In this document: one piece after another, positions 1 to 55,014 of the stretch
Numbering within the stretch: position 1 is the first letter of the stretch
Layout of the letters: every line of letters begins with the position of its first letter
Origin: Verrucomicrobiota bacterium
GTDB taxonomy: Bacteria > Verrucomicrobiota > Verrucomicrobiia > Verrucomicrobiales > DEV007
Direction of reading: 5' to 3'
Assembly (NCBI GenBank): GCA_045046875.1
Contig: JASFYY010000025.1
Location: 1-55,014 of the forward strand
DNA length: 55,014 nt
The notes under the pieces: generated by a model
The model's database searches: none
What the model was told of the DNA's origin: nothing
The model's input: the letters and a program-made list of their open reading frames with translations, nothing else
Made by a program: the position numbers and the translations under genes

Positions 1-507
1 GAGCAATACGGGCAAATCGATGTGCTGGTCAACAACGCCGGATTTCACCGCGATCATTTATTGGCCAACATGCCCGATGAAGACTGGTCCGGAGTTTTAC
101 GCGCCAATCTCGATGCGGTTTTTCACGGCTGCCGGGCGGTGATCAAACCGATGATGGCCCAACGCTTTGGCCGCATCATCAACATCGCGTCCCTCAGCGC
201 GCTGCTCGCCCCCGCCGGTCAGACGAATTACGCCGCAGCCAAAGCCGGCGTGGTAGCACTCACTCAATCTCTCGCTAAAGAAGTCGCGCGCGCAGGCATC
301 ACTGTGAACGCGCTCTGCCCTGGCTACGTTGACAGCGGAGCTCTCGACGGCATCGATCCCGATAAAAAGAAGGCGCTCATTCGCCAAATCCCGATGCGCC
401 GCCTCGGCCGCCCCGAAGAAATCGCAACGGCTGTGGTATTTCTCGCTTCAACAAAAGCGGCTTACATCACCGGCAGCACCTTGAAAATCGACGGTGGTAT
501 TTTCTGA
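1..507 (+). CDS. fabG: 3-oxoacyl-ACP reductase (SDR family), 5'-truncated by window edge
   Basis: Frame open from base 1; NNAG, catalytic YAAAK, ITG..L.IDGG C-terminus. Confidence 0.9.
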   Translation, partial: EQYGQIDVLVNNAGFHRDHLLANMPDEDWSGVLRANLDAVFHGCRAVIKPMMAQRFGRIINIASLSALLAPAGQTNYAAAKAGVVALTQSLAKEVARAGITVNALCPGYVDSGALDGIDPDKKKALIRQIPMRRLGRPEEIATAVVFLASTKAAYITGSTLKIDGGIF

Positions 508-559
508 AGAAAATGCGTAGCCATTTGTGCAATTCATGGTTGAATTCAATTACCCAACC

Positions 560-832
560 ATGACAAACAGCGAATCCAATCCAGACGACCTCAAGCTACG
601 AATCAAACAAGTGATGATCGAAGAGCTCATGCTGCAGGACAGCGTCGAGGACATCAACGACGAAATGTCTCTTTTTGATCCTGAAGGACTCGGTTTGGAT
701 TCGGTCGACGCATTGCAACTGGTGGTTGGGCTAGAGAAAAATTTTGGTCTCAAAATCCCCGATGCCGAAGCCGCCAAAGAAATATTAAACAGTGTCAATA
801 CCATCACTGCCGCCATCCAGACAATGGATTGA
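560..832 (+). CDS. Acyl carrier protein (aryl-polyene/specialised-lipid type)
   Basis: Acidic 90-aa protein with GLGLDSVDAL phosphopantetheine site; ATG at 560 preferred over ORF start 527. Confidence 0.9.
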   Translation: MTNSESNPDDLKLRIKQVMIEELMLQDSVEDINDEMSLFDPEGLGLDSVDALQLVVGLEKNFGLKIPDAEAAKEILNSVNTITAAIQTMD

Positions 833-863
833 TTGCAGCTATGATCTAAAAGCACCTTCCACT

Positions 864-2120
864 ATGCATTACGACGTTGCCATTATCGGAGGCGGCCCAG
901 CCGGGTCGACGGCAGCGACGTATCTAGCAAAAGCGGGCAAGCGGGTTCTAATTTTAGAAAAAGAACATTTCCCCCGTTTTCACATCGGGGAATCCCTGTT
1001 GCCCTACAACATGCCCATTTTTGAGGAAATGGGAGTGCTGCCCGCATTGCAAGCGGCCGACTTCATGCCAAAAAAAGGCGGGCGTTTTTCCCTTGCCAGA
1101 GGTGAGCATGAAAATGCGATCACTTTTGCTGAAGGCACTTTCACCGAACAGCCAATTGCGATGCAGGTCGAACGTTCTATTTTTGATAAAATTTTACTCG
1201 ATCACGCCCGTGACTGCGGAGCTGAGGTTCGCGAGGGTTGGACCGTGAAAGGTTATGAAATTTCCACTGACAACAAAAGCGAAGGTGTCACCATCACCGC
1301 CAGCAGCGAACACCAGGAGACTTTCCACGCTTCGTTTTTGCTCGACGCATCCGGACTGGTTAACTTCACAGCTAATCGGGAAAAACTTCGCCAGTATTAT
1401 CCCCATCTACAAAAAATTGCCATCTACGGCCACTTCACCGGAGTTGATTTTTCCCAAAGAGAGCAACAGAAAACCGAAACCCACATCGCTTGTTTCGGCG
1501 ACTCCTGGTTCTGGATCATTCCCTTCAGTGAGAGAAAAGTCAGTATCGGTCTAGTGCTGGACCGCTCCGCTGTCAAAGAATCCGATCTGACCACCGAACA
1601 GATTTTTCAACAAGCGCTCAAATCAAGTCCCGGCATCAGTCAGATGATGGCAAACTCTGCGCGGGTGGGCGCACTGCATGTGACCAGTGATTATTCTTAC
1701 AGCAATGACAAGTTGGTTAGCCCACGTTTGATGCGCATCGGCGATGCCGTCGGCTTTCTGGATCCGGTGTTTTCCTCAGGAGTCTATCTGGCATGTGTCA
1801 GCGCCCGCGACGCATCTCAGGCCGTCATCGATGCCCTCGATTCCGGCCAAGTGATGACTTCGTCAATGAAGGCCTATGAAAAACAAACGCGCACTAACTT
1901 AAAACGTTACCGCGAAGTCATCGAACTATTTTACCAGCGCTCCTTCATTGAAATCCTGATGCAACCCGAAGGGGTGCTGAGCTGGCCTTGTGCCATCAAT
2001 GCGATATTGGCAGGCCGCCTCGACCTGCCTTGGGCCTTGCGTTGGCGGATCAAAACCTTTTTATGGTTCGCCCGCCTGCACCATCGTTTTGGGCTCGTAA
2101 AACGATTGGATTTCGGTTAG
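864..2120 (+). CDS. FAD-dependent halogenase-like oxidoreductase
   Basis: GGGPAG FAD motif, FPRFHIGESL, WFWIIP (WxWxIP), GDAVGFLDPVFSSG; start at MHYDVAII (864). Confidence 0.85.
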   Translation: MHYDVAIIGGGPAGSTAATYLAKAGKRVLILEKEHFPRFHIGESLLPYNMPIFEEMGVLPALQAADFMPKKGGRFSLARGEHENAITFAEGTFTEQPIAMQVERSIFDKILLDHARDCGAEVREGWTVKGYEISTDNKSEGVTITASSEHQETFHASFLLDASGLVNFTANREKLRQYYPHLQKIAIYGHFTGVDFSQREQQKTETHIACFGDSWFWIIPFSERKVSIGLVLDRSAVKESDLTTEQIFQQALKSSPGISQMMANSARVGALHVTSDYSYSNDKLVSPRLMRIGDAVGFLDPVFSSGVYLACVSARDASQAVIDALDSGQVMTSSMKAYEKQTRTNLKRYREVIELFYQRSFIEILMQPEGVLSWPCAINAILAGRLDLPWALRWRIKTFLWFARLHHRFGLVKRLDFG

Positions 2121-2132
2121 AATGCCCATCCC

Positions 2133-2777
2133 ATGATCTCGATCATCCCGACAACCAGCGTCCTCACCCGAAAGGCCTGCTTAGCAGTGGCTCTTTTATT
2201 TTTGTCCTGGTGCCCGGCTCACGCTGCTGACAACAATCCTGTAGATAACAATACCGTGGAATCCAAGGACGTGCTCGACTCCTGGTTCATCGATTTTGAC
2301 ACTGCTGGATTGTGGAAAATCACCAATGTCACCGACTTGAACTATGTGGTTCTGCCGCAAATCGTATCATGGCGCAGCCGTCAAATTTTTCACTGGGATC
2401 TGGCTGGTGGAGATCTGGTCGTGCGTAACCGGATCAGTTTGCTGGCCGAATATTTTGTCGAAGGAGCCGAGAGCTACTACCTGGGATTCTCCGGCAGCCC
2501 CGCACTGGAATGGTGGAATGCCGAACAGGACTTCTCGCTCTATTTTTATGTCGGCGGCGGAGCAGGTTTCGTCGATTCGACCAATATTGAGGGTGGTCAG
2601 GGGCAGGATTTTGCTTTCAACTGGTTTGTGCAAACCGGTGCCCGTTTCCGCCTGAGCGAAAATTTGCTGATCACGGGGGGGCTGTTATTCCAGCATATTT
2701 CCAACCAGGGCCAGTCCGATCGCAACCCCGGGCTCAACTCACTAGGGCCTACGCTCGGCCTGTCGTGGGAATTTTAA
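2133..2777 (+). CDS. PagL-like outer-membrane beta-barrel (acyloxyacyl hydrolase / lipid A deacylase family)
   Basis: Signal peptide, FQHISN...NPGLN motif, terminal Phe. Confidence 0.75.
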   Translation: MISIIPTTSVLTRKACLAVALLFLSWCPAHAADNNPVDNNTVESKDVLDSWFIDFDTAGLWKITNVTDLNYVVLPQIVSWRSRQIFHWDLAGGDLVVRNRISLLAEYFVEGAESYYLGFSGSPALEWWNAEQDFSLYFYVGGGAGFVDSTNIEGGQGQDFAFNWFVQTGARFRLSENLLITGGLLFQHISNQGQSDRNPGLNSLGPTLGLSWEF

Positions 2778-2786
2778 AGCAGCCTC

Positions 2787-3257
2787 TTAGAACGAGTCCA
2801 TCATGGCTTCGCGCGCCATCGCCACCTTTTCGTTGGTTTTGCGCAAGCGTTTGCTCAACTGGGTAGCAATACCGACTAATACCCGTGCTGCCGCATTGGG
2901 ATTCTCTTCCAAAAACTGCTCTAGCGAAGAACGGTCGATCTTCCACGCTTGTGACAAGCTATGCGCAGTGATATTCGCACTGGCTAGGCCGGGATCAAAA
3001 ATATTCACTTCGCCCATCATGTTGCCGGCTTTGAGCTGCCCTAACAATACTTCACGGCCAGTGGCCTGGGTAGAAACATGAAAATTTCCCGATATCACCA
3101 AGAACAAAGAATCCTGTGGCTGACCTTCTTCGATCAGATGTTCGCCCTCATTCACGGTCACAAATTGACCAAACGCACCTAAGGCGGTGCGCGCGGCTTC
3201 ATCTAAATCTGCAGCAAATCCAAGTGTTGGAAGTTGGGGTGTGGCGTTGTCACTCAT
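2787..3257 (-). CDS. Stand-alone cyclic-nucleotide-binding domain protein
   Basis: LIEEGQPQDSLFLVISG...GE...ASA cNMP fold; no HTH. Confidence 0.85.
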   Translation of the reverse strand: MSDNATPQLPTLGFAADLDEAARTALGAFGQFVTVNEGEHLIEEGQPQDSLFLVISGNFHVSTQATGREVLLGQLKAGNMMGEVNIFDPGLASANITAHSLSQAWKIDRSSLEQFLEENPNAAARVLVGIATQLSKRLRKTNEKVAMAREAMMDSF

Positions 3258-3370
3258 AGTTTGATAATCCAATATTACGGGTCGCTAAGTCTCTCGTTGG
3301 CATAGCTCTAAGGACAATTACCACAGCTCAGCTGGCTTTTGAAGCCTTAAATGCAGGAATCTCACGCGGT

Positions 3371-3655
3371 GGATGCAGGAAGAAAAATTAGCCATTGCTT
3401 ATTGAAAACTAGCTTATCGCACATCAACATCATTTCGCCCTTTTAGGGCTGGCAATAAAATCGATCTAACCCCAGCGCTTCGCACCGGGCTATCACATTT
3501 TGTCCTTACAGGACAGTTTGCTTTCATCTCTTTGCACCAACGGTGCTTAATGAGACAACCCAGGGCGAAGCGCTGGGTAAAAAATCCAATTCTTCCAGCC
3601 CTGCAAGGGGCGAAACACATAGCGGTAGTAGCTTAACTATTCCGTCTTACACCCT
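3371..3655. repeat. ~285-bp nested palindromic element, copy 1 (REPIN/MITE-like)
   Basis: Similar to 31576-31866 and 39568-39881; outer IR TTTCGCCC..AGGGCTGG / CCAGCCCT..GGGCGAAA with inner hairpins. Confidence 0.9.
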
Positions 3656-4977
3656 CACGCGGCGTCTTTAGCCGGCTTGCGTTTCATTTTCACCTCGGTG
3701 GAGCCTTCTACCATCGCCTTGGTGATCACCACCTTGCTCTCACCTTTACGGCTGGGACATTCGAACATCACGTCGAGCATCAGTTTTTCAAAAATAGAAC
3801 GCAAAGCACGCGCGCCAGTTCCACGTTTGATCGCTTCTTTGGCCATCGCCTCCAAACCATCCTTGCGGATCTCCAGATCAACCCCGTCCATCGACAACAG
3901 CTTGCGGAACTGTTTCACCATCGCGTTCTTGGGCTGAGTCAAAACCTCCACCAGTTGTTCCTCGGTCAATTCATCCAAAGCGGATATGATCGGCAGACGA
4001 CCGACAAACTCAGGAATCAAACCAAATCCAAGCAGATCCTCCGGAGTGACTCCGGCCACCGGATTGATAGCTTTTTCATCTTCGGCGTTGCTCTTTGCTT
4101 CACTCGCTTGCTCTTCTTTAACCGTAGCCCCAAAACCAAGCACGTTTTTCCCGGCTCGGCGGGCAATGATGTCCTCAAGCCCAACAAAAGCTCCTCCACA
4201 AATGAACAGAATCTTTTCAGTGTTCACTTGGATATACTCTTGCTGCGGATGTTTGCGCCCACCCTGCGGCGGAACATTGCAAACCGAGCCTTCCAAAATT
4301 TTCAGCAAACCCTGCTGCACCCCTTCACCCGATACATCACGTGTGATACTGACATTTTCTGTTTTGCGGCCGATTTTATCGATCTCATCGATATAAATGA
4401 TGCCGTTTTCCGCACGCTCCACATCGTAATCAGCCTGCTGCAGCAACCTGAGGATAATGTTCTCCACATCGTCACCGACGTAACCCGCTTCAGTCAAGGT
4501 AGTGGCATCGGCGATGCAAAAAGGCACATCCAGAACCCGGGCCAGCGTTTTAGCCAAAAGAGTTTTACCCGACCCGGTCGAACCGATCAGCATGATATTG
4601 CTTTTTTCGATCTCAACATCGGCAAATTCCGCCAAAAACCGATTGGCGGCGTTTTTTTTGCTCATGCCCGGCAAATTGCTCTGCGCGACCGTGCGTTTGT
4701 AGTGATTGTGCACCGCCACCGCCAAAACTTTTTTAGCATGATCCTGACCGATGACAAATTTATTGAGCTCAGCAAACAACTCCTTGGGTTTGGGCACATG
4801 AAAACCCTTAGTGGTTTTCTTTTCTTCATCTTCGCCCAATTCCTTGTCCAAAATCCCCCGGCACACATTGATGCAGCCATCACAAATATACACCCCCGGG
4901 CCGGCAATGAGCTTTTTCACCTCTGCATGGCTTTTGCCGCAGAAGGAACACATCGTTAAATTGGAAGGACGAGCCAT
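3655..4977 (-). CDS. clpX: ATP-dependent Clp protease ATPase subunit ClpX
   Basis: CSFC...CDGC zinc finger, [27 protein letters not shown] loop. Confidence 0.97.
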
Positions 4978-5124
4978 GATTAAAAAATTCTAAATTTGTC
5001 AGTGTGAGACTATAACCGAATGACAGCCCTCCACCGTTGCACTGAACATAGCCTTTTTTAACACAAAATCCAGCGGATTCCCCCGATAATACCGACGGGA
5101 CATGCTCCCCTCTTGCCTACCCGT

Positions 5125-6588
5125 TCAAGTCCCGCAAAAAGTAGCCTGCACCACTTCATCCGGCTGCGGCGGATTCTCATATTCGGCCAATTCACATTGT
5201 TCGCTGAAAGGGTTTTGCAGAATCTTAAGCAAACGATGAAACGGCTCAAAATCCTGTTTGATGCCCGCCTGAATGACTTCTTCAATGCGATGATTACGGG
5301 GAATGAAAATCGGATTGGACTTCCGCATCAAAACAAGGGCAGTGTCCGTGCCCTCTTCATTTTTTGCCAAACGAGCACGCCATCTTCCCAGCCAGTCCCC
5401 GATAGCGGCTGAATCCTTAAAGAGCCCGGTGAACCGAGCCTCATCGCCAGAGGCCACCTGAGACAAATATCTGAAAGCAAGGGTGAAATCCACCCGCCCG
5501 AATTTCATCAGCTCCAAAAGCGACTGCACCAACAACCAGTCGGCCTCTGCCGCGTCCTTGATACCCACTTTGGCACAAAAACCTGCTACCAGAGCACTTT
5601 GAAATATATCGGAATAACGACCCAATGCGCTTTTGGCTGCCTCAATCGCATCCTCTTCTTTATCACCCAGCAAAGGCAACAGTGTTTCAGCCAGACGGGT
5701 CAGGTTCCAGTGCGCGATCGCTGGCTGGTTCTCATAAGCGTAACGCCCTTGTTGATCGATATAACTGAATTTTTTGGCCGGATCATAATCATCCAAAAAA
5801 GCACAGGGACCATAATCAATCGTCTCACCGGAAATACTCATGTTATCCGTATTCATCACCCCATGGATGAACCCGACTTGCATCCACTTGGCAATCAGTT
5901 GCGCCTGATTCCGAATCACACCTTCGAGCAGACCTAGGTAGGGGTTCTGTGTTTCACGCGCTTCGGGGTAATGGCGATCTATCGCGTAATCCGCGAGCAA
6001 GCGAATATTTTCATGCTCCTGCTTCGCGGCAAAATATTGAAAAGTCCCGACACGCATATGAGAGCTCGCCACCCGGGTGAAAACCCCACCAGGTTCATAA
6101 GCCTCGCGCCTCACCTGATCCCCGCTCCACACTGCCGCCAATGCAAGGGTGCTAGGAACCCCCAGCGCCGTCATCGCTTCGGACAACAGATATTCGCGCA
6201 ACACCGGCCCCAAAGCCGAACGACCATCCCCGCGGCGGGAGTAAGCCGTCGGACCCGCACCTTTTAATTGTATATCATAGCGGCGGCCATTTTTATCGAG
6301 CACTTCACCCAGAAGAATAGCCCGACCATCCCCCAGTTGTGGCGAAAACCCGCCAAACTGATGACCCGCATAAGCCATTGCGAGCGGCTCGGCACCGGGA
6401 GGATTCTGATTCCCAGACAAATAAGCCAAACCCGTTGATGAATCAAGCAGTGCCAGATCGAGTCTCAAATCCTTCGCCAGTTCTCGATTGAGCATGATCC
6501 ATTGCGGAGCACTGACTGGCGTGGCGTCTGTTTTAGAGAAAAAATCCCCAGGCAGACGGACGTAAGAGTTATCAAAAGGAAAAGGCAT
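5125..6588 (-). CDS. selO: Protein adenylyltransferase SelO (YdiU family)
   Basis: YAGHQFG, QLGDGRA, QLKGAG, HGVMNTDN, DYGP, terminal TFCGT. Confidence 0.95.
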   Translation of the reverse strand: MPFPFDNSYVRLPGDFFSKTDATPVSAPQWIMLNRELAKDLRLDLALLDSSTGLAYLSGNQNPPGAEPLAMAYAGHQFGGFSPQLGDGRAILLGEVLDKNGRRYDIQLKGAGPTAYSRRGDGRSALGPVLREYLLSEAMTALGVPSTLALAAVWSGDQVRREAYEPGGVFTRVASSHMRVGTFQYFAAKQEHENIRLLADYAIDRHYPEARETQNPYLGLLEGVIRNQAQLIAKWMQVGFIHGVMNTDNMSISGETIDYGPCAFLDDYDPAKKFSYIDQQGRYAYENQPAIAHWNLTRLAETLLPLLGDKEEDAIEAAKSALGRYSDIFQSALVAGFCAKVGIKDAAEADWLLVQSLLELMKFGRVDFTLAFRYLSQVASGDEARFTGLFKDSAAIGDWLGRWRARLAKNEEGTDTALVLMRKSNPIFIPRNHRIEEVIQAGIKQDFEPFHRLLKILQNPFSEQCELAEYENPPQPDEVVQATFCGT

Positions 6589-6710
6589 TATGTTGTATCC
6601 AAACTCACACTATTGAGCGTTGCGTAAGCTCTTACCGCTGATCCGAAAAAAAGGCGAATTTTTCTAATAAAAGTCACCCCACGCGATATCTTTTAAAAAT
6701 TGAAGAATCA

Positions 6711-6792
6711 AACCACTGATTTCACTGATAGGAAGAAGTAATTAGTCCTAATATAATACACATCAGTGTTTATCAGTGCCGATCAGTGGTTA
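6711..6792. repeat. Inverted pair of ATCAGTG short tandem repeats
   Basis: AACCACTGATTTCACTGAT ... ATCAGTGTTTATCAGTGCCGATCAGTGGTT. Confidence 0.8.
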
Positions 6793-6832
6793 AAATATTT
6801 TATCGTATCATGTAACTTAAACTAAAAACCCT

Positions 6833-8104
6833 CTATTTGCCCGACTTGACTAGATCCAGAAAAATGATGATCGAAGGATTTCCAACCGGGGTGTATTGAC
6901 CGGTAAACTTGAGAGATCCGGTTTTTTTATCAACCCTGAACGCAGCAACATGGTCAGCGCGCTGATTGCACGAATAGAGGAAATTTCCGTTCGGATCAAA
7001 ATTAAAACTGCGCGGATAATCACCCCGCGTCCACACTTCTTCGATGAAAGTCAGCGTGCCGTCCTCGCCTACCGCAAAAGATGCGATACCGTCATGCAAG
7101 CGGTTGGCGGCATAGACAAACTTGCCGTCGGCAGAAACCATGATCTCCGAAGTGAAGTTACTGCCAGCAAAACCCGGTGGCAAACTGGACAAAGTTTGCC
7201 GCGCCACCAGGCTTCCTTTTTCAGCATCAAAATCAAACAATACAATGTTCGAACCTTCTTCCTGCAAAGAATAAAACCAGCGCCGATTCGGGTGAAAGGA
7301 AAAATGCCTAGGCCCGTCACCCGACGGCAAGGCCACCGAAGCCGGATCATTGGCGGAAAGTTTGCCCGTTTTTTCATCAAGCTTCCAGATCAGAATCTGA
7401 TCCAATCCCAGGTTGGTGGATATCACAAAACGACCGGAAGGATCCGTTTCGATCATGTGCGCATGAGGGATATCATGTCCGCTGAAAGCAAAACTGCCTT
7501 CGGGGGCATTGGTCGCGCGAGTAGGGCCCACCTTGCCAACACCTTTTTTGACATCACTGGCCTCACCAAGACGGCCATCAGGCAGAATCGGCAGAACCGC
7601 CACCGAACCGCCAAAATAATTCGCCACCAACAGATAACGCCCTGATGGATGCACGTTCAGATAAGTCGGCCCCGCCCCGCCGGAACTGACCGTATTAAGT
7701 ATGGTCAACTGACCATCGGCAGGATTGATGGCAAACGAGCTGATGGTACCCGCATCGCCGCCTTCCACCTTGTCCGTTTCATTAGTCGAATACAAATGAG
7801 TGCCGGCGGTATTCAACGCCAGACAACTCGGACTTGTGCCCAGCTCATACACTCCACGCGCAGTCAAATCGCCACTGCTGCGATCCACTTCAAAAATATG
7901 AATGCCACGCCCATTGCCCGGCGGCAAATCCACCTGACTAGGCAGCACATCCTGCAACGGTGAACTGAAAGTTCCCACATAGGCCATCAAAGGGCCTTTG
8001 CCGTCCTCCGCAGGTGCGGACATCAGTGGTGCCAACACCGCGCCGCCAGCCAAAGCCGTAGCAGATCTTAATAGTGAACGACGTGAAATAGCTGATTCAA
8101 TCAT
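6833..8104 (-). CDS. Lactonase family beta-propeller (6-phosphogluconolactonase-like), Tat-exported
   Basis: SRRSLL Tat signal; HAH, GPRHF, SEI, PRSF motifs. Confidence 0.88.
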   Translation of the reverse strand: MIESAISRRSLLRSATALAGGAVLAPLMSAPAEDGKGPLMAYVGTFSSPLQDVLPSQVDLPPGNGRGIHIFEVDRSSGDLTARGVYELGTSPSCLALNTAGTHLYSTNETDKVEGGDAGTISSFAINPADGQLTILNTVSSGGAGPTYLNVHPSGRYLLVANYFGGSVAVLPILPDGRLGEASDVKKGVGKVGPTRATNAPEGSFAFSGHDIPHAHMIETDPSGRFVISTNLGLDQILIWKLDEKTGKLSANDPASVALPSGDGPRHFSFHPNRRWFYSLQEEGSNIVLFDFDAEKGSLVARQTLSSLPPGFAGSNFTSEIMVSADGKFVYAANRLHDGIASFAVGEDGTLTFIEEVWTRGDYPRSFNFDPNGNFLYSCNQRADHVAAFRVDKKTGSLKFTGQYTPVGNPSIIIFLDLVKSGK

Positions 8105-8184
8105 GGCAGCAGGATGCAGCACAAATAGAAAGCCGCCAAGGGTTTTGTGTAGTGATTTTCAAATCCTGAACTAAAATCCCCAGC

Positions 8185-8766
8185 ATGATAACGGCGTTTA
8201 AAGAATGGAAAAGTGTCTGTGATGCACTCGAACGGGGAGATCAAACGATCATCCTGCGCAAAGGAGGCATTGCCGAAGGCAAACAAGGTTTCCTTTGGCA
8301 ACATCGCGAGTTTTTCTTATTCCCAACGGCCTACCACAATCACCGGGATCAGTTGAAAGTCGATCACCCTGTCGATCAGGCTGCTTTTGCCAAACGTGAT
8401 GACGGCCAGATCGAAATCCGCTTGTGCGCCCGGATTATCTGGAGTGCGGATATAGACAAACTGGACAGCGCAAAAGCCTTCTCCCCCTTCCACATCTGGA
8501 ATGACGAGGTCATTGAACAGCGTTTTGACTACACCGAAAACAAAGGCATCCGACTAGCCTTGCTCAAGGTCTTCCGCTTGAAAGAACCTCTCATACTGCA
8601 AGATCAAGCCTCTTTTGGTGGCTGCCGTTCATGGCTCGAACTGCCTGCCAGCGAAAACCTGAAAATGAACGCTGTGCTCAGCGACAGTGATTTCCAGGAC
8701 CAGCAAAATCAACTCGAAAATTTATTAAACAAAACCGGCATCGAGATCACAAAATTTGATCAGTAA
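8185..8766 (+). CDS. DUF1802 family protein
   Basis: AFKEW, ILRKGGIAE, FFLFPT, GGCRSW motifs. Confidence 0.85.
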   Translation: MITAFKEWKSVCDALERGDQTIILRKGGIAEGKQGFLWQHREFFLFPTAYHNHRDQLKVDHPVDQAAFAKRDDGQIEIRLCARIIWSADIDKLDSAKAFSPFHIWNDEVIEQRFDYTENKGIRLALLKVFRLKEPLILQDQASFGGCRSWLELPASENLKMNAVLSDSDFQDQQNQLENLLNKTGIEITKFDQ

Positions 8767-9406
8767 ACCCCGGATCAAGTTCAGTCTGCTCAAAAAGGAT
8801 CTCGGCCAGAATCGATACATCCAGGGTTTCTTCGATGATAACCCTGTTTGAAATGGAGGCCGCATCGCGTTCTGGCTGGCATTGGTTCAAAATCAAACCG
8901 GCACATTCTAATCCCCGTGCGCGAATCGCGTTCACTGTCAGAATCGTATGGTTCAAAGCGCCGAGGCGATTATCAACCACCACGATCACAGGGTCACCCA
9001 ACAGCAACGCCAAATCCGAGACCTTTTGATCAGCGATCAGAGGCACTTCCCAACCGCCCACACCCTCGCTCACCACACAATCAAAATCGCGCTGTAGTTT
9101 TTCATAAGCCAGCATCAAACCATCCAGCTCAAAACTCCGGTTCTCGATTTTTGCTGCCGCCAGCGGAGCCGCTGGAACTTTAAAATGCAAGGGATTGATC
9201 TCGTCCAAAGTGAGGGCGCTACCATCCTGTTTGTGGCTGCTGACCTCCAGCAAACGCTGTGCATCGTCGCGATCACCGCAGGCAATCGCTTTGTAACCCG
9301 CCACTGATAAACCGGCCTGTCTCAAGGCTGATACCAACAGGCACGAAAAATGGGTCTTGCCAACTTCCGTCGAAGTCCCGGTGATGAAAAAAGAGTCCGC
9401 CTTCAT
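8747..9406 (-). CDS. bioD: Dethiobiotin synthase
   Basis: ITGTSTEVGKT, EGVGG, LGALNHT. Confidence 0.93.
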   Translation of the reverse strand: MKADSFFITGTSTEVGKTHFSCLLVSALRQAGLSVAGYKAIACGDRDDAQRLLEVSSHKQDGSALTLDEINPLHFKVPAAPLAAAKIENRSFELDGLMLAYEKLQRDFDCVVSEGVGGWEVPLIADQKVSDLALLLGDPVIVVVDNRLGALNHTILTVNAIRARGLECAGLILNQCQPERDAASISNRVIIEETLDVSILAEILFEQTELDPGFTDQIL

Positions 9407-10791
9407 GATTCACTGTGCTTGCGGATAGCCGTTACAATCGCATCGGCGCGTTGAGTGATGTCTTTTTCATCCGGCCCCTCGATCAACAAACGCAGCAAAA
9501 GCTCGGTGCCGGAATAACGCAGCAAGACGCGCCCGGATTTTCCCAGAGCGCTTTCCGTTTCGCTAATCAAAACCTGGGCTTCGACAAAAGTGCTGAGCGG
9601 GGGTTTGCTGGACATCACCAGATTGCGTTGCACCTGCGGGAAAGGTTGAAAGGCCTTGCGCAACTCGCTCAGTGGTTTGCCCGTCCTGCCGACAATAACC
9701 AACACCTGCACCGCCGCCACAATCCCGTCCCCGGTCGTCGAGGGCGGATGAAAAATAATATGCCCACTTTGCTCACCGCCCAAACTGTAGTCCCCAGCCC
9801 TCATCTGTGCGATCACCTGACGATCACCCACTCCCGTGCGCAGCACTTGACCGCCCGCCGCTTCAATTGCCACATCGAGCCCACCATTACTCATGGTGGT
9901 GGCGACGACCGTATCATCTTTCAACAAACCCCGCTGAATCATATCCAAACCAGCGATGGTCAACAACTCATCCCCATCCAAAGCGCTGGTATTTTCATCA
10001 CACAGGCACAGCCGGTCAGCATCGCCGTCATGAGAAATACCCAGATCCACCTGGTTTTCGCTCACCAGTTTTTCTATCACGCCCGGATGCGTACAACCAC
10101 AATGCAAATTGATATTTTCACCGCTAGGCTGATCAAAAAATGAAATCACCTGAGCTCCTAATTTTTTCAAAATAGCCGCACTGGTCTGATAAGACGCCCC
10201 ATTGGCGCAGTCGAGCGCAATCGACCTTCCCGCCAGCGGCAACTCATTGCCCTCTGCCGAAATGATGCCCGCACAAACATAGTCAACGTAGGCTTCCGCC
10301 GCATCCTCAATTTTTTCCACCGCAAGAACCGGATCAGCTTGTCCGCTTCTTCCCGCCTCGATCAGTTCACGCAGGCGCGACTCCACCGCCTTCTCAATCT
10401 GCTCGTCCAATTTGTAAGCATCCGCGGCAAAAAATTTGACCCCGTTGTCTTGATACGGATTGTGCGAGGCCGATATTACGATGCCAAAAGCCGCCTTTTT
10501 CTTTTTAGTCAAAAAAGCCACCGCTGGAGTTGGCACCACCCCGGCATTTAGAGCTTTCATTCCCCGAGAGTTCAGACCAGCGATGATACTGTCACGGATA
10601 CCATCACTCGAACTGCGCGTATCCTGGCCGATCACACAACAGGCCTCAGCTCCGGATTGATTCAAAACATCCGCCGCCGCCTGCCCCAGTAAAAACAAGC
10701 TCTCAGGATCGAGCGGGAACACCCCGGCCTCGCCGCGGATGCCATCCGTGCCAAATAACCTGGCACTCGTTTTGCTGATCGATTCACTCAT
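9403..10791 (-). CDS. glmM: Phosphoglucosamine mutase
   Basis: LFGTDGIRG, ISASHNP, DGDADR, GGEQSGH, RYSGTE. Confidence 0.95.
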   Translation of the reverse strand: MSESISKTSARLFGTDGIRGEAGVFPLDPESLFLLGQAAADVLNQSGAEACCVIGQDTRSSSDGIRDSIIAGLNSRGMKALNAGVVPTPAVAFLTKKKKAAFGIVISASHNPYQDNGVKFFAADAYKLDEQIEKAVESRLRELIEAGRSGQADPVLAVEKIEDAAEAYVDYVCAGIISAEGNELPLAGRSIALDCANGASYQTSAAILKKLGAQVISFFDQPSGENINLHCGCTHPGVIEKLVSENQVDLGISHDGDADRLCLCDENTSALDGDELLTIAGLDMIQRGLLKDDTVVATTMSNGGLDVAIEAAGGQVLRTGVGDRQVIAQMRAGDYSLGGEQSGHIIFHPPSTTGDGIVAAVQVLVIVGRTGKPLSELRKAFQPFPQVQRNLVMSSKPPLSTFVEAQVLISETESALGKSGRVLLRYSGTELLLRLLIEGPDEKDITQRADAIVTAIRKHSES

Positions 10792-10961
10792 GCGATGTGA
10801 TCACCCGTAGTGCGCGAACAGTCAACATTTTGCGTGCCTGGAATAGGAAAAAACGGCATTGTAGGTCGCTGGACGTGACCTTTCACCAGCCACCAAACGG
10901 CGATCGCCACCAGCAGTGAAGCCACCTTGGCTTTCCAATTATTCAGCAGCAGGGTTTTCAT
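10788..10961 (-). CDS. 57-aa membrane protein resembling the N-terminal helix of CdaR/YbbR
   Basis: NNWKAKVASLLVAIAVWWLV; sits between and overlaps cdaA and glmM. Confidence 0.65.
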   Translation of the reverse strand: MKTLLLNNWKAKVASLLVAIAVWWLVKGHVQRPTMPFFPIPGTQNVDCSRTTGDHIA

Positions 10962-11769
10962 CCTTTTCCTCCGGTTGCGGATCCGCAAAAAGCAGCTCCT
11001 TGAGACGCTCACTGAGCGCCTCGGGTTTCAAATTCTGTTCCAGCTTGCCCTCGACCGCCAATGAAATATGGCCGGTTTCTTCAGACACCACAATCGCAAT
11101 CGCATCCGATTCCTCGGAAATCCCCAAGCCCGCCCGATGCCTCAAACCAATACTGCGATCCTGCAGTTCACGTTGGTGCAGAGGAAAAACGCAGCCCGCT
11201 CCCATGATGCGTTCATCCCGCAGACGTATGATCATACCGCCATCATGCAGCGCGGTATTGGAGTGGAAAATCGTCTGTACCAACTCTTTGGATAACAGGG
11301 AATCCATTGCCACACCGGTTTCCAAATACGGCTTGAGCTCAATCGATTGCTCGAGCGCGATCAACGCCCCCACCCGCTTCTTCGACAGCAAACCCACCAT
11401 CTCACAAAGGTTTTCGATGAATTCCTGATCCCCCTCCGCGCTGAAACGAGAGAAAAGCCGGTTGCTGCCCAACTCCGCCAGCGCGCGTCGCAGTTCCGGC
11501 TGAAAAATAACCACCATTGCCACCACAATAAAGACCGACACACTTTTTAGAATCCAACCGATCACCACCAGCTTGAGCAGCTCAGACAACAAGGTCAAAG
11601 CAATCCATACCCCCACCAAACCAGTGAAAATCCGCGCACCGCGAGTCGCGTGAAAAAAGAGGTAAGCATAATACAGCATCACCCACAGAATCAAAATCGA
11701 CACCGCATCACGCCAATGTTCGACAGCGAACGTGGTGACATGATCTAGAACTGGGATGACGGCGAACAA
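10939..11769 (-). CDS. cdaA: Diadenylate cyclase CdaA (c-di-AMP synthase)
   Basis: Three TM helices, FQPELRRAL, LHDGG, GLRHRAG, VSEETG; upstream of glmM. Confidence 0.92.
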   Translation of the reverse strand: MFAVIPVLDHVTTFAVEHWRDAVSILILWVMLYYAYLFFHATRGARIFTGLVGVWIALTLLSELLKLVVIGWILKSVSVFIVVAMVVIFQPELRRALAELGSNRLFSRFSAEGDQEFIENLCEMVGLLSKKRVGALIALEQSIELKPYLETGVAMDSLLSKELVQTIFHSNTALHDGGMIIRLRDERIMGAGCVFPLHQRELQDRSIGLRHRAGLGISEESDAIAIVVSEETGHISLAVEGKLEQNLKPEALSERLKELLFADPQPEEKDENPAAE

Positions 11770-11975
11770 AAGGCTGATAAAATTCGAATTAACTCATAGT
11801 ATCACAGACTACTGCGCAGGTCTATCAAAGGACAACAAGAAAAGGACTGGAAAAAATTCGTGAAATATAGAATTTTATTTAAAACCAGAAATGTACTAAT
11901 CAGTTCCATAACGGGGCTTCCCTGCCAAATCCAAACGTTCTCTTTCCAAACAAAACAACAGCCTCTTTTCTTAAC

Positions 11976-12045
11976 ATCAGTGCTTATCAGTGTAATCAGT
12001 GGTTAACAAATATTTCAACCACCGATAACACTGATAGACACTGAT
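11976..12045. repeat. Inverted pair of ATCAGTG short tandem repeats
   Basis: ATCAGTGCTTATCAGTGTAATCAGTGGTT ... AACCACCGATAACACTGATAGACACTGAT. Confidence 0.8.
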
Positions 12046-12068
12046 ATTTAATTGTAAGCGAGATCTCA

Positions 12069-13031
12069 CTAGTCATCACAGGATAAGATCTCCAGTGCCT
12101 GATGCACCACCGCATCAGCTTGGATTTTTGATAAATCTCCACCGTCGGCCTCGATGGTGCGCACCGCTGGGTTTTGCGGTGCCCAGATCTTCGCTTCGGT
12201 CGGTCCGAAAAGTAATAATGCCGGCAAAGCACAAGCGGCGGCGAGATGGGAAATGCCGCTGTCATGACCTAGGAACAAATCGCATCGTTGGAGACTTGCA
12301 GCCACCTCCGGCAGCTTCGCGTGTGCAAGGTGCTGGTAATTCACCTGCGCCCGATCCAACATCGTCAGGCAATCACCAATGCTGCGTTCCTCGGCCTCTC
12401 CACTGATGATCAAAAATTCCGCAATCGGAAATTTCTCCTGCAATCCCGCAGCGACCTTCACCCATCCCTCCAATGACCAGTTTTTGCTCGCACTGCCACT
12501 GCCCGGATGCAAAGCGATACGGGGCCTGGCGGTTGAAGCACCCAACGATTGCAACGCCGGCTTGGTCATCTCAGGGTTATCAAGTGACAATTCGATGTAG
12601 GATTTTTCCAAAAACATCGCCAGGCTTTCCAGCGGTTTGGCTAACTGCAGCGCCGCACATTGTTCTTGTTTGCTCTCATCGATCACATGAGGGCCTTGAA
12701 TGAAATCGCCTCCCTTACAGCGCTCGATATTGGCACGAAAAAATCCTGCCGAATCGTAGAGATAAGAAATGATCACTGAAAAACTGCCAAAATAATCCAT
12801 CAGCTCGCTGTCCAATTTGCCATCGGGAACAAAAAAGCCCGCCATTGGTCCGTGTTCGATCGAACGGGTCGCCGCGACCAGCGATGAGGCTTTCGCGACA
12901 CTGGTGATCGAATCATAACCCAGCACTTCGATGCGAGCTTCAGGCAGCGTCTCCCGCACCAATTGGATCGCCGGCATCGTCAGGATGAAATCCCCAATCG
13001 CACCGCCACGGATAAACAAAATTTTGCCCAC
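12069..13031 (-). CDS. Glycosyltransferase family 9 (LPS heptosyltransferase-like)
   Basis: GAIGDFIL, HPGSG..KNW, GHDSGISHLAAA, LFGPT. Confidence 0.9.
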   Translation of the reverse strand: MGKILFIRGGAIGDFILTMPAIQLVRETLPEARIEVLGYDSITSVAKASSLVAATRSIEHGPMAGFFVPDGKLDSELMDYFGSFSVIISYLYDSAGFFRANIERCKGGDFIQGPHVIDESKQEQCAALQLAKPLESLAMFLEKSYIELSLDNPEMTKPALQSLGASTARPRIALHPGSGSASKNWSLEGWVKVAAGLQEKFPIAEFLIISGEAEERSIGDCLTMLDRAQVNYQHLAHAKLPEVAASLQRCDLFLGHDSGISHLAAACALPALLLFGPTEAKIWAPQNPAVRTIEADGGDLSKIQADAVVHQALEILSCDD

Positions 13032-13054
13032 CTGATCCCGTCCCGCTCAATGAA

Positions 13055-13627
13055 TTAATAAAACATCAGCGCACAGAGCAGCACCGCCACCCCGTAGGCC
13101 AAACCTGCTATCGCCGACATTTTCCAGCGCGACGGCTTGGCCACCACCCAGTCGATGCCATCACGCATCAAATACGGCATACCCACATAGAACATGCCCT
13201 TGATCACCCAGGTGTAAGCCAGAAAAACCAGTAACAGACGAGTCACCGGTGGCTGCAAAAAAGCCGCGTTGAGCACCGGACAAGCCAGTAGAATCACAAA
13301 CAAGCCAATCGCCCGAACCGCCAGAAGCTCGCGCACATAATAACCAAAACCCAGGAAGCCAAATACCATCACCATCTGCACGGTTTTTTCGATACTGTGG
13401 AACTCTCCCAGATCCATCTCCGACCACACCAGAAAACACCAGGCAAAGTCCACCGCCAGGATCCACATGCCCAGCTTTTCATTGCGCGGCAGGGCGCGCA
13501 GCCAGGCTCTCACCGACTCCCCTTTGAGCAAAGCCAACAAATGCACCGCGATCAGCAAAGCAGCAATAACAAGCCCCACCGTCTTCAAGGTGAGATCATA
13601 ATAAAGAGCGTCGTAAACAGCTTTCAA
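13055..13627 (-). CDS. Hypothetical multi-pass membrane protein
   Basis: 190-aa hydrophobic ORF co-oriented between miaB and the GT9 gene. Confidence 0.75.
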   Translation of the reverse strand: MKAVYDALYYDLTLKTVGLVIAALLIAVHLLALLKGESVRAWLRALPRNEKLGMWILAVDFAWCFLVWSEMDLGEFHSIEKTVQMVMVFGFLGFGYYVRELLAVRAIGLFVILLACPVLNAAFLQPPVTRLLLVFLAYTWVIKGMFYVGMPYLMRDGIDWVVAKPSRWKMSAIAGLAYGVAVLLCALMFY

Positions 13628-13718
13628 AATAGGTGTGGATTAAAAATCAAAGACCCCGCAAACGGGCTGCAGGCTCAATAAAAGAGGCCAAGCTTCGCTT
13701 ATCCAGCCGCAAAGTCAA

Positions 13719-15083
13719 TCAATCAGCCAGCACCGGGTCACCATAGAGCGTGTAACCGGTGCAATCGTCGATGCGCACGTCGAAGAGCTGACCAGTGAAA
13801 CGCTCGGGCTTGCCCTCGATGATGACGATTTTGTTCTGCCGGGTACGTCCGCTGAGAGTATCCGGATTGCGGCGACTGGGTCCCTCACAAAGAATCTCCA
13901 CCGTCTGACCGACCAGTGCGTTGTTCTTTTTCATCGCGATTTCATTCACCAGCGACAACAAATCCTGATTGCGCTCTTCTTTCACCCGCTCGGGCAGTTG
14001 CCCGTCCATCTCAGCCGCCGGCGTGTCTTTGCGTTTGGAATAACGAAAGACAAAAGCGTTGTCGAACTGCAGCTCCTCCACAGTGCGTTTGGTCTCCGCG
14101 TAATCCTCCTCCGTCTCGCCGGGAAAACCAACGATGATGTCCGTGGAAATCGCCAATTCGGGACGTGCCGCTTTCATTTTGTTGCAAATCTCAACAAATT
14201 TCTGATTCGAATAAGGCCGTTTCATCAATTTCAGAATACGATCCGATCCCGACTGCATCGGAAAGTGAATGTGATCGACCAGCTTCGGCAAATAAGTGAA
14301 GGCCTCAACCAAGTCATCACGGTAACCAATCGGATGCGGTGAAGTGAAACGAATGCGCTGCAAACCCTCGACCTCATGCACCGCCTCCAGCAGCTGCACA
14401 AAAGGGCTTTTGCCCGCAGCAATAGGGAACTCCTTACGTCCGTAAAGGTTCACAATCTGCCCCAGCAGCGTCACCTCTTTCACCCCCACATCGACCAGCC
14501 GCCGCACTTCCTCCACGATCTGCTCAATCGGGCGCGCCCGCTCCACCCCACGGGTCGATGGCACGATGCAAAATGAACACTTCATGTTGCAGCCCTGCAT
14601 GATGGAAACAAACTCGCTAACCTTGTTGTCCTCGTTGAGGTGGTCGCGAATCGTATTTTGCGAATCCGTCTCCTCCTCGGTATCGACAATCGAGATGCGC
14701 AGGTCATCCATCCTCGATTCTTCACGCTTTTGAATGATACTCTCCACATGATCCACCACCCGGTGGTATTTCTGCGTGCCCACCACCAAATCCAGATGCG
14801 GCACCGTCTTGATCAACTCCGGCCCGCGGCTCTGCGCCATGCAGCCCATGAACCCATAAACAATGTCCGCTTTTTTACGCTGCAAACGGCCCAAATGTCC
14901 CATCTTGCCCAGCGCCTTCTGCTCCGCCTGATCCCGCACACTGCAAGTATTGATCAAAATCACGTCCGCCTCCTTTTCCTCCGGCGTTATCGTGTAACCC
15001 CGCTGCGTGAACATCTGCGCCACCTGTTCGGAGTCGCGTTCGTTCATCTGGCACCCGTAGGTTTTAAGAAAGACTTTTGGCAT
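13719..15083 (-). CDS. miaB: tRNA-i6A37 methylthiotransferase MiaB
   Basis: TYGCQMNERDSE, NTCSVR, radical SAM CNMKCSFC, C-terminal TRAM domain. Confidence 0.96.
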   Translation of the reverse strand: MPKVFLKTYGCQMNERDSEQVAQMFTQRGYTITPEEKEADVILINTCSVRDQAEQKALGKMGHLGRLQRKKADIVYGFMGCMAQSRGPELIKTVPHLDLVVGTQKYHRVVDHVESIIQKREESRMDDLRISIVDTEEETDSQNTIRDHLNEDNKVSEFVSIMQGCNMKCSFCIVPSTRGVERARPIEQIVEEVRRLVDVGVKEVTLLGQIVNLYGRKEFPIAAGKSPFVQLLEAVHEVEGLQRIRFTSPHPIGYRDDLVEAFTYLPKLVDHIHFPMQSGSDRILKLMKRPYSNQKFVEICNKMKAARPELAISTDIIVGFPGETEEDYAETKRTVEELQFDNAFVFRYSKRKDTPAAEMDGQLPERVKEERNQDLLSLVNEIAMKKNNALVGQTVEILCEGPSRRNPDTLSGRTRQNKIVIIEGKPERFTGQLFDVRIDDCTGYTLYGDPVLAD

Positions 15084-15214
15084 GAGCTTTAAAATGGATG
15101 CCTAGGGTAGCGCAAATCTGAGGAAATGGCAGTGATTTTGAGCAGGAAATGAATAACAAATATGAAAATTTGTCCAACGGTTGATGCCTCATTCTAGGGT
15201 GAATAGTGAAAATC

Positions 15215-15239
15215 GTAGGATAGAACTCCGTTTCTGTCC
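15215..15239 (+). repeat. GTAG-type REP-like hairpin
   Basis: GTAGGATAGAACTCCGTTTCTGTCC: GTAG plus imperfect stem; related hairpin at 40032-40056 on the minus strand. Confidence 0.45.
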
Positions 15240-15315
15240 AAACTCGGAACCGCCATGCCAGGCATTGAGCTAATCTGCTACTAATCGCAGCAGGAATATC
15301 CGATTTATAACAACC

Positions 15316-15352
15316 TTACCCTAGTTTATAAAGATTTTGTAAACTAGGGTAA
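15316..15352. promoter_or_regulatory. 17-bp inverted repeat upstream of hsdM (possible operator or hairpin)
   Basis: TTACCCTAGTTTATAAA-GAT-TTTGTAAACTAGGGTAA, one mismatch. Confidence 0.5.
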
Positions 15353-15449
15353 ACTCCTTTCCTGGCAAAAGTCTGCTTTTCACCCCAGCTGACCCTCTCT
15401 ATTCTTTCCACCTATAACTGATCGCGTAGGCGATACACATTATTTTTTT

Positions 15450-17032
15450 ATGAACTGGACCGAACCTGCCGATACCGATGATACCTCCGCTGAACTTGAG
15501 CGCCGCCTTTGGGCGACCGCGAATACACTGTGGGCCGATGCCGATCTGAAACCTTCCGAGTATTCCCCCATGGTGCTGGGCATCATTTTTCTGCGCTATG
15601 CGGATGTGAAATTTTCCGCCGTCGAGGAGGAGATGAAGCCTGCCGCCGGATCTCGTCGAAGACGTAAAGTGAGACCTACGGATTACCATGCGAAGGGCGT
15701 GCTCTATGTGCCGGAAAAGGCGCGCTTCCAGAGTATCCTTGAGCTACCCGAGGGCGCTTCCATTGGTGAAGCCGTCAATGAGGCGATGCGTGCCATCGAG
15801 GCAGACAACCCGGACCTCGCCGATGTACTGCCGAAGGGATACCACATTCTCGACAACCGCACACTGAGTTCCGTGCTCAAGGACATTGCGAGTATCCCGA
15901 TGGATCAAGGCGGGGATGTCTTTGGGAAAATCTACGAATACTTCCTCGGTAAGTTCGCCTCCAGTGAAGGGCAAAAGGGCGGTGAGTATTTCACCCCGAC
16001 CTCAATGGTGAAGGTGATCGTCGAGATCTTGGGACCTTACCATGGGCGTATCCTCGATCCTGCCTGTGGCTCGGGTGGTATGTTTGTTCAGTCTGCCCGG
16101 TTTGTGCAGGAGCACAAAAAGAACCCGACGTCGGAAATCTCCGTTTATGGTCAGGAGAAAACCAGCACCACTGCCAAGCTCGCCCGACTCAACCTCACCG
16201 TGCACGGACTCTCCGGCGATATCAAACAGGCTAACACCTTTTATGAAGATCTTCACGACTGCCCGGGCCGCTTCGACTTCGTGATGGCTAATCCTCCCTT
16301 TAACGTCAGCAAGGTGGATAAGGAACGGATCGGTGACGACCCACGTTACCCATTCGGGCTACCACGCACGGACAATGCAAACTACCTCTGGATTCAGCAG
16401 TTTTACTCGTCCTTGAATGAAAAGGGACGTGCCGGATTTGTTATGGCAAACTCCGCTGCCGATGCCCGGTCGTCCGAGCAAGACATCCGCCAGCAAATTA
16501 TCGAGAGCGGCGCGGTGGATGTGATGGTCGCCTGCGGTTCCAACTTTTTCTACACCGTCACCCTACCCGCCACGCTGTGGTTTTTTGATAAAGGGAAACT
16601 CGGCACCGACCGCGAGGACAGCGTGCTCTTCATTGATGCTCGCCATATCTTCCGTCAGATCGACCGCGCCCACCGCGACTTCACCCCGGCGCAGATCGAG
16701 TTCATCGCGAACATCGTCCGGCTCTACCGTGGCGAGGCACCCGAACTCCTGCGCGGCTCTGAGGAGAAGCTCAAGGAGGTCTTTGGTGAGGAAATGAGCT
16801 ACACCGACATTGCCGGCCTCTGTAAGAGCACCACTCGTGCCGAGATCGAAGAGCAAGGATGGTCACTCAACCCGGGGCGCTACGTCGGCGTCGCCAAGGG
16901 TGAGGAAATCAGCGATGAGGACTTCAAGGAAAAGCTGGTAGCCCTCAACGAAGAACTCGAAGTGCTCAATATAGAAGCCCGGGAACTGGAGGATACGATC
17001 GCAACTAACGTAAGGGAGATTTTGGAGGTATT

Positions 17033-17036
<4 letters not shown>
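15450..17036 (+). CDS. hsdM: Type I RM N6-adenine methyltransferase subunit
   Basis: [28 protein letters not shown]. Confidence 0.96.
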
Positions 17037-18260
<1,224 letters not shown>

Positions 18261-18268
<8 letters not shown>

Positions 18269-21200
18269 GCACCCCTTCATTGAACTCACTCGGTGTTTCA
18301 GCAAACTCGATCCACAAGACATTGAGTCCGATATTGAGAATGCTGGGGAGATCTTGTATAGTTATGGGCGTAGCAATGCTCCCACATGGATCGATCTAGA
18401 GCAAAGGTATCGCACGATTATCCTAGCCGAGGGTGGAGCTGGAAAAACAAGGGAAATGCAAGAGATGCAGAAAGCCTTAACAAAAGAAGGGAAACATGCC
18501 TACTTCCTCCCGCTGGAAGCACTTGCTGAAGATAGCGTCGAAGATTTACTCAGGCTGGAAAACCTGTATCAGGATTTTCAACACTGGCGAGACGACTTAC
18601 AGGAACCTGCATGGCTGTTTCTCGATGCTGTCGATGAACTAAAGTTGAAAGATGGGAAATTCAAAAAAGCTCTCCAAGAGCTAAGGCTAGCTCTCGGGAA
18701 TTCCGAAGCAAGGGCTCATATTTTCGTTTCCTGTAGACCCAGCGACTGGAAGGAGATCGACATTCACAACTTTCAAATAACCCTTCCATCTCCACAGTTA
18801 TCTGTGAACTCCGCCCGAAATGGAGGGAAGGAAAAGCTGACTCCTATATTTCAATCTGCTGAAGATTATTTTCTGGCGCCTCTTATGAAAAACTCCGACC
18901 AGGGATTCCAAGCCGATGAGGACTCTGTAGCCGCCGACATGAATACAGCTACAGCTGAAGAGTTAGAAATTTACCGGCTAGATGACCTCGACAACGAACA
19001 AATCAGAGTGTTTGTGCGTGAATTTGCCGAGGATCAAGCTTCGTCCCTCTTGGCGGAATTAAAGAGCAAAGACCGTTGGAGTTTTGCACGCAGACCTCAA
19101 AACTTGATCGAAGTCATTTCTTTATGGAGAGATCAGGGAACTCTAGGAACCTACACCGAGCAGCACGAGGCGTTCCTACGGGTATCGCTAAGAGAACGAG
19201 AAAACAGGCCCGGTGAATCAAATCAGATCTCTCCTGACCAAGCTCGATTAACAGCCGGGCGCATAGCCTTCGCCCTGGCCATGTCTAAAAAACGGACTAT
19301 CTGCTCACCTAGCCCCAACAGTAATTCTGTCACTAACCTAGATTCACTTGAGCTTCTACAGGAGTGTGATAACCCATACATTGAATCATTGATGCGCCTC
19401 AGGATTTTTGATCCTGCTACCTACAACCGCATCAAGTTTCACCGCAGAGATGTCGAAGAATACTTAGCTGCCAACCATATCCGGCACCTCTTCGACAAAG
19501 GTATCGGTAGCAAAAAAGCCCTGATCGATTTACTCTTCACAGAAACTTCAAATGGTCAGCGAATCCTCATTCCCTCTAGGAAACAACTCGCAGTCTGGCT
19601 AGCGCAGTGGAACGAGACAGTCAGAAACCAACTCATCGCCGTAGATCCAGTTCTGCTTATATCGGACGCAGACTCTGAACAGCTAGTCATTGAAGACAAA
19701 ATTCGAGTTCTTAAGGCAATCGCTAAACTGCCAGAAGCTAGACTACGGGGATCTCTTCCCTATGATCCCGCCACTTTACGTAGATTCGGATCGTCAGAGC
19801 TTGCGGAAACGATCAATGCACTGTGGGCGACGGCTCAGACATCTGGCGAGCTCAGTGAATTCTTCCTCAGTTTAGTCAAAGAAGCTGAAATCCCGGAATG
19901 CGAGGGACTTTTGTATGAAGCAGCAGTTTCCGAATCACTCCGCCCACTTCTTCGGGTTACAGCCATCCGCGCACTCCTCGTCACGAATGCGCATACTAAA
20001 ATCTGCGAGATCCGAGATTCAATTATGGACACTCCAGAGGACTGGCCGAGGAAAACTGTCCGCACTGTTGTAGCAGATTTATTTCCGAGGTATCTGGATG
20101 TAGAGCAGCTTGCGAGCCTAGTTTCCAAGCTGGGAGAATCAAAGGGCGATTACAGCTTCAATTTTGGCCACTCTCTGAATACGATTGTCGAAAAGCTAGA
20201 TCCTACATCCTCCCACGCACACGCACTCCGAGATGAACTTGCCAAGTTGATTCTCTGCAATCAGTCTCCAGGCTCCGCGTATTATCACCCACAGAGCGAC
20301 ACGGGTTGGCTCTCAGTCATTTTAGCCGAATTATGCCATAGACAAGCCACACACATACACGCAGAGAAAAAGGTGCCATTCTTACACAGCTGCATCGTCG
20401 CCAGCCATTTCCGGGATCACAACTACCAAGAACAGACGGTCGTCAAAACTCTGAAGGAGCTTATGCACATCTCTTCATTCACCCATGAGGAGGTATACCT
20501 CGCAGAATTTGACTTTGTCGTGGAAAACTTCGGCGAGAAGAACGGCAGTTTAAGAGTGCGCCCACAATACAGCTTGATTGATACTCTCACAGACATGGAC
20601 AAAGAATGGCTAGAGGTTATCACACGCGACACTCCAAACATCAACCTTGCATCCATGTCCTTCCGAGAGCTTCTAGCATTATGGAACCACCGCGGAAGAT
20701 TAGAGGTGGAAGTTGATCAACTTCGAGCTTTGACCGACGGCAAGGAACATCTGGGAAATAAGCTCAACGCCTGGCTAAAGCCGCAGGAACCCCACCCAGA
20801 TGAAGAAGAATGGGAAAAGTGCAAGGAGAAGCAAAAGCTACAGGAGCAACAACGAATCGAAGGGTGGAAGTCATGGCGAGACGCGCTCATTAGGGATCCT
20901 GAAACAGAGTTCACAAAAGCGAATGCAGAACGAAACATCAGCAACTTGTTCCATTGGTTGTGGGAAAGTGAAAAAAGTAGCGGCAGCTATCAGGCATGGA
21001 ATGCTAAAGCCCTAAAAGCCGCCTTTGGGCCTAAGGTTTACGAACACGCAAGAGAACTGTTCAGCGCATATTGGCGAAGTGCGGACGTCAAAAAGTATAG
21101 CGAACGCACGGACGACCACAATAAAACGCCATACAGTTGGATTTTTGCTCTTAATGGCGTTTTAGCCGAGGCTGAGATTCCAGATTGGCCAAATAGGCTC

Positions 21201-22703
21201 ACCCGAGAAGACGTGAAGCAAGCTACCCGTCTAGCCCAAGTCGAAATCAATGGGCTGGCCACCTATCTCGATAAACTTGCATCTCATCACCCGGAGGCAG
21301 TCGCCGAGGAACTTTCCGATGAACTGGCCGCCCAGCTAAAAATGGCAAGCAAGCAGAAGCACCTCCCACTTTTACAGGATCTGACGCACGCGAGCACACA
21401 AATCAAAAAGCTCGTGATACCAACTCTGCTGGATTATGTCTCTAACTGGAGAGACATTCAAGAAATTGAGAACTCAGAGGAAGCTGCTACACAGCATCAC
21501 GTCTCCGAGATTCTTCGCATCCTCCTAGATTTGCCTGCTGAATTCGACGCCCATAGTCTTGAAGCCTCAACCGCTGCCAACTTTACTAGTTCCCCCGCAT
21601 CAGCTACTTCCGTAGAGTGGCTGCGGTACCTAATGACCCTAAACGCAGAAAGGGCCACTTCAGCTATAGAGGTAGCTCTGCAAGGTTTTGATATTCCCCT
21701 CAGAAAAGACTCTGTGGTTAGATGGTTCGGAACACTCTTTGACCAATTCCATGGTTCCTCTCCCATCCCTACCGACCCTCACATCTTAGCAAGATTGGCT
21801 AAAATCGCATACAGTAACATCCTCGAATCCGAAGACCAAAAACACCCAAGTGGCGTGGTCTACTCACCCAACCCGCGTGACGGTGCGCAAGGTGCTCGCT
21901 CAGCGCTCCTCAACACACTGATCAGCCTCCAACATCCAGATGTGCCTAGCATACTCGAAGGAATGGCAGAAGACCCGGTCTTCGAATCTGCTAAGCAGTT
22001 TATCCAAAACCGAGCACATGTCATCACGATCAATAGCTTAGAACCAGCACCATGGTCGACCCAAGAAATACAGAGCTTTGAGTCCAAACTCGAACGTTTT
22101 CCAGTAGACAGGGAATCACTTGACATACTGATCCAAAATCGACTTGATGACCTTCAGCACGACATCACTCACCATGACTTTTTCCCTAGAAAAACCGTTC
22201 GGGAAATAATTCAAGAAGACGAAATGCAACGCATGTTGGCCCTACTATTAGAAAAAGACAGCAACGGCCTTTACGGTATAGCACGTGAGGATGAAGCCGC
22301 TGACGGCAAAAAAACAGACATCAGAATCACCACTCCAGGCCATGACCTTAAAGCCGTCATTGAGATCAAACTGGCAGACAAGCGATATACGGTCGCTGAT
22401 CTTGAAACAGCCATAGAGAACCAACTGCAGCAACAGTATTTACGACATGAACACTGTAAGGTGGGTGTTTTCCTGATTACCAATCACGGAGGTCATAAAC
22501 ACCGCAAACGGGATAACTCCAATCGAGACCTAGAAAGGAAATATTGGCAACATCCTACCACCCGCCAGCGGATAAACTGGGAGGACCTACTTTCACACCT
22601 TCAAGAAAAAGCAGACGAGCTGCTAACGGTCGACGGGAGTGAAACCTACCTTTCTGTGGTGGGCCTGGATCTACGAGCCCCCGAACTGCGCCCAGCACAC
22701 TAA
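18261..22703 (+). CDS. NACHT/STAND-type NTPase with long helical region and C-terminal PD-(D/E)XK nuclease-like domain
   Basis: Walker A AEGGAGKT, Walker B LFLDAVDE, VSCRP, FHRRDVEEYLAA; C-terminal E...REDE...KTDI...IEIK. Confidence 0.75.
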
Positions 22704-22713
22704 TAAAAAGCAC

Positions 22714-22845
22714 ATGTCCCACGCCAAAACCATTCAAATCTTCCTTCCCGACGGCAACCCGCGCGGTGTCAAAATTGCGGAGTTCTCTAGCTGTTTCACC
22801 CGCGACCTCCTTCTTCCAAAGCTCCTCACGCCACCAGAAGAATAA
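22714..22845 (+). pseudogene. Chimeric remnant: start of a GIY-YIG/DUF4357-like gene fused to a second hsdS 3' end
   Basis: MSHAKTIQIFLPDGNPRGVKIAE followed by TRDLLLPKLLTP (hsdS ends TRDLLLPKLITP). Confidence 0.7.
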
Positions 22846-22865
22846 CTCTCATCCCATATCACGAC

Positions 22866-24335
22866 ATGAATGAAATCAAAAATACGCCTGAGCGTGATAT
22901 AGCTTTAATCGACGAATTGTTGGCTCATCACTCGGAGCATACATGCGTGGAGTTTAAGCATAATAACCAGAGCGAGGTTATGATTGGAACGTTATGTTCG
23001 GCTCTGTCCAACGCGGCAAGAATCGAGCAGAGGGACTTTGCTTATGTGGTCTGGGGTATCGAAGATGTCACCAAAAACATTGTAGGAACTACCTTTTCTC
23101 CAGATACCCAAACTGTAGGAAATCAGGTTTTTCAGATGTGGCTCACTCAGAAGCTGACACCACGCATCACCTTCCAATTTAGAAAAATAGCTCATCCAGC
23201 AGGGGATTTGGTGCTTCTTGAAATCCCCGCAGCGCACTCAACCCCGGTCGAGTTTGATCGCACGGCCTATATCCGTATTGGTAGTGCTACGCCGAGACTA
23301 TCGGACTACCCGGAACACTATCAAAAACTCATTACTCGATTACGCCCCTACACGTGGGAAAAGGCGATTGCCAAACCGTTTATTACTTCAGACGAGGTCG
23401 TCAAACTGCTGGACTACCCCGCTTATTTTAAACTCACGGATCAAAATCTTCCTGACAACAAAGTCAGCATTTTGGAACGTTTGGCCGCCGATGACTTGAT
23501 CGAAAAAGATGTGGGAAACCATTGGAATATCACTAACCTTGGAGCCATTCTCTTTGCCGATAATCTGGATGACTTTGATACCTCATTATCCAGAAAAGGT
23601 ATCCGCTTAGTCGCTTACGATGGGAGGAATCGCGCAGACACCGTGACGCAGCGTGTCGATGGTAAAAAGGGATACGCAACAGCCTTTTTAAGAGTGGTGG
23701 ATTACATTAAGGATCTCTTACCAGTGAATGAACAAATCGGCAGTGTGCAACGTAAGGAACTGGTCGTGTTTCCTGAAATTGCAATTCGGGAGTTGATTGC
23801 CAATGCGCTGATTCATCAGGATATGACCATTAGAGGTGCCGGCCCACTAATTGAGATTTTTGAAGGTCGTTTAGAAATCACGAATCCGGGAAAACCATTG
23901 GTTAAGACTGATCGCATGATCGATCTTCCGCCACGCTCCCGCAATGAGGCCTTAGCGTCTCTTATGCGGCGCATGAAAATGTGTGAAGAGCAAGGAACTG
24001 GACTTGATAAGGTAATTATCAGCGTGGAACTTCACCAACTCCCCCCTCCAGATTTTCAATCGGAGAAAGAAAGCATGCGCGTTATTTTACATTCACCCCG
24101 AACTTTTGCAGATATGTCAGTCGCTGAACGTGTCAGAGCCTGTTACCAACATGCCGTCATCAAATACCTAGATGGAGAGCGTATGAAAAATGCCAGTCTC
24201 TGTGTGAGATTTGGCATAGAAAAGAAAAATGCAGCCCAAGCCTCAAATGTCATTAAAAAAGCTATGGAGTCAAATATGATCAAGGCGGCTGATCCAGATC
24301 ACCCTCGGAGTGGCTATCTGCCCATCTGGGCATAA
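22866..24335 (+). CDS. Schlafen/AlbA_2 domain protein with HATPase_c_4-like domain and C-terminal helical region
   Basis: EHTCVEFK, SALSN, VVWGIED; FPEIAIRELIANALIH, ITNPG, RNEALA, EEQGTG. Confidence 0.85.
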   Translation: MNEIKNTPERDIALIDELLAHHSEHTCVEFKHNNQSEVMIGTLCSALSNAARIEQRDFAYVVWGIEDVTKNIVGTTFSPDTQTVGNQVFQMWLTQKLTPRITFQFRKIAHPAGDLVLLEIPAAHSTPVEFDRTAYIRIGSATPRLSDYPEHYQKLITRLRPYTWEKAIAKPFITSDEVVKLLDYPAYFKLTDQNLPDNKVSILERLAADDLIEKDVGNHWNITNLGAILFADNLDDFDTSLSRKGIRLVAYDGRNRADTVTQRVDGKKGYATAFLRVVDYIKDLLPVNEQIGSVQRKELVVFPEIAIRELIANALIHQDMTIRGAGPLIEIFEGRLEITNPGKPLVKTDRMIDLPPRSRNEALASLMRRMKMCEEQGTGLDKVIISVELHQLPPPDFQSEKESMRVILHSPRTFADMSVAERVRACYQHAVIKYLDGERMKNASLCVRFGIEKKNAAQASNVIKKAMESNMIKAADPDHPRSGYLPIWA

Positions 24336-24352
24336 AAGACATGAAAAACAGT

Positions 24353-24461
24353 TTCTTGATCGGGTTTTGATTCTAGACCTGAAAAACAGGCGATGATAAC
24401 GACAACCCTTTATAAATCAACGATGTAAGCTTAGATCACTTCTTGATCGGGTTTTGATTCT
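24353..24461 (+). repeat. Perfect 22-bp direct repeat, two copies
   Basis: TTCTTGATCGGGTTTTGATTCT at 24353-24374 and 24440-24461. Confidence 0.9.
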
Positions 24462-24505
24462 CGCCCAAATAGAGTCCTCTATACTCAATTAACCCATTCA
24501 CCTTT

Positions 24506-27500
24506 ATGTCATCCTACACCGAAGATCACCTCGTAGAACAGCCTGCGATCGCCATCATGCAGGATGAGCTGGGCTGGGAGTATGTAAATTGTTTTCATGA
24601 AACATTCGGCGATGATGGCACGCTGGACCGTAGCGGGAAGCATGAGGTAGTGTTGGTATCGCGACTCCGTGCCGCGCTGAAAAAACTGAACCCAAACCTG
24701 CACGATAGCGGAGTGGATCAGGCGGTGGACGAACTCACCCGTGATCGATCCGCCATGAGTCTGATGGAGGCGAACCGTGAGATTTACGACCTGCTTAAAG
24801 ACGGGGTGAAGGTGAAAGTGACGGATACCGGAACGGGCAGGCAGGAGATCAAGGTGGTGCAGGTGATCGATTGGTTGGAGCCTGTGAATAACGACTATTT
24901 TGTCGCTTCACAGTTTTGGATCAGTGGGGCGCTCTACACTAAACGTCCTGACGTGATTGCTTTTGTCAACGGCCTGCCACTGGTGTTGATGGAGTTCAAA
25001 AAACCTGGGGTACACGTTCGTGAAGGTTTTGATAAAAACATCTGTGACTACAGGGGTACGATTCCGCAGTTGTTTCATTACAACGGACTGATTCTCATTT
25101 CCAACGGCACCGAAAACAAACTGGGCAGCTTGAGCGCACCGTGGGAGTTTTACAGTGATTGGAAGAAGGTCAGTAGTGAAGATGAAACGCCCAAGACCTC
25201 GTTGGAGAATCTACTGCGTGGCACATGTGAGCCCGCGCGACTACTGGATCTGATCGAGAACTACACTCTATTTTCGGAGAACAAGGGTGAGGTTAGCAAG
25301 TTGGTTGCCCGCAACCATCAATTGCTTGGAGTGAATCGCGCGGTGGAGTCGCTTGATGGAAGCACAGATCATCGGCTCGGTGTGTTCTGGCATACCCAAG
25401 GATCTGGGAAAAGTTATTCGATGGTGTTTTTTGCCGAGAAGGTGTTTCGTAAGATTGCGGGGAACTGGACTTTTGTGATTATCACCGATCGAACGGAACT
25501 GGATATTCAGATTTACAAAACCTTTGCCCGATGTGGCGCGGCGCGCGAGCAGCATTGTCACGCCAGCAGTTCAGCCAAGCTACGTGATCTACTGCGCGAA
25601 GACCACCGCTACGTTTTTACTCTGATCCATAAGTTTCGCACGGAGCCTGGTGAGGCGCATCCCGTTCTCTCAGAACGCGATGACATTATCGTATTAACCG
25701 ATGAAGCTCACCGCAGCCAATATGATACTCTGGCGATGAATATGCGCACGGCTCTGCCCAATGCGAAGTTTGTAGCATTCACCGGCACCCCTCTCATCAG
25801 CGGAGAGGAGCGCACCCGTGAGGTCTTTGGTGACTACGTGAGTATTTATGATTTTAAGTCATCCGTGGATGATGGTGCAACGGTACCGCTCTTCTACGAA
25901 AACCGCACTCCAGAGTTGGAGATCACCAACCCAGACCTGAATGACGAAATCTACGATGTCATTGAAGAGGCTGGTTTGGATGAAGATCAGGAGGAGAAAC
26001 TTGAAAAAGTGCTCGGTAAAAAATATCACCTGATCACGCGTGATGATCGATTAGATGCCGTGGCGCAGGACATCATGCACCACTTTCTGAACCGAGGCTA
26101 TCAGGGCAAAGCGATGGTTGTCTGCATCGATAAACTTACCGCGGTTAAGATGCATGCCAAGGTCGCTGCCGAATGGCTGGTAGAGACGAATAGCGTGCGG
26201 CAAGAATTGAATGTTATGTCACCTCTCTATAAGGACTACTCGGCGCTGAACGAGCGACTTCGTATCTTGCAAGAAACCGACATGGGGGTGGTGGTATCAC
26301 CTGAGCAGAATGAAATCGCCACTATGGCGAAACATGGTCTGGATATGCAAGTGCACCGAGAGCGGATGGTGAAAGAGAAAATGGACGATAAGTTTAAGGA
26401 TCCTGACGATCCTTTTCGCCTCGTCTTTGTTTGCTCGATGTGGCTGACGGGCTTTGATGTCCCGAATTGCTCCACTCTTTATCTCGACAAACCGATGCGA
26501 GGTCATACGCTGATGCAGACCATTGCTCGTGCCAACCGAGTTTATGGTGACAAGGTGAATGGTTTGATCGTCGACTACGCTAACGTTTTTCAAGAGCTGG
26601 AAAAAGCACTCGCCATTTATGGCTCAGGAACTGGTGGAGGTACGATGCCCGTCAAAGATAAAGCCGAACTGGTGGAGGCTCTCAAGATTGCACTGAATCA
26701 GGTAACGAAGTATTGTGCCGTTCAAGGGATCGCCTTGGAGATGGTGATGGACGATTCCGCGAAACATTTCCTACCCGCCCTGAATCGCCTTCTGAGAACG
26801 GACGAAGTGAAGGAGAATTTCCTTGGTCAAGCTAAGGACATTGCACGTCTCTATAAAGCGGTGATGCCAGATCCGATTATCCCGGATCTTGCACCTCGCT
26901 GCCAGCTTGTGCAGGAGTTGGCTAAAGCGATCAGAGCTACAAAAAACCCAGTGGATATCACTGGGGTGCTTCAAAGTATCTCCGAGAAGCTTGATGGCTC
27001 CATCGTTGCCGAGCCACACATAGCACCCGGTGAAGAGGCGAAGACGATTGACTTGAGCAAGATCGACTTCGAGGCGCTGGAGGAGAAGTTCTCAAAAACG
27101 AACACTAAAAACACCGAGACTCAGAAGTTGCGAGCGCTCATTGAACGCAAGCTTGATAATCTGATCCGCCTCAATGCTTCACGATACGACTATCTCGAGC
27201 AATTTCAAAAAATGGTGGAGGAATACAACAGTGGAGCCTTGAGTATTGAACAGTTATTCGAGCAGTTGGTGATTTTTTCTAAGCAACTGAACGAAGAAGA
27301 GCAACGGCATATTCGGGAGAATATCAGCGAAGAGGAGCTTGCTGTCTTTGATATACTCACTCGTCCTGGTCCAGAGCTGGACGGCAAAGAAATTGAGCTG
27401 ATCAAAAGGGTTTGTCGTGACATGCTCGCCAAGCTCAAGACCGAGAAACTGGTACTCGACTGGCGTAAACGTCGCACCACTCGGGCCGCCGTCCGTGTCT

Positions 27501-27643
27501 CTATTGAGGAGATGTTGGATTCCGGTTTACCAGAGAAATACACGGTCGAACTTTTTGAGCAAAAATGCGGTGCTCTGTTTCAACACATACTGGAAAAATA
27601 TCCACAGCGTGATGTTAGAGTTTACACAGAAGAAGTCGCCTAA
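24506..27643 (+). CDS. hsdR: Type I RM restriction subunit
   Basis: RPD...EFK nuclease, HTQGSGKS, DEAHRSQ, FTGTP, LTGFD, QTIARANR. Confidence 0.96.
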   Translation: MSSYTEDHLVEQPAIAIMQDELGWEYVNCFHETFGDDGTLDRSGKHEVVLVSRLRAALKKLNPNLHDSGVDQAVDELTRDRSAMSLMEANREIYDLLKDGVKVKVTDTGTGRQEIKVVQVIDWLEPVNNDYFVASQFWISGALYTKRPDVIAFVNGLPLVLMEFKKPGVHVREGFDKNICDYRGTIPQLFHYNGLILISNGTENKLGSLSAPWEFYSDWKKVSSEDETPKTSLENLLRGTCEPARLLDLIENYTLFSENKGEVSKLVARNHQLLGVNRAVESLDGSTDHRLGVFWHTQGSGKSYSMVFFAEKVFRKIAGNWTFVIITDRTELDIQIYKTFARCGAAREQHCHASSSAKLRDLLREDHRYVFTLIHKFRTEPGEAHPVLSERDDIIVLTDEAHRSQYDTLAMNMRTALPNAKFVAFTGTPLISGEERTREVFGDYVSIYDFKSSVDDGATVPLFYENRTPELEITNPDLNDEIYDVIEEAGLDEDQEEKLEKVLGKKYHLITRDDRLDAVAQDIMHHFLNRGYQGKAMVVCIDKLTAVKMHAKVAAEWLVETNSVRQELNVMSPLYKDYSALNERLRILQETDMGVVVSPEQNEIATMAKHGLDMQVHRERMVKEKMDDKFKDPDDPFRLVFVCSMWLTGFDVPNCSTLYLDKPMRGHTLMQTIARANRVYGDKVNGLIVDYANVFQELEKALAIYGSGTGGGTMPVKDKAELVEALKIALNQVTKYCAVQGIALEMVMDDSAKHFLPALNRLLRTDEVKENFLGQAKDIARLYKAVMPDPIIPDLAPRCQLVQELAKAIRATKNPVDITGVLQSISEKLDGSIVAEPHIAPGEEAKTIDLSKIDFEALEEKFSKTNTKNTETQKLRALIERKLDNLIRLNASRYDYLEQFQKMVEEYNSGALSIEQLFEQLVIFSKQLNEEEQRHIRENISEEELAVFDILTRPGPELDGKEIELIKRVCRDMLAKLKTEKLVLDWRKRRTTRAAVRVSIEEMLDSGLPEKYTVELFEQKCGALFQHILEKYPQRDVRVYTEEVA

Positions 27644-27657
27644 TCCCCACCAAAGCC

Positions 27658-28713
27658 ATGGCAAAAAAACGCACATCCACTGCACGCAAAACCTCCACTC
27701 CTGCACCCAATAAGGTCAAGGCGGCTAGCAAAAAACCGAACAAGTCTCAACCTGCGAGTAAAAAAAAAGCGCCCACACGCAAGAGCACCCCCAATAAAAA
27801 AACAAGCCCTGCCAAAAAACGCAAGCCCACTAAAAATCCCACAGCTAAAACCAAAAAGCGCACGAAGAAGATCAAGCGTGAAGGTTACTCGCAGATCGTT
27901 CTGCTCGGCACCGGCAATCCCGGACCGGATCCGGACAAGTGTGGGCCCTCGCTGGCGATTGTGGTCAATGACGTGCCTTACATCGTAGATTTTGGTCCCG
28001 GCGTGGTGCGTCGCGCCGCAGCGGCGGTCAAACTCGGTGTACGTGGCCTCGCCGCCAATCGCCTGACCCGGGCTTTTCTCACTCACCTGCATTCGGATCA
28101 TACCACCGGTTATCCCGATCTGATTTTCACTCCCTGGGTCTGCGGACGGGACGAGCCTCTCCAGGTTTACGGCCCCAAAGGGCTTGCCCACATGACCGAT
28201 CACATCGTCGCTGCCTACGCAGCGGACATCGACCAAAGGCTCAACGGTCTTGAACCCGCCAATGCCAATGGATACCAAGTCGACGTGAAGGAAATCAAAC
28301 CCGGACTCTGCTACCAGGATGAAAACGTCGAAGTGCATGCTTTTGCCGTCAGTCATGGCTCGTGGCCTTGTTTTGGTTACAAGTTCATCTGCCCCGACCG
28401 CACCATTGTGGTCTCCGGCGATACTTGCCTTAATAAAAATGTCGCCAAACACGCCAAGGGCTGTGACGTCCTGATCCACGAAGTATGCTCCGGCATGGGT
28501 TTGTCCATGCGCTCACCGGAATGGCAGCACTACCACTCAAGTTATCACACCCTCGGATATGAGTTAGGAGAACTGGCCAGTGAAGCCAAACCCGGTCTAT
28601 TGGTCTTAGTCCATCAACTGCTACAAGGAGTCACCGAAGCCGACCTGCTGCGAGAAATCCGCAGCACCTACTCCGGCCCAGTGGTCTCCGGCAAAGATCT
28701 CGATATTTTATGA
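27658..28713 (+). CDS. MBL-fold hydrolase (RNase Z/arylsulfatase-like) with Lys-rich N-terminal extension
   Basis: LLGTG, THLHSDH, SGDT, LIHE, YHT, LVH; first ~75 aa K/T/P/A-rich. Confidence 0.85.
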   Translation: MAKKRTSTARKTSTPAPNKVKAASKKPNKSQPASKKKAPTRKSTPNKKTSPAKKRKPTKNPTAKTKKRTKKIKREGYSQIVLLGTGNPGPDPDKCGPSLAIVVNDVPYIVDFGPGVVRRAAAAVKLGVRGLAANRLTRAFLTHLHSDHTTGYPDLIFTPWVCGRDEPLQVYGPKGLAHMTDHIVAAYAADIDQRLNGLEPANANGYQVDVKEIKPGLCYQDENVEVHAFAVSHGSWPCFGYKFICPDRTIVVSGDTCLNKNVAKHAKGCDVLIHEVCSGMGLSMRSPEWQHYHSSYHTLGYELGELASEAKPGLLVLVHQLLQGVTEADLLREIRSTYSGPVVSGKDLDIL

Positions 28714-28727
28714 CTTACTTTTTCTTT

Positions 28728-28756
28728 ATCAGTGAAAATCAGTGTGATCAGTGCTT
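28728..28756. repeat. ATCAGTG short tandem repeat (3 units)
   Basis: ATCAGTGAAAATCAGTGTGATCAGTGCTT. Confidence 0.75.
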
Positions 28757-28796
28757 GTAATTTCTATCGTATAATAAGGACAAACGTTATTTTTAA

Positions 28797-29690
28797 ATGG
28801 AACAGGCCATCGACCAGTTTATTCTTTTTCTAGCCACCGAACGTGGGCTATCGGACAATTATCAGCTCGGGGTGCGCCGGGCTCTGGAAACTTTTGCCAA
28901 CTGGCTTGAAAAACAAACCAGTCAATCCAGTCCCCAGACCGTTGAGCTGAGCCATTTATCTGACTACCTGGCCCAACGTAAAAAAACAGGTCTGGCGGTA
29001 GGCAGTTTACGCTTTGAAGCCATCGCCTTGAAAATATTTTTCCGCCATTTATTGAGCCGTGGCCAGATCCCCACTGATCCTTCGGAAAAACTGGACTCTC
29101 CAAAGCTGGAACAACACCTGCCGGAAACCCTCAATGAACGGGATGTCGAAAAACTGATCGAATCCATCGACAACAACAAAGCCCTCGGACGGCGCGATCA
29201 AGCCATGCTCGAACTTTTATACAGCAGTGGCCTGCGGGTATCAGAGCTCACCGAAGCGCGCATCGAAAATCTCGACCTCGACGAAGCTGTCATCCGGGTG
29301 ACTGGCAAAGGTAACAAAACCCGACTGGTTCCTGTTGGGCGTCAGGCCAAAGACGCGCTGAGCGACTACCTGCGCCACGAACGACCTCAACTGGTACGCA
29401 GCAGTCGCACCCACAGTCACATTTTTATCTCTGTTCGTGGCAGCAAACTCACCACCAACCGCATTCGCCAAATTCTCAAAAGCCGCGCGCAAATGGCGGG
29501 CATCAAGATCAATGTCTATCCCCACATGTTAAGACATTCATTCGCCACCCATCTGCTAGGCAACGGTGCCGACCTGCGGGTGATCCAGGAAATGCTCGGT
29601 CACGCGGACATTGCCACCACCCAGATCTACACCCACGTTGACCAGGGCCAACTCAAAAAACTCCACCGCAACTTTCACCCGAGGCCGTGA
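28797..29690 (+). CDS. xerD: Site-specific tyrosine recombinase XerD
   Basis: ERGLS, LYSSGLRVSEL, GKGNK.R, HMLRHSFATHLL, GHADIATTQIYTH. Confidence 0.9.
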   Translation: MEQAIDQFILFLATERGLSDNYQLGVRRALETFANWLEKQTSQSSPQTVELSHLSDYLAQRKKTGLAVGSLRFEAIALKIFFRHLLSRGQIPTDPSEKLDSPKLEQHLPETLNERDVEKLIESIDNNKALGRRDQAMLELLYSSGLRVSELTEARIENLDLDEAVIRVTGKGNKTRLVPVGRQAKDALSDYLRHERPQLVRSSRTHSHIFISVRGSKLTTNRIRQILKSRAQMAGIKINVYPHMLRHSFATHLLGNGADLRVIQEMLGHADIATTQIYTHVDQGQLKKLHRNFHPRP

Positions 29691-29699
29691 ATCAGTAGA

Positions 29700-31493
29700 T
29701 CAGCGCATGATCTCTTCTTTCACATCAACCCGACTGTAAAGGGTATCATACTCCTGATTGATCAAGCTGCCCGCCCCTTGAATTTGCGCGACCAGTTTCC
29801 TGAGCCCATTATAAGATCGTGGACGATCCGTCGCATATATACGCATCAGCAAGGAATAATTAATGATCGCATCCACACATTTGAGCGTGCGGGCATCCAA
29901 TCTCGGCCGGATCCTTTTCAGAGCGGAAGCTGCATCGGCGTACTCATCGCCAGCCAGAGGATCGCTGATATCAAATTTCTTCTGCCGGATAGCACGTAAC
30001 AAAGGCTCTGCGGTGCGATCTATATTTTCCACCGAACCCATCAAACTCAATTTTTTCGGCGTCCGTCCCATCGAGGCATCCAAAAGAAATTTTGCCGACA
30101 AATGATTGGGCGTCAGTTCCAGGCATTTTTTAAGCCGCCCCCGGACATGGGAATTTCGCAAATACTTGATTCCGCCAGGTCGATTCAAAAGCTCCTGCAC
30201 TTTGCTAAAAGTCTCGATGCTCTCCTTGATCTGCGCATCCCGCTTGTCATGCACCGCCGCCAATGCCCAGGCATCTTCAAACTTCTTAAGCGCAAAAATC
30301 TGAATGCGTGTCATCGCCAGCGGTCCTTCGACGATCATCAAGTCGCTGATCACTCTTATATTGGATGCCGGAATACCAATCACATTGCAATCCCGTCGCG
30401 CCGCGCCACGTAGTTTACCTGTGATCCCACCCACCGGCTGCACCGTTCCATCCGCGTTCATGTCACCGGTCACTGCGATATCCGGATCGAGCTCTCCTCC
30501 CTCCAATAGGGAATTCAGCAAAAGCGCGCAAGCCACCGCTGCCGAAGGGCCGTCCTTGGGAATATACTGCTCTTGAAAACTGATCTCGACCCGATAACCC
30601 GCCGGCAAGGTTTCATGCTGCAAACGCAGATATTTGACCACTTTCTCCAAAGCGGTGCTCATATCATTCCCCACACTTTGATCAAATTCTACGCTCATTT
30701 CGTAGGAACTACTCGACCTTTCAGCGGTGGCATTCATCTGCGATGCTTTACCCGCAAAAGTATTGGCCTCAAGCTGTTGAACCAGCAAACCCTTCACTTT
30801 GGACTGCAAACGGGCTAACTTTTTGGAAGTCCCTTCACGTTGGATTCTCTCCATTTTCGAACTTTCTTCCTCCCCCTCATTTTGCTTTTTCCCACCTTCG
30901 ATGATCGATGACCAATCTGTCTTCAGTTCTTTTTTCTTGGAAAACACAGCAAGCTCGTACTTACGATCCAAATCATCTGTTTCTATCGCCAAATAGATCG
31001 ACATCAAATAAGCCGCCACCGTGAAATTATCCTTATCCGCACCATCCGCTTGTTTGAGCTCATCGGCCAGACGCCAAAGGCGACCTGCCATCGCGTCGAT
31101 ATCCCCCCAACTGTCAGGAAATGGTTTTGGCCGTTTATTCTGAATCAACATTTCATTCGCCATGAAAGCGCGCTTGTTCAGAGAGTCCAAGCGCAAAGCG
31201 ATCGCCAAAGCTTTTGCCTTAACCTCCATACTGCTATCCTCTGATACCGCCACCGCCGTCAACGCATTCACAATTTCAGCTTTGCGATCATCCGGCAATT
31301 CGATTTTATCGACATCAAAAGCCTGCCATTCCAATTCCGGCTTTTTGTATTCACGCTGCTCCGTATCCTCGGAATCCTCCGCATGCAGCAAAGGCGTATG
31401 GGTGCCCAACAGAACGATGCCCAGCATACACACCCAAGCACCCACAAAGGCTCGCCCCATCACATTTTTTCTTATTTCTCCCAAAACCAACAT
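29700..31493 (-). CDS. Exported protein with S16 (Lon proteolytic) domain, no AAA+ module
   Basis: N-terminal hydrophobic signal; KDGPSAAVA, AVTGD, PVGGITGK (Ser-Lys dyad). Confidence 0.8.
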   Translation of the reverse strand: MLVLGEIRKNVMGRAFVGAWVCMLGIVLLGTHTPLLHAEDSEDTEQREYKKPELEWQAFDVDKIELPDDRKAEIVNALTAVAVSEDSSMEVKAKALAIALRLDSLNKRAFMANEMLIQNKRPKPFPDSWGDIDAMAGRLWRLADELKQADGADKDNFTVAAYLMSIYLAIETDDLDRKYELAVFSKKKELKTDWSSIIEGGKKQNEGEEESSKMERIQREGTSKKLARLQSKVKGLLVQQLEANTFAGKASQMNATAERSSSSYEMSVEFDQSVGNDMSTALEKVVKYLRLQHETLPAGYRVEISFQEQYIPKDGPSAAVACALLLNSLLEGGELDPDIAVTGDMNADGTVQPVGGITGKLRGAARRDCNVIGIPASNIRVISDLMIVEGPLAMTRIQIFALKKFEDAWALAAVHDKRDAQIKESIETFSKVQELLNRPGGIKYLRNSHVRGRLKKCLELTPNHLSAKFLLDASMGRTPKKLSLMGSVENIDRTAEPLLRAIRQKKFDISDPLAGDEYADAASALKRIRPRLDARTLKCVDAIINYSLLMRIYATDRPRSYNGLRKLVAQIQGAGSLINQEYDTLYSRVDVKEEIMR

Positions 31494-31575
31494 AAGCCTA
31501 AAGCTGACAGTATATCAGCAGGTTAGCTGTGGGTAGTATTTTTGACAATAAAAAAACATCTGCCTACTGGAAATT

Positions 31576-31866
31576 GGATGCAGGACAAAAAAGTTAGCCT
31601 TTGCTTATTAAAAGCTACCTTATCTCACCTCAACATCATTTCGCCCTTTTAGGGCTGGCAATAAAACTGATTTAACCCCAGCGCTTCGCACTGGGCTATC
31701 GCATTTTGTCCTTACAGGACAGTTTGCTTTCATCTCTTTTTTGCACCAACGGTGCTCAATGATATAGCCCAGTGCGAAGCGCTGGGTAAAAAGTCCAACT
31801 CTTCCAGCCCTACAAAGGGCGAAACGCATCGCGGTCTGCAACTTAACTATCTTGTCCTACACCCCT
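31576..31866. repeat. ~285-bp nested palindromic element, copy 2
   Basis: Colinear with 3371-3655. Confidence 0.9.
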
Positions 31867-31911
31867 GGAGATTACCTTCCCCTCATCAAACAAGCAACCG
31901 GCGCGGCCGCA

Positions 31912-32679
31912 CTACAGGCTTTTTCTCTCGGGCAAGGGCTCGTTGAGGTATTTTTGGATCACCTCAGTCACCCGCTTAACGATCACGTCAAACATCTTTG
32001 CCCCCTTCTCAGCAGTGGCGAGATCGGGGCGACCGGTCGCTCCGTTTTGCGTGCGCTGCGCCATGTCGCGGCAGATCATCAAACCATCACTGTCATCCGG
32101 CAGATAACCTGACAGATTCGGCATATTCGCAGCCAGTTCGCTTTGCACCAATTCCGGACGCAGATGCAGCATCAAGGAAGTCTCCGCTTCACAAGCGTGC
32201 CCCAGGGTTTTGATCTCCCCTTCCATGCAAGCGGCAAGTTCTTTTTCCGCAATCGACCAATAGGATCCGGCAGTTAACAAAACTTCCGGATACACAGGCT
32301 GCAAACGGCGCAAGGCCACTCGCATCGGATCGATATTGCCACCATGCCCATTCAAGAGCAATACGCGGCGGAAACCATTTTTAAGCAAAGGTTCGAGAAT
32401 CTCACCAATCAAAGTTTCGTAAGTCGCCAAATCCGCTGTCAGCGTCGCTTGCCACGGCAAATGATGATGACTCGCGCCCAACCACAGTGTTGGCAGCAAT
32501 AACATCTCCTCCGTCAACTTGGACTCCACCGCTTCCGCCACCGCTTCACAAATAATGCTGTCGGTGCCCGTAGGCATGTGCGGCCCGTGTTGTTCACAGG
32601 CCGCCAAAGGCAACACCAGCATGGTCGATGCACGATCAAGATTGCGAATGCTGGGGGCGGGCGATTCGTGAAACTTCAT
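31912..32679 (-). CDS. Creatininase/amidohydrolase family protein
   Basis: EQHGPHMP.GTD, S.HH, NGHGGN, HACEAETS. Confidence 0.9.
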   Translation of the reverse strand: MKFHESPAPSIRNLDRASTMLVLPLAACEQHGPHMPTGTDSIICEAVAEAVESKLTEEMLLLPTLWLGASHHHLPWQATLTADLATYETLIGEILEPLLKNGFRRVLLLNGHGGNIDPMRVALRRLQPVYPEVLLTAGSYWSIAEKELAACMEGEIKTLGHACEAETSLMLHLRPELVQSELAANMPNLSGYLPDDSDGLMICRDMAQRTQNGATGRPDLATAEKGAKMFDVIVKRVTEVIQKYLNEPLPERKSL

Positions 32680-32692
32680 GGCTTCGCAGTTC

Positions 32693-35600
32693 TTATTTAC
32701 TCGCAGCAGCAGCTACTTCCTGCTCTTCATCGTCCTTGATCTTCACTCCCACGTCGGACTTGGCCTGCACTTTGACAAACTGGGTCTGGTATTCGTCCCA
32801 CTTGGCCAGGATATCGCGGGCGCGCTCACTGTCGGTGTATTCGAGGTGCTGGTAAATCAATTCCTTCAACGCGGTGATATCCGCCTCATCAGTCAATGCC
32901 ACCGCTTCAGTCATTTCGGTATTATGGCGGCTGGCAAAACGATCTTTGCTATCGAGCACATAGGCCGTGCCACCGCTCATGCCTGCACCAAAGTTCTTGC
33001 CGGTCGATCCAAGGATCACCGCAACACCGTTGGTCATGTATTCACAACCATGATCTCCGCAGCCTTCGACCACTGCGATGCCACCCGAGTTACGAACGCA
33101 AAAACGTTCACCGGCCCGGCCACGGGCATAAAGGTTGCCGCCAGTCGCACCATAGAGGCAGGTATTACCAATGATTGAATTTTTCTCAGCGACAAAATCC
33201 TCATGGGCTTTATCAGCAGGACGGACAATGATTTCTCCACCACACATGCCTTTGCCCACATAGTCGTTGGCCTCGCCCAAGAGCCGCAGCCTCACCCCGC
33301 TCACCAAAAAGGTGCCGAAGCTCTGCCCCGCACTGCCCGTCAAGGTGATGTCCAGCGTTCCCTTCGGCAAACCGTGATTGCCCTGATGATAGGCAATGTC
33401 ACCAGAAAGTTTGGTGCCGACATTACGATGGGTATTTTTGATCTTATAACTCAGCTCGATTTTCTGCTTACTTCTCAGAGCAGGAATAGCGTCTTGAATG
33501 ATTTTGTCATCCAAGGGGCGCTCGTGCAAACCGTCATTGCGTTCAAAACGACAAATACGTGGCAGCTCTTCTTCGGTATCCGCATTCACATCATGCAGCA
33601 ATTTTGAAAAATCCACAGAGTTCGCTTTGGGATGCCCGGGCACTTCAAGTTGTTCGAGGAACTCAGGCCGTCCGATCACTTCATCCAGGCTGCGCGCTCC
33701 GATGGAAGCTAGATGCTCGCGCACTTCCTGAGCCACTGCGTTGAAAAAATTGATCACATTCTCAACCGAACCTTTGAACTTGCCGCGCAATTTCGAATCC
33801 TGGGTGGCGATGCCAACCGGACAGGTATTCAGATGGCAACGACGAACCATGACACAACCCATGGCCATCAAAGCGATGGTACCGAAGTTAAACTCTTCCG
33901 CGCCCAGAATAGCCGCATGCATGATGTCCATGCCATTGCGCATACCTCCGTCCGTGCGCAAAGTCACCCGGTCACGCAAACCGTTGAGCATCAGCACCTG
34001 TTGAGTTTCGGCCAAACCGATTTCCCAAGGCATACCGGCATTTTTGATCGAACTCAAAGGCGAGGCGCCCGTTCCTCCGTCATAACCACTGATCAAAATG
34101 ATATCAGCATTGGCCTTGGCAACGCCGGCCGCGATGGTGCCTACTCCCGTTACAGAGACGAGCTTAACCGTTATGCGCGCACGTGGATTCACTTCTTTCA
34201 AGTCGTGAATCAACTGGGCCAGATCTTCGATCGAATAAATATCGTGATGCGGTGGCGGACTGATCAATGTCACCCCCGGTTGGGTATTGCGCAATTTGGC
34301 AATCAGACCGTTCACTTTAAAACCAGGCAACTGCCCGCCTTCACCAGGTTTGGCTCCCTGTGCCATTTTGATCTCCAACTCTTCTGCGCTCGCCAAGTAT
34401 TCAGCCGACACCCCAAAACGCCCCGAAGCGATCTGTTTGATCTTGCTGTTTTTATTGGTTCCAAAACGGGCAAAATCCTCGCCACCTTCACCGGAATCCG
34501 ACTTGCCACCGATCGCATTCATCGCCATCGCCAACACCTCGTGAGCTTCCGGACTGATCGCACCCATCGACATCGCCGCCGTGGTGAATCGACGCCGGAT
34601 ATCCTCGGCGGGTTCCACTTGATCAATTGGGATCGGACCCTTGGCCTTGGGCACCAGACCAAACATGTCATGCAGAGCGAGCGGTTTGTTCTCTTTGAGA
34701 TCTCCCAGGTAAGCATTGTAATCCTCTTGCTCTCCGGTTTTTACAAAATTATGGAAGCTCTTCACCACCGGCCCGTTCACCGCATGGCGCTCGCCATTAC
34801 GACGGTAGCGGTAATTGCCCGGATCTCCCAGTTTGATCGGCGTCTCAGTTTCTTCGCCAGGCACCGCTTGAGCAAACGCATCCTTATGGCGTTGCAAACT
34901 CTCAGCTGCGATTTCTTCAAATCCGATTCCAGCCACCTGCGAAGGGGTGCCGGAAAAACAACGATCCATTACTTTATCACCCAAACCAATCGCTTCAAAA
35001 ATTTGTGCGCCCTGGTAACTGTTAAGCACCGAAATGCCCATTTTGGACATGATTTTCAACACCCCTTTTTCCAAAGCGGTGCGGTAGTTCACCAGCGCAT
35101 CGGTTACAGAAATGCCCTCGAAGGTTTTTTTGCGATCATTTTCGATCAACTCCCGCACTGTTTCCTGAGCCAACCATGGGCAAATCGCGGTAGCTCCAAA
35201 TCCAAGCAAACACGCCATCTGGTGCGTGTCCCGCGCCTCGGCGGTATCGATCACCAAACTGGTCAACATGCGTTTGTGCTGCCGATTGAGGAAATGGTGA
35301 ACCCCACCTGTAGCGATCAATGTGGGCAAAGCCACCCGCTCATGACTGATCGCCCGATCGGAAAGCACCAGCACCTTGGCACCGGCATCAATCGCCGCTT
35401 CTGCTTCGCTGCAGACCCGTTCAAGTGCAACGGCCATGCCTGCCTGCCCCTCCGAGACCAACCAGGTGGTATCGATGGTTTTCACCGGATAATCCGCGTG
35501 AAGCGTTTTCAGTTTTTCCAACTGCTCGGTGAACAAAAACGGTGTTTCCAAATGAATCACGTGAGCATGCTCAGGAGTCTCGGTCAGCAAATTGTGCTCT

Positions 35601-37261
35601 GGTCCCAGATCCATCGCAATCGACATCACCAGACGCTCGCGGATCGGGTCAATCGGCGGATTGGTCACCTGAGCGAACAGTTGCTTGAAATAAGTGTATA
35701 ACAATTTAGGACGCAAAGACAAAACCGACAGCGACGCGTCGTCGCCCATCGAGTAGGTCGCTTCCATCGCTGTTTTCAGCATTGGCGAGAGCACCATGTC
35801 CAGCTCCTCCTTGTTGTATCCGGAAGCCACTTGATTTTGTGACACCGTCAACAAATCAAGATCCCCACTAGGTTCCTCGGGCTGGGTATCCACCAACTCG
35901 TCGAACTCAATCCGGTTGTCCTTCAGCCACTGTCCGTAGGGTTGCTGCGAAGCCAAACGCTGCTTCAGTTCTTTGTCCCGCACCACCTCGCCTTTTTCCA
36001 GATCGACATAAATCATTTGTCCCGGTCCGAGGCGACCTTTTTCGATCACCCGCGAGTCATCCAAGCGCTCGGAACCAAACTCCGATCCCAGACAGAAAAT
36101 TCCGTCTTCAGTGATTTTGTAGCGTGCCGGACGCAAACCATTACGGTCCAAACTGGCCGCGATGTTTTTACCATCGGTGTAAGCCAAAGCCGCCGGGCCA
36201 TCCCATGGCTCGGAAAAACAACGGTGATATTTATAAAAAGCCGTCACTTCCTCGTTCGCCGAGGGGTCGATTCTCCACGCCGCAGGAACCAACATCGCCA
36301 TCGCGTGCGGGATCGAACGCCCGGATAAAACCAGCGCTTCAAAAGCATTGTCCAAACTCGCCGAGTCCGAACCGTCGGGATCGATCAAGCCTTTCAGCAA
36401 TTTGATATCCTCTCCCCACACCTCGCTATCAAAATCCGCCACCCGCGATCCAAACCAGTTGCGATTGCCTTTGAGTGTATTGATCTCACCATTGTGGGCG
36501 AGCATGCGGAACGGTTGCGCCAGCGCCCAGGTTGGAAATGTATTGGTGCTGAAACGCTGATGATAAAGGCAAATCGCCGTTTCAAAATCCGGGTTCTGCA
36601 AATCGAGGAAAAAAGCCGGCAAAGCATTGGCCGCCATGAAACCCTTGTAAGCCATCAAGCGGCTCGACAGCGAAGCGATGTAGATATTTTCGATATCCTC
36701 CTTGTTCGCTTTGATCTCGATCTCACGCCGCGCCAAAAACAAAGCGCGTTCAAAAGCATCGCCATCCATGCCCTGCGGACGTTTCAGCAACACATGATGG
36801 ATATCCGGCAAAGTGCTACGGGCTTTGTCACCCAGCGCCCCGACATTGAGCGGAACTTTCCGCCAGCCGATCACGCTGATGCCACGGTTGCGCAGCACAC
36901 CTTCGAATAAAATCTTGCCCTTGAGGCGATCTCCCGCCGCGCCTTCACACAAAAACACCACACCCACCGCCAACTCGGAGATATCATTGAGCTTGCAGCC
37001 CAGCTTCTCCGCTTCGGCGAGAAAGATTTTCGCCGGAATCTGAGTGGTCACCCCAGCCCCGTCACCCGTTTTGTTATCCGCGTCGAGCGCACCACGATGG
37101 GTCACATTGCTCACGGCAGTGACTCCCAATTGAAGGATTTCGTTACTCGCTTTGCCCTGTATTTGAGCCACAATGCCCACGCCACATGCATCGCGTTCCA
37201 GTTCCGGGCGGTGAAGGCTGCCCTCGGAGTTTATCGAAGTCTGGTAGTATTTGTTCATCAT
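32693..37261 (-). CDS. gltB: Glutamate synthase large subunit
   Basis: DACGVG, HQRFSTNT, EPWDGPA, QGAKPGEGGQL, CVMVRRCHLNTC, GXGXG domain. Confidence 0.97.
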   Translation of the reverse strand: MMNKYYQTSINSEGSLHRPELERDACGVGIVAQIQGKASNEILQLGVTAVSNVTHRGALDADNKTGDGAGVTTQIPAKIFLAEAEKLGCKLNDISELAVGVVFLCEGAAGDRLKGKILFEGVLRNRGISVIGWRKVPLNVGALGDKARSTLPDIHHVLLKRPQGMDGDAFERALFLARREIEIKANKEDIENIYIASLSSRLMAYKGFMAANALPAFFLDLQNPDFETAICLYHQRFSTNTFPTWALAQPFRMLAHNGEINTLKGNRNWFGSRVADFDSEVWGEDIKLLKGLIDPDGSDSASLDNAFEALVLSGRSIPHAMAMLVPAAWRIDPSANEEVTAFYKYHRCFSEPWDGPAALAYTDGKNIAASLDRNGLRPARYKITEDGIFCLGSEFGSERLDDSRVIEKGRLGPGQMIYVDLEKGEVVRDKELKQRLASQQPYGQWLKDNRIEFDELVDTQPEEPSGDLDLLTVSQNQVASGYNKEELDMVLSPMLKTAMEATYSMGDDASLSVLSLRPKLLYTYFKQLFAQVTNPPIDPIRERLVMSIAMDLGPEHNLLTETPEHAHVIHLETPFLFTEQLEKLKTLHADYPVKTIDTTWLVSEGQAGMAVALERVCSEAEAAIDAGAKVLVLSDRAISHERVALPTLIATGGVHHFLNRQHKRMLTSLVIDTAEARDTHQMACLLGFGATAICPWLAQETVRELIENDRKKTFEGISVTDALVNYRTALEKGVLKIMSKMGISVLNSYQGAQIFEAIGLGDKVMDRCFSGTPSQVAGIGFEEIAAESLQRHKDAFAQAVPGEETETPIKLGDPGNYRYRRNGERHAVNGPVVKSFHNFVKTGEQEDYNAYLGDLKENKPLALHDMFGLVPKAKGPIPIDQVEPAEDIRRRFTTAAMSMGAISPEAHEVLAMAMNAIGGKSDSGEGGEDFARFGTNKNSKIKQIASGRFGVSAEYLASAEELEIKMAQGAKPGEGGQLPGFKVNGLIAKLRNTQPGVTLISPPPHHDIYSIEDLAQLIHDLKEVNPRARITVKLVSVTGVGTIAAGVAKANADIILISGYDGGTGASPLSSIKNAGMPWEIGLAETQQVLMLNGLRDRVTLRTDGGMRNGMDIMHAAILGAEEFNFGTIALMAMGCVMVRRCHLNTCPVGIATQDSKLRGKFKGSVENVINFFNAVAQEVREHLASIGARSLDEVIGRPEFLEQLEVPGHPKANSVDFSKLLHDVNADTEEELPRICRFERNDGLHERPLDDKIIQDAIPALRSKQKIELSYKIKNTHRNVGTKLSGDIAYHQGNHGLPKGTLDITLTGSAGQSFGTFLVSGVRLRLLGEANDYVGKGMCGGEIIVRPADKAHEDFVAEKNSIIGNTCLYGATGGNLYARGRAGERFCVRNSGGIAVVEGCGDHGCEYMTNGVAVILGSTGKNFGAGMSGGTAYVLDSKDRFASRHNTEMTEAVALTDEADITALKELIYQHLEYTDSERARDILAKWDEYQTQFVKVQAKSDVGVKIKDDEEQEVAAAASK

Positions 37262-37567
37262 TTCTAAATATCGTCGCCTCTTGGCTTCTTATATGGGGAT
37301 TGTGTTCACTTCTGCCGCCGCGCATCTGTTTAATTAATCAGCGAAGCAACTGGGTGAAAGTCTCTTCCCTTTCAGGAATCCCCTTTTTCTTTCCAAATTC
37401 TTGCCAAATTCGCGTCTCGTTCTCTCAAAACCGGCTGAATTCCGGTTGGGAAGGAGTGCAAGTCTGGGGACGGAGTTTACCGAATTTCGGGCAAAGGTCA
37501 AGCCTAGCAGACCCTCCCATCTGTGCCAATCCCGTAACTATAAGGGATATAAGCCTAAAAAAGGTGC

Positions 37568-38419
37568 TCAGGATTGGTAACGACAGACCGCAGGATAGGA
37601 ACCGGCGCTGCGAATACTGATCGAACAAGCCTGCGCTGCCTGCAGCGCGGCCATCACAGCCGGATCATTCTCATCACCGTCAATTTCGATGAAAAAACGA
37701 TACGTATTGGGCTCTCCAGCCACCGGATTCGACTCGATACGGGTCAAATTCACCCCTTGTTCGCCGAATACCGACAAAAGTTGACACAAAGTGCCTGCTT
37801 GATTGGCCAATTTCACCACCAGACTGGTTTTGAAACCCTCAGCCAGGTTTTCACCGGGAAAAGATTGCCCCGGGTGACCAATCAGGAAAAACTGGGTCAC
37901 ATTCGGCACCTCGTCGGCAATCGGGAATTGTAAAATTTCCAAACCATGCAAATCCGCACTTTTTTTGGTGCCAATCGCCGCCGCTCCGTCCTCACTGGCC
38001 GCCTGCGCCGCCGCCTGCGACGTGCTGCCCACACTGATCAACTGCGCCTGCGCATAATGCTGCTTAAGCCATGAGCGACAGTGATCCAGAGGCGCAAAAT
38101 AGGAATAAACCTTGCTGATTTCATTTCCTTGCCGACCCAGCAAAGCCAGTTTCACATCAAGCGTGATCTCCTCCAAAATGCGCACATTAGCCGAATCATC
38201 CTTGGCTATCTCCCGGATCGTCTCCTGAATGATGCCCCCGGTGGAATTTTCCACCGGCACGATGCCGCAATGATCTTCACTGCTGGCAACAAAATCAAAA
38301 ACCTCCCCCACCGTGCGGCAAGCCGCAAAATCCTGTTCCCCAAAATGCAGCTGCGCCACCATATTGGCAAAACTGCCTTCAGGTCCAAAATGAGCAATCG
38401 ATGTGGCCGGAGTCTTCAT
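37568..38419 (-). CDS. pheA: Prephenate dehydratase with ACT domain (no chorismate mutase domain)
   Basis: GPEGSF, VPVENSTGG, NVTQF, VNLTRIESNP, YRFFIE. Confidence 0.85.
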   Translation of the reverse strand: MKTPATSIAHFGPEGSFANMVAQLHFGEQDFAACRTVGEVFDFVASSEDHCGIVPVENSTGGIIQETIREIAKDDSANVRILEEITLDVKLALLGRQGNEISKVYSYFAPLDHCRSWLKQHYAQAQLISVGSTSQAAAQAASEDGAAAIGTKKSADLHGLEILQFPIADEVPNVTQFFLIGHPGQSFPGENLAEGFKTSLVVKLANQAGTLCQLLSVFGEQGVNLTRIESNPVAGEPNTYRFFIEIDGDENDPAVMAALQAAQACSISIRSAGSYPAVCRYQS

Positions 38420-38495
38420 AAGCTACCAATGAAATACAACGCTTATTTCCTTCATGAAAGCACAACCTCAAATTTCTTTTTGCCGTTTATTTGAT

Positions 38496-38542
38496 AAATC
38501 CATTCTACCGGAACAAAACTCTTAATCTTGAAGTTTTATTCC
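38496..38542 (+). repeat. 47-bp direct repeat, copy A (copy B at 40044-40090)
   Basis: 40/47 identical by manual alignment. Confidence 0.75.
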
Positions 38543-38547
38543 CTCAC

Positions 38548-39453
38548 TCACTCAACTTCCCCCTCCGACACCAGTATATGCGCGACGATCATTCGGGTCA
38601 CATCTGCGAGTGCGTCATAATCCAAGGTATCCGGGGTATCGCTAGCTGCGTGGTAATTCGGATTACGAAACTCCGAAGTATCCGTCCACATCAAAGCCGG
38701 CACTTTTGCCAACCAGAATGGCGTGTGATCACTGCGTAACAAATCTCCGAATATTTTTTCTATCCCCAAAAAAGCCTTCAGTGATAACAATGGTGTGGAA
38801 GTGCCTATTCTTTTAGTCACTTTCAGGATCTCTTTGTTAATCTTATTGGACTGGGAGTTGCTTAAAACTCCTATGAAATCTCCCACAGACGGCATCGGAA
38901 TTGGCAAACCCACCGGTTTGCCCTGAGAATCGGGTTCGTGCGAATAATAACCCACCATTTCAAAAATATGAGCCTGTGAAATGACATCATGAATGCACGG
39001 CCCCTGATTTTCCACAAAATCCCGACTACCCAACAAACCATCCTCTTCGCAATTAAACACCGCCACGATCAGTGGAGCTTCACTGTGAATAGCCAATACC
39101 TTGGCGGCTTCGAGACATACCGCTATAGCGCTATTGTTATCATCTGCGCCTGGGGTGGTAGGAACGGTATCGTAATGGGCCCCTATCAAAATCGCAGGCT
39201 GCGAGGAAGCTGATGGTCGACGGGCGATCACATTGTCATAACGCCCCTCACATTCAACTTCATAACCAAAACAGCGCAGCTCCTCAAAAATCCAATCACG
39301 CGCGCGCTCATTAGCCTCACGATTCGCCTGATAATGACGTGGATAAGCAAGAGCTTCCACCGTTTCACGCAAAGAAACCGGTGAAATTTCCTCCAACGCC
39401 GGATGATGCAAAGTCCCATCACAAACACCCGCCTTTACCTTTGAAATTTGCAT
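38548..39453 (-). CDS. M28 family metallopeptidase
   Basis: IGAHYD, GADDN, EEDGLLGS, SDH, YH...D. Confidence 0.9.
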   Translation of the reverse strand: MQISKVKAGVCDGTLHHPALEEISPVSLRETVEALAYPRHYQANREANERARDWIFEELRCFGYEVECEGRYDNVIARRPSASSQPAILIGAHYDTVPTTPGADDNNSAIAVCLEAAKVLAIHSEAPLIVAVFNCEEDGLLGSRDFVENQGPCIHDVISQAHIFEMVGYYSHEPDSQGKPVGLPIPMPSVGDFIGVLSNSQSNKINKEILKVTKRIGTSTPLLSLKAFLGIEKIFGDLLRSDHTPFWLAKVPALMWTDTSEFRNPNYHAASDTPDTLDYDALADVTRMIVAHILVSEGEVE

Positions 39454-39567
39454 AACTTATAAAACAAGATTGATCGCATTCACTAGACCACATGGTTGCC
39501 TGAACCCAGACAAGCGTAACAATTAAACCCTCAAACTTCAAGCCTATTGAAAAGGGTTTTACCCGAA

Positions 39568-39881
39568 GGGTGCAGAACAAAAAAGTTAGCCATTGATTAT
39601 TGGAAGCTACCTTGTCACCCATCAACATCATTTCACCCGTTGCCTCCGACGGTCTACGCCACGCTCCGACTCAGGGCTGGTTAAGCCCGGTTCAACCCCA
39701 GTGCTTTGCACCAGGCTATCACATTCTGACCTTACAGGACAGTTTACTTCCCTCTCTTGCACCAACGGTGCTCAATGATACAGCCCAGTGCGAAGCGCTG
39801 GGTAAACAATCCAATTCTTCCAGCCCTGCAAAGGGCGAAACGCATAGTGGTCAGCAACTCAACTATTCTGTCTTACACCCT
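39568..39881. repeat. Nested palindromic element, copy 3, more diverged, with a ~30-bp insertion in the first hairpin
   Basis: Colinear with copies 1 and 2; extra GTTGCCTCCGACGGTCTACGCCACGCTCCGACTC. Confidence 0.85.
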
Positions 39882-40043
39882 AGCCGAAACCCAATCCCCT
39901 CATCATTCTATTCCACCACGCCATCCCTCTTCACTCCTCTTCGTGCTCCTTAGTGAACTTCGTGGATAACTGCATTTGTTACCAGAGGGAGCGAGTGACT
40001 GCTGCTTACTCTCACCTCATCAGCGCCGCGCAAACGGATTTGG

Positions 40044-40090
40044 AAATCCATCCTACGGGAACAAACCCCTTAATATTGATGCTTTATTCC
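40044..40090 (+). repeat. 47-bp direct repeat, copy B, overlapping a GTAG REP-like hairpin (40032-40056, minus strand)
   Basis: Matches 38496-38542; minus strand reads GTAGGATGGATTTCCAAATCCGT. Confidence 0.75.
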
Positions 40091-40100
40091 ATCCCCTCTT

Positions 40101-40145
40101 TATCAGTGTTTATCAGTGTTTATCAGTGAATATCAGTGGTTTAAA
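40101..40145. repeat. ATCAGTG short tandem repeat (4 units, 10-bp period)
   Basis: TATCAGTGTT TATCAGTGTT TATCAGTGAA TATCAGTGGT. Confidence 0.85.
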
Positions 40146-40197
40146 AGAAACAAATATGGAAATTTGCATTACGAAGCGGGCAATCAGAGCGATCGCC

Positions 40198-40851
40198 CTA
40201 CAGTAATTCCAGCAACTCTCCCGGCGTATCGATCACCACGCTCGCTCCATTCGCGATCAATTCCTCCCGTCCTCTAAAGCCCCAGGAAACTCCCACTGCT
40301 TTAATCCCCGCATTCACCGCGGTCTGCATGTCGACCGAACTGTCACCGACAAAAATCGCTTTATCAGCACTCGTCCCCATGCTCTGCAAGGCATCCAAAG
40401 CCCCCGCCGCGTCCGGTTTCCTCGCCACCCCTTCGCGCTGACCCAGCACCACATCCCAAGCATGCTCCCCCAAAAACTCCTCCACACACTTCAGCGCAAA
40501 GACATGTGCTTTGTTAGTCAAAACCCCCGTCTTCACCGCTCGCTGCGACAGCTCCGCCAACAAATCCGTAATGCCGTCATAAACCCGGGTTTTATTTTTC
40601 CACCGCTGCTGGTAAGCCTCTTTGTATTCAGCAAGCCGCAGATCCAAAACCGCCGGATCCTCCACCTCACCGCAAGGAAAAATCCGCTGCACCAGCTTGC
40701 CCATGCCATCACCGATGAAAGTGCGGTAAGCCTCCACCGCATGCGCGGCATGCCCATGCGCCTGCAACACCGCGTTGCCCGAGTCAGCCAAATCATCCAG
40801 CGTATCGAGCAGCGTGCCGTCGAGATCAAATATAATCACCGTTTTTTTCAT
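40198..40851 (-). CDS. HAD family hydrolase (phosphoglycolate phosphatase-like)
   Basis: FDLDGTL, LTNK, RKPD, VGDSSVD, VSWGF. Confidence 0.92.
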   Translation of the reverse strand: MKKTVIIFDLDGTLLDTLDDLADSGNAVLQAHGHAAHAVEAYRTFIGDGMGKLVQRIFPCGEVEDPAVLDLRLAEYKEAYQQRWKNKTRVYDGITDLLAELSQRAVKTGVLTNKAHVFALKCVEEFLGEHAWDVVLGQREGVARKPDAAGALDALQSMGTSADKAIFVGDSSVDMQTAVNAGIKAVGVSWGFRGREELIANGASVVIDTPGELLELL

Positions 40852-40902
40852 CGTACCGGATCAAACGCCGCCCCATGATAAAACCACTTAGCGCCACGCC
40901 CC

Positions 40903-41583
40903 TTACAATGTTTTCAACTTCACATTGCGAAACCAAACCGGGTGGCCGTGAAACTGAAAGCCAATATGCCCCTTACGCGGCAGATCCTTCAAAGGTTTTT
41001 TGAACTTGTTCTTCGAGCCGTCCGGATTTTTGTTAGCCGTATCCCATTGATCGATATCCGCTTCGATAACCGTCTTCCCATTCAACACCAGGGTGATCTT
41101 CGGCCCCTTGCAGGTGAGCTTCATTGTATTCCATTCACCATCAGCTTTGCCCGCAATTTCGGTGGGAGCCAGGGCATCGTAGAGTGATCCCAATACATTG
41201 CGCCCCTCATTGCGCTCGTGATACATATTGCTCGAAGCGATCTGAATCTCAAAGCCCCCTTGCACCGCGTTTTTCGGATCAGTGCGGAAAAACAAACCGC
41301 TGTTGCAATCCTTGGAGGTTTTGTATTCCAACACGATCTCAAAATCCTCATAAGCGTCTTTCGACCAGATGTAACCACCGATCTTGGCCACCGGCGAAAG
41401 CACTCCGTCTTTCAGTTCCCACGCCCCCGCTTTGTCCATCTTCCAATTCGCCAGACCCCCCTTCAACAAATCAACGCTTTCCCCCGCCCAAAGCGTGGAA
41501 GGCGCAGAAGACACCGTGACAGCAGTGATGATCGCCAAGGCGTTTAAGTAAAAAAATCGTTTGAGGCTGGTTATTGTTTTCAT
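40903..41583 (-). CDS. DUF1080 (3-keto-disaccharide hydrolase-like) exported protein
   Basis: Signal peptide, NSGLFFR, FEIQI, GEWN, GHIGFQ.H, FRNVK. Confidence 0.88.
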   Translation of the reverse strand: MKTITSLKRFFYLNALAIITAVTVSSAPSTLWAGESVDLLKGGLANWKMDKAGAWELKDGVLSPVAKIGGYIWSKDAYEDFEIVLEYKTSKDCNSGLFFRTDPKNAVQGGFEIQIASSNMYHERNEGRNVLGSLYDALAPTEIAGKADGEWNTMKLTCKGPKITLVLNGKTVIEADIDQWDTANKNPDGSKNKFKKPLKDLPRKGHIGFQFHGHPVWFRNVKLKTL

Positions 41584-41706
41584 AAGTCGGAACTAAACTG
41601 CCAATACCTGTGATTGGCAAGTGAACGAGGAAAATCAAATACTTGCGTTTTCCCTGTATAAAAATCACAAACATCGCATAAACTAAAGGCTCACTCCGTT
41701 TCCCGC

Positions 41707-42486
41707 ATGTCTAATTTTGAAATCACCTTCCTCGGCACCGCCACTTCCATCGGAGTTCCCGTCATCGGCTGCGATTGCCCGGTTTGCGAATCCGACGACC
41801 CGAAAAATAATCGCCTAAGAGCTTCCATTTATGTTAAGACTCCTAATTTTGAATGGGTGGTCGACACCGGCCCGGACTTCCGCACCCAATGCCTGCGAGA
41901 AAAAATCCAGCACCTCGACGCCGTCATCTACACCCATCAACACTCGGATCACGTGGTCGGCTTTGACGACCTGCGCCGCTTCACTGTTGGCGAAAACGCC
42001 GAGCTGCCGATTTATGCCACGCCCGAATGCATGGACGCGCTCAAGCGCAGTTTTGATTACGCGTTTAATGGAAAAAATCGCTACCGGGGTTATTTCAAAC
42101 CCAAGCCCCATCTGGTGGACGGCCCTTTCCAACTCGGTCAAACCCTGGTCACCCCCCTGCCGGTGATCCACGGCAAAGTCGAAACCATCGGTTATTTGTT
42201 CGAGTCCCAAGGCAGCCGTGTCGCCTACATCCCCGATGCCAAGGAGATCCCCGACGAGACCCGAAAGCTGATCGAAGGTGTTGATGTGCTGATCCTCGAC
42301 GCGCTGCAACTCAGCCCCCACGCGACCCATCTCAGCATGGAGGAATCCTACCGCATCAGTGTGCAAGTCGGAGCCAAACAAACCTGGTTCACCCACTTTT
42401 CCTGCCGCATCGTTTACCACGAAGTTGAACTCGATCTCCCGCCCAACATCAAGTGCGCCTGGGATGGCTTGAAAATCACCGCCTGA
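41707..42486 (+). CDS. MBL-fold metallohydrolase (PhnP/LipB-like phosphodiesterase)
   Basis: LGTATSIGVPVIGCDCPVC, DTGPDFR, THQHSDH. Confidence 0.9.
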   Translation: MSNFEITFLGTATSIGVPVIGCDCPVCESDDPKNNRLRASIYVKTPNFEWVVDTGPDFRTQCLREKIQHLDAVIYTHQHSDHVVGFDDLRRFTVGENAELPIYATPECMDALKRSFDYAFNGKNRYRGYFKPKPHLVDGPFQLGQTLVTPLPVIHGKVETIGYLFESQGSRVAYIPDAKEIPDETRKLIEGVDVLILDALQLSPHATHLSMEESYRISVQVGAKQTWFTHFSCRIVYHEVELDLPPNIKCAWDGLKITA

Positions 42487-42496
42487 TCGTTTTGTC

Positions 42497-43957
42497 ATGC
42501 CTGACCTCCTTGATCCAGTTTCCTACCCCGATGCTGCTCAACGATACCGCCGTTTCATCCAACAGGTTTTCCCCAGCTCCCTGGCAGAACAAAGCCCGCA
42601 AGCTGCTAATAACGAAGCCGGCCCCGATTCCGAACTCGAAATGCAGGCACGCTGGTTCGCCGGTGAGTTCGGCAGGAACTTCACTTCCACCGATGGCAAA
42701 AAAATCGAGATCATTCAGTTCGGCCACTGGAACCACAGCGCCGGTCCGGATTTCACCGAATCAGCGGTGAGCATCGACGGGCATAAAAAAACCGGATCAA
42801 TAGAGATCGAACTCGAAGCCAGCAGCTGGGAGCGCCACGGTCACGCCACCAATCCGGCCTTCGAAAATGTCGTGCTGCATGTCTTCCTCGCCAACAGTCA
42901 GAACCCGCAACGTTTTTTCACCCGCACCGCTCAGAATCACGAAGTCACTCAAGTGAGCATCGACTGGCTCAATCTCGACGACTGGGGACCACGACCGTGG
43001 AATCACTTGCCTGAAGCTCGGCTCGGCCGCTGCGCCGCTCCGCTGCGCGGCATGGATGACGACAAATTAACTTCCCTGATCACCGCCGCCGCCCAATACC
43101 GTTTGCAGAAAAAAACCCAGCGCTTAGTGACTGCGGCACAAATCCATGGCAGCGACGAAGCGCTGTTCCAAGCTTTGGCCGCCGCGCTCGGTTTCAGCCA
43201 CAACCAATTACCCATGCGGGTTCTAGCCCAACGCCTGCCGCTGAAATCCCTGCTGCCACTGGCCAAACTTGATTGCGAAGCGCGCCTTTTTGGCGCCGCT
43301 GGTTACATCGAACTCGATTCTTTTGAAAACAGCGACGATGAAAAAACCCGCAGCTACCTCAAGGAGCTCTGGCAAAATTGGTGGCAGGTCCGCGATCTTT
43401 TGCAAAGCCCCGCCGAACGCCAACTCAACTGGCACCTCAGCGGCATCCGCCCGCTCAACCACCCCCAACGCCGCCTCGGCGCCTTGGTGGCCGTAGTCAA
43501 CCGTTGGCAAGAGTTCCGCAGCATCCTCACCCACTGCGAACAAGATCCCGTGACCGCCCTCAAAAAGCTCAAGCTTTACTTTTCCTCGCTGCAACACCCC
43601 TACTGGAACCGCCACTACACCCTGCGCAGCAAGCCCAGTGAAAAAAGTATGGCGCTGATCGGACGCGACCGTTTGCAAGACATCCTCGGCAATGTTCTGT
43701 TTCCCTGGTTCATGCGCGAGCAAAACGTCGCCTGGCAGCCCTACACCCACCTGCCCGGTTCCCAAATCAATCAAAAGCTACGCCGCGCTGTTCTACGGCT
43801 TTTTGGCAGCGACGAAGCAGCGCGTGAAAATGCCCGCAGGAACACTCACCATTTTTATCAACAACAAGCCCTGCTGCAGATCTACAGCGACTTTTGCCTC
43901 GAGGATTCCAGCGAATGCCAGGACTGCCCGTTTCCCGAACAACTCAGCCAATGGTGA
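42497..43957 (+). CDS. DUF2851 family protein
   Basis: G.WN..AGPDF, W..HGH..NP, VVLHV, RP.NHPQRR, C-terminal C...C..C. Confidence 0.85.
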   Translation: MPDLLDPVSYPDAAQRYRRFIQQVFPSSLAEQSPQAANNEAGPDSELEMQARWFAGEFGRNFTSTDGKKIEIIQFGHWNHSAGPDFTESAVSIDGHKKTGSIEIELEASSWERHGHATNPAFENVVLHVFLANSQNPQRFFTRTAQNHEVTQVSIDWLNLDDWGPRPWNHLPEARLGRCAAPLRGMDDDKLTSLITAAAQYRLQKKTQRLVTAAQIHGSDEALFQALAAALGFSHNQLPMRVLAQRLPLKSLLPLAKLDCEARLFGAAGYIELDSFENSDDEKTRSYLKELWQNWWQVRDLLQSPAERQLNWHLSGIRPLNHPQRRLGALVAVVNRWQEFRSILTHCEQDPVTALKKLKLYFSSLQHPYWNRHYTLRSKPSEKSMALIGRDRLQDILGNVLFPWFMREQNVAWQPYTHLPGSQINQKLRRAVLRLFGSDEAARENARRNTHHFYQQQALLQIYSDFCLEDSSECQDCPFPEQLSQW

Positions 43958-44907
43958 AGCCCTCCCCCATTCCCATCCCCGCAGATGATGCCCTCGATGC
44001 CTTCTCCGACAAGTTCGGCGCGGTCTTCGTAAAAGAAATGCGCCAGGGTCTGCGTGCGCATCGTTTTGTCGCCCCCTTTCTCACCCTGCACGCGTTGGCG
44101 TTTTTAGCCGTGGTCGGCCAATTGGCTTTCACTTTTTTTGCCGAGCTGGATAACAGCCCGGCTCTCTATGGCCTGCAATCATTTTTCGACGGCATGCTGG
44201 AACGCAGCTTCCTCACCCTGTTATGGTTTTTTGTCGGCATCGTCATGCCCCTGACCGGCATCAACGCGCTGCAAGCCGAACTCAACCACGAGCGCAACAT
44301 CGACCTGCTGCTGATGTCCGGCCTGAGCCGCTGGCAAATCATTCGCGGCAAATGGCTGGTGCTGTGCTCTTTGAGCTTCCTCATCCTGATTTCGATGCTT
44401 CCCTACATGCTCACCCTATACTTCAGCGGGGGAATTGATTTGATTGGCCAGGCAAAAGAAATATTCAAGCTCTGGCTTTTTAATGGCCTCATGTGCGCCG
44501 CCACACTGGCCAGCTCAGCTTACCGCCATCTTGTCATGCGGCTGTTGCTGATCGGACTGATTTTTTTCTCATCGCTGCTCTCTTTTTTACTCACCCTGAT
44601 CCCCACGCATATCGGAGTTATCACTGGCTGGCACTGGCTGGATCGCGGTAGCTCCATGCTTAATCACCTGCTGCTTGTCCTGCTCTATCTGGCCTACAGT
44701 TTGCAACTAGGGCGCAGCTCACTGCGAATCTACGACAAACCCACCGACCCGCCCCATACCGGGCTGCTCATCATTCTGATCATTTTCACTCCTGTAGCGC
44801 TTGCTCTATTCCGGCTCATCGGTGGACCGATCGGCATGACGCTGGCGCTTATCGCAGCAGCCGCCATCACCCTCTCCATTGACCCCATGAGCAAAAAGCG
44901 GGATTAA
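43951..44907 (+). CDS. ABC-transporter permease-like membrane protein
   Basis: VKEMRQGLR, DLLLMSGLSRWQIIRGKW, multiple TM helices. Confidence 0.7.
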   Translation: MVKPSPIPIPADDALDAFSDKFGAVFVKEMRQGLRAHRFVAPFLTLHALAFLAVVGQLAFTFFAELDNSPALYGLQSFFDGMLERSFLTLLWFFVGIVMPLTGINALQAELNHERNIDLLLMSGLSRWQIIRGKWLVLCSLSFLILISMLPYMLTLYFSGGIDLIGQAKEIFKLWLFNGLMCAATLASSAYRHLVMRLLLIGLIFFSSLLSFLLTLIPTHIGVITGWHWLDRGSSMLNHLLLVLLYLAYSLQLGRSSLRIYDKPTDPPHTGLLIILIIFTPVALALFRLIGGPIGMTLALIAAAAITLSIDPMSKKRD

Positions 44908-44980
44908 ATATACCTGGAGAGGCTAAACATGCCGAGAATACGGGATGCCCTTTTTCAGAAGATCGTTATACTATGAATCG

Positions 44981-46570
44981 ATGCGGTTTGCCAAAACAGT
45001 TTCATCCTTGCCGTCCCTGTTAGCGCTGACAGGGATCGTCTTTGGTTGCACCTTTTTCTGCACAGGTGCCAAAGCACAACACCAAGTCAGCGCGTGGCGG
45101 CTCTTCGATACCAATACCCACGATTTGGTCGAATCGATTGAAAAAGACCAACGGGAACTCGATCAATTGATCGCCCCCACCCAGATCCCCATCACGGGAA
45201 GCATCCGCGGTTATCAAACCCAGGCTTCCGACCAGGCCAAAGCCAGCCCCCCGCTGCGCATTCAATTTGATTTCCCCGAAGCCGTCACCATCGATGGCCT
45301 TGCCCTTTATCCCGCCATCCGCCCCAGCCTCAGCGGCCCCCGCTCCTTTGGCATGCCCCGTCAGTTCCGTATTGCATTCAATCAACAAAGCGATCGCATC
45401 CGCACCACCTTCAGCCTGTCACCGACCAGCCCACCTGGCACCACCGATCCCTCCAACCCGCCCGCCTACGTCGTCCATAACAATAGTGCCCCCTCCTCCC
45501 CGTTGCCGGTATGGATCAAATTCGCTCCGCGCACCGTTCAATCCCTCACCCTGCTGATCCCCCAATTGGGATTGATCAGCCAGGACTCGCAGAGCGGAGC
45601 TTCCCAATACGCCTGCCTGTTCACCGAAATCGAAATCTACCAGGGAGAAAATAACGTCGCTGCCCAGGCCAAGCTCTCCTCCCCCGATTCGCTCGAAAAC
45701 TCCGACTGGGGACTGCGTTTTTTAACCGACGGCCACACCCCGCTGGAACAAACCCATTCACCCAACACCAAAACTTTCTCCAAACGGCGCTGGGCGACCG
45801 ACTTATCCCAACGCAGAATACTCGTTTCCCGCATCGCCCAACAAAAACAAAAACTTAATCAACGCATTCAACAACAGAATAATTTGCTTAACATCACCGC
45901 CGCCACCCTGATCCTGCTGCTACTGGTCGCCGTGATCTCCAACTGGATGCTCTCCCGCCGCCGCCAATTGCGGGCAGTGATGAGCGACCGCGAGCGCATC
46001 GCCAATGATCTGCATGATGAAGTCGGCGGAGCCCTCGGCAGCATCTCCCTGCTAACCCAGAAGCTCATTAATAACAGCGATGATGCCACGCAAAAAAAAC
46101 TACTCGGCAAAGTTCACGCCGCCGCCGCCGAAGCCCAGGCCGGAGTGCGCGAAGCCGTTTGGGCATCCAGCCCTTCCTCCGTCGATAACAAAACCTTCGA
46201 GAACCACCTTCGCGCCATCACTGACCGCATGCTTCCCGATTGCGAGATCCATTGGCAGAGCAACGGCAGCGCCACCACCCCCACCTTTGCCGCACGCAAG
46301 CAGCACCACTTCGGCATGTTTTTTCGCGAAGCGATCCACAACATTCAAAAACACGCCAACGCCAGCGAAGTCAGCCTGCACTTCCGCTGGAACCCGCGCA
46401 ATATGATCTTCACCCTCAGCGACAACGGGGACGGCATGGACAACCTACCTGCCTCCAGTGAAAACTTCCGCACCCTGCGTTACCGCGCCGAGCAACTACC
46501 CGCCAAACTGGAAATCGAAGCGCATCCAGATGGTGGCACCCGCTTCACCCTCACCACTCCCCTGACATGA
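44981..46570 (+). CDS. Sensor histidine kinase (HisKA_3 type)
   Basis: Signal, extracytoplasmic domain, TM, ERIANDLHDEVG, EAIHNIQKHA, DNGDG. Confidence 0.9.
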   Translation: MRFAKTVSSLPSLLALTGIVFGCTFFCTGAKAQHQVSAWRLFDTNTHDLVESIEKDQRELDQLIAPTQIPITGSIRGYQTQASDQAKASPPLRIQFDFPEAVTIDGLALYPAIRPSLSGPRSFGMPRQFRIAFNQQSDRIRTTFSLSPTSPPGTTDPSNPPAYVVHNNSAPSSPLPVWIKFAPRTVQSLTLLIPQLGLISQDSQSGASQYACLFTEIEIYQGENNVAAQAKLSSPDSLENSDWGLRFLTDGHTPLEQTHSPNTKTFSKRRWATDLSQRRILVSRIAQQKQKLNQRIQQQNNLLNITAATLILLLLVAVISNWMLSRRRQLRAVMSDRERIANDLHDEVGGALGSISLLTQKLINNSDDATQKKLLGKVHAAAAEAQAGVREAVWASSPSSVDNKTFENHLRAITDRMLPDCEIHWQSNGSATTPTFAARKQHHFGMFFREAIHNIQKHANASEVSLHFRWNPRNMIFTLSDNGDGMDNLPASSENFRTLRYRAEQLPAKLEIEAHPDGGTRFTLTTPLT

Positions 46571-47232
46571 ATACCGCACCAACCACCACCAGCCCTCCCA
46601 GTTCGAAAAACATCGACGTTTGGTTGATCGAAGACAACCGTCATTTTAGCGAAGCCATCGAATGCATCCTCGACACTGAAGACGGCATCCAACTGAAAGA
46701 AAGTTTCCGCAGTGCCGAAGCTGCGCTCAAAGCACTACCCAAAAAGACGCCACCGCAGGTCATCATTCTCGATCTCGGCCTGCCCGGCATGGGCGGCATC
46801 GAAGCCCTGCCCGAAATCATAAAACACGCACCCAAAAGCCAGGTGCTGGTGCTAACCACCGATGACGGACGCAGTAAGGTTCTGGCCGCCATAGCCAACG
46901 GCGCTTCCGGTTATTTACTCAAAAGTGACGACCTCGACGCCATCGTCTCCGGCATCCGCGATATCGTCGACGGCCGCGCCGCGATCAATTCACGTGTCTC
47001 ACGCATGATCCTCGACATCTTCCGCAAGATCCCCAAACCCCCGCCCGAAGCCAACCTGACCAGCCGCGAATCCGAGATCCTCTGCATGCTCGCCGATGGC
47101 AAAATCAAAAAAGAAGTCGCCGATCTGCTCGGCATCAGCTATTACACCGTCGATACCCACGTCAAACGCATCTACAAAAAGCTCCAGGTCAACAATCTGT
47201 CAGGAGCCATCGCCAGAATGAGCCAGCAGTGA
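46567..47232 (+). CDS. NarL/LuxR family response regulator
   Basis: IED, LDLGLPGMGG, GYLLK, LTSRE...HTH; ATGA overlap with kinase. Confidence 0.93.
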   Translation: MNTAPTTTSPPSSKNIDVWLIEDNRHFSEAIECILDTEDGIQLKESFRSAEAALKALPKKTPPQVIILDLGLPGMGGIEALPEIIKHAPKSQVLVLTTDDGRSKVLAAIANGASGYLLKSDDLDAIVSGIRDIVDGRAAINSRVSRMILDIFRKIPKPPPEANLTSRESEILCMLADGKIKKEVADLLGISYYTVDTHVKRIYKKLQVNNLSGAIARMSQQ

Positions 47233-47627
47233 CTTAGAATCACAGCCCCACCAACAATTCGCAGTTTGGGGTTCTGCTTTGGAGTAAACACCTTCACGCT
47301 CAACAACGGATCATCCGGCAGATCAAACGAGACAAGATCATCTGAGAACGTCTTCCACTTCCCGGACGCATCACGTAAGAGCAACGCCCTTTCCTCTTTT
47401 GTCAGCTTTCTGCCGAGCTGCTTCTCCAAATGTTCGACTCCTACAGCTCCATAGACCGATTCAGTCTCCGGCAGTAGCCCCGACTGATCTCCAGCTAGCT
47501 CCCACTTATTAGTCTCAAGTCCACTTTTTGGCGTTTCAGCTATCGCTCCCGTTATTAAGTGTAGCGCGGCAGCGACGCTCACCGCCGAAGTCATCGTCTT
47601 GCACCAGGTATGGTTTTTTGCTCTCAT
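47172..47627 (-). CDS. Hypothetical exported protein, probably 3'-truncated terminal cassette
   Basis: Signal-like N-terminus; last ~20 codons are antisense to the response regulator. Confidence 0.5.
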   Translation of the reverse strand: MRAKNHTWCKTMTSAVSVAAALHLITGAIAETPKSGLETNKWELAGDQSGLLPETESVYGAVGVEHLEKQLGRKLTKEERALLLRDASGKWKTFSDDLVSFDLPDDPLLSVKVFTPKQNPKLRIVGGAVILSHCWLILAMAPDRLLTWSFL

Positions 47628-47729
47628 TTGTTAAATTCTTTTTGTCTGTCCGGGCTTCGATTCGAGTAAGGTGCGGAACAAATCCAACTCTGCCTCATTA
47701 AGTTGCATTGAATTCCTACTATTGGCCGG

Positions 47730-48275
47730 TTAGCGAATCAACAACATGGGGGCGGCATACTTTTCAGTTCTTATGCTGTGAATCTCGCCGGTTTTGCAAA
47801 ACCGATAAAATACAGCCATCTTACCGGTATCCGTATTGCTCAATTTTCTGAATGTTCGAAGTTTTCGCCAACCCTTTCGCTTAAGATCTTTTTCTCCTAT
47901 AACTTCGTCCTTCCAATCGCCGCTACTGTTTCCTCCTCCATTCCAACGAGTACTAGTCGCCATAAAAACCAGGCCGTCTGTTTGTACTTCGAAGGATAAA
48001 ACCCCGCTATGATGAGGCAGAACAAGAAATCGCACACCGTTTAAAGATTTAGGAACCACTTCCCAGACATAACGATCCGTTGTTCCGTAGCAGCTCACTC
48101 CGGGTTCCAATACTGCCCACTTCAGCTGCTTCGCATTCTCAAATGTCGCCAATTTTGATTTTTGGGCGTCCGTAGTCAGTATCTGTACAGCTTCGCGAGA
48201 GTTTTGAGACCAAGCCTGATGGCTCGTTACCAAAGTGATTAATAAAACATGAAACAGAAATTTATATTTCATCAT
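47730..48275 (-). CDS. Hypothetical exported protein (cassette)
   Basis: MMKYKFLF... signal peptide ending AWS. Confidence 0.7.
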   Translation of the reverse strand: MMKYKFLFHVLLITLVTSHQAWSQNSREAVQILTTDAQKSKLATFENAKQLKWAVLEPGVSCYGTTDRYVWEVVPKSLNGVRFLVLPHHSGVLSFEVQTDGLVFMATSTRWNGGGNSSGDWKDEVIGEKDLKRKGWRKLRTFRKLSNTDTGKMAVFYRFCKTGEIHSIRTEKYAAPMLLIR

Positions 48276-48312
48276 AAAAAAGGTGGTTTGCCCGATCACA
48301 AGACGCAATTGA

Positions 48313-48392
48313 TCGAAACGTTAGCTTACGATTTTTTAATTGGATTTCAACCTCGCAGCAACGGGAAGTTGGCCAACTCCATTTTGTTAAAT
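48313..48392 (-). other. Degenerate/shortened attC-like site
   Basis: Minus strand ATTTAACAAAATG...GCTAACGTTTCG; stop codon overlaps R''; poor internal pairing. Confidence 0.4.
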
Positions 48393-48758
48393 GCTTCGTT
48401 CGGCATTGCTTGCGCTAACTATATAATCCAGAAAAGACCTTAAATGCTCGCCATACGGAGGTGCTAACAAATCACGATGCTCGTCTCGTTTTTCTGATGG
48501 CACAACAAACTCAATCAGCTCCCAATGACCACCGCTGGCTTTAAATCCGAAACGCCACCACTCTCCAAGTTTCGAATTCATTTGAAGAGTGAAATACGAC
48601 GCATTTGAGTCGGCTTTGAATTGGTACGAAATATCTGCTAAAATTTCCTCGACGCTTTCTTCTACAGGCTCGTTCGGAGGCATAGGGAATCGATTGCTCC
48701 TAATAGTGGCCCAGTAGTTTCTTACCAACAGATCGCTGAAGTTATCGATAGAGAGCAT
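48387..48758 (-). CDS. Hypothetical protein (cassette)
   Basis: 123-aa ORF between attC-like remnants. Confidence 0.65.
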   Translation of the reverse strand: MLSIDNFSDLLVRNYWATIRSNRFPMPPNEPVEESVEEILADISYQFKADSNASYFTLQMNSKLGEWWRFGFKASGGHWELIEFVVPSEKRDEHRDLLAPPYGEHLRSFLDYIVSASNAERSI

Positions 48759-48777
48759 GGCTATTGTTGCGTTTTTG

Positions 48778-48850
48778 TATCAACGACTAATCGCCCCTAG
48801 CACTGGGCGGGAGCGCGGTTTGACTAAGAGCTTGAGTGGTTAAAGTTGGT
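48778..48850 (-). other. Truncated attC (R'/L' half), same family as 53013-53138
   Basis: AACG...AGCACTGGGCGGG...TTTGAC...TGGTTAA resembles 53017-53077. Confidence 0.55.
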
Positions 48851-48854
48851 CGGC

Positions 48855-49343
48855 TTATTGAAATTTCCTGCCGCCGAGAAGAGTCACGACGGCTTTGAGG
48901 TAGCGCTCATATTGACGTTTCGAGGGAGAATTGTTACTTCCGTGCGAGTAGATCGACGCATCACTATATTTGATTCTCAGGTGCCATTGCGTTCCATCAT
49001 GCACTCCATGATCAGTATATTCCTCCTTCCAATTCCACACAGATGCGGCATCCAGTGCCTTGCGAAACTCACGCCACTGCTCGCCCGTAACCTTTATTTG
49101 ACTCTTTTCAGTTCCCGGCCCTGAAGTGAAGGTCTGTGAATTATGTAAATAAACAAGTGTTCCCTCAGACTGAAGCTCCACCCGATAAGATTCACCAAGG
49201 AATCCACCTATCGAGGCTTCAAAGGAATCCGGGTGGATGACCGTATTCTTTAGTCGTCTGTTTAAATCCGCAGCCTTGATATCGCCAGTCTCCTTGCTGG
49301 CGCAGCTGCTCATGAGCGCCAATAGAACGCAAATGTATTTCAT
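48855..49343 (-). CDS. Hypothetical lipoprotein (cassette)
   Basis: Lipobox-like LMSSC; DGTQW motif. Confidence 0.75.
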   Translation of the reverse strand: MKYICVLLALMSSCASKETGDIKAADLNRRLKNTVIHPDSFEASIGGFLGESYRVELQSEGTLVYLHNSQTFTSGPGTEKSQIKVTGEQWREFRKALDAASVWNWKEEYTDHGVHDGTQWHLRIKYSDASIYSHGSNNSPSKRQYERYLKAVVTLLGGRKFQ

Positions 49344-49346
49344 AGT

Positions 49347-49400
49347 ATGAAACGATCGGGCACAGGCATCCCTATGGGATGCCTGTGCTTTTCTTTTTCT
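49347..49400. terminator. Perfect 13-bp hairpin with + strand T-run, apparently derived from an attC arm
   Basis: AAC-GATCGG-GCACAGGCATCCC-TAT-GGGATGCCTGTGC-TTTTCTTTTT; arm resembles 54413-54433. Confidence 0.55.
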
Positions 49401-49408
49401 TTTTTCTT

Positions 49409-49440
49409 ATCCGCGTTCATCCGTGTAATCCGCGGTTAAA
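49409..49440. repeat. ATCCGYG variant of the short tandem repeat family
   Basis: ATCCGCGTTCATCCGTGTAATCCGCGGTTAAA. Confidence 0.7.
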
Positions 49441-49500
49441 CTCTTTTAAAATTACCTGTACCGAAACTCAGGGAATATAGACACATCCAATAGTTACAAA

Positions 49501-49576
49501 TAGTTGATGGTTAAAATCAGAGTGAAGCATAACTACAGGGTGGCTCAAGGTTTCGGTGATGACTCTCCGGCGAGTT
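49501..49576 (-). other. Truncated attC (R''/L'' half), same family as 53013-53138
   Basis: AGTTGATGGTTAAAATCAGAGTGAAGCATAACTACAGGGTGGCTCAAGG closely matches 53066-53114. Confidence 0.65.
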
Positions 49577-50189
49577 TGGTGATCCTACGAAGTTCGAGAT
49601 TTAGCCCTTTAGCTCGAGGGTTATGCTCTAATCCGAATTGAGCATATCTTACAGCTTCTGTAATGTTACCTTGTGATTCATATATCCAAGCTGCAATCAT
49701 TGCCGCTCTAGCTATAACAAGGTAATCGTCTGCGACTATCACCGAAGTTCTCTCTGATAGTTGCGCTAAATCAAGTTCCTCTAAGAAAACAGAGAGCTTG
49801 GAATAATGCTGGAAATGCGATTCTCCAATATTAAAATAACATTGTATCAAGTTGGCTGCGCTTTTTTCCGGATTAGTTAAAAACCCCTGATATTTCCACC
49901 AATAATCACTTTTCCCACGAGGCGTTAGTCGTTTTCTGAATAAACATTCATACTCTTTTATTTTTTTGGGATTAGGAAATTCTGTATCTCCTTGGAGCTT
50001 GAGATTTACAGGTTGGATGGCAAGATTTACTGCAAATGAACCGCCGTATTTATTTCCTTGAATATTTATAATTTGAATCGTATCCCCTAGAATCCGATAG
50101 AAATTTTGACCAGAGCCTTTGAATCCTACTTCGCGTAATTTAGGAGAAAACTCTGTTTTCAGCTCGTGAAAAAATCTCTCTTTGGACAT
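49545..50189 (-). CDS. DUF4304-like protein (cassette)
   Basis: PKLREVGFKGSG.NF...INIQ...F.VNLAI...R.RL...D.WW pattern. Confidence 0.7.
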   Translation of the reverse strand: MSKERFFHELKTEFSPKLREVGFKGSGQNFYRILGDTIQIINIQGNKYGGSFAVNLAIQPVNLKLQGDTEFPNPKKIKEYECLFRKRLTPRGKSDYWWKYQGFLTNPEKSAANLIQCYFNIGESHFQHYSKLSVFLEELDLAQLSERTSVIVADDYLVIARAAMIAAWIYESQGNITEAVRYAQFGLEHNPRAKGLNLELRRITKLAGESSPKP

Positions 50190-50202
50190 AGTCAATAATT
50201 CT

Positions 50203-50340
50203 TCATGCCGTGGAGGCTACGCTCACCCTCTGCGGGGCGAGTGCGGCTTGGCTGACAAGGTATCAAATTTAATATGGAATGACAACTGAAAACGGGCATG
50301 GGATAGGCTGAGTGGTTGAGGGTGCCGAGGACTGTTAATC
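50203..50340 (-). other. Degenerate attC, same family as 53640-53764
   Basis: Shares CTCTGCGGG...GTATCAAA...TGACAACTGAAAACGGGCA; R' GTT lost. Confidence 0.65.
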
Positions 50341-50671
50341 AAGCATCGGAATTCTTCAGTGACTTGATTGAAGTGGACGCGCCACATTCGTTGCATTTGA
50401 AAATCCTGAAACTTTGGCAATCAGAATCAACGCGCGCCTCAAAACGCATTCGAGAACCTTTGCAGACATGACAACTGGGTTTAGCAAAATAAGCTCGATA
50501 AATTCCCCAAAAAAAGACAGTGAGAATAATTCCGCCCAAAACCAGGTTGCCATTTTTTGATTCGATATCAATATCCGAAACGAAGTAGGCAACAAATAGC
50601 GAAAGAGCAATAAAATATCCTATATTGGTGATCAGATTAAACGTCTTACTCGCGCAATTTTTAGGATTCAT
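50339..50671 (-). CDS. Two-TM protein with C-terminal zinc ribbon (second gene of a two-gene cassette)
   Basis: Two hydrophobic segments, CHVC...CNEC; 6 bp after the upstream ORF with no attC between. Confidence 0.65.
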   Translation of the reverse strand: MNPKNCASKTFNLITNIGYFIALSLFVAYFVSDIDIESKNGNLVLGGIILTVFFWGIYRAYFAKPSCHVCKGSRMRFEARVDSDCQSFRIFKCNECGASTSIKSLKNSDA

Positions 50672-50677
50672 TTGACC

Positions 50678-51322
50678 TTAACTCTTGTTTGTATCTTTGA
50701 ATTTCAGTGTCCCGTCTTCGATGGCCTGAATCACCTTCTTCACATGCTCGTTGTCAGGATAGGATTTTAAATACTCCTTCAGCTCTTTAATTCCTTCCTC
50801 CATTTTGCCTTGCCTGCACAGTGTAAGGCCAATCGAATACTGTGCATCTTTCTCGCCAAGCTCATAGGACTTCTCCAGGTATTTGAGGGCTTCCTTCTGA
50901 TACTTACTGGTGGAAACGAGAAACATGCCAAAGAGGTAGTTGGCTCGTTTGGACGATGGATCTTCCGCTAGAGCTTGCTCAAAAAGTAGCTTGCCTGATT
51001 CTGCCGTTGGCAAGTCAATGTTGTGACCCATTGCCATTAATTGGCCAAGGTCTGTGAGTAAATCGACATCTTTAATGTTCTTGGTATCGAATTTTTTAAT
51101 CTCCCCAGTCACCAGTATGGTTGATAACGTTATGCGCTTTTGCTGATCTTCGTCGATGAATCGCGGCGGATACTCTCGAATATGCGGTTCCGACCACTCA
51201 ATGAATTCTTTAACTTTGGATTTGTCGATAGTATTTCCGTCTCCGGACAGTATCGAGGACACTTGATCAGCAGCCTGAGCTAAGGAAGCGGAAGCGAGTA
51301 TAACAAGAAAGAGTGCTTTCAT
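50678..51322 (-). CDS. Exported TPR-like protein (cassette)
   Basis: Signal peptide ending AQA; TPR-like helices ANYLFG...ALKYLEKSYELG...AQYSIG. Confidence 0.75.
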   Translation of the reverse strand: MKALFLVILASASLAQAADQVSSILSGDGNTIDKSKVKEFIEWSEPHIREYPPRFIDEDQQKRITLSTILVTGEIKKFDTKNIKDVDLLTDLGQLMAMGHNIDLPTAESGKLLFEQALAEDPSSKRANYLFGMFLVSTSKYQKEALKYLEKSYELGEKDAQYSIGLTLCRQGKMEEGIKELKEYLKSYPDNEHVKKVIQAIEDGTLKFKDTNKS

Positions 51323-51332
51323 TTGGGTTTTT

Positions 51333-51460
51333 GGCTAACGTTTCTAGACAGGTGATTTTTGCAACGGAACCCTGTCGCTTTTGAATAAACTGTGCCGTAA
51401 TCTAGGCCAGAAGGCAAGAGAGCTAATGATGAAGAAATTACCCGCTCTGATTTGTTAAGT
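51333..51460 (-). other. attC site (128 bp)
   Basis: ACTTAAC-AAATC-AGA[G]CGGGTAATTT ... AAATCACCTGTCT-AGAAAC-GTTAGCC. Confidence 0.8.
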
Positions 51461-51471
51461 GTTCTTTAATT

Positions 51472-51840
51472 TTAATTGTCACCATGCGCTGAGTCAGGGA
51501 GCTTTTTCCTTTGTTTTAGAATATAGATGATCAGAAAGCCATATAGGGCGACAATGCAAATTACAGTTAATGGTGCGTTGAATGGGGCGCCGATTGATCC
51601 GAAAGGGCCAAAGCATATGGATGATCCTACCTCTGTGTCGGGGCCTGCGGATAAATTGCTCCATTCCTGAATACCCCAAACTGATCCTCTAAAAGGACCG
51701 AGCCACCTATACTCACTAGGCACATGCATAGCCCAATCACGTGTAAGAACGATGGCAGCATTCGCTGCACAACTCAGGAAACCCATCACAATAATAACTA
51801 ATATAGTGGCTAGCAAACCATTCTGCCGTTTTATTATCAT
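51472..51840 (-). CDS. Hypothetical membrane protein (cassette)
   Basis: N- and C-terminal hydrophobic segments; flanked by attC sites. Confidence 0.65.
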   Translation of the reverse strand: MIIKRQNGLLATILVIIVMGFLSCAANAAIVLTRDWAMHVPSEYRWLGPFRGSVWGIQEWSNLSAGPDTEVGSSICFGPFGSIGAPFNAPLTVICIVALYGFLIIYILKQRKKLPDSAHGDN

Positions 51841-51847
51841 TTTCTTC

Positions 51848-51975
51848 GCACAACGTCGAGCACACCCATCACTGAGTAGGAAGCAAGTGTGAACGAAGGG
51901 GGTGGTGTTTGAGAAGTCATGTTGGTTTTTAACATGGAAGCGGATCGGTGCTTGGTGTGCCGCGTTTTGTTATAG
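51848..51975 (-). other. attC site (128 bp)
   Basis: CTATAAC-AAAAC-GCGGCACACC ... GGGTGTGC-TCGAC-GTTGTGC. Confidence 0.82.
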
Positions 51976-51977
51976 GT

Positions 51978-52295
51978 TTATTCGTCGTAAAACTCTTCGA
52001 TTAACTGGATTGCCATATCATGAAAGCCTACTTCAGAGTCATGATACTGAAATGTATCTCCGTCATCGGAAACAAAGCACACCGCCATAATGTGCTCTTT
52101 CCCGTCTTCGTCAATGGCAGCACCTGACGAATCTAATAACCCTCCTAAGAGCGTTACAATCTCCTCGCAGACCTCTTCTCTGTCGGCGCGATCTTTGACT
52201 TTGCCTTTCAGAGCATTGTCCACGATTTTTATAATTTCAAGGGTTCCGTTTTTTACTCCATCATAATAATCAGGAGAGTTTTCGATTAGTTTCAT
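51978..52295 (-). CDS. Small acidic hypothetical protein (cassette)
   Basis: 105 aa, D/E-rich, fills the space between two attC sites. Confidence 0.75.
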   Translation of the reverse strand: MKLIENSPDYYDGVKNGTLEIIKIVDNALKGKVKDRADREEVCEEIVTLLGGLLDSSGAAIDEDGKEHIMAVCFVSDDGDTFQYHDSEVGFHDMAIQLIEEFYDE

Positions 52296-52309
52296 AGTGA
52301 TTTATTTTC

Positions 52310-52437
52310 CTCTAACGGTCGAGCACAAGCAACCCGCTACTGGCAGTGAGCTTTCGTGTTCATGTTTAGGGTTGGAATTTTCATTTAGGTTTCGACGAAA
52401 GGCGAGCAGCGGGTTGCTCTGCTGCGTTTTGTTCTCC
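52310..52437 (-). other. attC site (128 bp)
   Basis: GGAGAAC-AAAAC-GCA[G]CA[G]AGCAACCCGCT ... AGCGGGTTGCTTGTGC-TCGACC-GTTAGAG. Confidence 0.88.
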
Positions 52438-53004
52438 TTTTTTATTCTTAGTGTCATCGGAAAAACGCTCCATATCGATCAGCTCAAATGTACTCATGGT
52501 ATCGAAAAACTTTGAATTTGCGTCCCAGTCAACACTCTTGGCGCCAGCGATACTAATGATCGCTATATCCGTATTGTTACTCCAGAATGCAGAATATAAT
52601 ATCCGATAATCACCCTCAGTGACTTCAATGCAAGTTCGAGTAAATAACCCCTGATCAACTGCATCACAGTTCTTGTGGACTTTGTCAGAAGATTTCTTTT
52701 TCTGGGCAATAAAATTCTTCACAAAAACTTCTGGGGATTTCCCTGTGCCTTCCTGTACACCTGCAAATACCTGTATCCGGACTCCTGTATCGTATGAATC
52801 CCTTCCACCGTGAGTGTCCTCCTTGGAGATCGTCCACATCCAAGAATTTTCTCGATGCCCTTCAAAATAGAACCAACCCTTGGGACGGAGAATTTTCCCG
52901 CCAGTAGGCTCCATTACTTGCATTACGAACCCGTCAGGGATTTTGTCGTCTGCCAAAACATTTATGGTCAGCAGAGTGATGATAAGAATTGCAGAACGGA
53001 TCAT
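52381..53004 (-). CDS. Hypothetical exported protein (cassette); C-terminus reads into attC
   Basis: Signal peptide MIRSAILII...VLA; tail GEQNAAEQPAARLSSKPK is encoded by the attC. Confidence 0.75.
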   Translation of the reverse strand: MIRSAILIITLLTINVLADDKIPDGFVMQVMEPTGGKILRPKGWFYFEGHRENSWMWTISKEDTHGGRDSYDTGVRIQVFAGVQEGTGKSPEVFVKNFIAQKKKSSDKVHKNCDAVDQGLFTRTCIEVTEGDYRILYSAFWSNNTDIAIISIAGAKSVDWDANSKFFDTMSTFELIDMERFSDDTKNKKGEQNAAEQPAARLSSKPK

Positions 53005-53012
53005 GATTCTTA

Positions 53013-53138
53013 GGAAAACGCGCGGGCTCACCCAGCACTGAGCTGGCGGCGGGCTTTGACGAAGCAGTTGATGGTTAATATTAGAGTGAATCATAACTAC
53101 GGGGCGGCTCAGGGATTCGGCGCTGACTATTGTTAGCT
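53013..53138 (-). other. attC site (126 bp)
   Basis: AGCTAAC (overlaps stop codon)...CTGAGC ... GCTCAG...GAGC-CCGCGC-GTTTTCC. Confidence 0.75.
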
Positions 53139-53627
53139 ATTTTCTGATGTGAAAACATTTTTTGCGTCTAATTCATCATGAATATCACTCCACCTTGCAC
53201 CGGATACCTCAGGTATCAAACGTCGATAACTACCCCAGTTCAGCACATGAATATCTCTGAGGTTTTTATACGGAATACTTGCAACATTCTGTGAATTATA
53301 CGCAGGGGTATGCGCATAAATCATCAACCTTTCAGCATCCAGAATCAAACCTGACCATTCATCATCTGAGCACTTCCGCGGCCCACATAAGCGACCAACG
53401 TAAATCTTGATATTGCTGTGATCTTCGTGATCAAGCCAAGATTCCTGTCCAATACGAACCCCGAGAGTCTGCTCTGATGCTTTGCCCAGATATAACAGTA
53501 CATCAGGCCCATACATCGGATGGCTTCCGTATATCGCGTATAGCCCGTAGTCTTTGTCCTCATTGCGCAATGTTTTCAGGTCGGACAGTGTATGTGGGCC
53601 GTCCCACGATATATGAATGAGGCGCAT
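53133..53627 (-). CDS. GIY-YIG-like nuclease (cassette)
   Basis: GLYAIY...LLYLGKA...R...E..MI...P.YN pattern. Confidence 0.65.
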   Translation of the reverse strand: MRLIHISWDGPHTLSDLKTLRNEDKDYGLYAIYGSHPMYGPDVLLYLGKASEQTLGVRIGQESWLDHEDHSNIKIYVGRLCGPRKCSDDEWSGLILDAERLMIYAHTPAYNSQNVASIPYKNLRDIHVLNWGSYRRLIPEVSGARWSDIHDELDAKNVFTSENS

Positions 53628-53639
53628 AGTATACTTTTA

Positions 53640-53764
53640 AGCTAACGTGAGAGGCTAGCTGATCCTCTGCGGGAGCTAGCGTAGCTTGGTGGATAATGTA
53701 TCAAAGTTAAAATGGGCTGACAACTGAAAACGGGCAGAGGATTAGCTGCGCCGTTTTGTCGATG
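53640..53764 (-). other. attC site (125 bp)
   Basis: CATCGAC-AAAAC-GGC[G]CAGCTAATCCTCTGC ... GCAGAGGATCAGCTAGCC-TCTCAC-GTTAGCT. Confidence 0.85.
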
Positions 53765-53784
53765 TGTTTGACCGTTTTATGGGC

Positions 53785-54399
53785 TCAATAGTCCATATCC
53801 CCACGCCACCACCGGCCATCTATGCGCCGGTAGTAGGGTACATGCGGCACCGGCGGCTCACCTTCGCCCAAGTAGTAAACGAGTTCACCGCCGTCTCGCC
53901 CTCCGTAGGCAGTAACGAAAATTACGCATTCCTCACCTAGCAACTTAACATTGTGAGCTCTGAACAGCCCAATATATTTGGGTGCTTCTGGGTAGAATAT
54001 CTTAGAATCTGCATTTCTTGGATACTGATCAAGATATTTCGTCGCCGCGTCTTCCAAAAACGGTCGACTGATTGAAAATCGGAGATGAAATAAAGCGTCA
54101 GAGGCAACGAGCCCTATGAGGATAATGGTAACCAGTGGTTCGATACTCCAAGCTAAAGTTGGGCGGTTAATCTTCGTAGCCTTACCTCTGCGGCGTTTCC
54201 GTAGCCACCATGTCAAACGAATCGCCCACACTAAAATCCAAATCGGCACGCCAACCAAGAGAATGCCCAAGACCACCAACGGCACCAACTCGAACACTGG
54301 AACCACGGTATCGCTGAAAACGTATAGACAGAGTATGGTGACAATTATCGCATACGGAATTGCAAGTCTAAGGACGGGGGCCTTGAAAAAGCGGATCAT
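53785..54399 (-). CDS. Hypothetical membrane protein (cassette)
   Basis: Three TM segments plus soluble C-terminal domain. Confidence 0.75.
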   Translation of the reverse strand: MIRFFKAPVLRLAIPYAIIVTILCLYVFSDTVVPVFELVPLVVLGILLVGVPIWILVWAIRLTWWLRKRRRGKATKINRPTLAWSIEPLVTIILIGLVASDALFHLRFSISRPFLEDAATKYLDQYPRNADSKIFYPEAPKYIGLFRAHNVKLLGEECVIFVTAYGGRDGGELVYYLGEGEPPVPHVPYYRRIDGRWWRGDMDY

Positions 54400-54408
54400 T
54401 CTTTTTTC

Positions 54409-54531
54409 ATCGAACGTAGAGCACAGGCACCCCGCTACTGACAGCGAGCTTTCGTGTTCAAGTTGAGGCTTAAAGTGTTCATTTTGATTTCAACTCAGGA
54501 TGGGTAGGTGATTCGCTCGACTCGCTTCTGC
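54409..54531 (-). other. attC site with degenerate L''/R'' arm (123 bp), same family as 52310-52437
   Basis: Shares GAACACGAAAGCTC..TG.CAGTAGCGGG; R' GTTCGAT; R'' GCAGAAG. Confidence 0.7.
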
Positions 54532-54551
54532 ATTTAATCTTATTCCAGGGG

Positions 54552-54914
54552 TTAGTCACCCGATTTATTAATAGTTTCCGTGAATGTGCCAGTATTTGGT
54601 GTGATCTGATCGAACTGTAACTGGCATTCGATGGATATTGGATATGTATACTTGCTGATACCATCTATCGAATAAACATTCTCTTTCTGATTTATTGTTT
54701 TGTGTGCAATTTCAAGACCATTGGAATCATAGAATTTTACGCCATAAATACTATTTGTAATACTCGTTGGAAGAACTTTAATTTCTAATCTATTTCCTGT
54801 ATTTTCTTTTACAGAAAAATCAAAATTCGGCTTAGCTATAAAGTTTCTGTGAATAAATAAAGATGCCGGAATGAAAACCAGACTGAGCAGTAAAATTGTT
54901 GCGGCTTTTTTCAT
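54552..54914 (-). CDS. Hypothetical exported/anchored protein (cassette), very AT-rich
   Basis: MKKAATILLL hydrophobic N-terminus. Confidence 0.7.
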   Translation of the reverse strand: MKKAATILLLSLVFIPASLFIHRNFIAKPNFDFSVKENTGNRLEIKVLPTSITNSIYGVKFYDSNGLEIAHKTINQKENVYSIDGISKYTYPISIECQLQFDQITPNTGTFTETINKSGD

Positions 54915-54915
54915 A

Positions 54916-55014
54916 GCAGAACGTTAAAGTGGTGAGGCAACGTGCCTCGGATCGACCATACGACCAAAAGGTTCGCAGAGTCAAGGTTAGCGATCGCCAC
55001 GGCTGCCTCCACCT
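54916..55014 (-). other. attC site, cut by window edge
   Basis: Minus strand GGTGGAGGCAGCCGTGGC ... GGCACGTTGCCTCACCAC-TTTAAC-GTTCTGC immediately before the next ATG. Confidence 0.7.

Follow-up and report, generated by a model that had tools for sequence, protein, structure and literature searches.

The window (the whole stretch of DNA analysed, 55,014 nucleotides that form one whole contig of a Verrucomicrobiota bacterium, genome G000) ends in an integron cassette array. This identity, proposed for positions 47233-55014 by a sequence-only reading, was confirmed by covariance-model scores, co-oriented ORFs and cassette differences between relatives. Taken alone, the window array is ordinary. 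We consider it probable that it is the distal, eroding end of an array which likely starts at an attI site without an adjoining intI and is likely rewritten in trans by an IntI encoded elsewhere in the genome.

All 13 ORFs chosen in 47233-55014 lie on the minus strand, as had been claimed, and GC content was 44% in the array compared with 55% in the 7 kb flank. The cassettes mostly consist of a single ORF and one attC each on one strand, as expected of an array, and the window carries the at least two attC sites that a CALIN needs. Since the contig end falls within an attC, the start of the array is unseen; the visible part contains 10 attC-type sites in five sub-families and is eroded toward its distal end. 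From the proximal to the distal end the features are:

54916..55014, minus: attC-like site cut by the contig end, fifth sub-family; lacks R'' but has R' GTTCTGC at 54916-54922; aligns over 96 nt at 82% identity with a complete site of the intI-linked array of G001
54552..54914, minus: cassette ORF, 120 aa, hydrophobic N-terminus, no family
54409..54531, minus: attC, sub-family T1, 123 bp, 49.9 bits; R'' AAC changed to AAG, left arm degraded
53785..54399, minus: cassette ORF, 204 aa, predicted membrane protein, no family
53640..53763, minus: attC, sub-family T2, 124 bp, 71 bits; arms intact, R'' minus one base
53133..53627, minus: cassette ORF, 164 aa, likely GIY-YIG nuclease fold
53013..53138, minus: attC, sub-family T3, 126 bp, 84.9 bits; poor L-box pairing, mismatched arms (left and right of different sub-types)
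52381..53004, minus: cassette ORF, about 207 aa, signal-peptide-like start, stop within the next attC; no family (first 187 aa scanned)
52310..52437, minus: attC, sub-family T1, 128 bp, intact, 97.9 bits; folding z -3.1, strict geometry passed, extrahelical C and T on the bottom strand
51978..52295, minus: cassette ORF, 105 aa, acidic, no family
51848..51975, minus: attC, T3-related, 128 bp, 83.2 bits; intact R boxes
51472..51840, minus: cassette ORF, 122 aa, predicted membrane protein; relatives in G000 array C86 and in G003
51333..51460, minus: attC, sub-family T4, 128 bp; geometry intact, strict scan passed, 8 copies in the genome
50678..51322, minus: first ORF of a two-gene cassette, 214 aa, signal peptide-like start, TPR repeats (Pfam TPR_16/TPR_19)
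50339..50671, minus: second ORF of the same cassette, 110 aa, two predicted membrane helices
50203..50337, minus: eroded attC, T2-derived (HMM E 5e-16); R' GTT lost
49545..50189, minus: cassette ORF, 214 aa, DUF4304 (Pfam PF14137, E 5e-17)
49347..49580, minus: wrecked attC region; T3 left half at 49480-49580, dispersed genomic repeat at 49406-49445, short perfect hairpin with R' GTTTCAT at 49347-49390
48855..49343, minus: cassette ORF, 162 aa, lipobox-like signal, weak DUF6438
48778..48865, minus: eroded attC, right half only; R' G|TT at 48784
48387..48758, minus: cassette ORF, 123 aa; body deleted here in G005, 65% homologue in another G005 array
47730..48275, minus: distal cassette ORF, about 181 aa, common to G005 (96%)
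47241..47627, minus: terminal gene, truncated after its first 129 codons; G005 has the whole gene (557 aa), and the window copy has lost about 1.38 kb
44945..47232, plus: chromosomal flank, sensor kinase and LuxR-type response regulator (Pfam), convergent with the array

A covariance model for attC was trained on 36 sites, of which the window supplied two. The six spacers measured in the sequence-only reading were all recovered, three of 128 bp (52310-52437, 51848-51975, 51333-51460) and the others of 126 bp (53013-53138), 123 bp (54409-54531) and, by the model, 124 bp against 125 in that reading (53640-53763); their near-constancy holds for length but not for sequence, which falls into the five sub-families. 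Five of the six scored 50-98 bits, and nothing in the remaining 47 kb exceeded 12 bits; the sixth, 51333-51460, belongs to a sub-family of its own. The attC geometry described earlier was found in 52310-52437 and 51333-51460, the only window sites to pass a strict R''-5-L''...L'-5/6-R' scan. The 54409 and 53640 sites have lost the AAC of R''. Local shuffles gave a mean of 0.28 and a maximum of 2 over 200, and the count on the plus strand was likewise 2; strict geometry by itself carries no significance for the window. Genome-wide it was passed by 25 of 67 sites.

In the 36 aligned bottom strands both sides vary in 12 of 17 stem pairs, and 83% of the cells pair compared with 69% after shuffling and 25-44% after sliding, with controls that ignore kinship and a structure drawn by hand from the very bottom strands tested. 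RNAalifold predicted zero pairs from the top-strand alignment, and an Rfam scan gave 0 matches. Free folding of the bottom strands, proposed earlier as a check, was clear for two sites (z -3.1 and -2.4) but not for the rest (-1.4 to +1.3, with the 53640 site folded 2 nt off). The start and end heptamers of five window cassettes are complementary at 6, 7, 6, 6 and 4 of 7 positions. The attC model matched 33 of 41 Verrucomicrobiales genomes, and the relatives are Verrucomicrobiales, in agreement with the host group suggested earlier.

Sedentary chromosomal integrons of Vibrio have one long array with VCR repeats, near-constant attC sites of about 125 bp. The arrays described here resemble those of Vibrio in attC length (about 125 bp), mostly unknown cargo and toxin-antitoxin cassettes (here in sister arrays), but differ in being several and in having at least five attC sub-families. 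The earlier suggestion of a chromosomal integron or CALIN is upheld, with the refinement that the array is one of about a dozen short arrays scattered over different chromosomal places in G000 and not a single long array of the Vibrio type. Sedentary chromosomal integrons are defined, in the part of Cury et al. used here, by more than 19 attC sites or by presence in all genomes of a species; 10 sites are visible before the contig end, with the array start off-contig. Of 25 intact sites, 22 have C as the first extrahelical base of the bottom strand; the section of PMC3053210 used here gives G for most attC and notes that C also works.

The cargo gave few names. The product of 53133-53627 has 52 homologues counting itself, with Atlas neighbours named GIY-YIG, and its family conserves G-x-Y, Y-x-G, R and N. 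GIY-YIG nucleases occupied ranks 2-5 in VIA-align with modest Z of 4.4-5.4, Pfam gave no match and Foldseek none at E<=0.001; a GIY-YIG nuclease fold is likely. No viral contig carrying this gene was found. Among the cargo, PADLOC gave no match better than E 0.017, NCBIfam none over cut-off and PHROGs unknown families only. A promoter scan found 16 sites, compared with 13.4 +/- 4.3 in shuffles, and a TTGTCA-17-TACATT match inside a T2 attC is only a lead to a possible promoter. When three DNA runs were mapped, five array bins were without cover, which does not show absence. Read joints between attC sites were considered as excision and set aside as likely repeat effects.

The census of G000 gave 67 attC-like sites on 21 contigs, and the reversed genome gave 0. 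Ten attI-like heads of three types were predicted, the types being defined from intI-linked arrays of congeners and the calls made by position and conservation. Nine of the ten have no intI on the same contig; no head was recognised for array C86. The attI core is conserved in 15 type-A copies while the upstream DNA is variable, and head C103 retains the intI promoter box and the final codons of intI-A. That type-B heads retain the last intI-B codons is suggestive only, the match being 76% over 58 nt and coinciding in part with a dispersed repeat. A degenerate attI pattern found no matches in other families. Four of the ten heads end their own contig 0-2 nt past GTT, against a background of 14 of 326 contig ends with GTT in the last 5 nt.

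G000 is a metagenome-type assembly of 163 contigs with arrays at contig ends, and the many arrays could be an artefact of multi-strain binning or of mis-assembly at repeated attC sites. We regard this as extremely improbable: contamination is 0.19%, the arrays are joined to different core genes, the same loci are headed in G005, and the layout recurs in G029, a one-contig genome of another family. G029 has two complete integrons and further arrays at 2.735 and 1.717 Mb with no intI near them; the heads of these arrays resemble the attI of one of the two integrons (93% over 109 nt and 82% over 45 nt). The same layout in one contig indicates that integrase-less headed arrays are not merely an assembly effect.

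The close relative G005 is 97.7% identical in the flank at the window locus and about 95% over the flanks compared; it is a separate species representative, so the comparison does not date the turnover. Positions 47242-48414 are common to both genomes at 96%, and divergence falls at the G|TT of 48784, beyond which the next two G005 cassette ORFs have no match in G000. Cassette gain or loss between relatives, whose absence would have spoken against an integron, was observed at an attC crossover point. Where orthologous heads show their first cassette in both genomes, it differs in four of four, within 7 nt of G|TT. Contig C241 of G005 holds an entire headed array without intI at the C122-C67 locus, none of whose four cassettes matches G000. 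Other cassettes, with proteins 93-97% identical, sit in different arrays of the two genomes. The LuxR-type regulator of the flank occurs in 6 of 6 genomes of the genus, an array at the window locus in 3 of 6, and no attC was detected there in 3 of 5 congeners.

Some of these comparisons would also fit a dead relic, which a rearrangement separated from its integron or which began at an attG site, and in which the differences would stem from old IntI activity, deletion or homologous flank replacement. In congeners the gene order is interrupted beside the regulator, the G003 array at this locus runs in the opposite direction with no head recognised, window sites are mostly eroded, the terminal gene is truncated, and one type-B head is less alike between G000 and G005 (87%) than its flank (97%); cassette insertion by IntI at GWT attG sites is described in the portion of bioRxiv 2022.09.11.507474 used here. 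We judge a relic improbable, since divergence lies exactly at crossover points, contigs break at attI G|TT, attI cores are conserved over the type-A copies despite their variable upstream DNA, and two window sites are intact.

As the sequence-only reading stated, the window has no intI; the tyrosine recombinase at 28797-29690 was rejected as IntI, scoring 132 bits against a cut-off of 265, and is XerD-like (325 bits). That reading expected an IntI outside the window, and in G000 two exceeded the cut-off, one at C117 that contains two stops and one at C27 of which the contig end leaves the 3' half. No intact full-length intI was seen in G000, an assembly 94.7% complete. The intI-A at C117 was inactivated by different mutations in G000 and G005, indicating that intact IntI-A was present until recently, and the cassette differences could predate its loss. 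Type A IntI has about 460-470 aa with a long N-terminal extension and is transcribed toward its own cassettes (C117, G001, G002, G029). Three IntI lineages occupy different loci in different congeners (the IntI tree was a quick tree), and the lpxA locus has an intact intI in G001 and attI only in G005. The intI genes are probably under SOS/LexA control; for recA just a two-mismatch LexA-type box was found, far upstream.

The window array could alternatively belong to a complete integron with intI beyond 55014, either the intI-B of C27 or a short-type intI-C absent from the assembly. C27 ends within this intI, whose 183 visible codons contain no stop and are 85% identical to the intact, divergently oriented IntI of G003, and its array must lie off-contig; intI-C is intact in G005 beside the genes that begin G000 contig C150, and G000 is incomplete. 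This arrangement nevertheless appears unlikely, as intI is found on only 2 of about ten unpaired candidate array starts. C117 was rejected as the partner, since synteny with G005 pairs its intI with the C26 array.

The preferred reading thus remains an array end served in trans. Acting on folded bottom-strand attC sites, IntI would release the cassettes between them as circles and insert these at G|TT in whichever attI head is available; new cassettes would thus enter proximally and old ones erode distally. The heads may have arisen via intI deletion from complete integrons, partly via copying of already deleted heads, and intI would be controlled by LexA. Against this stand the degeneracy of most window sites, the lack of an intact intI in G000, the possibly earlier date of the cassette differences, the headless arrays of C86 and of G003 at this locus, and the lack of an intI-less head linked to the window array: the search from the contig end to any head gave no contig-end overlap and no useful metagenome contig, and congener gene order differs.

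For most integrons attI is unknown. How CALINs arise and whether they are active are open questions in the sections of PMC4889954 and PMC8618304 used here. The former lists Verrucomicrobia among integron hosts, proposes intI loss, secondary-site insertion and rearrangement as CALIN origins, and suggests exchange with same-genome integrons. The present arrays resemble the CALINs of that 2016 study in having several attC sites, co-oriented ORFs and no intI seen nearby. In its consulted sections attI was mostly not searched, whereas here most CALIN-type arrays keep a conserved attI head, with about ten heads per genome and three integrase classes. The integrase-less CALIN of Shewanella prophage M16-3 likewise begins with a copy of attI and lies near a complete integron (Qi et al. 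2023, PMC9892861, in part); it is a single prophage case, whereas the present heads are chromosomal, at many loci, kept across related species and followed by differing first cassettes. In Xanthomonas intI is often broken or deleted, CALINs occupy several conserved chromosomal loci and mobilisation in trans was proposed; the portion of that preprint used (bioRxiv 2025.06.18.660453) describes one ancestral intI at ilvD and reports no attI at extra CALINs, in contrast to the three IntI lineages at different loci found here. Type A IntI runs toward the cassettes as in the inverted-integrase integrons of Treponema (Cury et al. 2016, in part), but here this concerns other arrays of the genome and the protein has its long N-terminal extension. 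Solo or small attC clusters at C8, C55, C59, C133, C54 and C159 could arise by attG insertion, as for the SALINs in the consulted part of bioRxiv 2022.09.11.507474, but such insertion brings no conserved attI head, and heads here span 75-540 bp.

Earlier publications describe integrons in Verrucomicrobia, CALINs, and a single prophage CALIN that has an attI of its own. We found no literature report of the genome-wide layout of many attI-headed CALINs with few intI, although IntegronFinder survey tables might list such arrays. For Verrucomicrobiales more widely we propose, tentatively and at somewhat less than an even chance, a distributed integron: about ten attI platforms per chromosome, most without intI and some copied after its deletion, would be served in trans and across classes by one or two SOS-controlled integrases, with cassettes trafficking between distant loci. 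The genus offers attI of three predicted types together with matching IntI proteins, heads that lack an integrase, and orthologous loci of differing content, so that trans activity and cross-class specificity are directly testable; byproducts are a Verrucomicrobiales attC model and a pool of unnamed cassette genes. If the distributed integron is true, many CALINs now filed as inert would be live platforms.

The 13 ORFs between 47233 and 55014 all lie on the minus strand, as the sequence-only reading held, and the array is convergent with the sensor kinase and response regulator of the flank. GC content is 44% in the array versus 55% in the flank. The window is a complete contig (C25) of the 5.59-Mb genome G000, assembled in 163 contigs. 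The six spacers claimed were all present, with lengths of 128, 128, 128, 126, 124 and 123 bp; only the fifth, given as 125 bp, needed correction. Two window sites passed a strict scan for the attC geometry that had been proposed, but the strict count alone is not above chance. HMMs were trained on sites picked by geometry elsewhere in G000, and a covariance model was derived from 36 aligned attC bottom strands. In this alignment both sides of the stem change in 12 of 17 pairs, and pairing cells reach 83% versus 69% in 500 shuffles and 25-44% with slid partners, the structure being drawn from the same sequences and the statistics ignoring relatedness. The covariance model scored five window attC sites at 50-98 bits and gave nothing above 12 bits in the window beyond the array; the sixth site (51333-51460) represents a distinct attC sub-family with eight copies in G000. 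The integron cassette array is genuine and, taken alone, ordinary.

In the remaining window attC the AAC is gone, the arms are mismatched or only half of the site is left, with erosion worst distally. Between the start and end heptamers of a cassette, 4-7 of the 7 positions are complementary. Of 25 intact sites, 22 have a top-strand G at position 4 of the L'' box and therefore a C in the folded bottom strand. The extrahelical base is thus mostly C here, whereas in the accessible text of PMC3053210 most attC carry G at that position, C being also functional. Sites of attC sub-family T2 hold a sigma70-like TTGTCA-17-TACATT with TG, aimed at the next cassette (53695-53723, minus strand); overall, the promoter scan was not above chance. 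A dispersed repeat of about 85 bp (3376-3458, 31581-31664 and 39573-39637; matched by blast at least 60 times in G000) is also inserted in the array of the closest relative, G005. A second one (49406-49445; at least 20 matches) lies within a wrecked attC and adjoins a perfect 15-pair hairpin resembling the right arm of sub-family T1 folded on itself.

The cargo is mostly without a family name, the named products being DUF4304, a TPR protein and a weak DUF6438, and a crude scale marks a hydrophobic stretch at the N-terminus of 9 of the 13 products. The product of 53133-53627 is likely a GIY-YIG nuclease, for which Foldseek gave no significant match; a defence role would be a guess, and PADLOC returned no defence match for the cargo. 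Two-gene cassettes judged by eye to be toxin-antitoxin-like are frequent in sister arrays (G000 C43, C76, C81, C9 and C159; G005 C200, C339 and C22), and none was recognised in the window.

Relatives of the DUF2851 flank protein are Verrucomicrobiales, with 15 of 15 loci titled as Verrucomicrobia-level taxa, which bears out the host proposed. At the G005 locus (L052) flank identity is 97.7%, and 47242-48414 is common to both at 96%. The terminal gene is whole in G005 (557 aa), about 1.38 kb being missing from the window copy, and the body of a 123-aa ORF is absent from G005 there. Cassette gain or loss between relatives, whose absence had been named among the refuting conditions, was seen: the G005 array departs from the window precisely at the G|TT crossover point of R', 48784. 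The next two G005 cassette ORFs beyond this point were without match in G000, and 48400-55014 had no matching stretch in G005 at E<=1e-40. In established integron biology, IntI recombines the folded bottom strand of attC with attI and new cassettes are therefore added at the proximal end, in keeping with a window array whose distal part is shared and decayed. The same locus in the congener G003 carries an array of reversed direction, and no attC was found next to the regulator in G001, G002 and G004 within the stretch compared (1.5 kb in G004). Contigs from three public runs match the flank as well as 47273-48414, with identities of about 96-99%. Gene order between the window and G005 (C187; L076, L052) breaks at 40109, beside dispersed repeats (39573-39637) and about 7 kb from the broken intI-A locus of G005; the difference may be a rearrangement or a mis-join.

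The intI gene had been expected outside the window. None was found within it, and the recombinase at 28797-29690 was rejected as XerD-like. TIGR02249 matched above cut-off at two places in G000: the C117 gene, a long form read towards its cassettes, has two stops, and that of C27 consists of the last 183 codons in open frame, severed by the contig end. Congeners carry three IntI types, with mutual identity of 38-43%:

Integron integrase types of the congeners
Type A: 470 aa, in cassette orientation
Type B: 469 aa, divergent from the cassettes; C27 copy 85% identical
Type C: 334 aa, divergent from the cassettes; intact in G005

In types A and B, about 140-150 aa are added at the N-terminus ahead of the TIGR02249 match (L078:8658-10070, L077:10181-11590). 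Across the order, IntI was above cut-off in 22 of 41 sampled genomes and attC-model matches occurred in 33. G000 has five perfect copies of TGTTC-N4-GAACA, which we take to be the Verrucomicrobia LexA motif: one ahead of a DinB-like gene, one ahead of intI-A, one in the array head of C103 and two elsewhere. Tandem copies with two mismatches each precede lexA. The one-contig genome G029, of another family, has perfect copies at both intI. Since such boxes lie at intI, the DinB-like gene and lexA, intI is likely under SOS control.

G000 holds 67 attC-like sites over 21 contigs, against 0 in the reversed genome, and ten contigs (C25, C19, C57, C67, C43, C13, C76, C81, C26 and C9) end in an array whose tail runs into core genes. 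In intI-linked arrays a conserved block with G|TT closes the DNA directly before the first cassette; from its position and conservation we take it as the predicted attI. Models built from these heads matched G000 ten times (six type A, three type B and one type C), and only the C117 match has intI beside it. The three type-B heads are units of 520-540 bp with 83-88% mutual identity and the same departure point from the intact integron, suggesting copying after a deletion. Head C103 retains the promoter box and last codons of intI-A, and the lpxA locus has intact intI-A in G001 versus attI alone in G005. In G029, array heads at 2.735 and 1.717 Mb match the attI of its 2.975-Mb integron, with no intI near either array. 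Three side observations concern G000: tandem type-A heads on one small contig (C128:1-3870, L021), with four or five cassettes between the first and a second at the contig end; a decayed solo attC after an acetyl-CoA synthetase-like gene (C55:56061-56174), likely a remnant of the integron that is complete there in G002 (C269, L081); and a small internal array (C54:78918-80459, L020) in which one ORF is encoded on the other strand. A resolvase-like gene and low-GC DNA lie close to this last array, which may be a mobile island.

At 4 of 10 heads the contig ends 0-2 nt past GTT, as would be expected if the sampled cells had different first cassettes. The first cassette differs at all four orthologous heads showing it in both G000 and G005, three without intI and one with a broken intI. 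Contig C241 of G005 is a complete attI-headed array without intI; its locus is split over C122 and C67 in G000, and the two genomes have no cassette in common there. Two cassettes (proteins 93-97% identical) occupy different arrays in the two genomes. The sites are of attC type, cassettes turn over at crossover points, and attI-like heads exceed intI in number.

We propose that intI was deleted from several integrons, that some deleted heads may then have been copied and that the remaining IntI would act on intI-less heads in trans. Against such service count the absence of a visible intact intI in G000 and the independent inactivation of intI-A in G000 and G005, which also indicates that the loss is recent. 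Synteny with G005 pairs C117 with C26, C122 with C67 and C17 with C9, leaving as candidate starts of the window array seven intI-less heads, the headless C86 start, intI-B of C27 and an intI-C locus that may be missing from the assembly. About 8 of these 10 are without integrase.

In the accessible portions of published work, surveys list Verrucomicrobia among integron hosts (PMC4889954, PMC8618304), CALIN (attC arrays without intI) origins and mobilisation in trans are already proposed (PMC4889954, PMC8618304, bioRxiv 2025.06.18.660453), insertion at attG is described (bioRxiv 2022.09.11.507474), archaeal assemblies have up to 107 attC over 18 contigs (bioRxiv 2022.02.06.479319) and a single prophage CALIN has its own attI (PMC9892861). 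In the literature covered, mostly open-access main texts, we found no account of multiple attI-headed CALINs genome-wide or of a Verrucomicrobiales attI. The novelty lies in the genomic context of the array: one chromosome carries about ten attI-like platforms and hardly any integrase.
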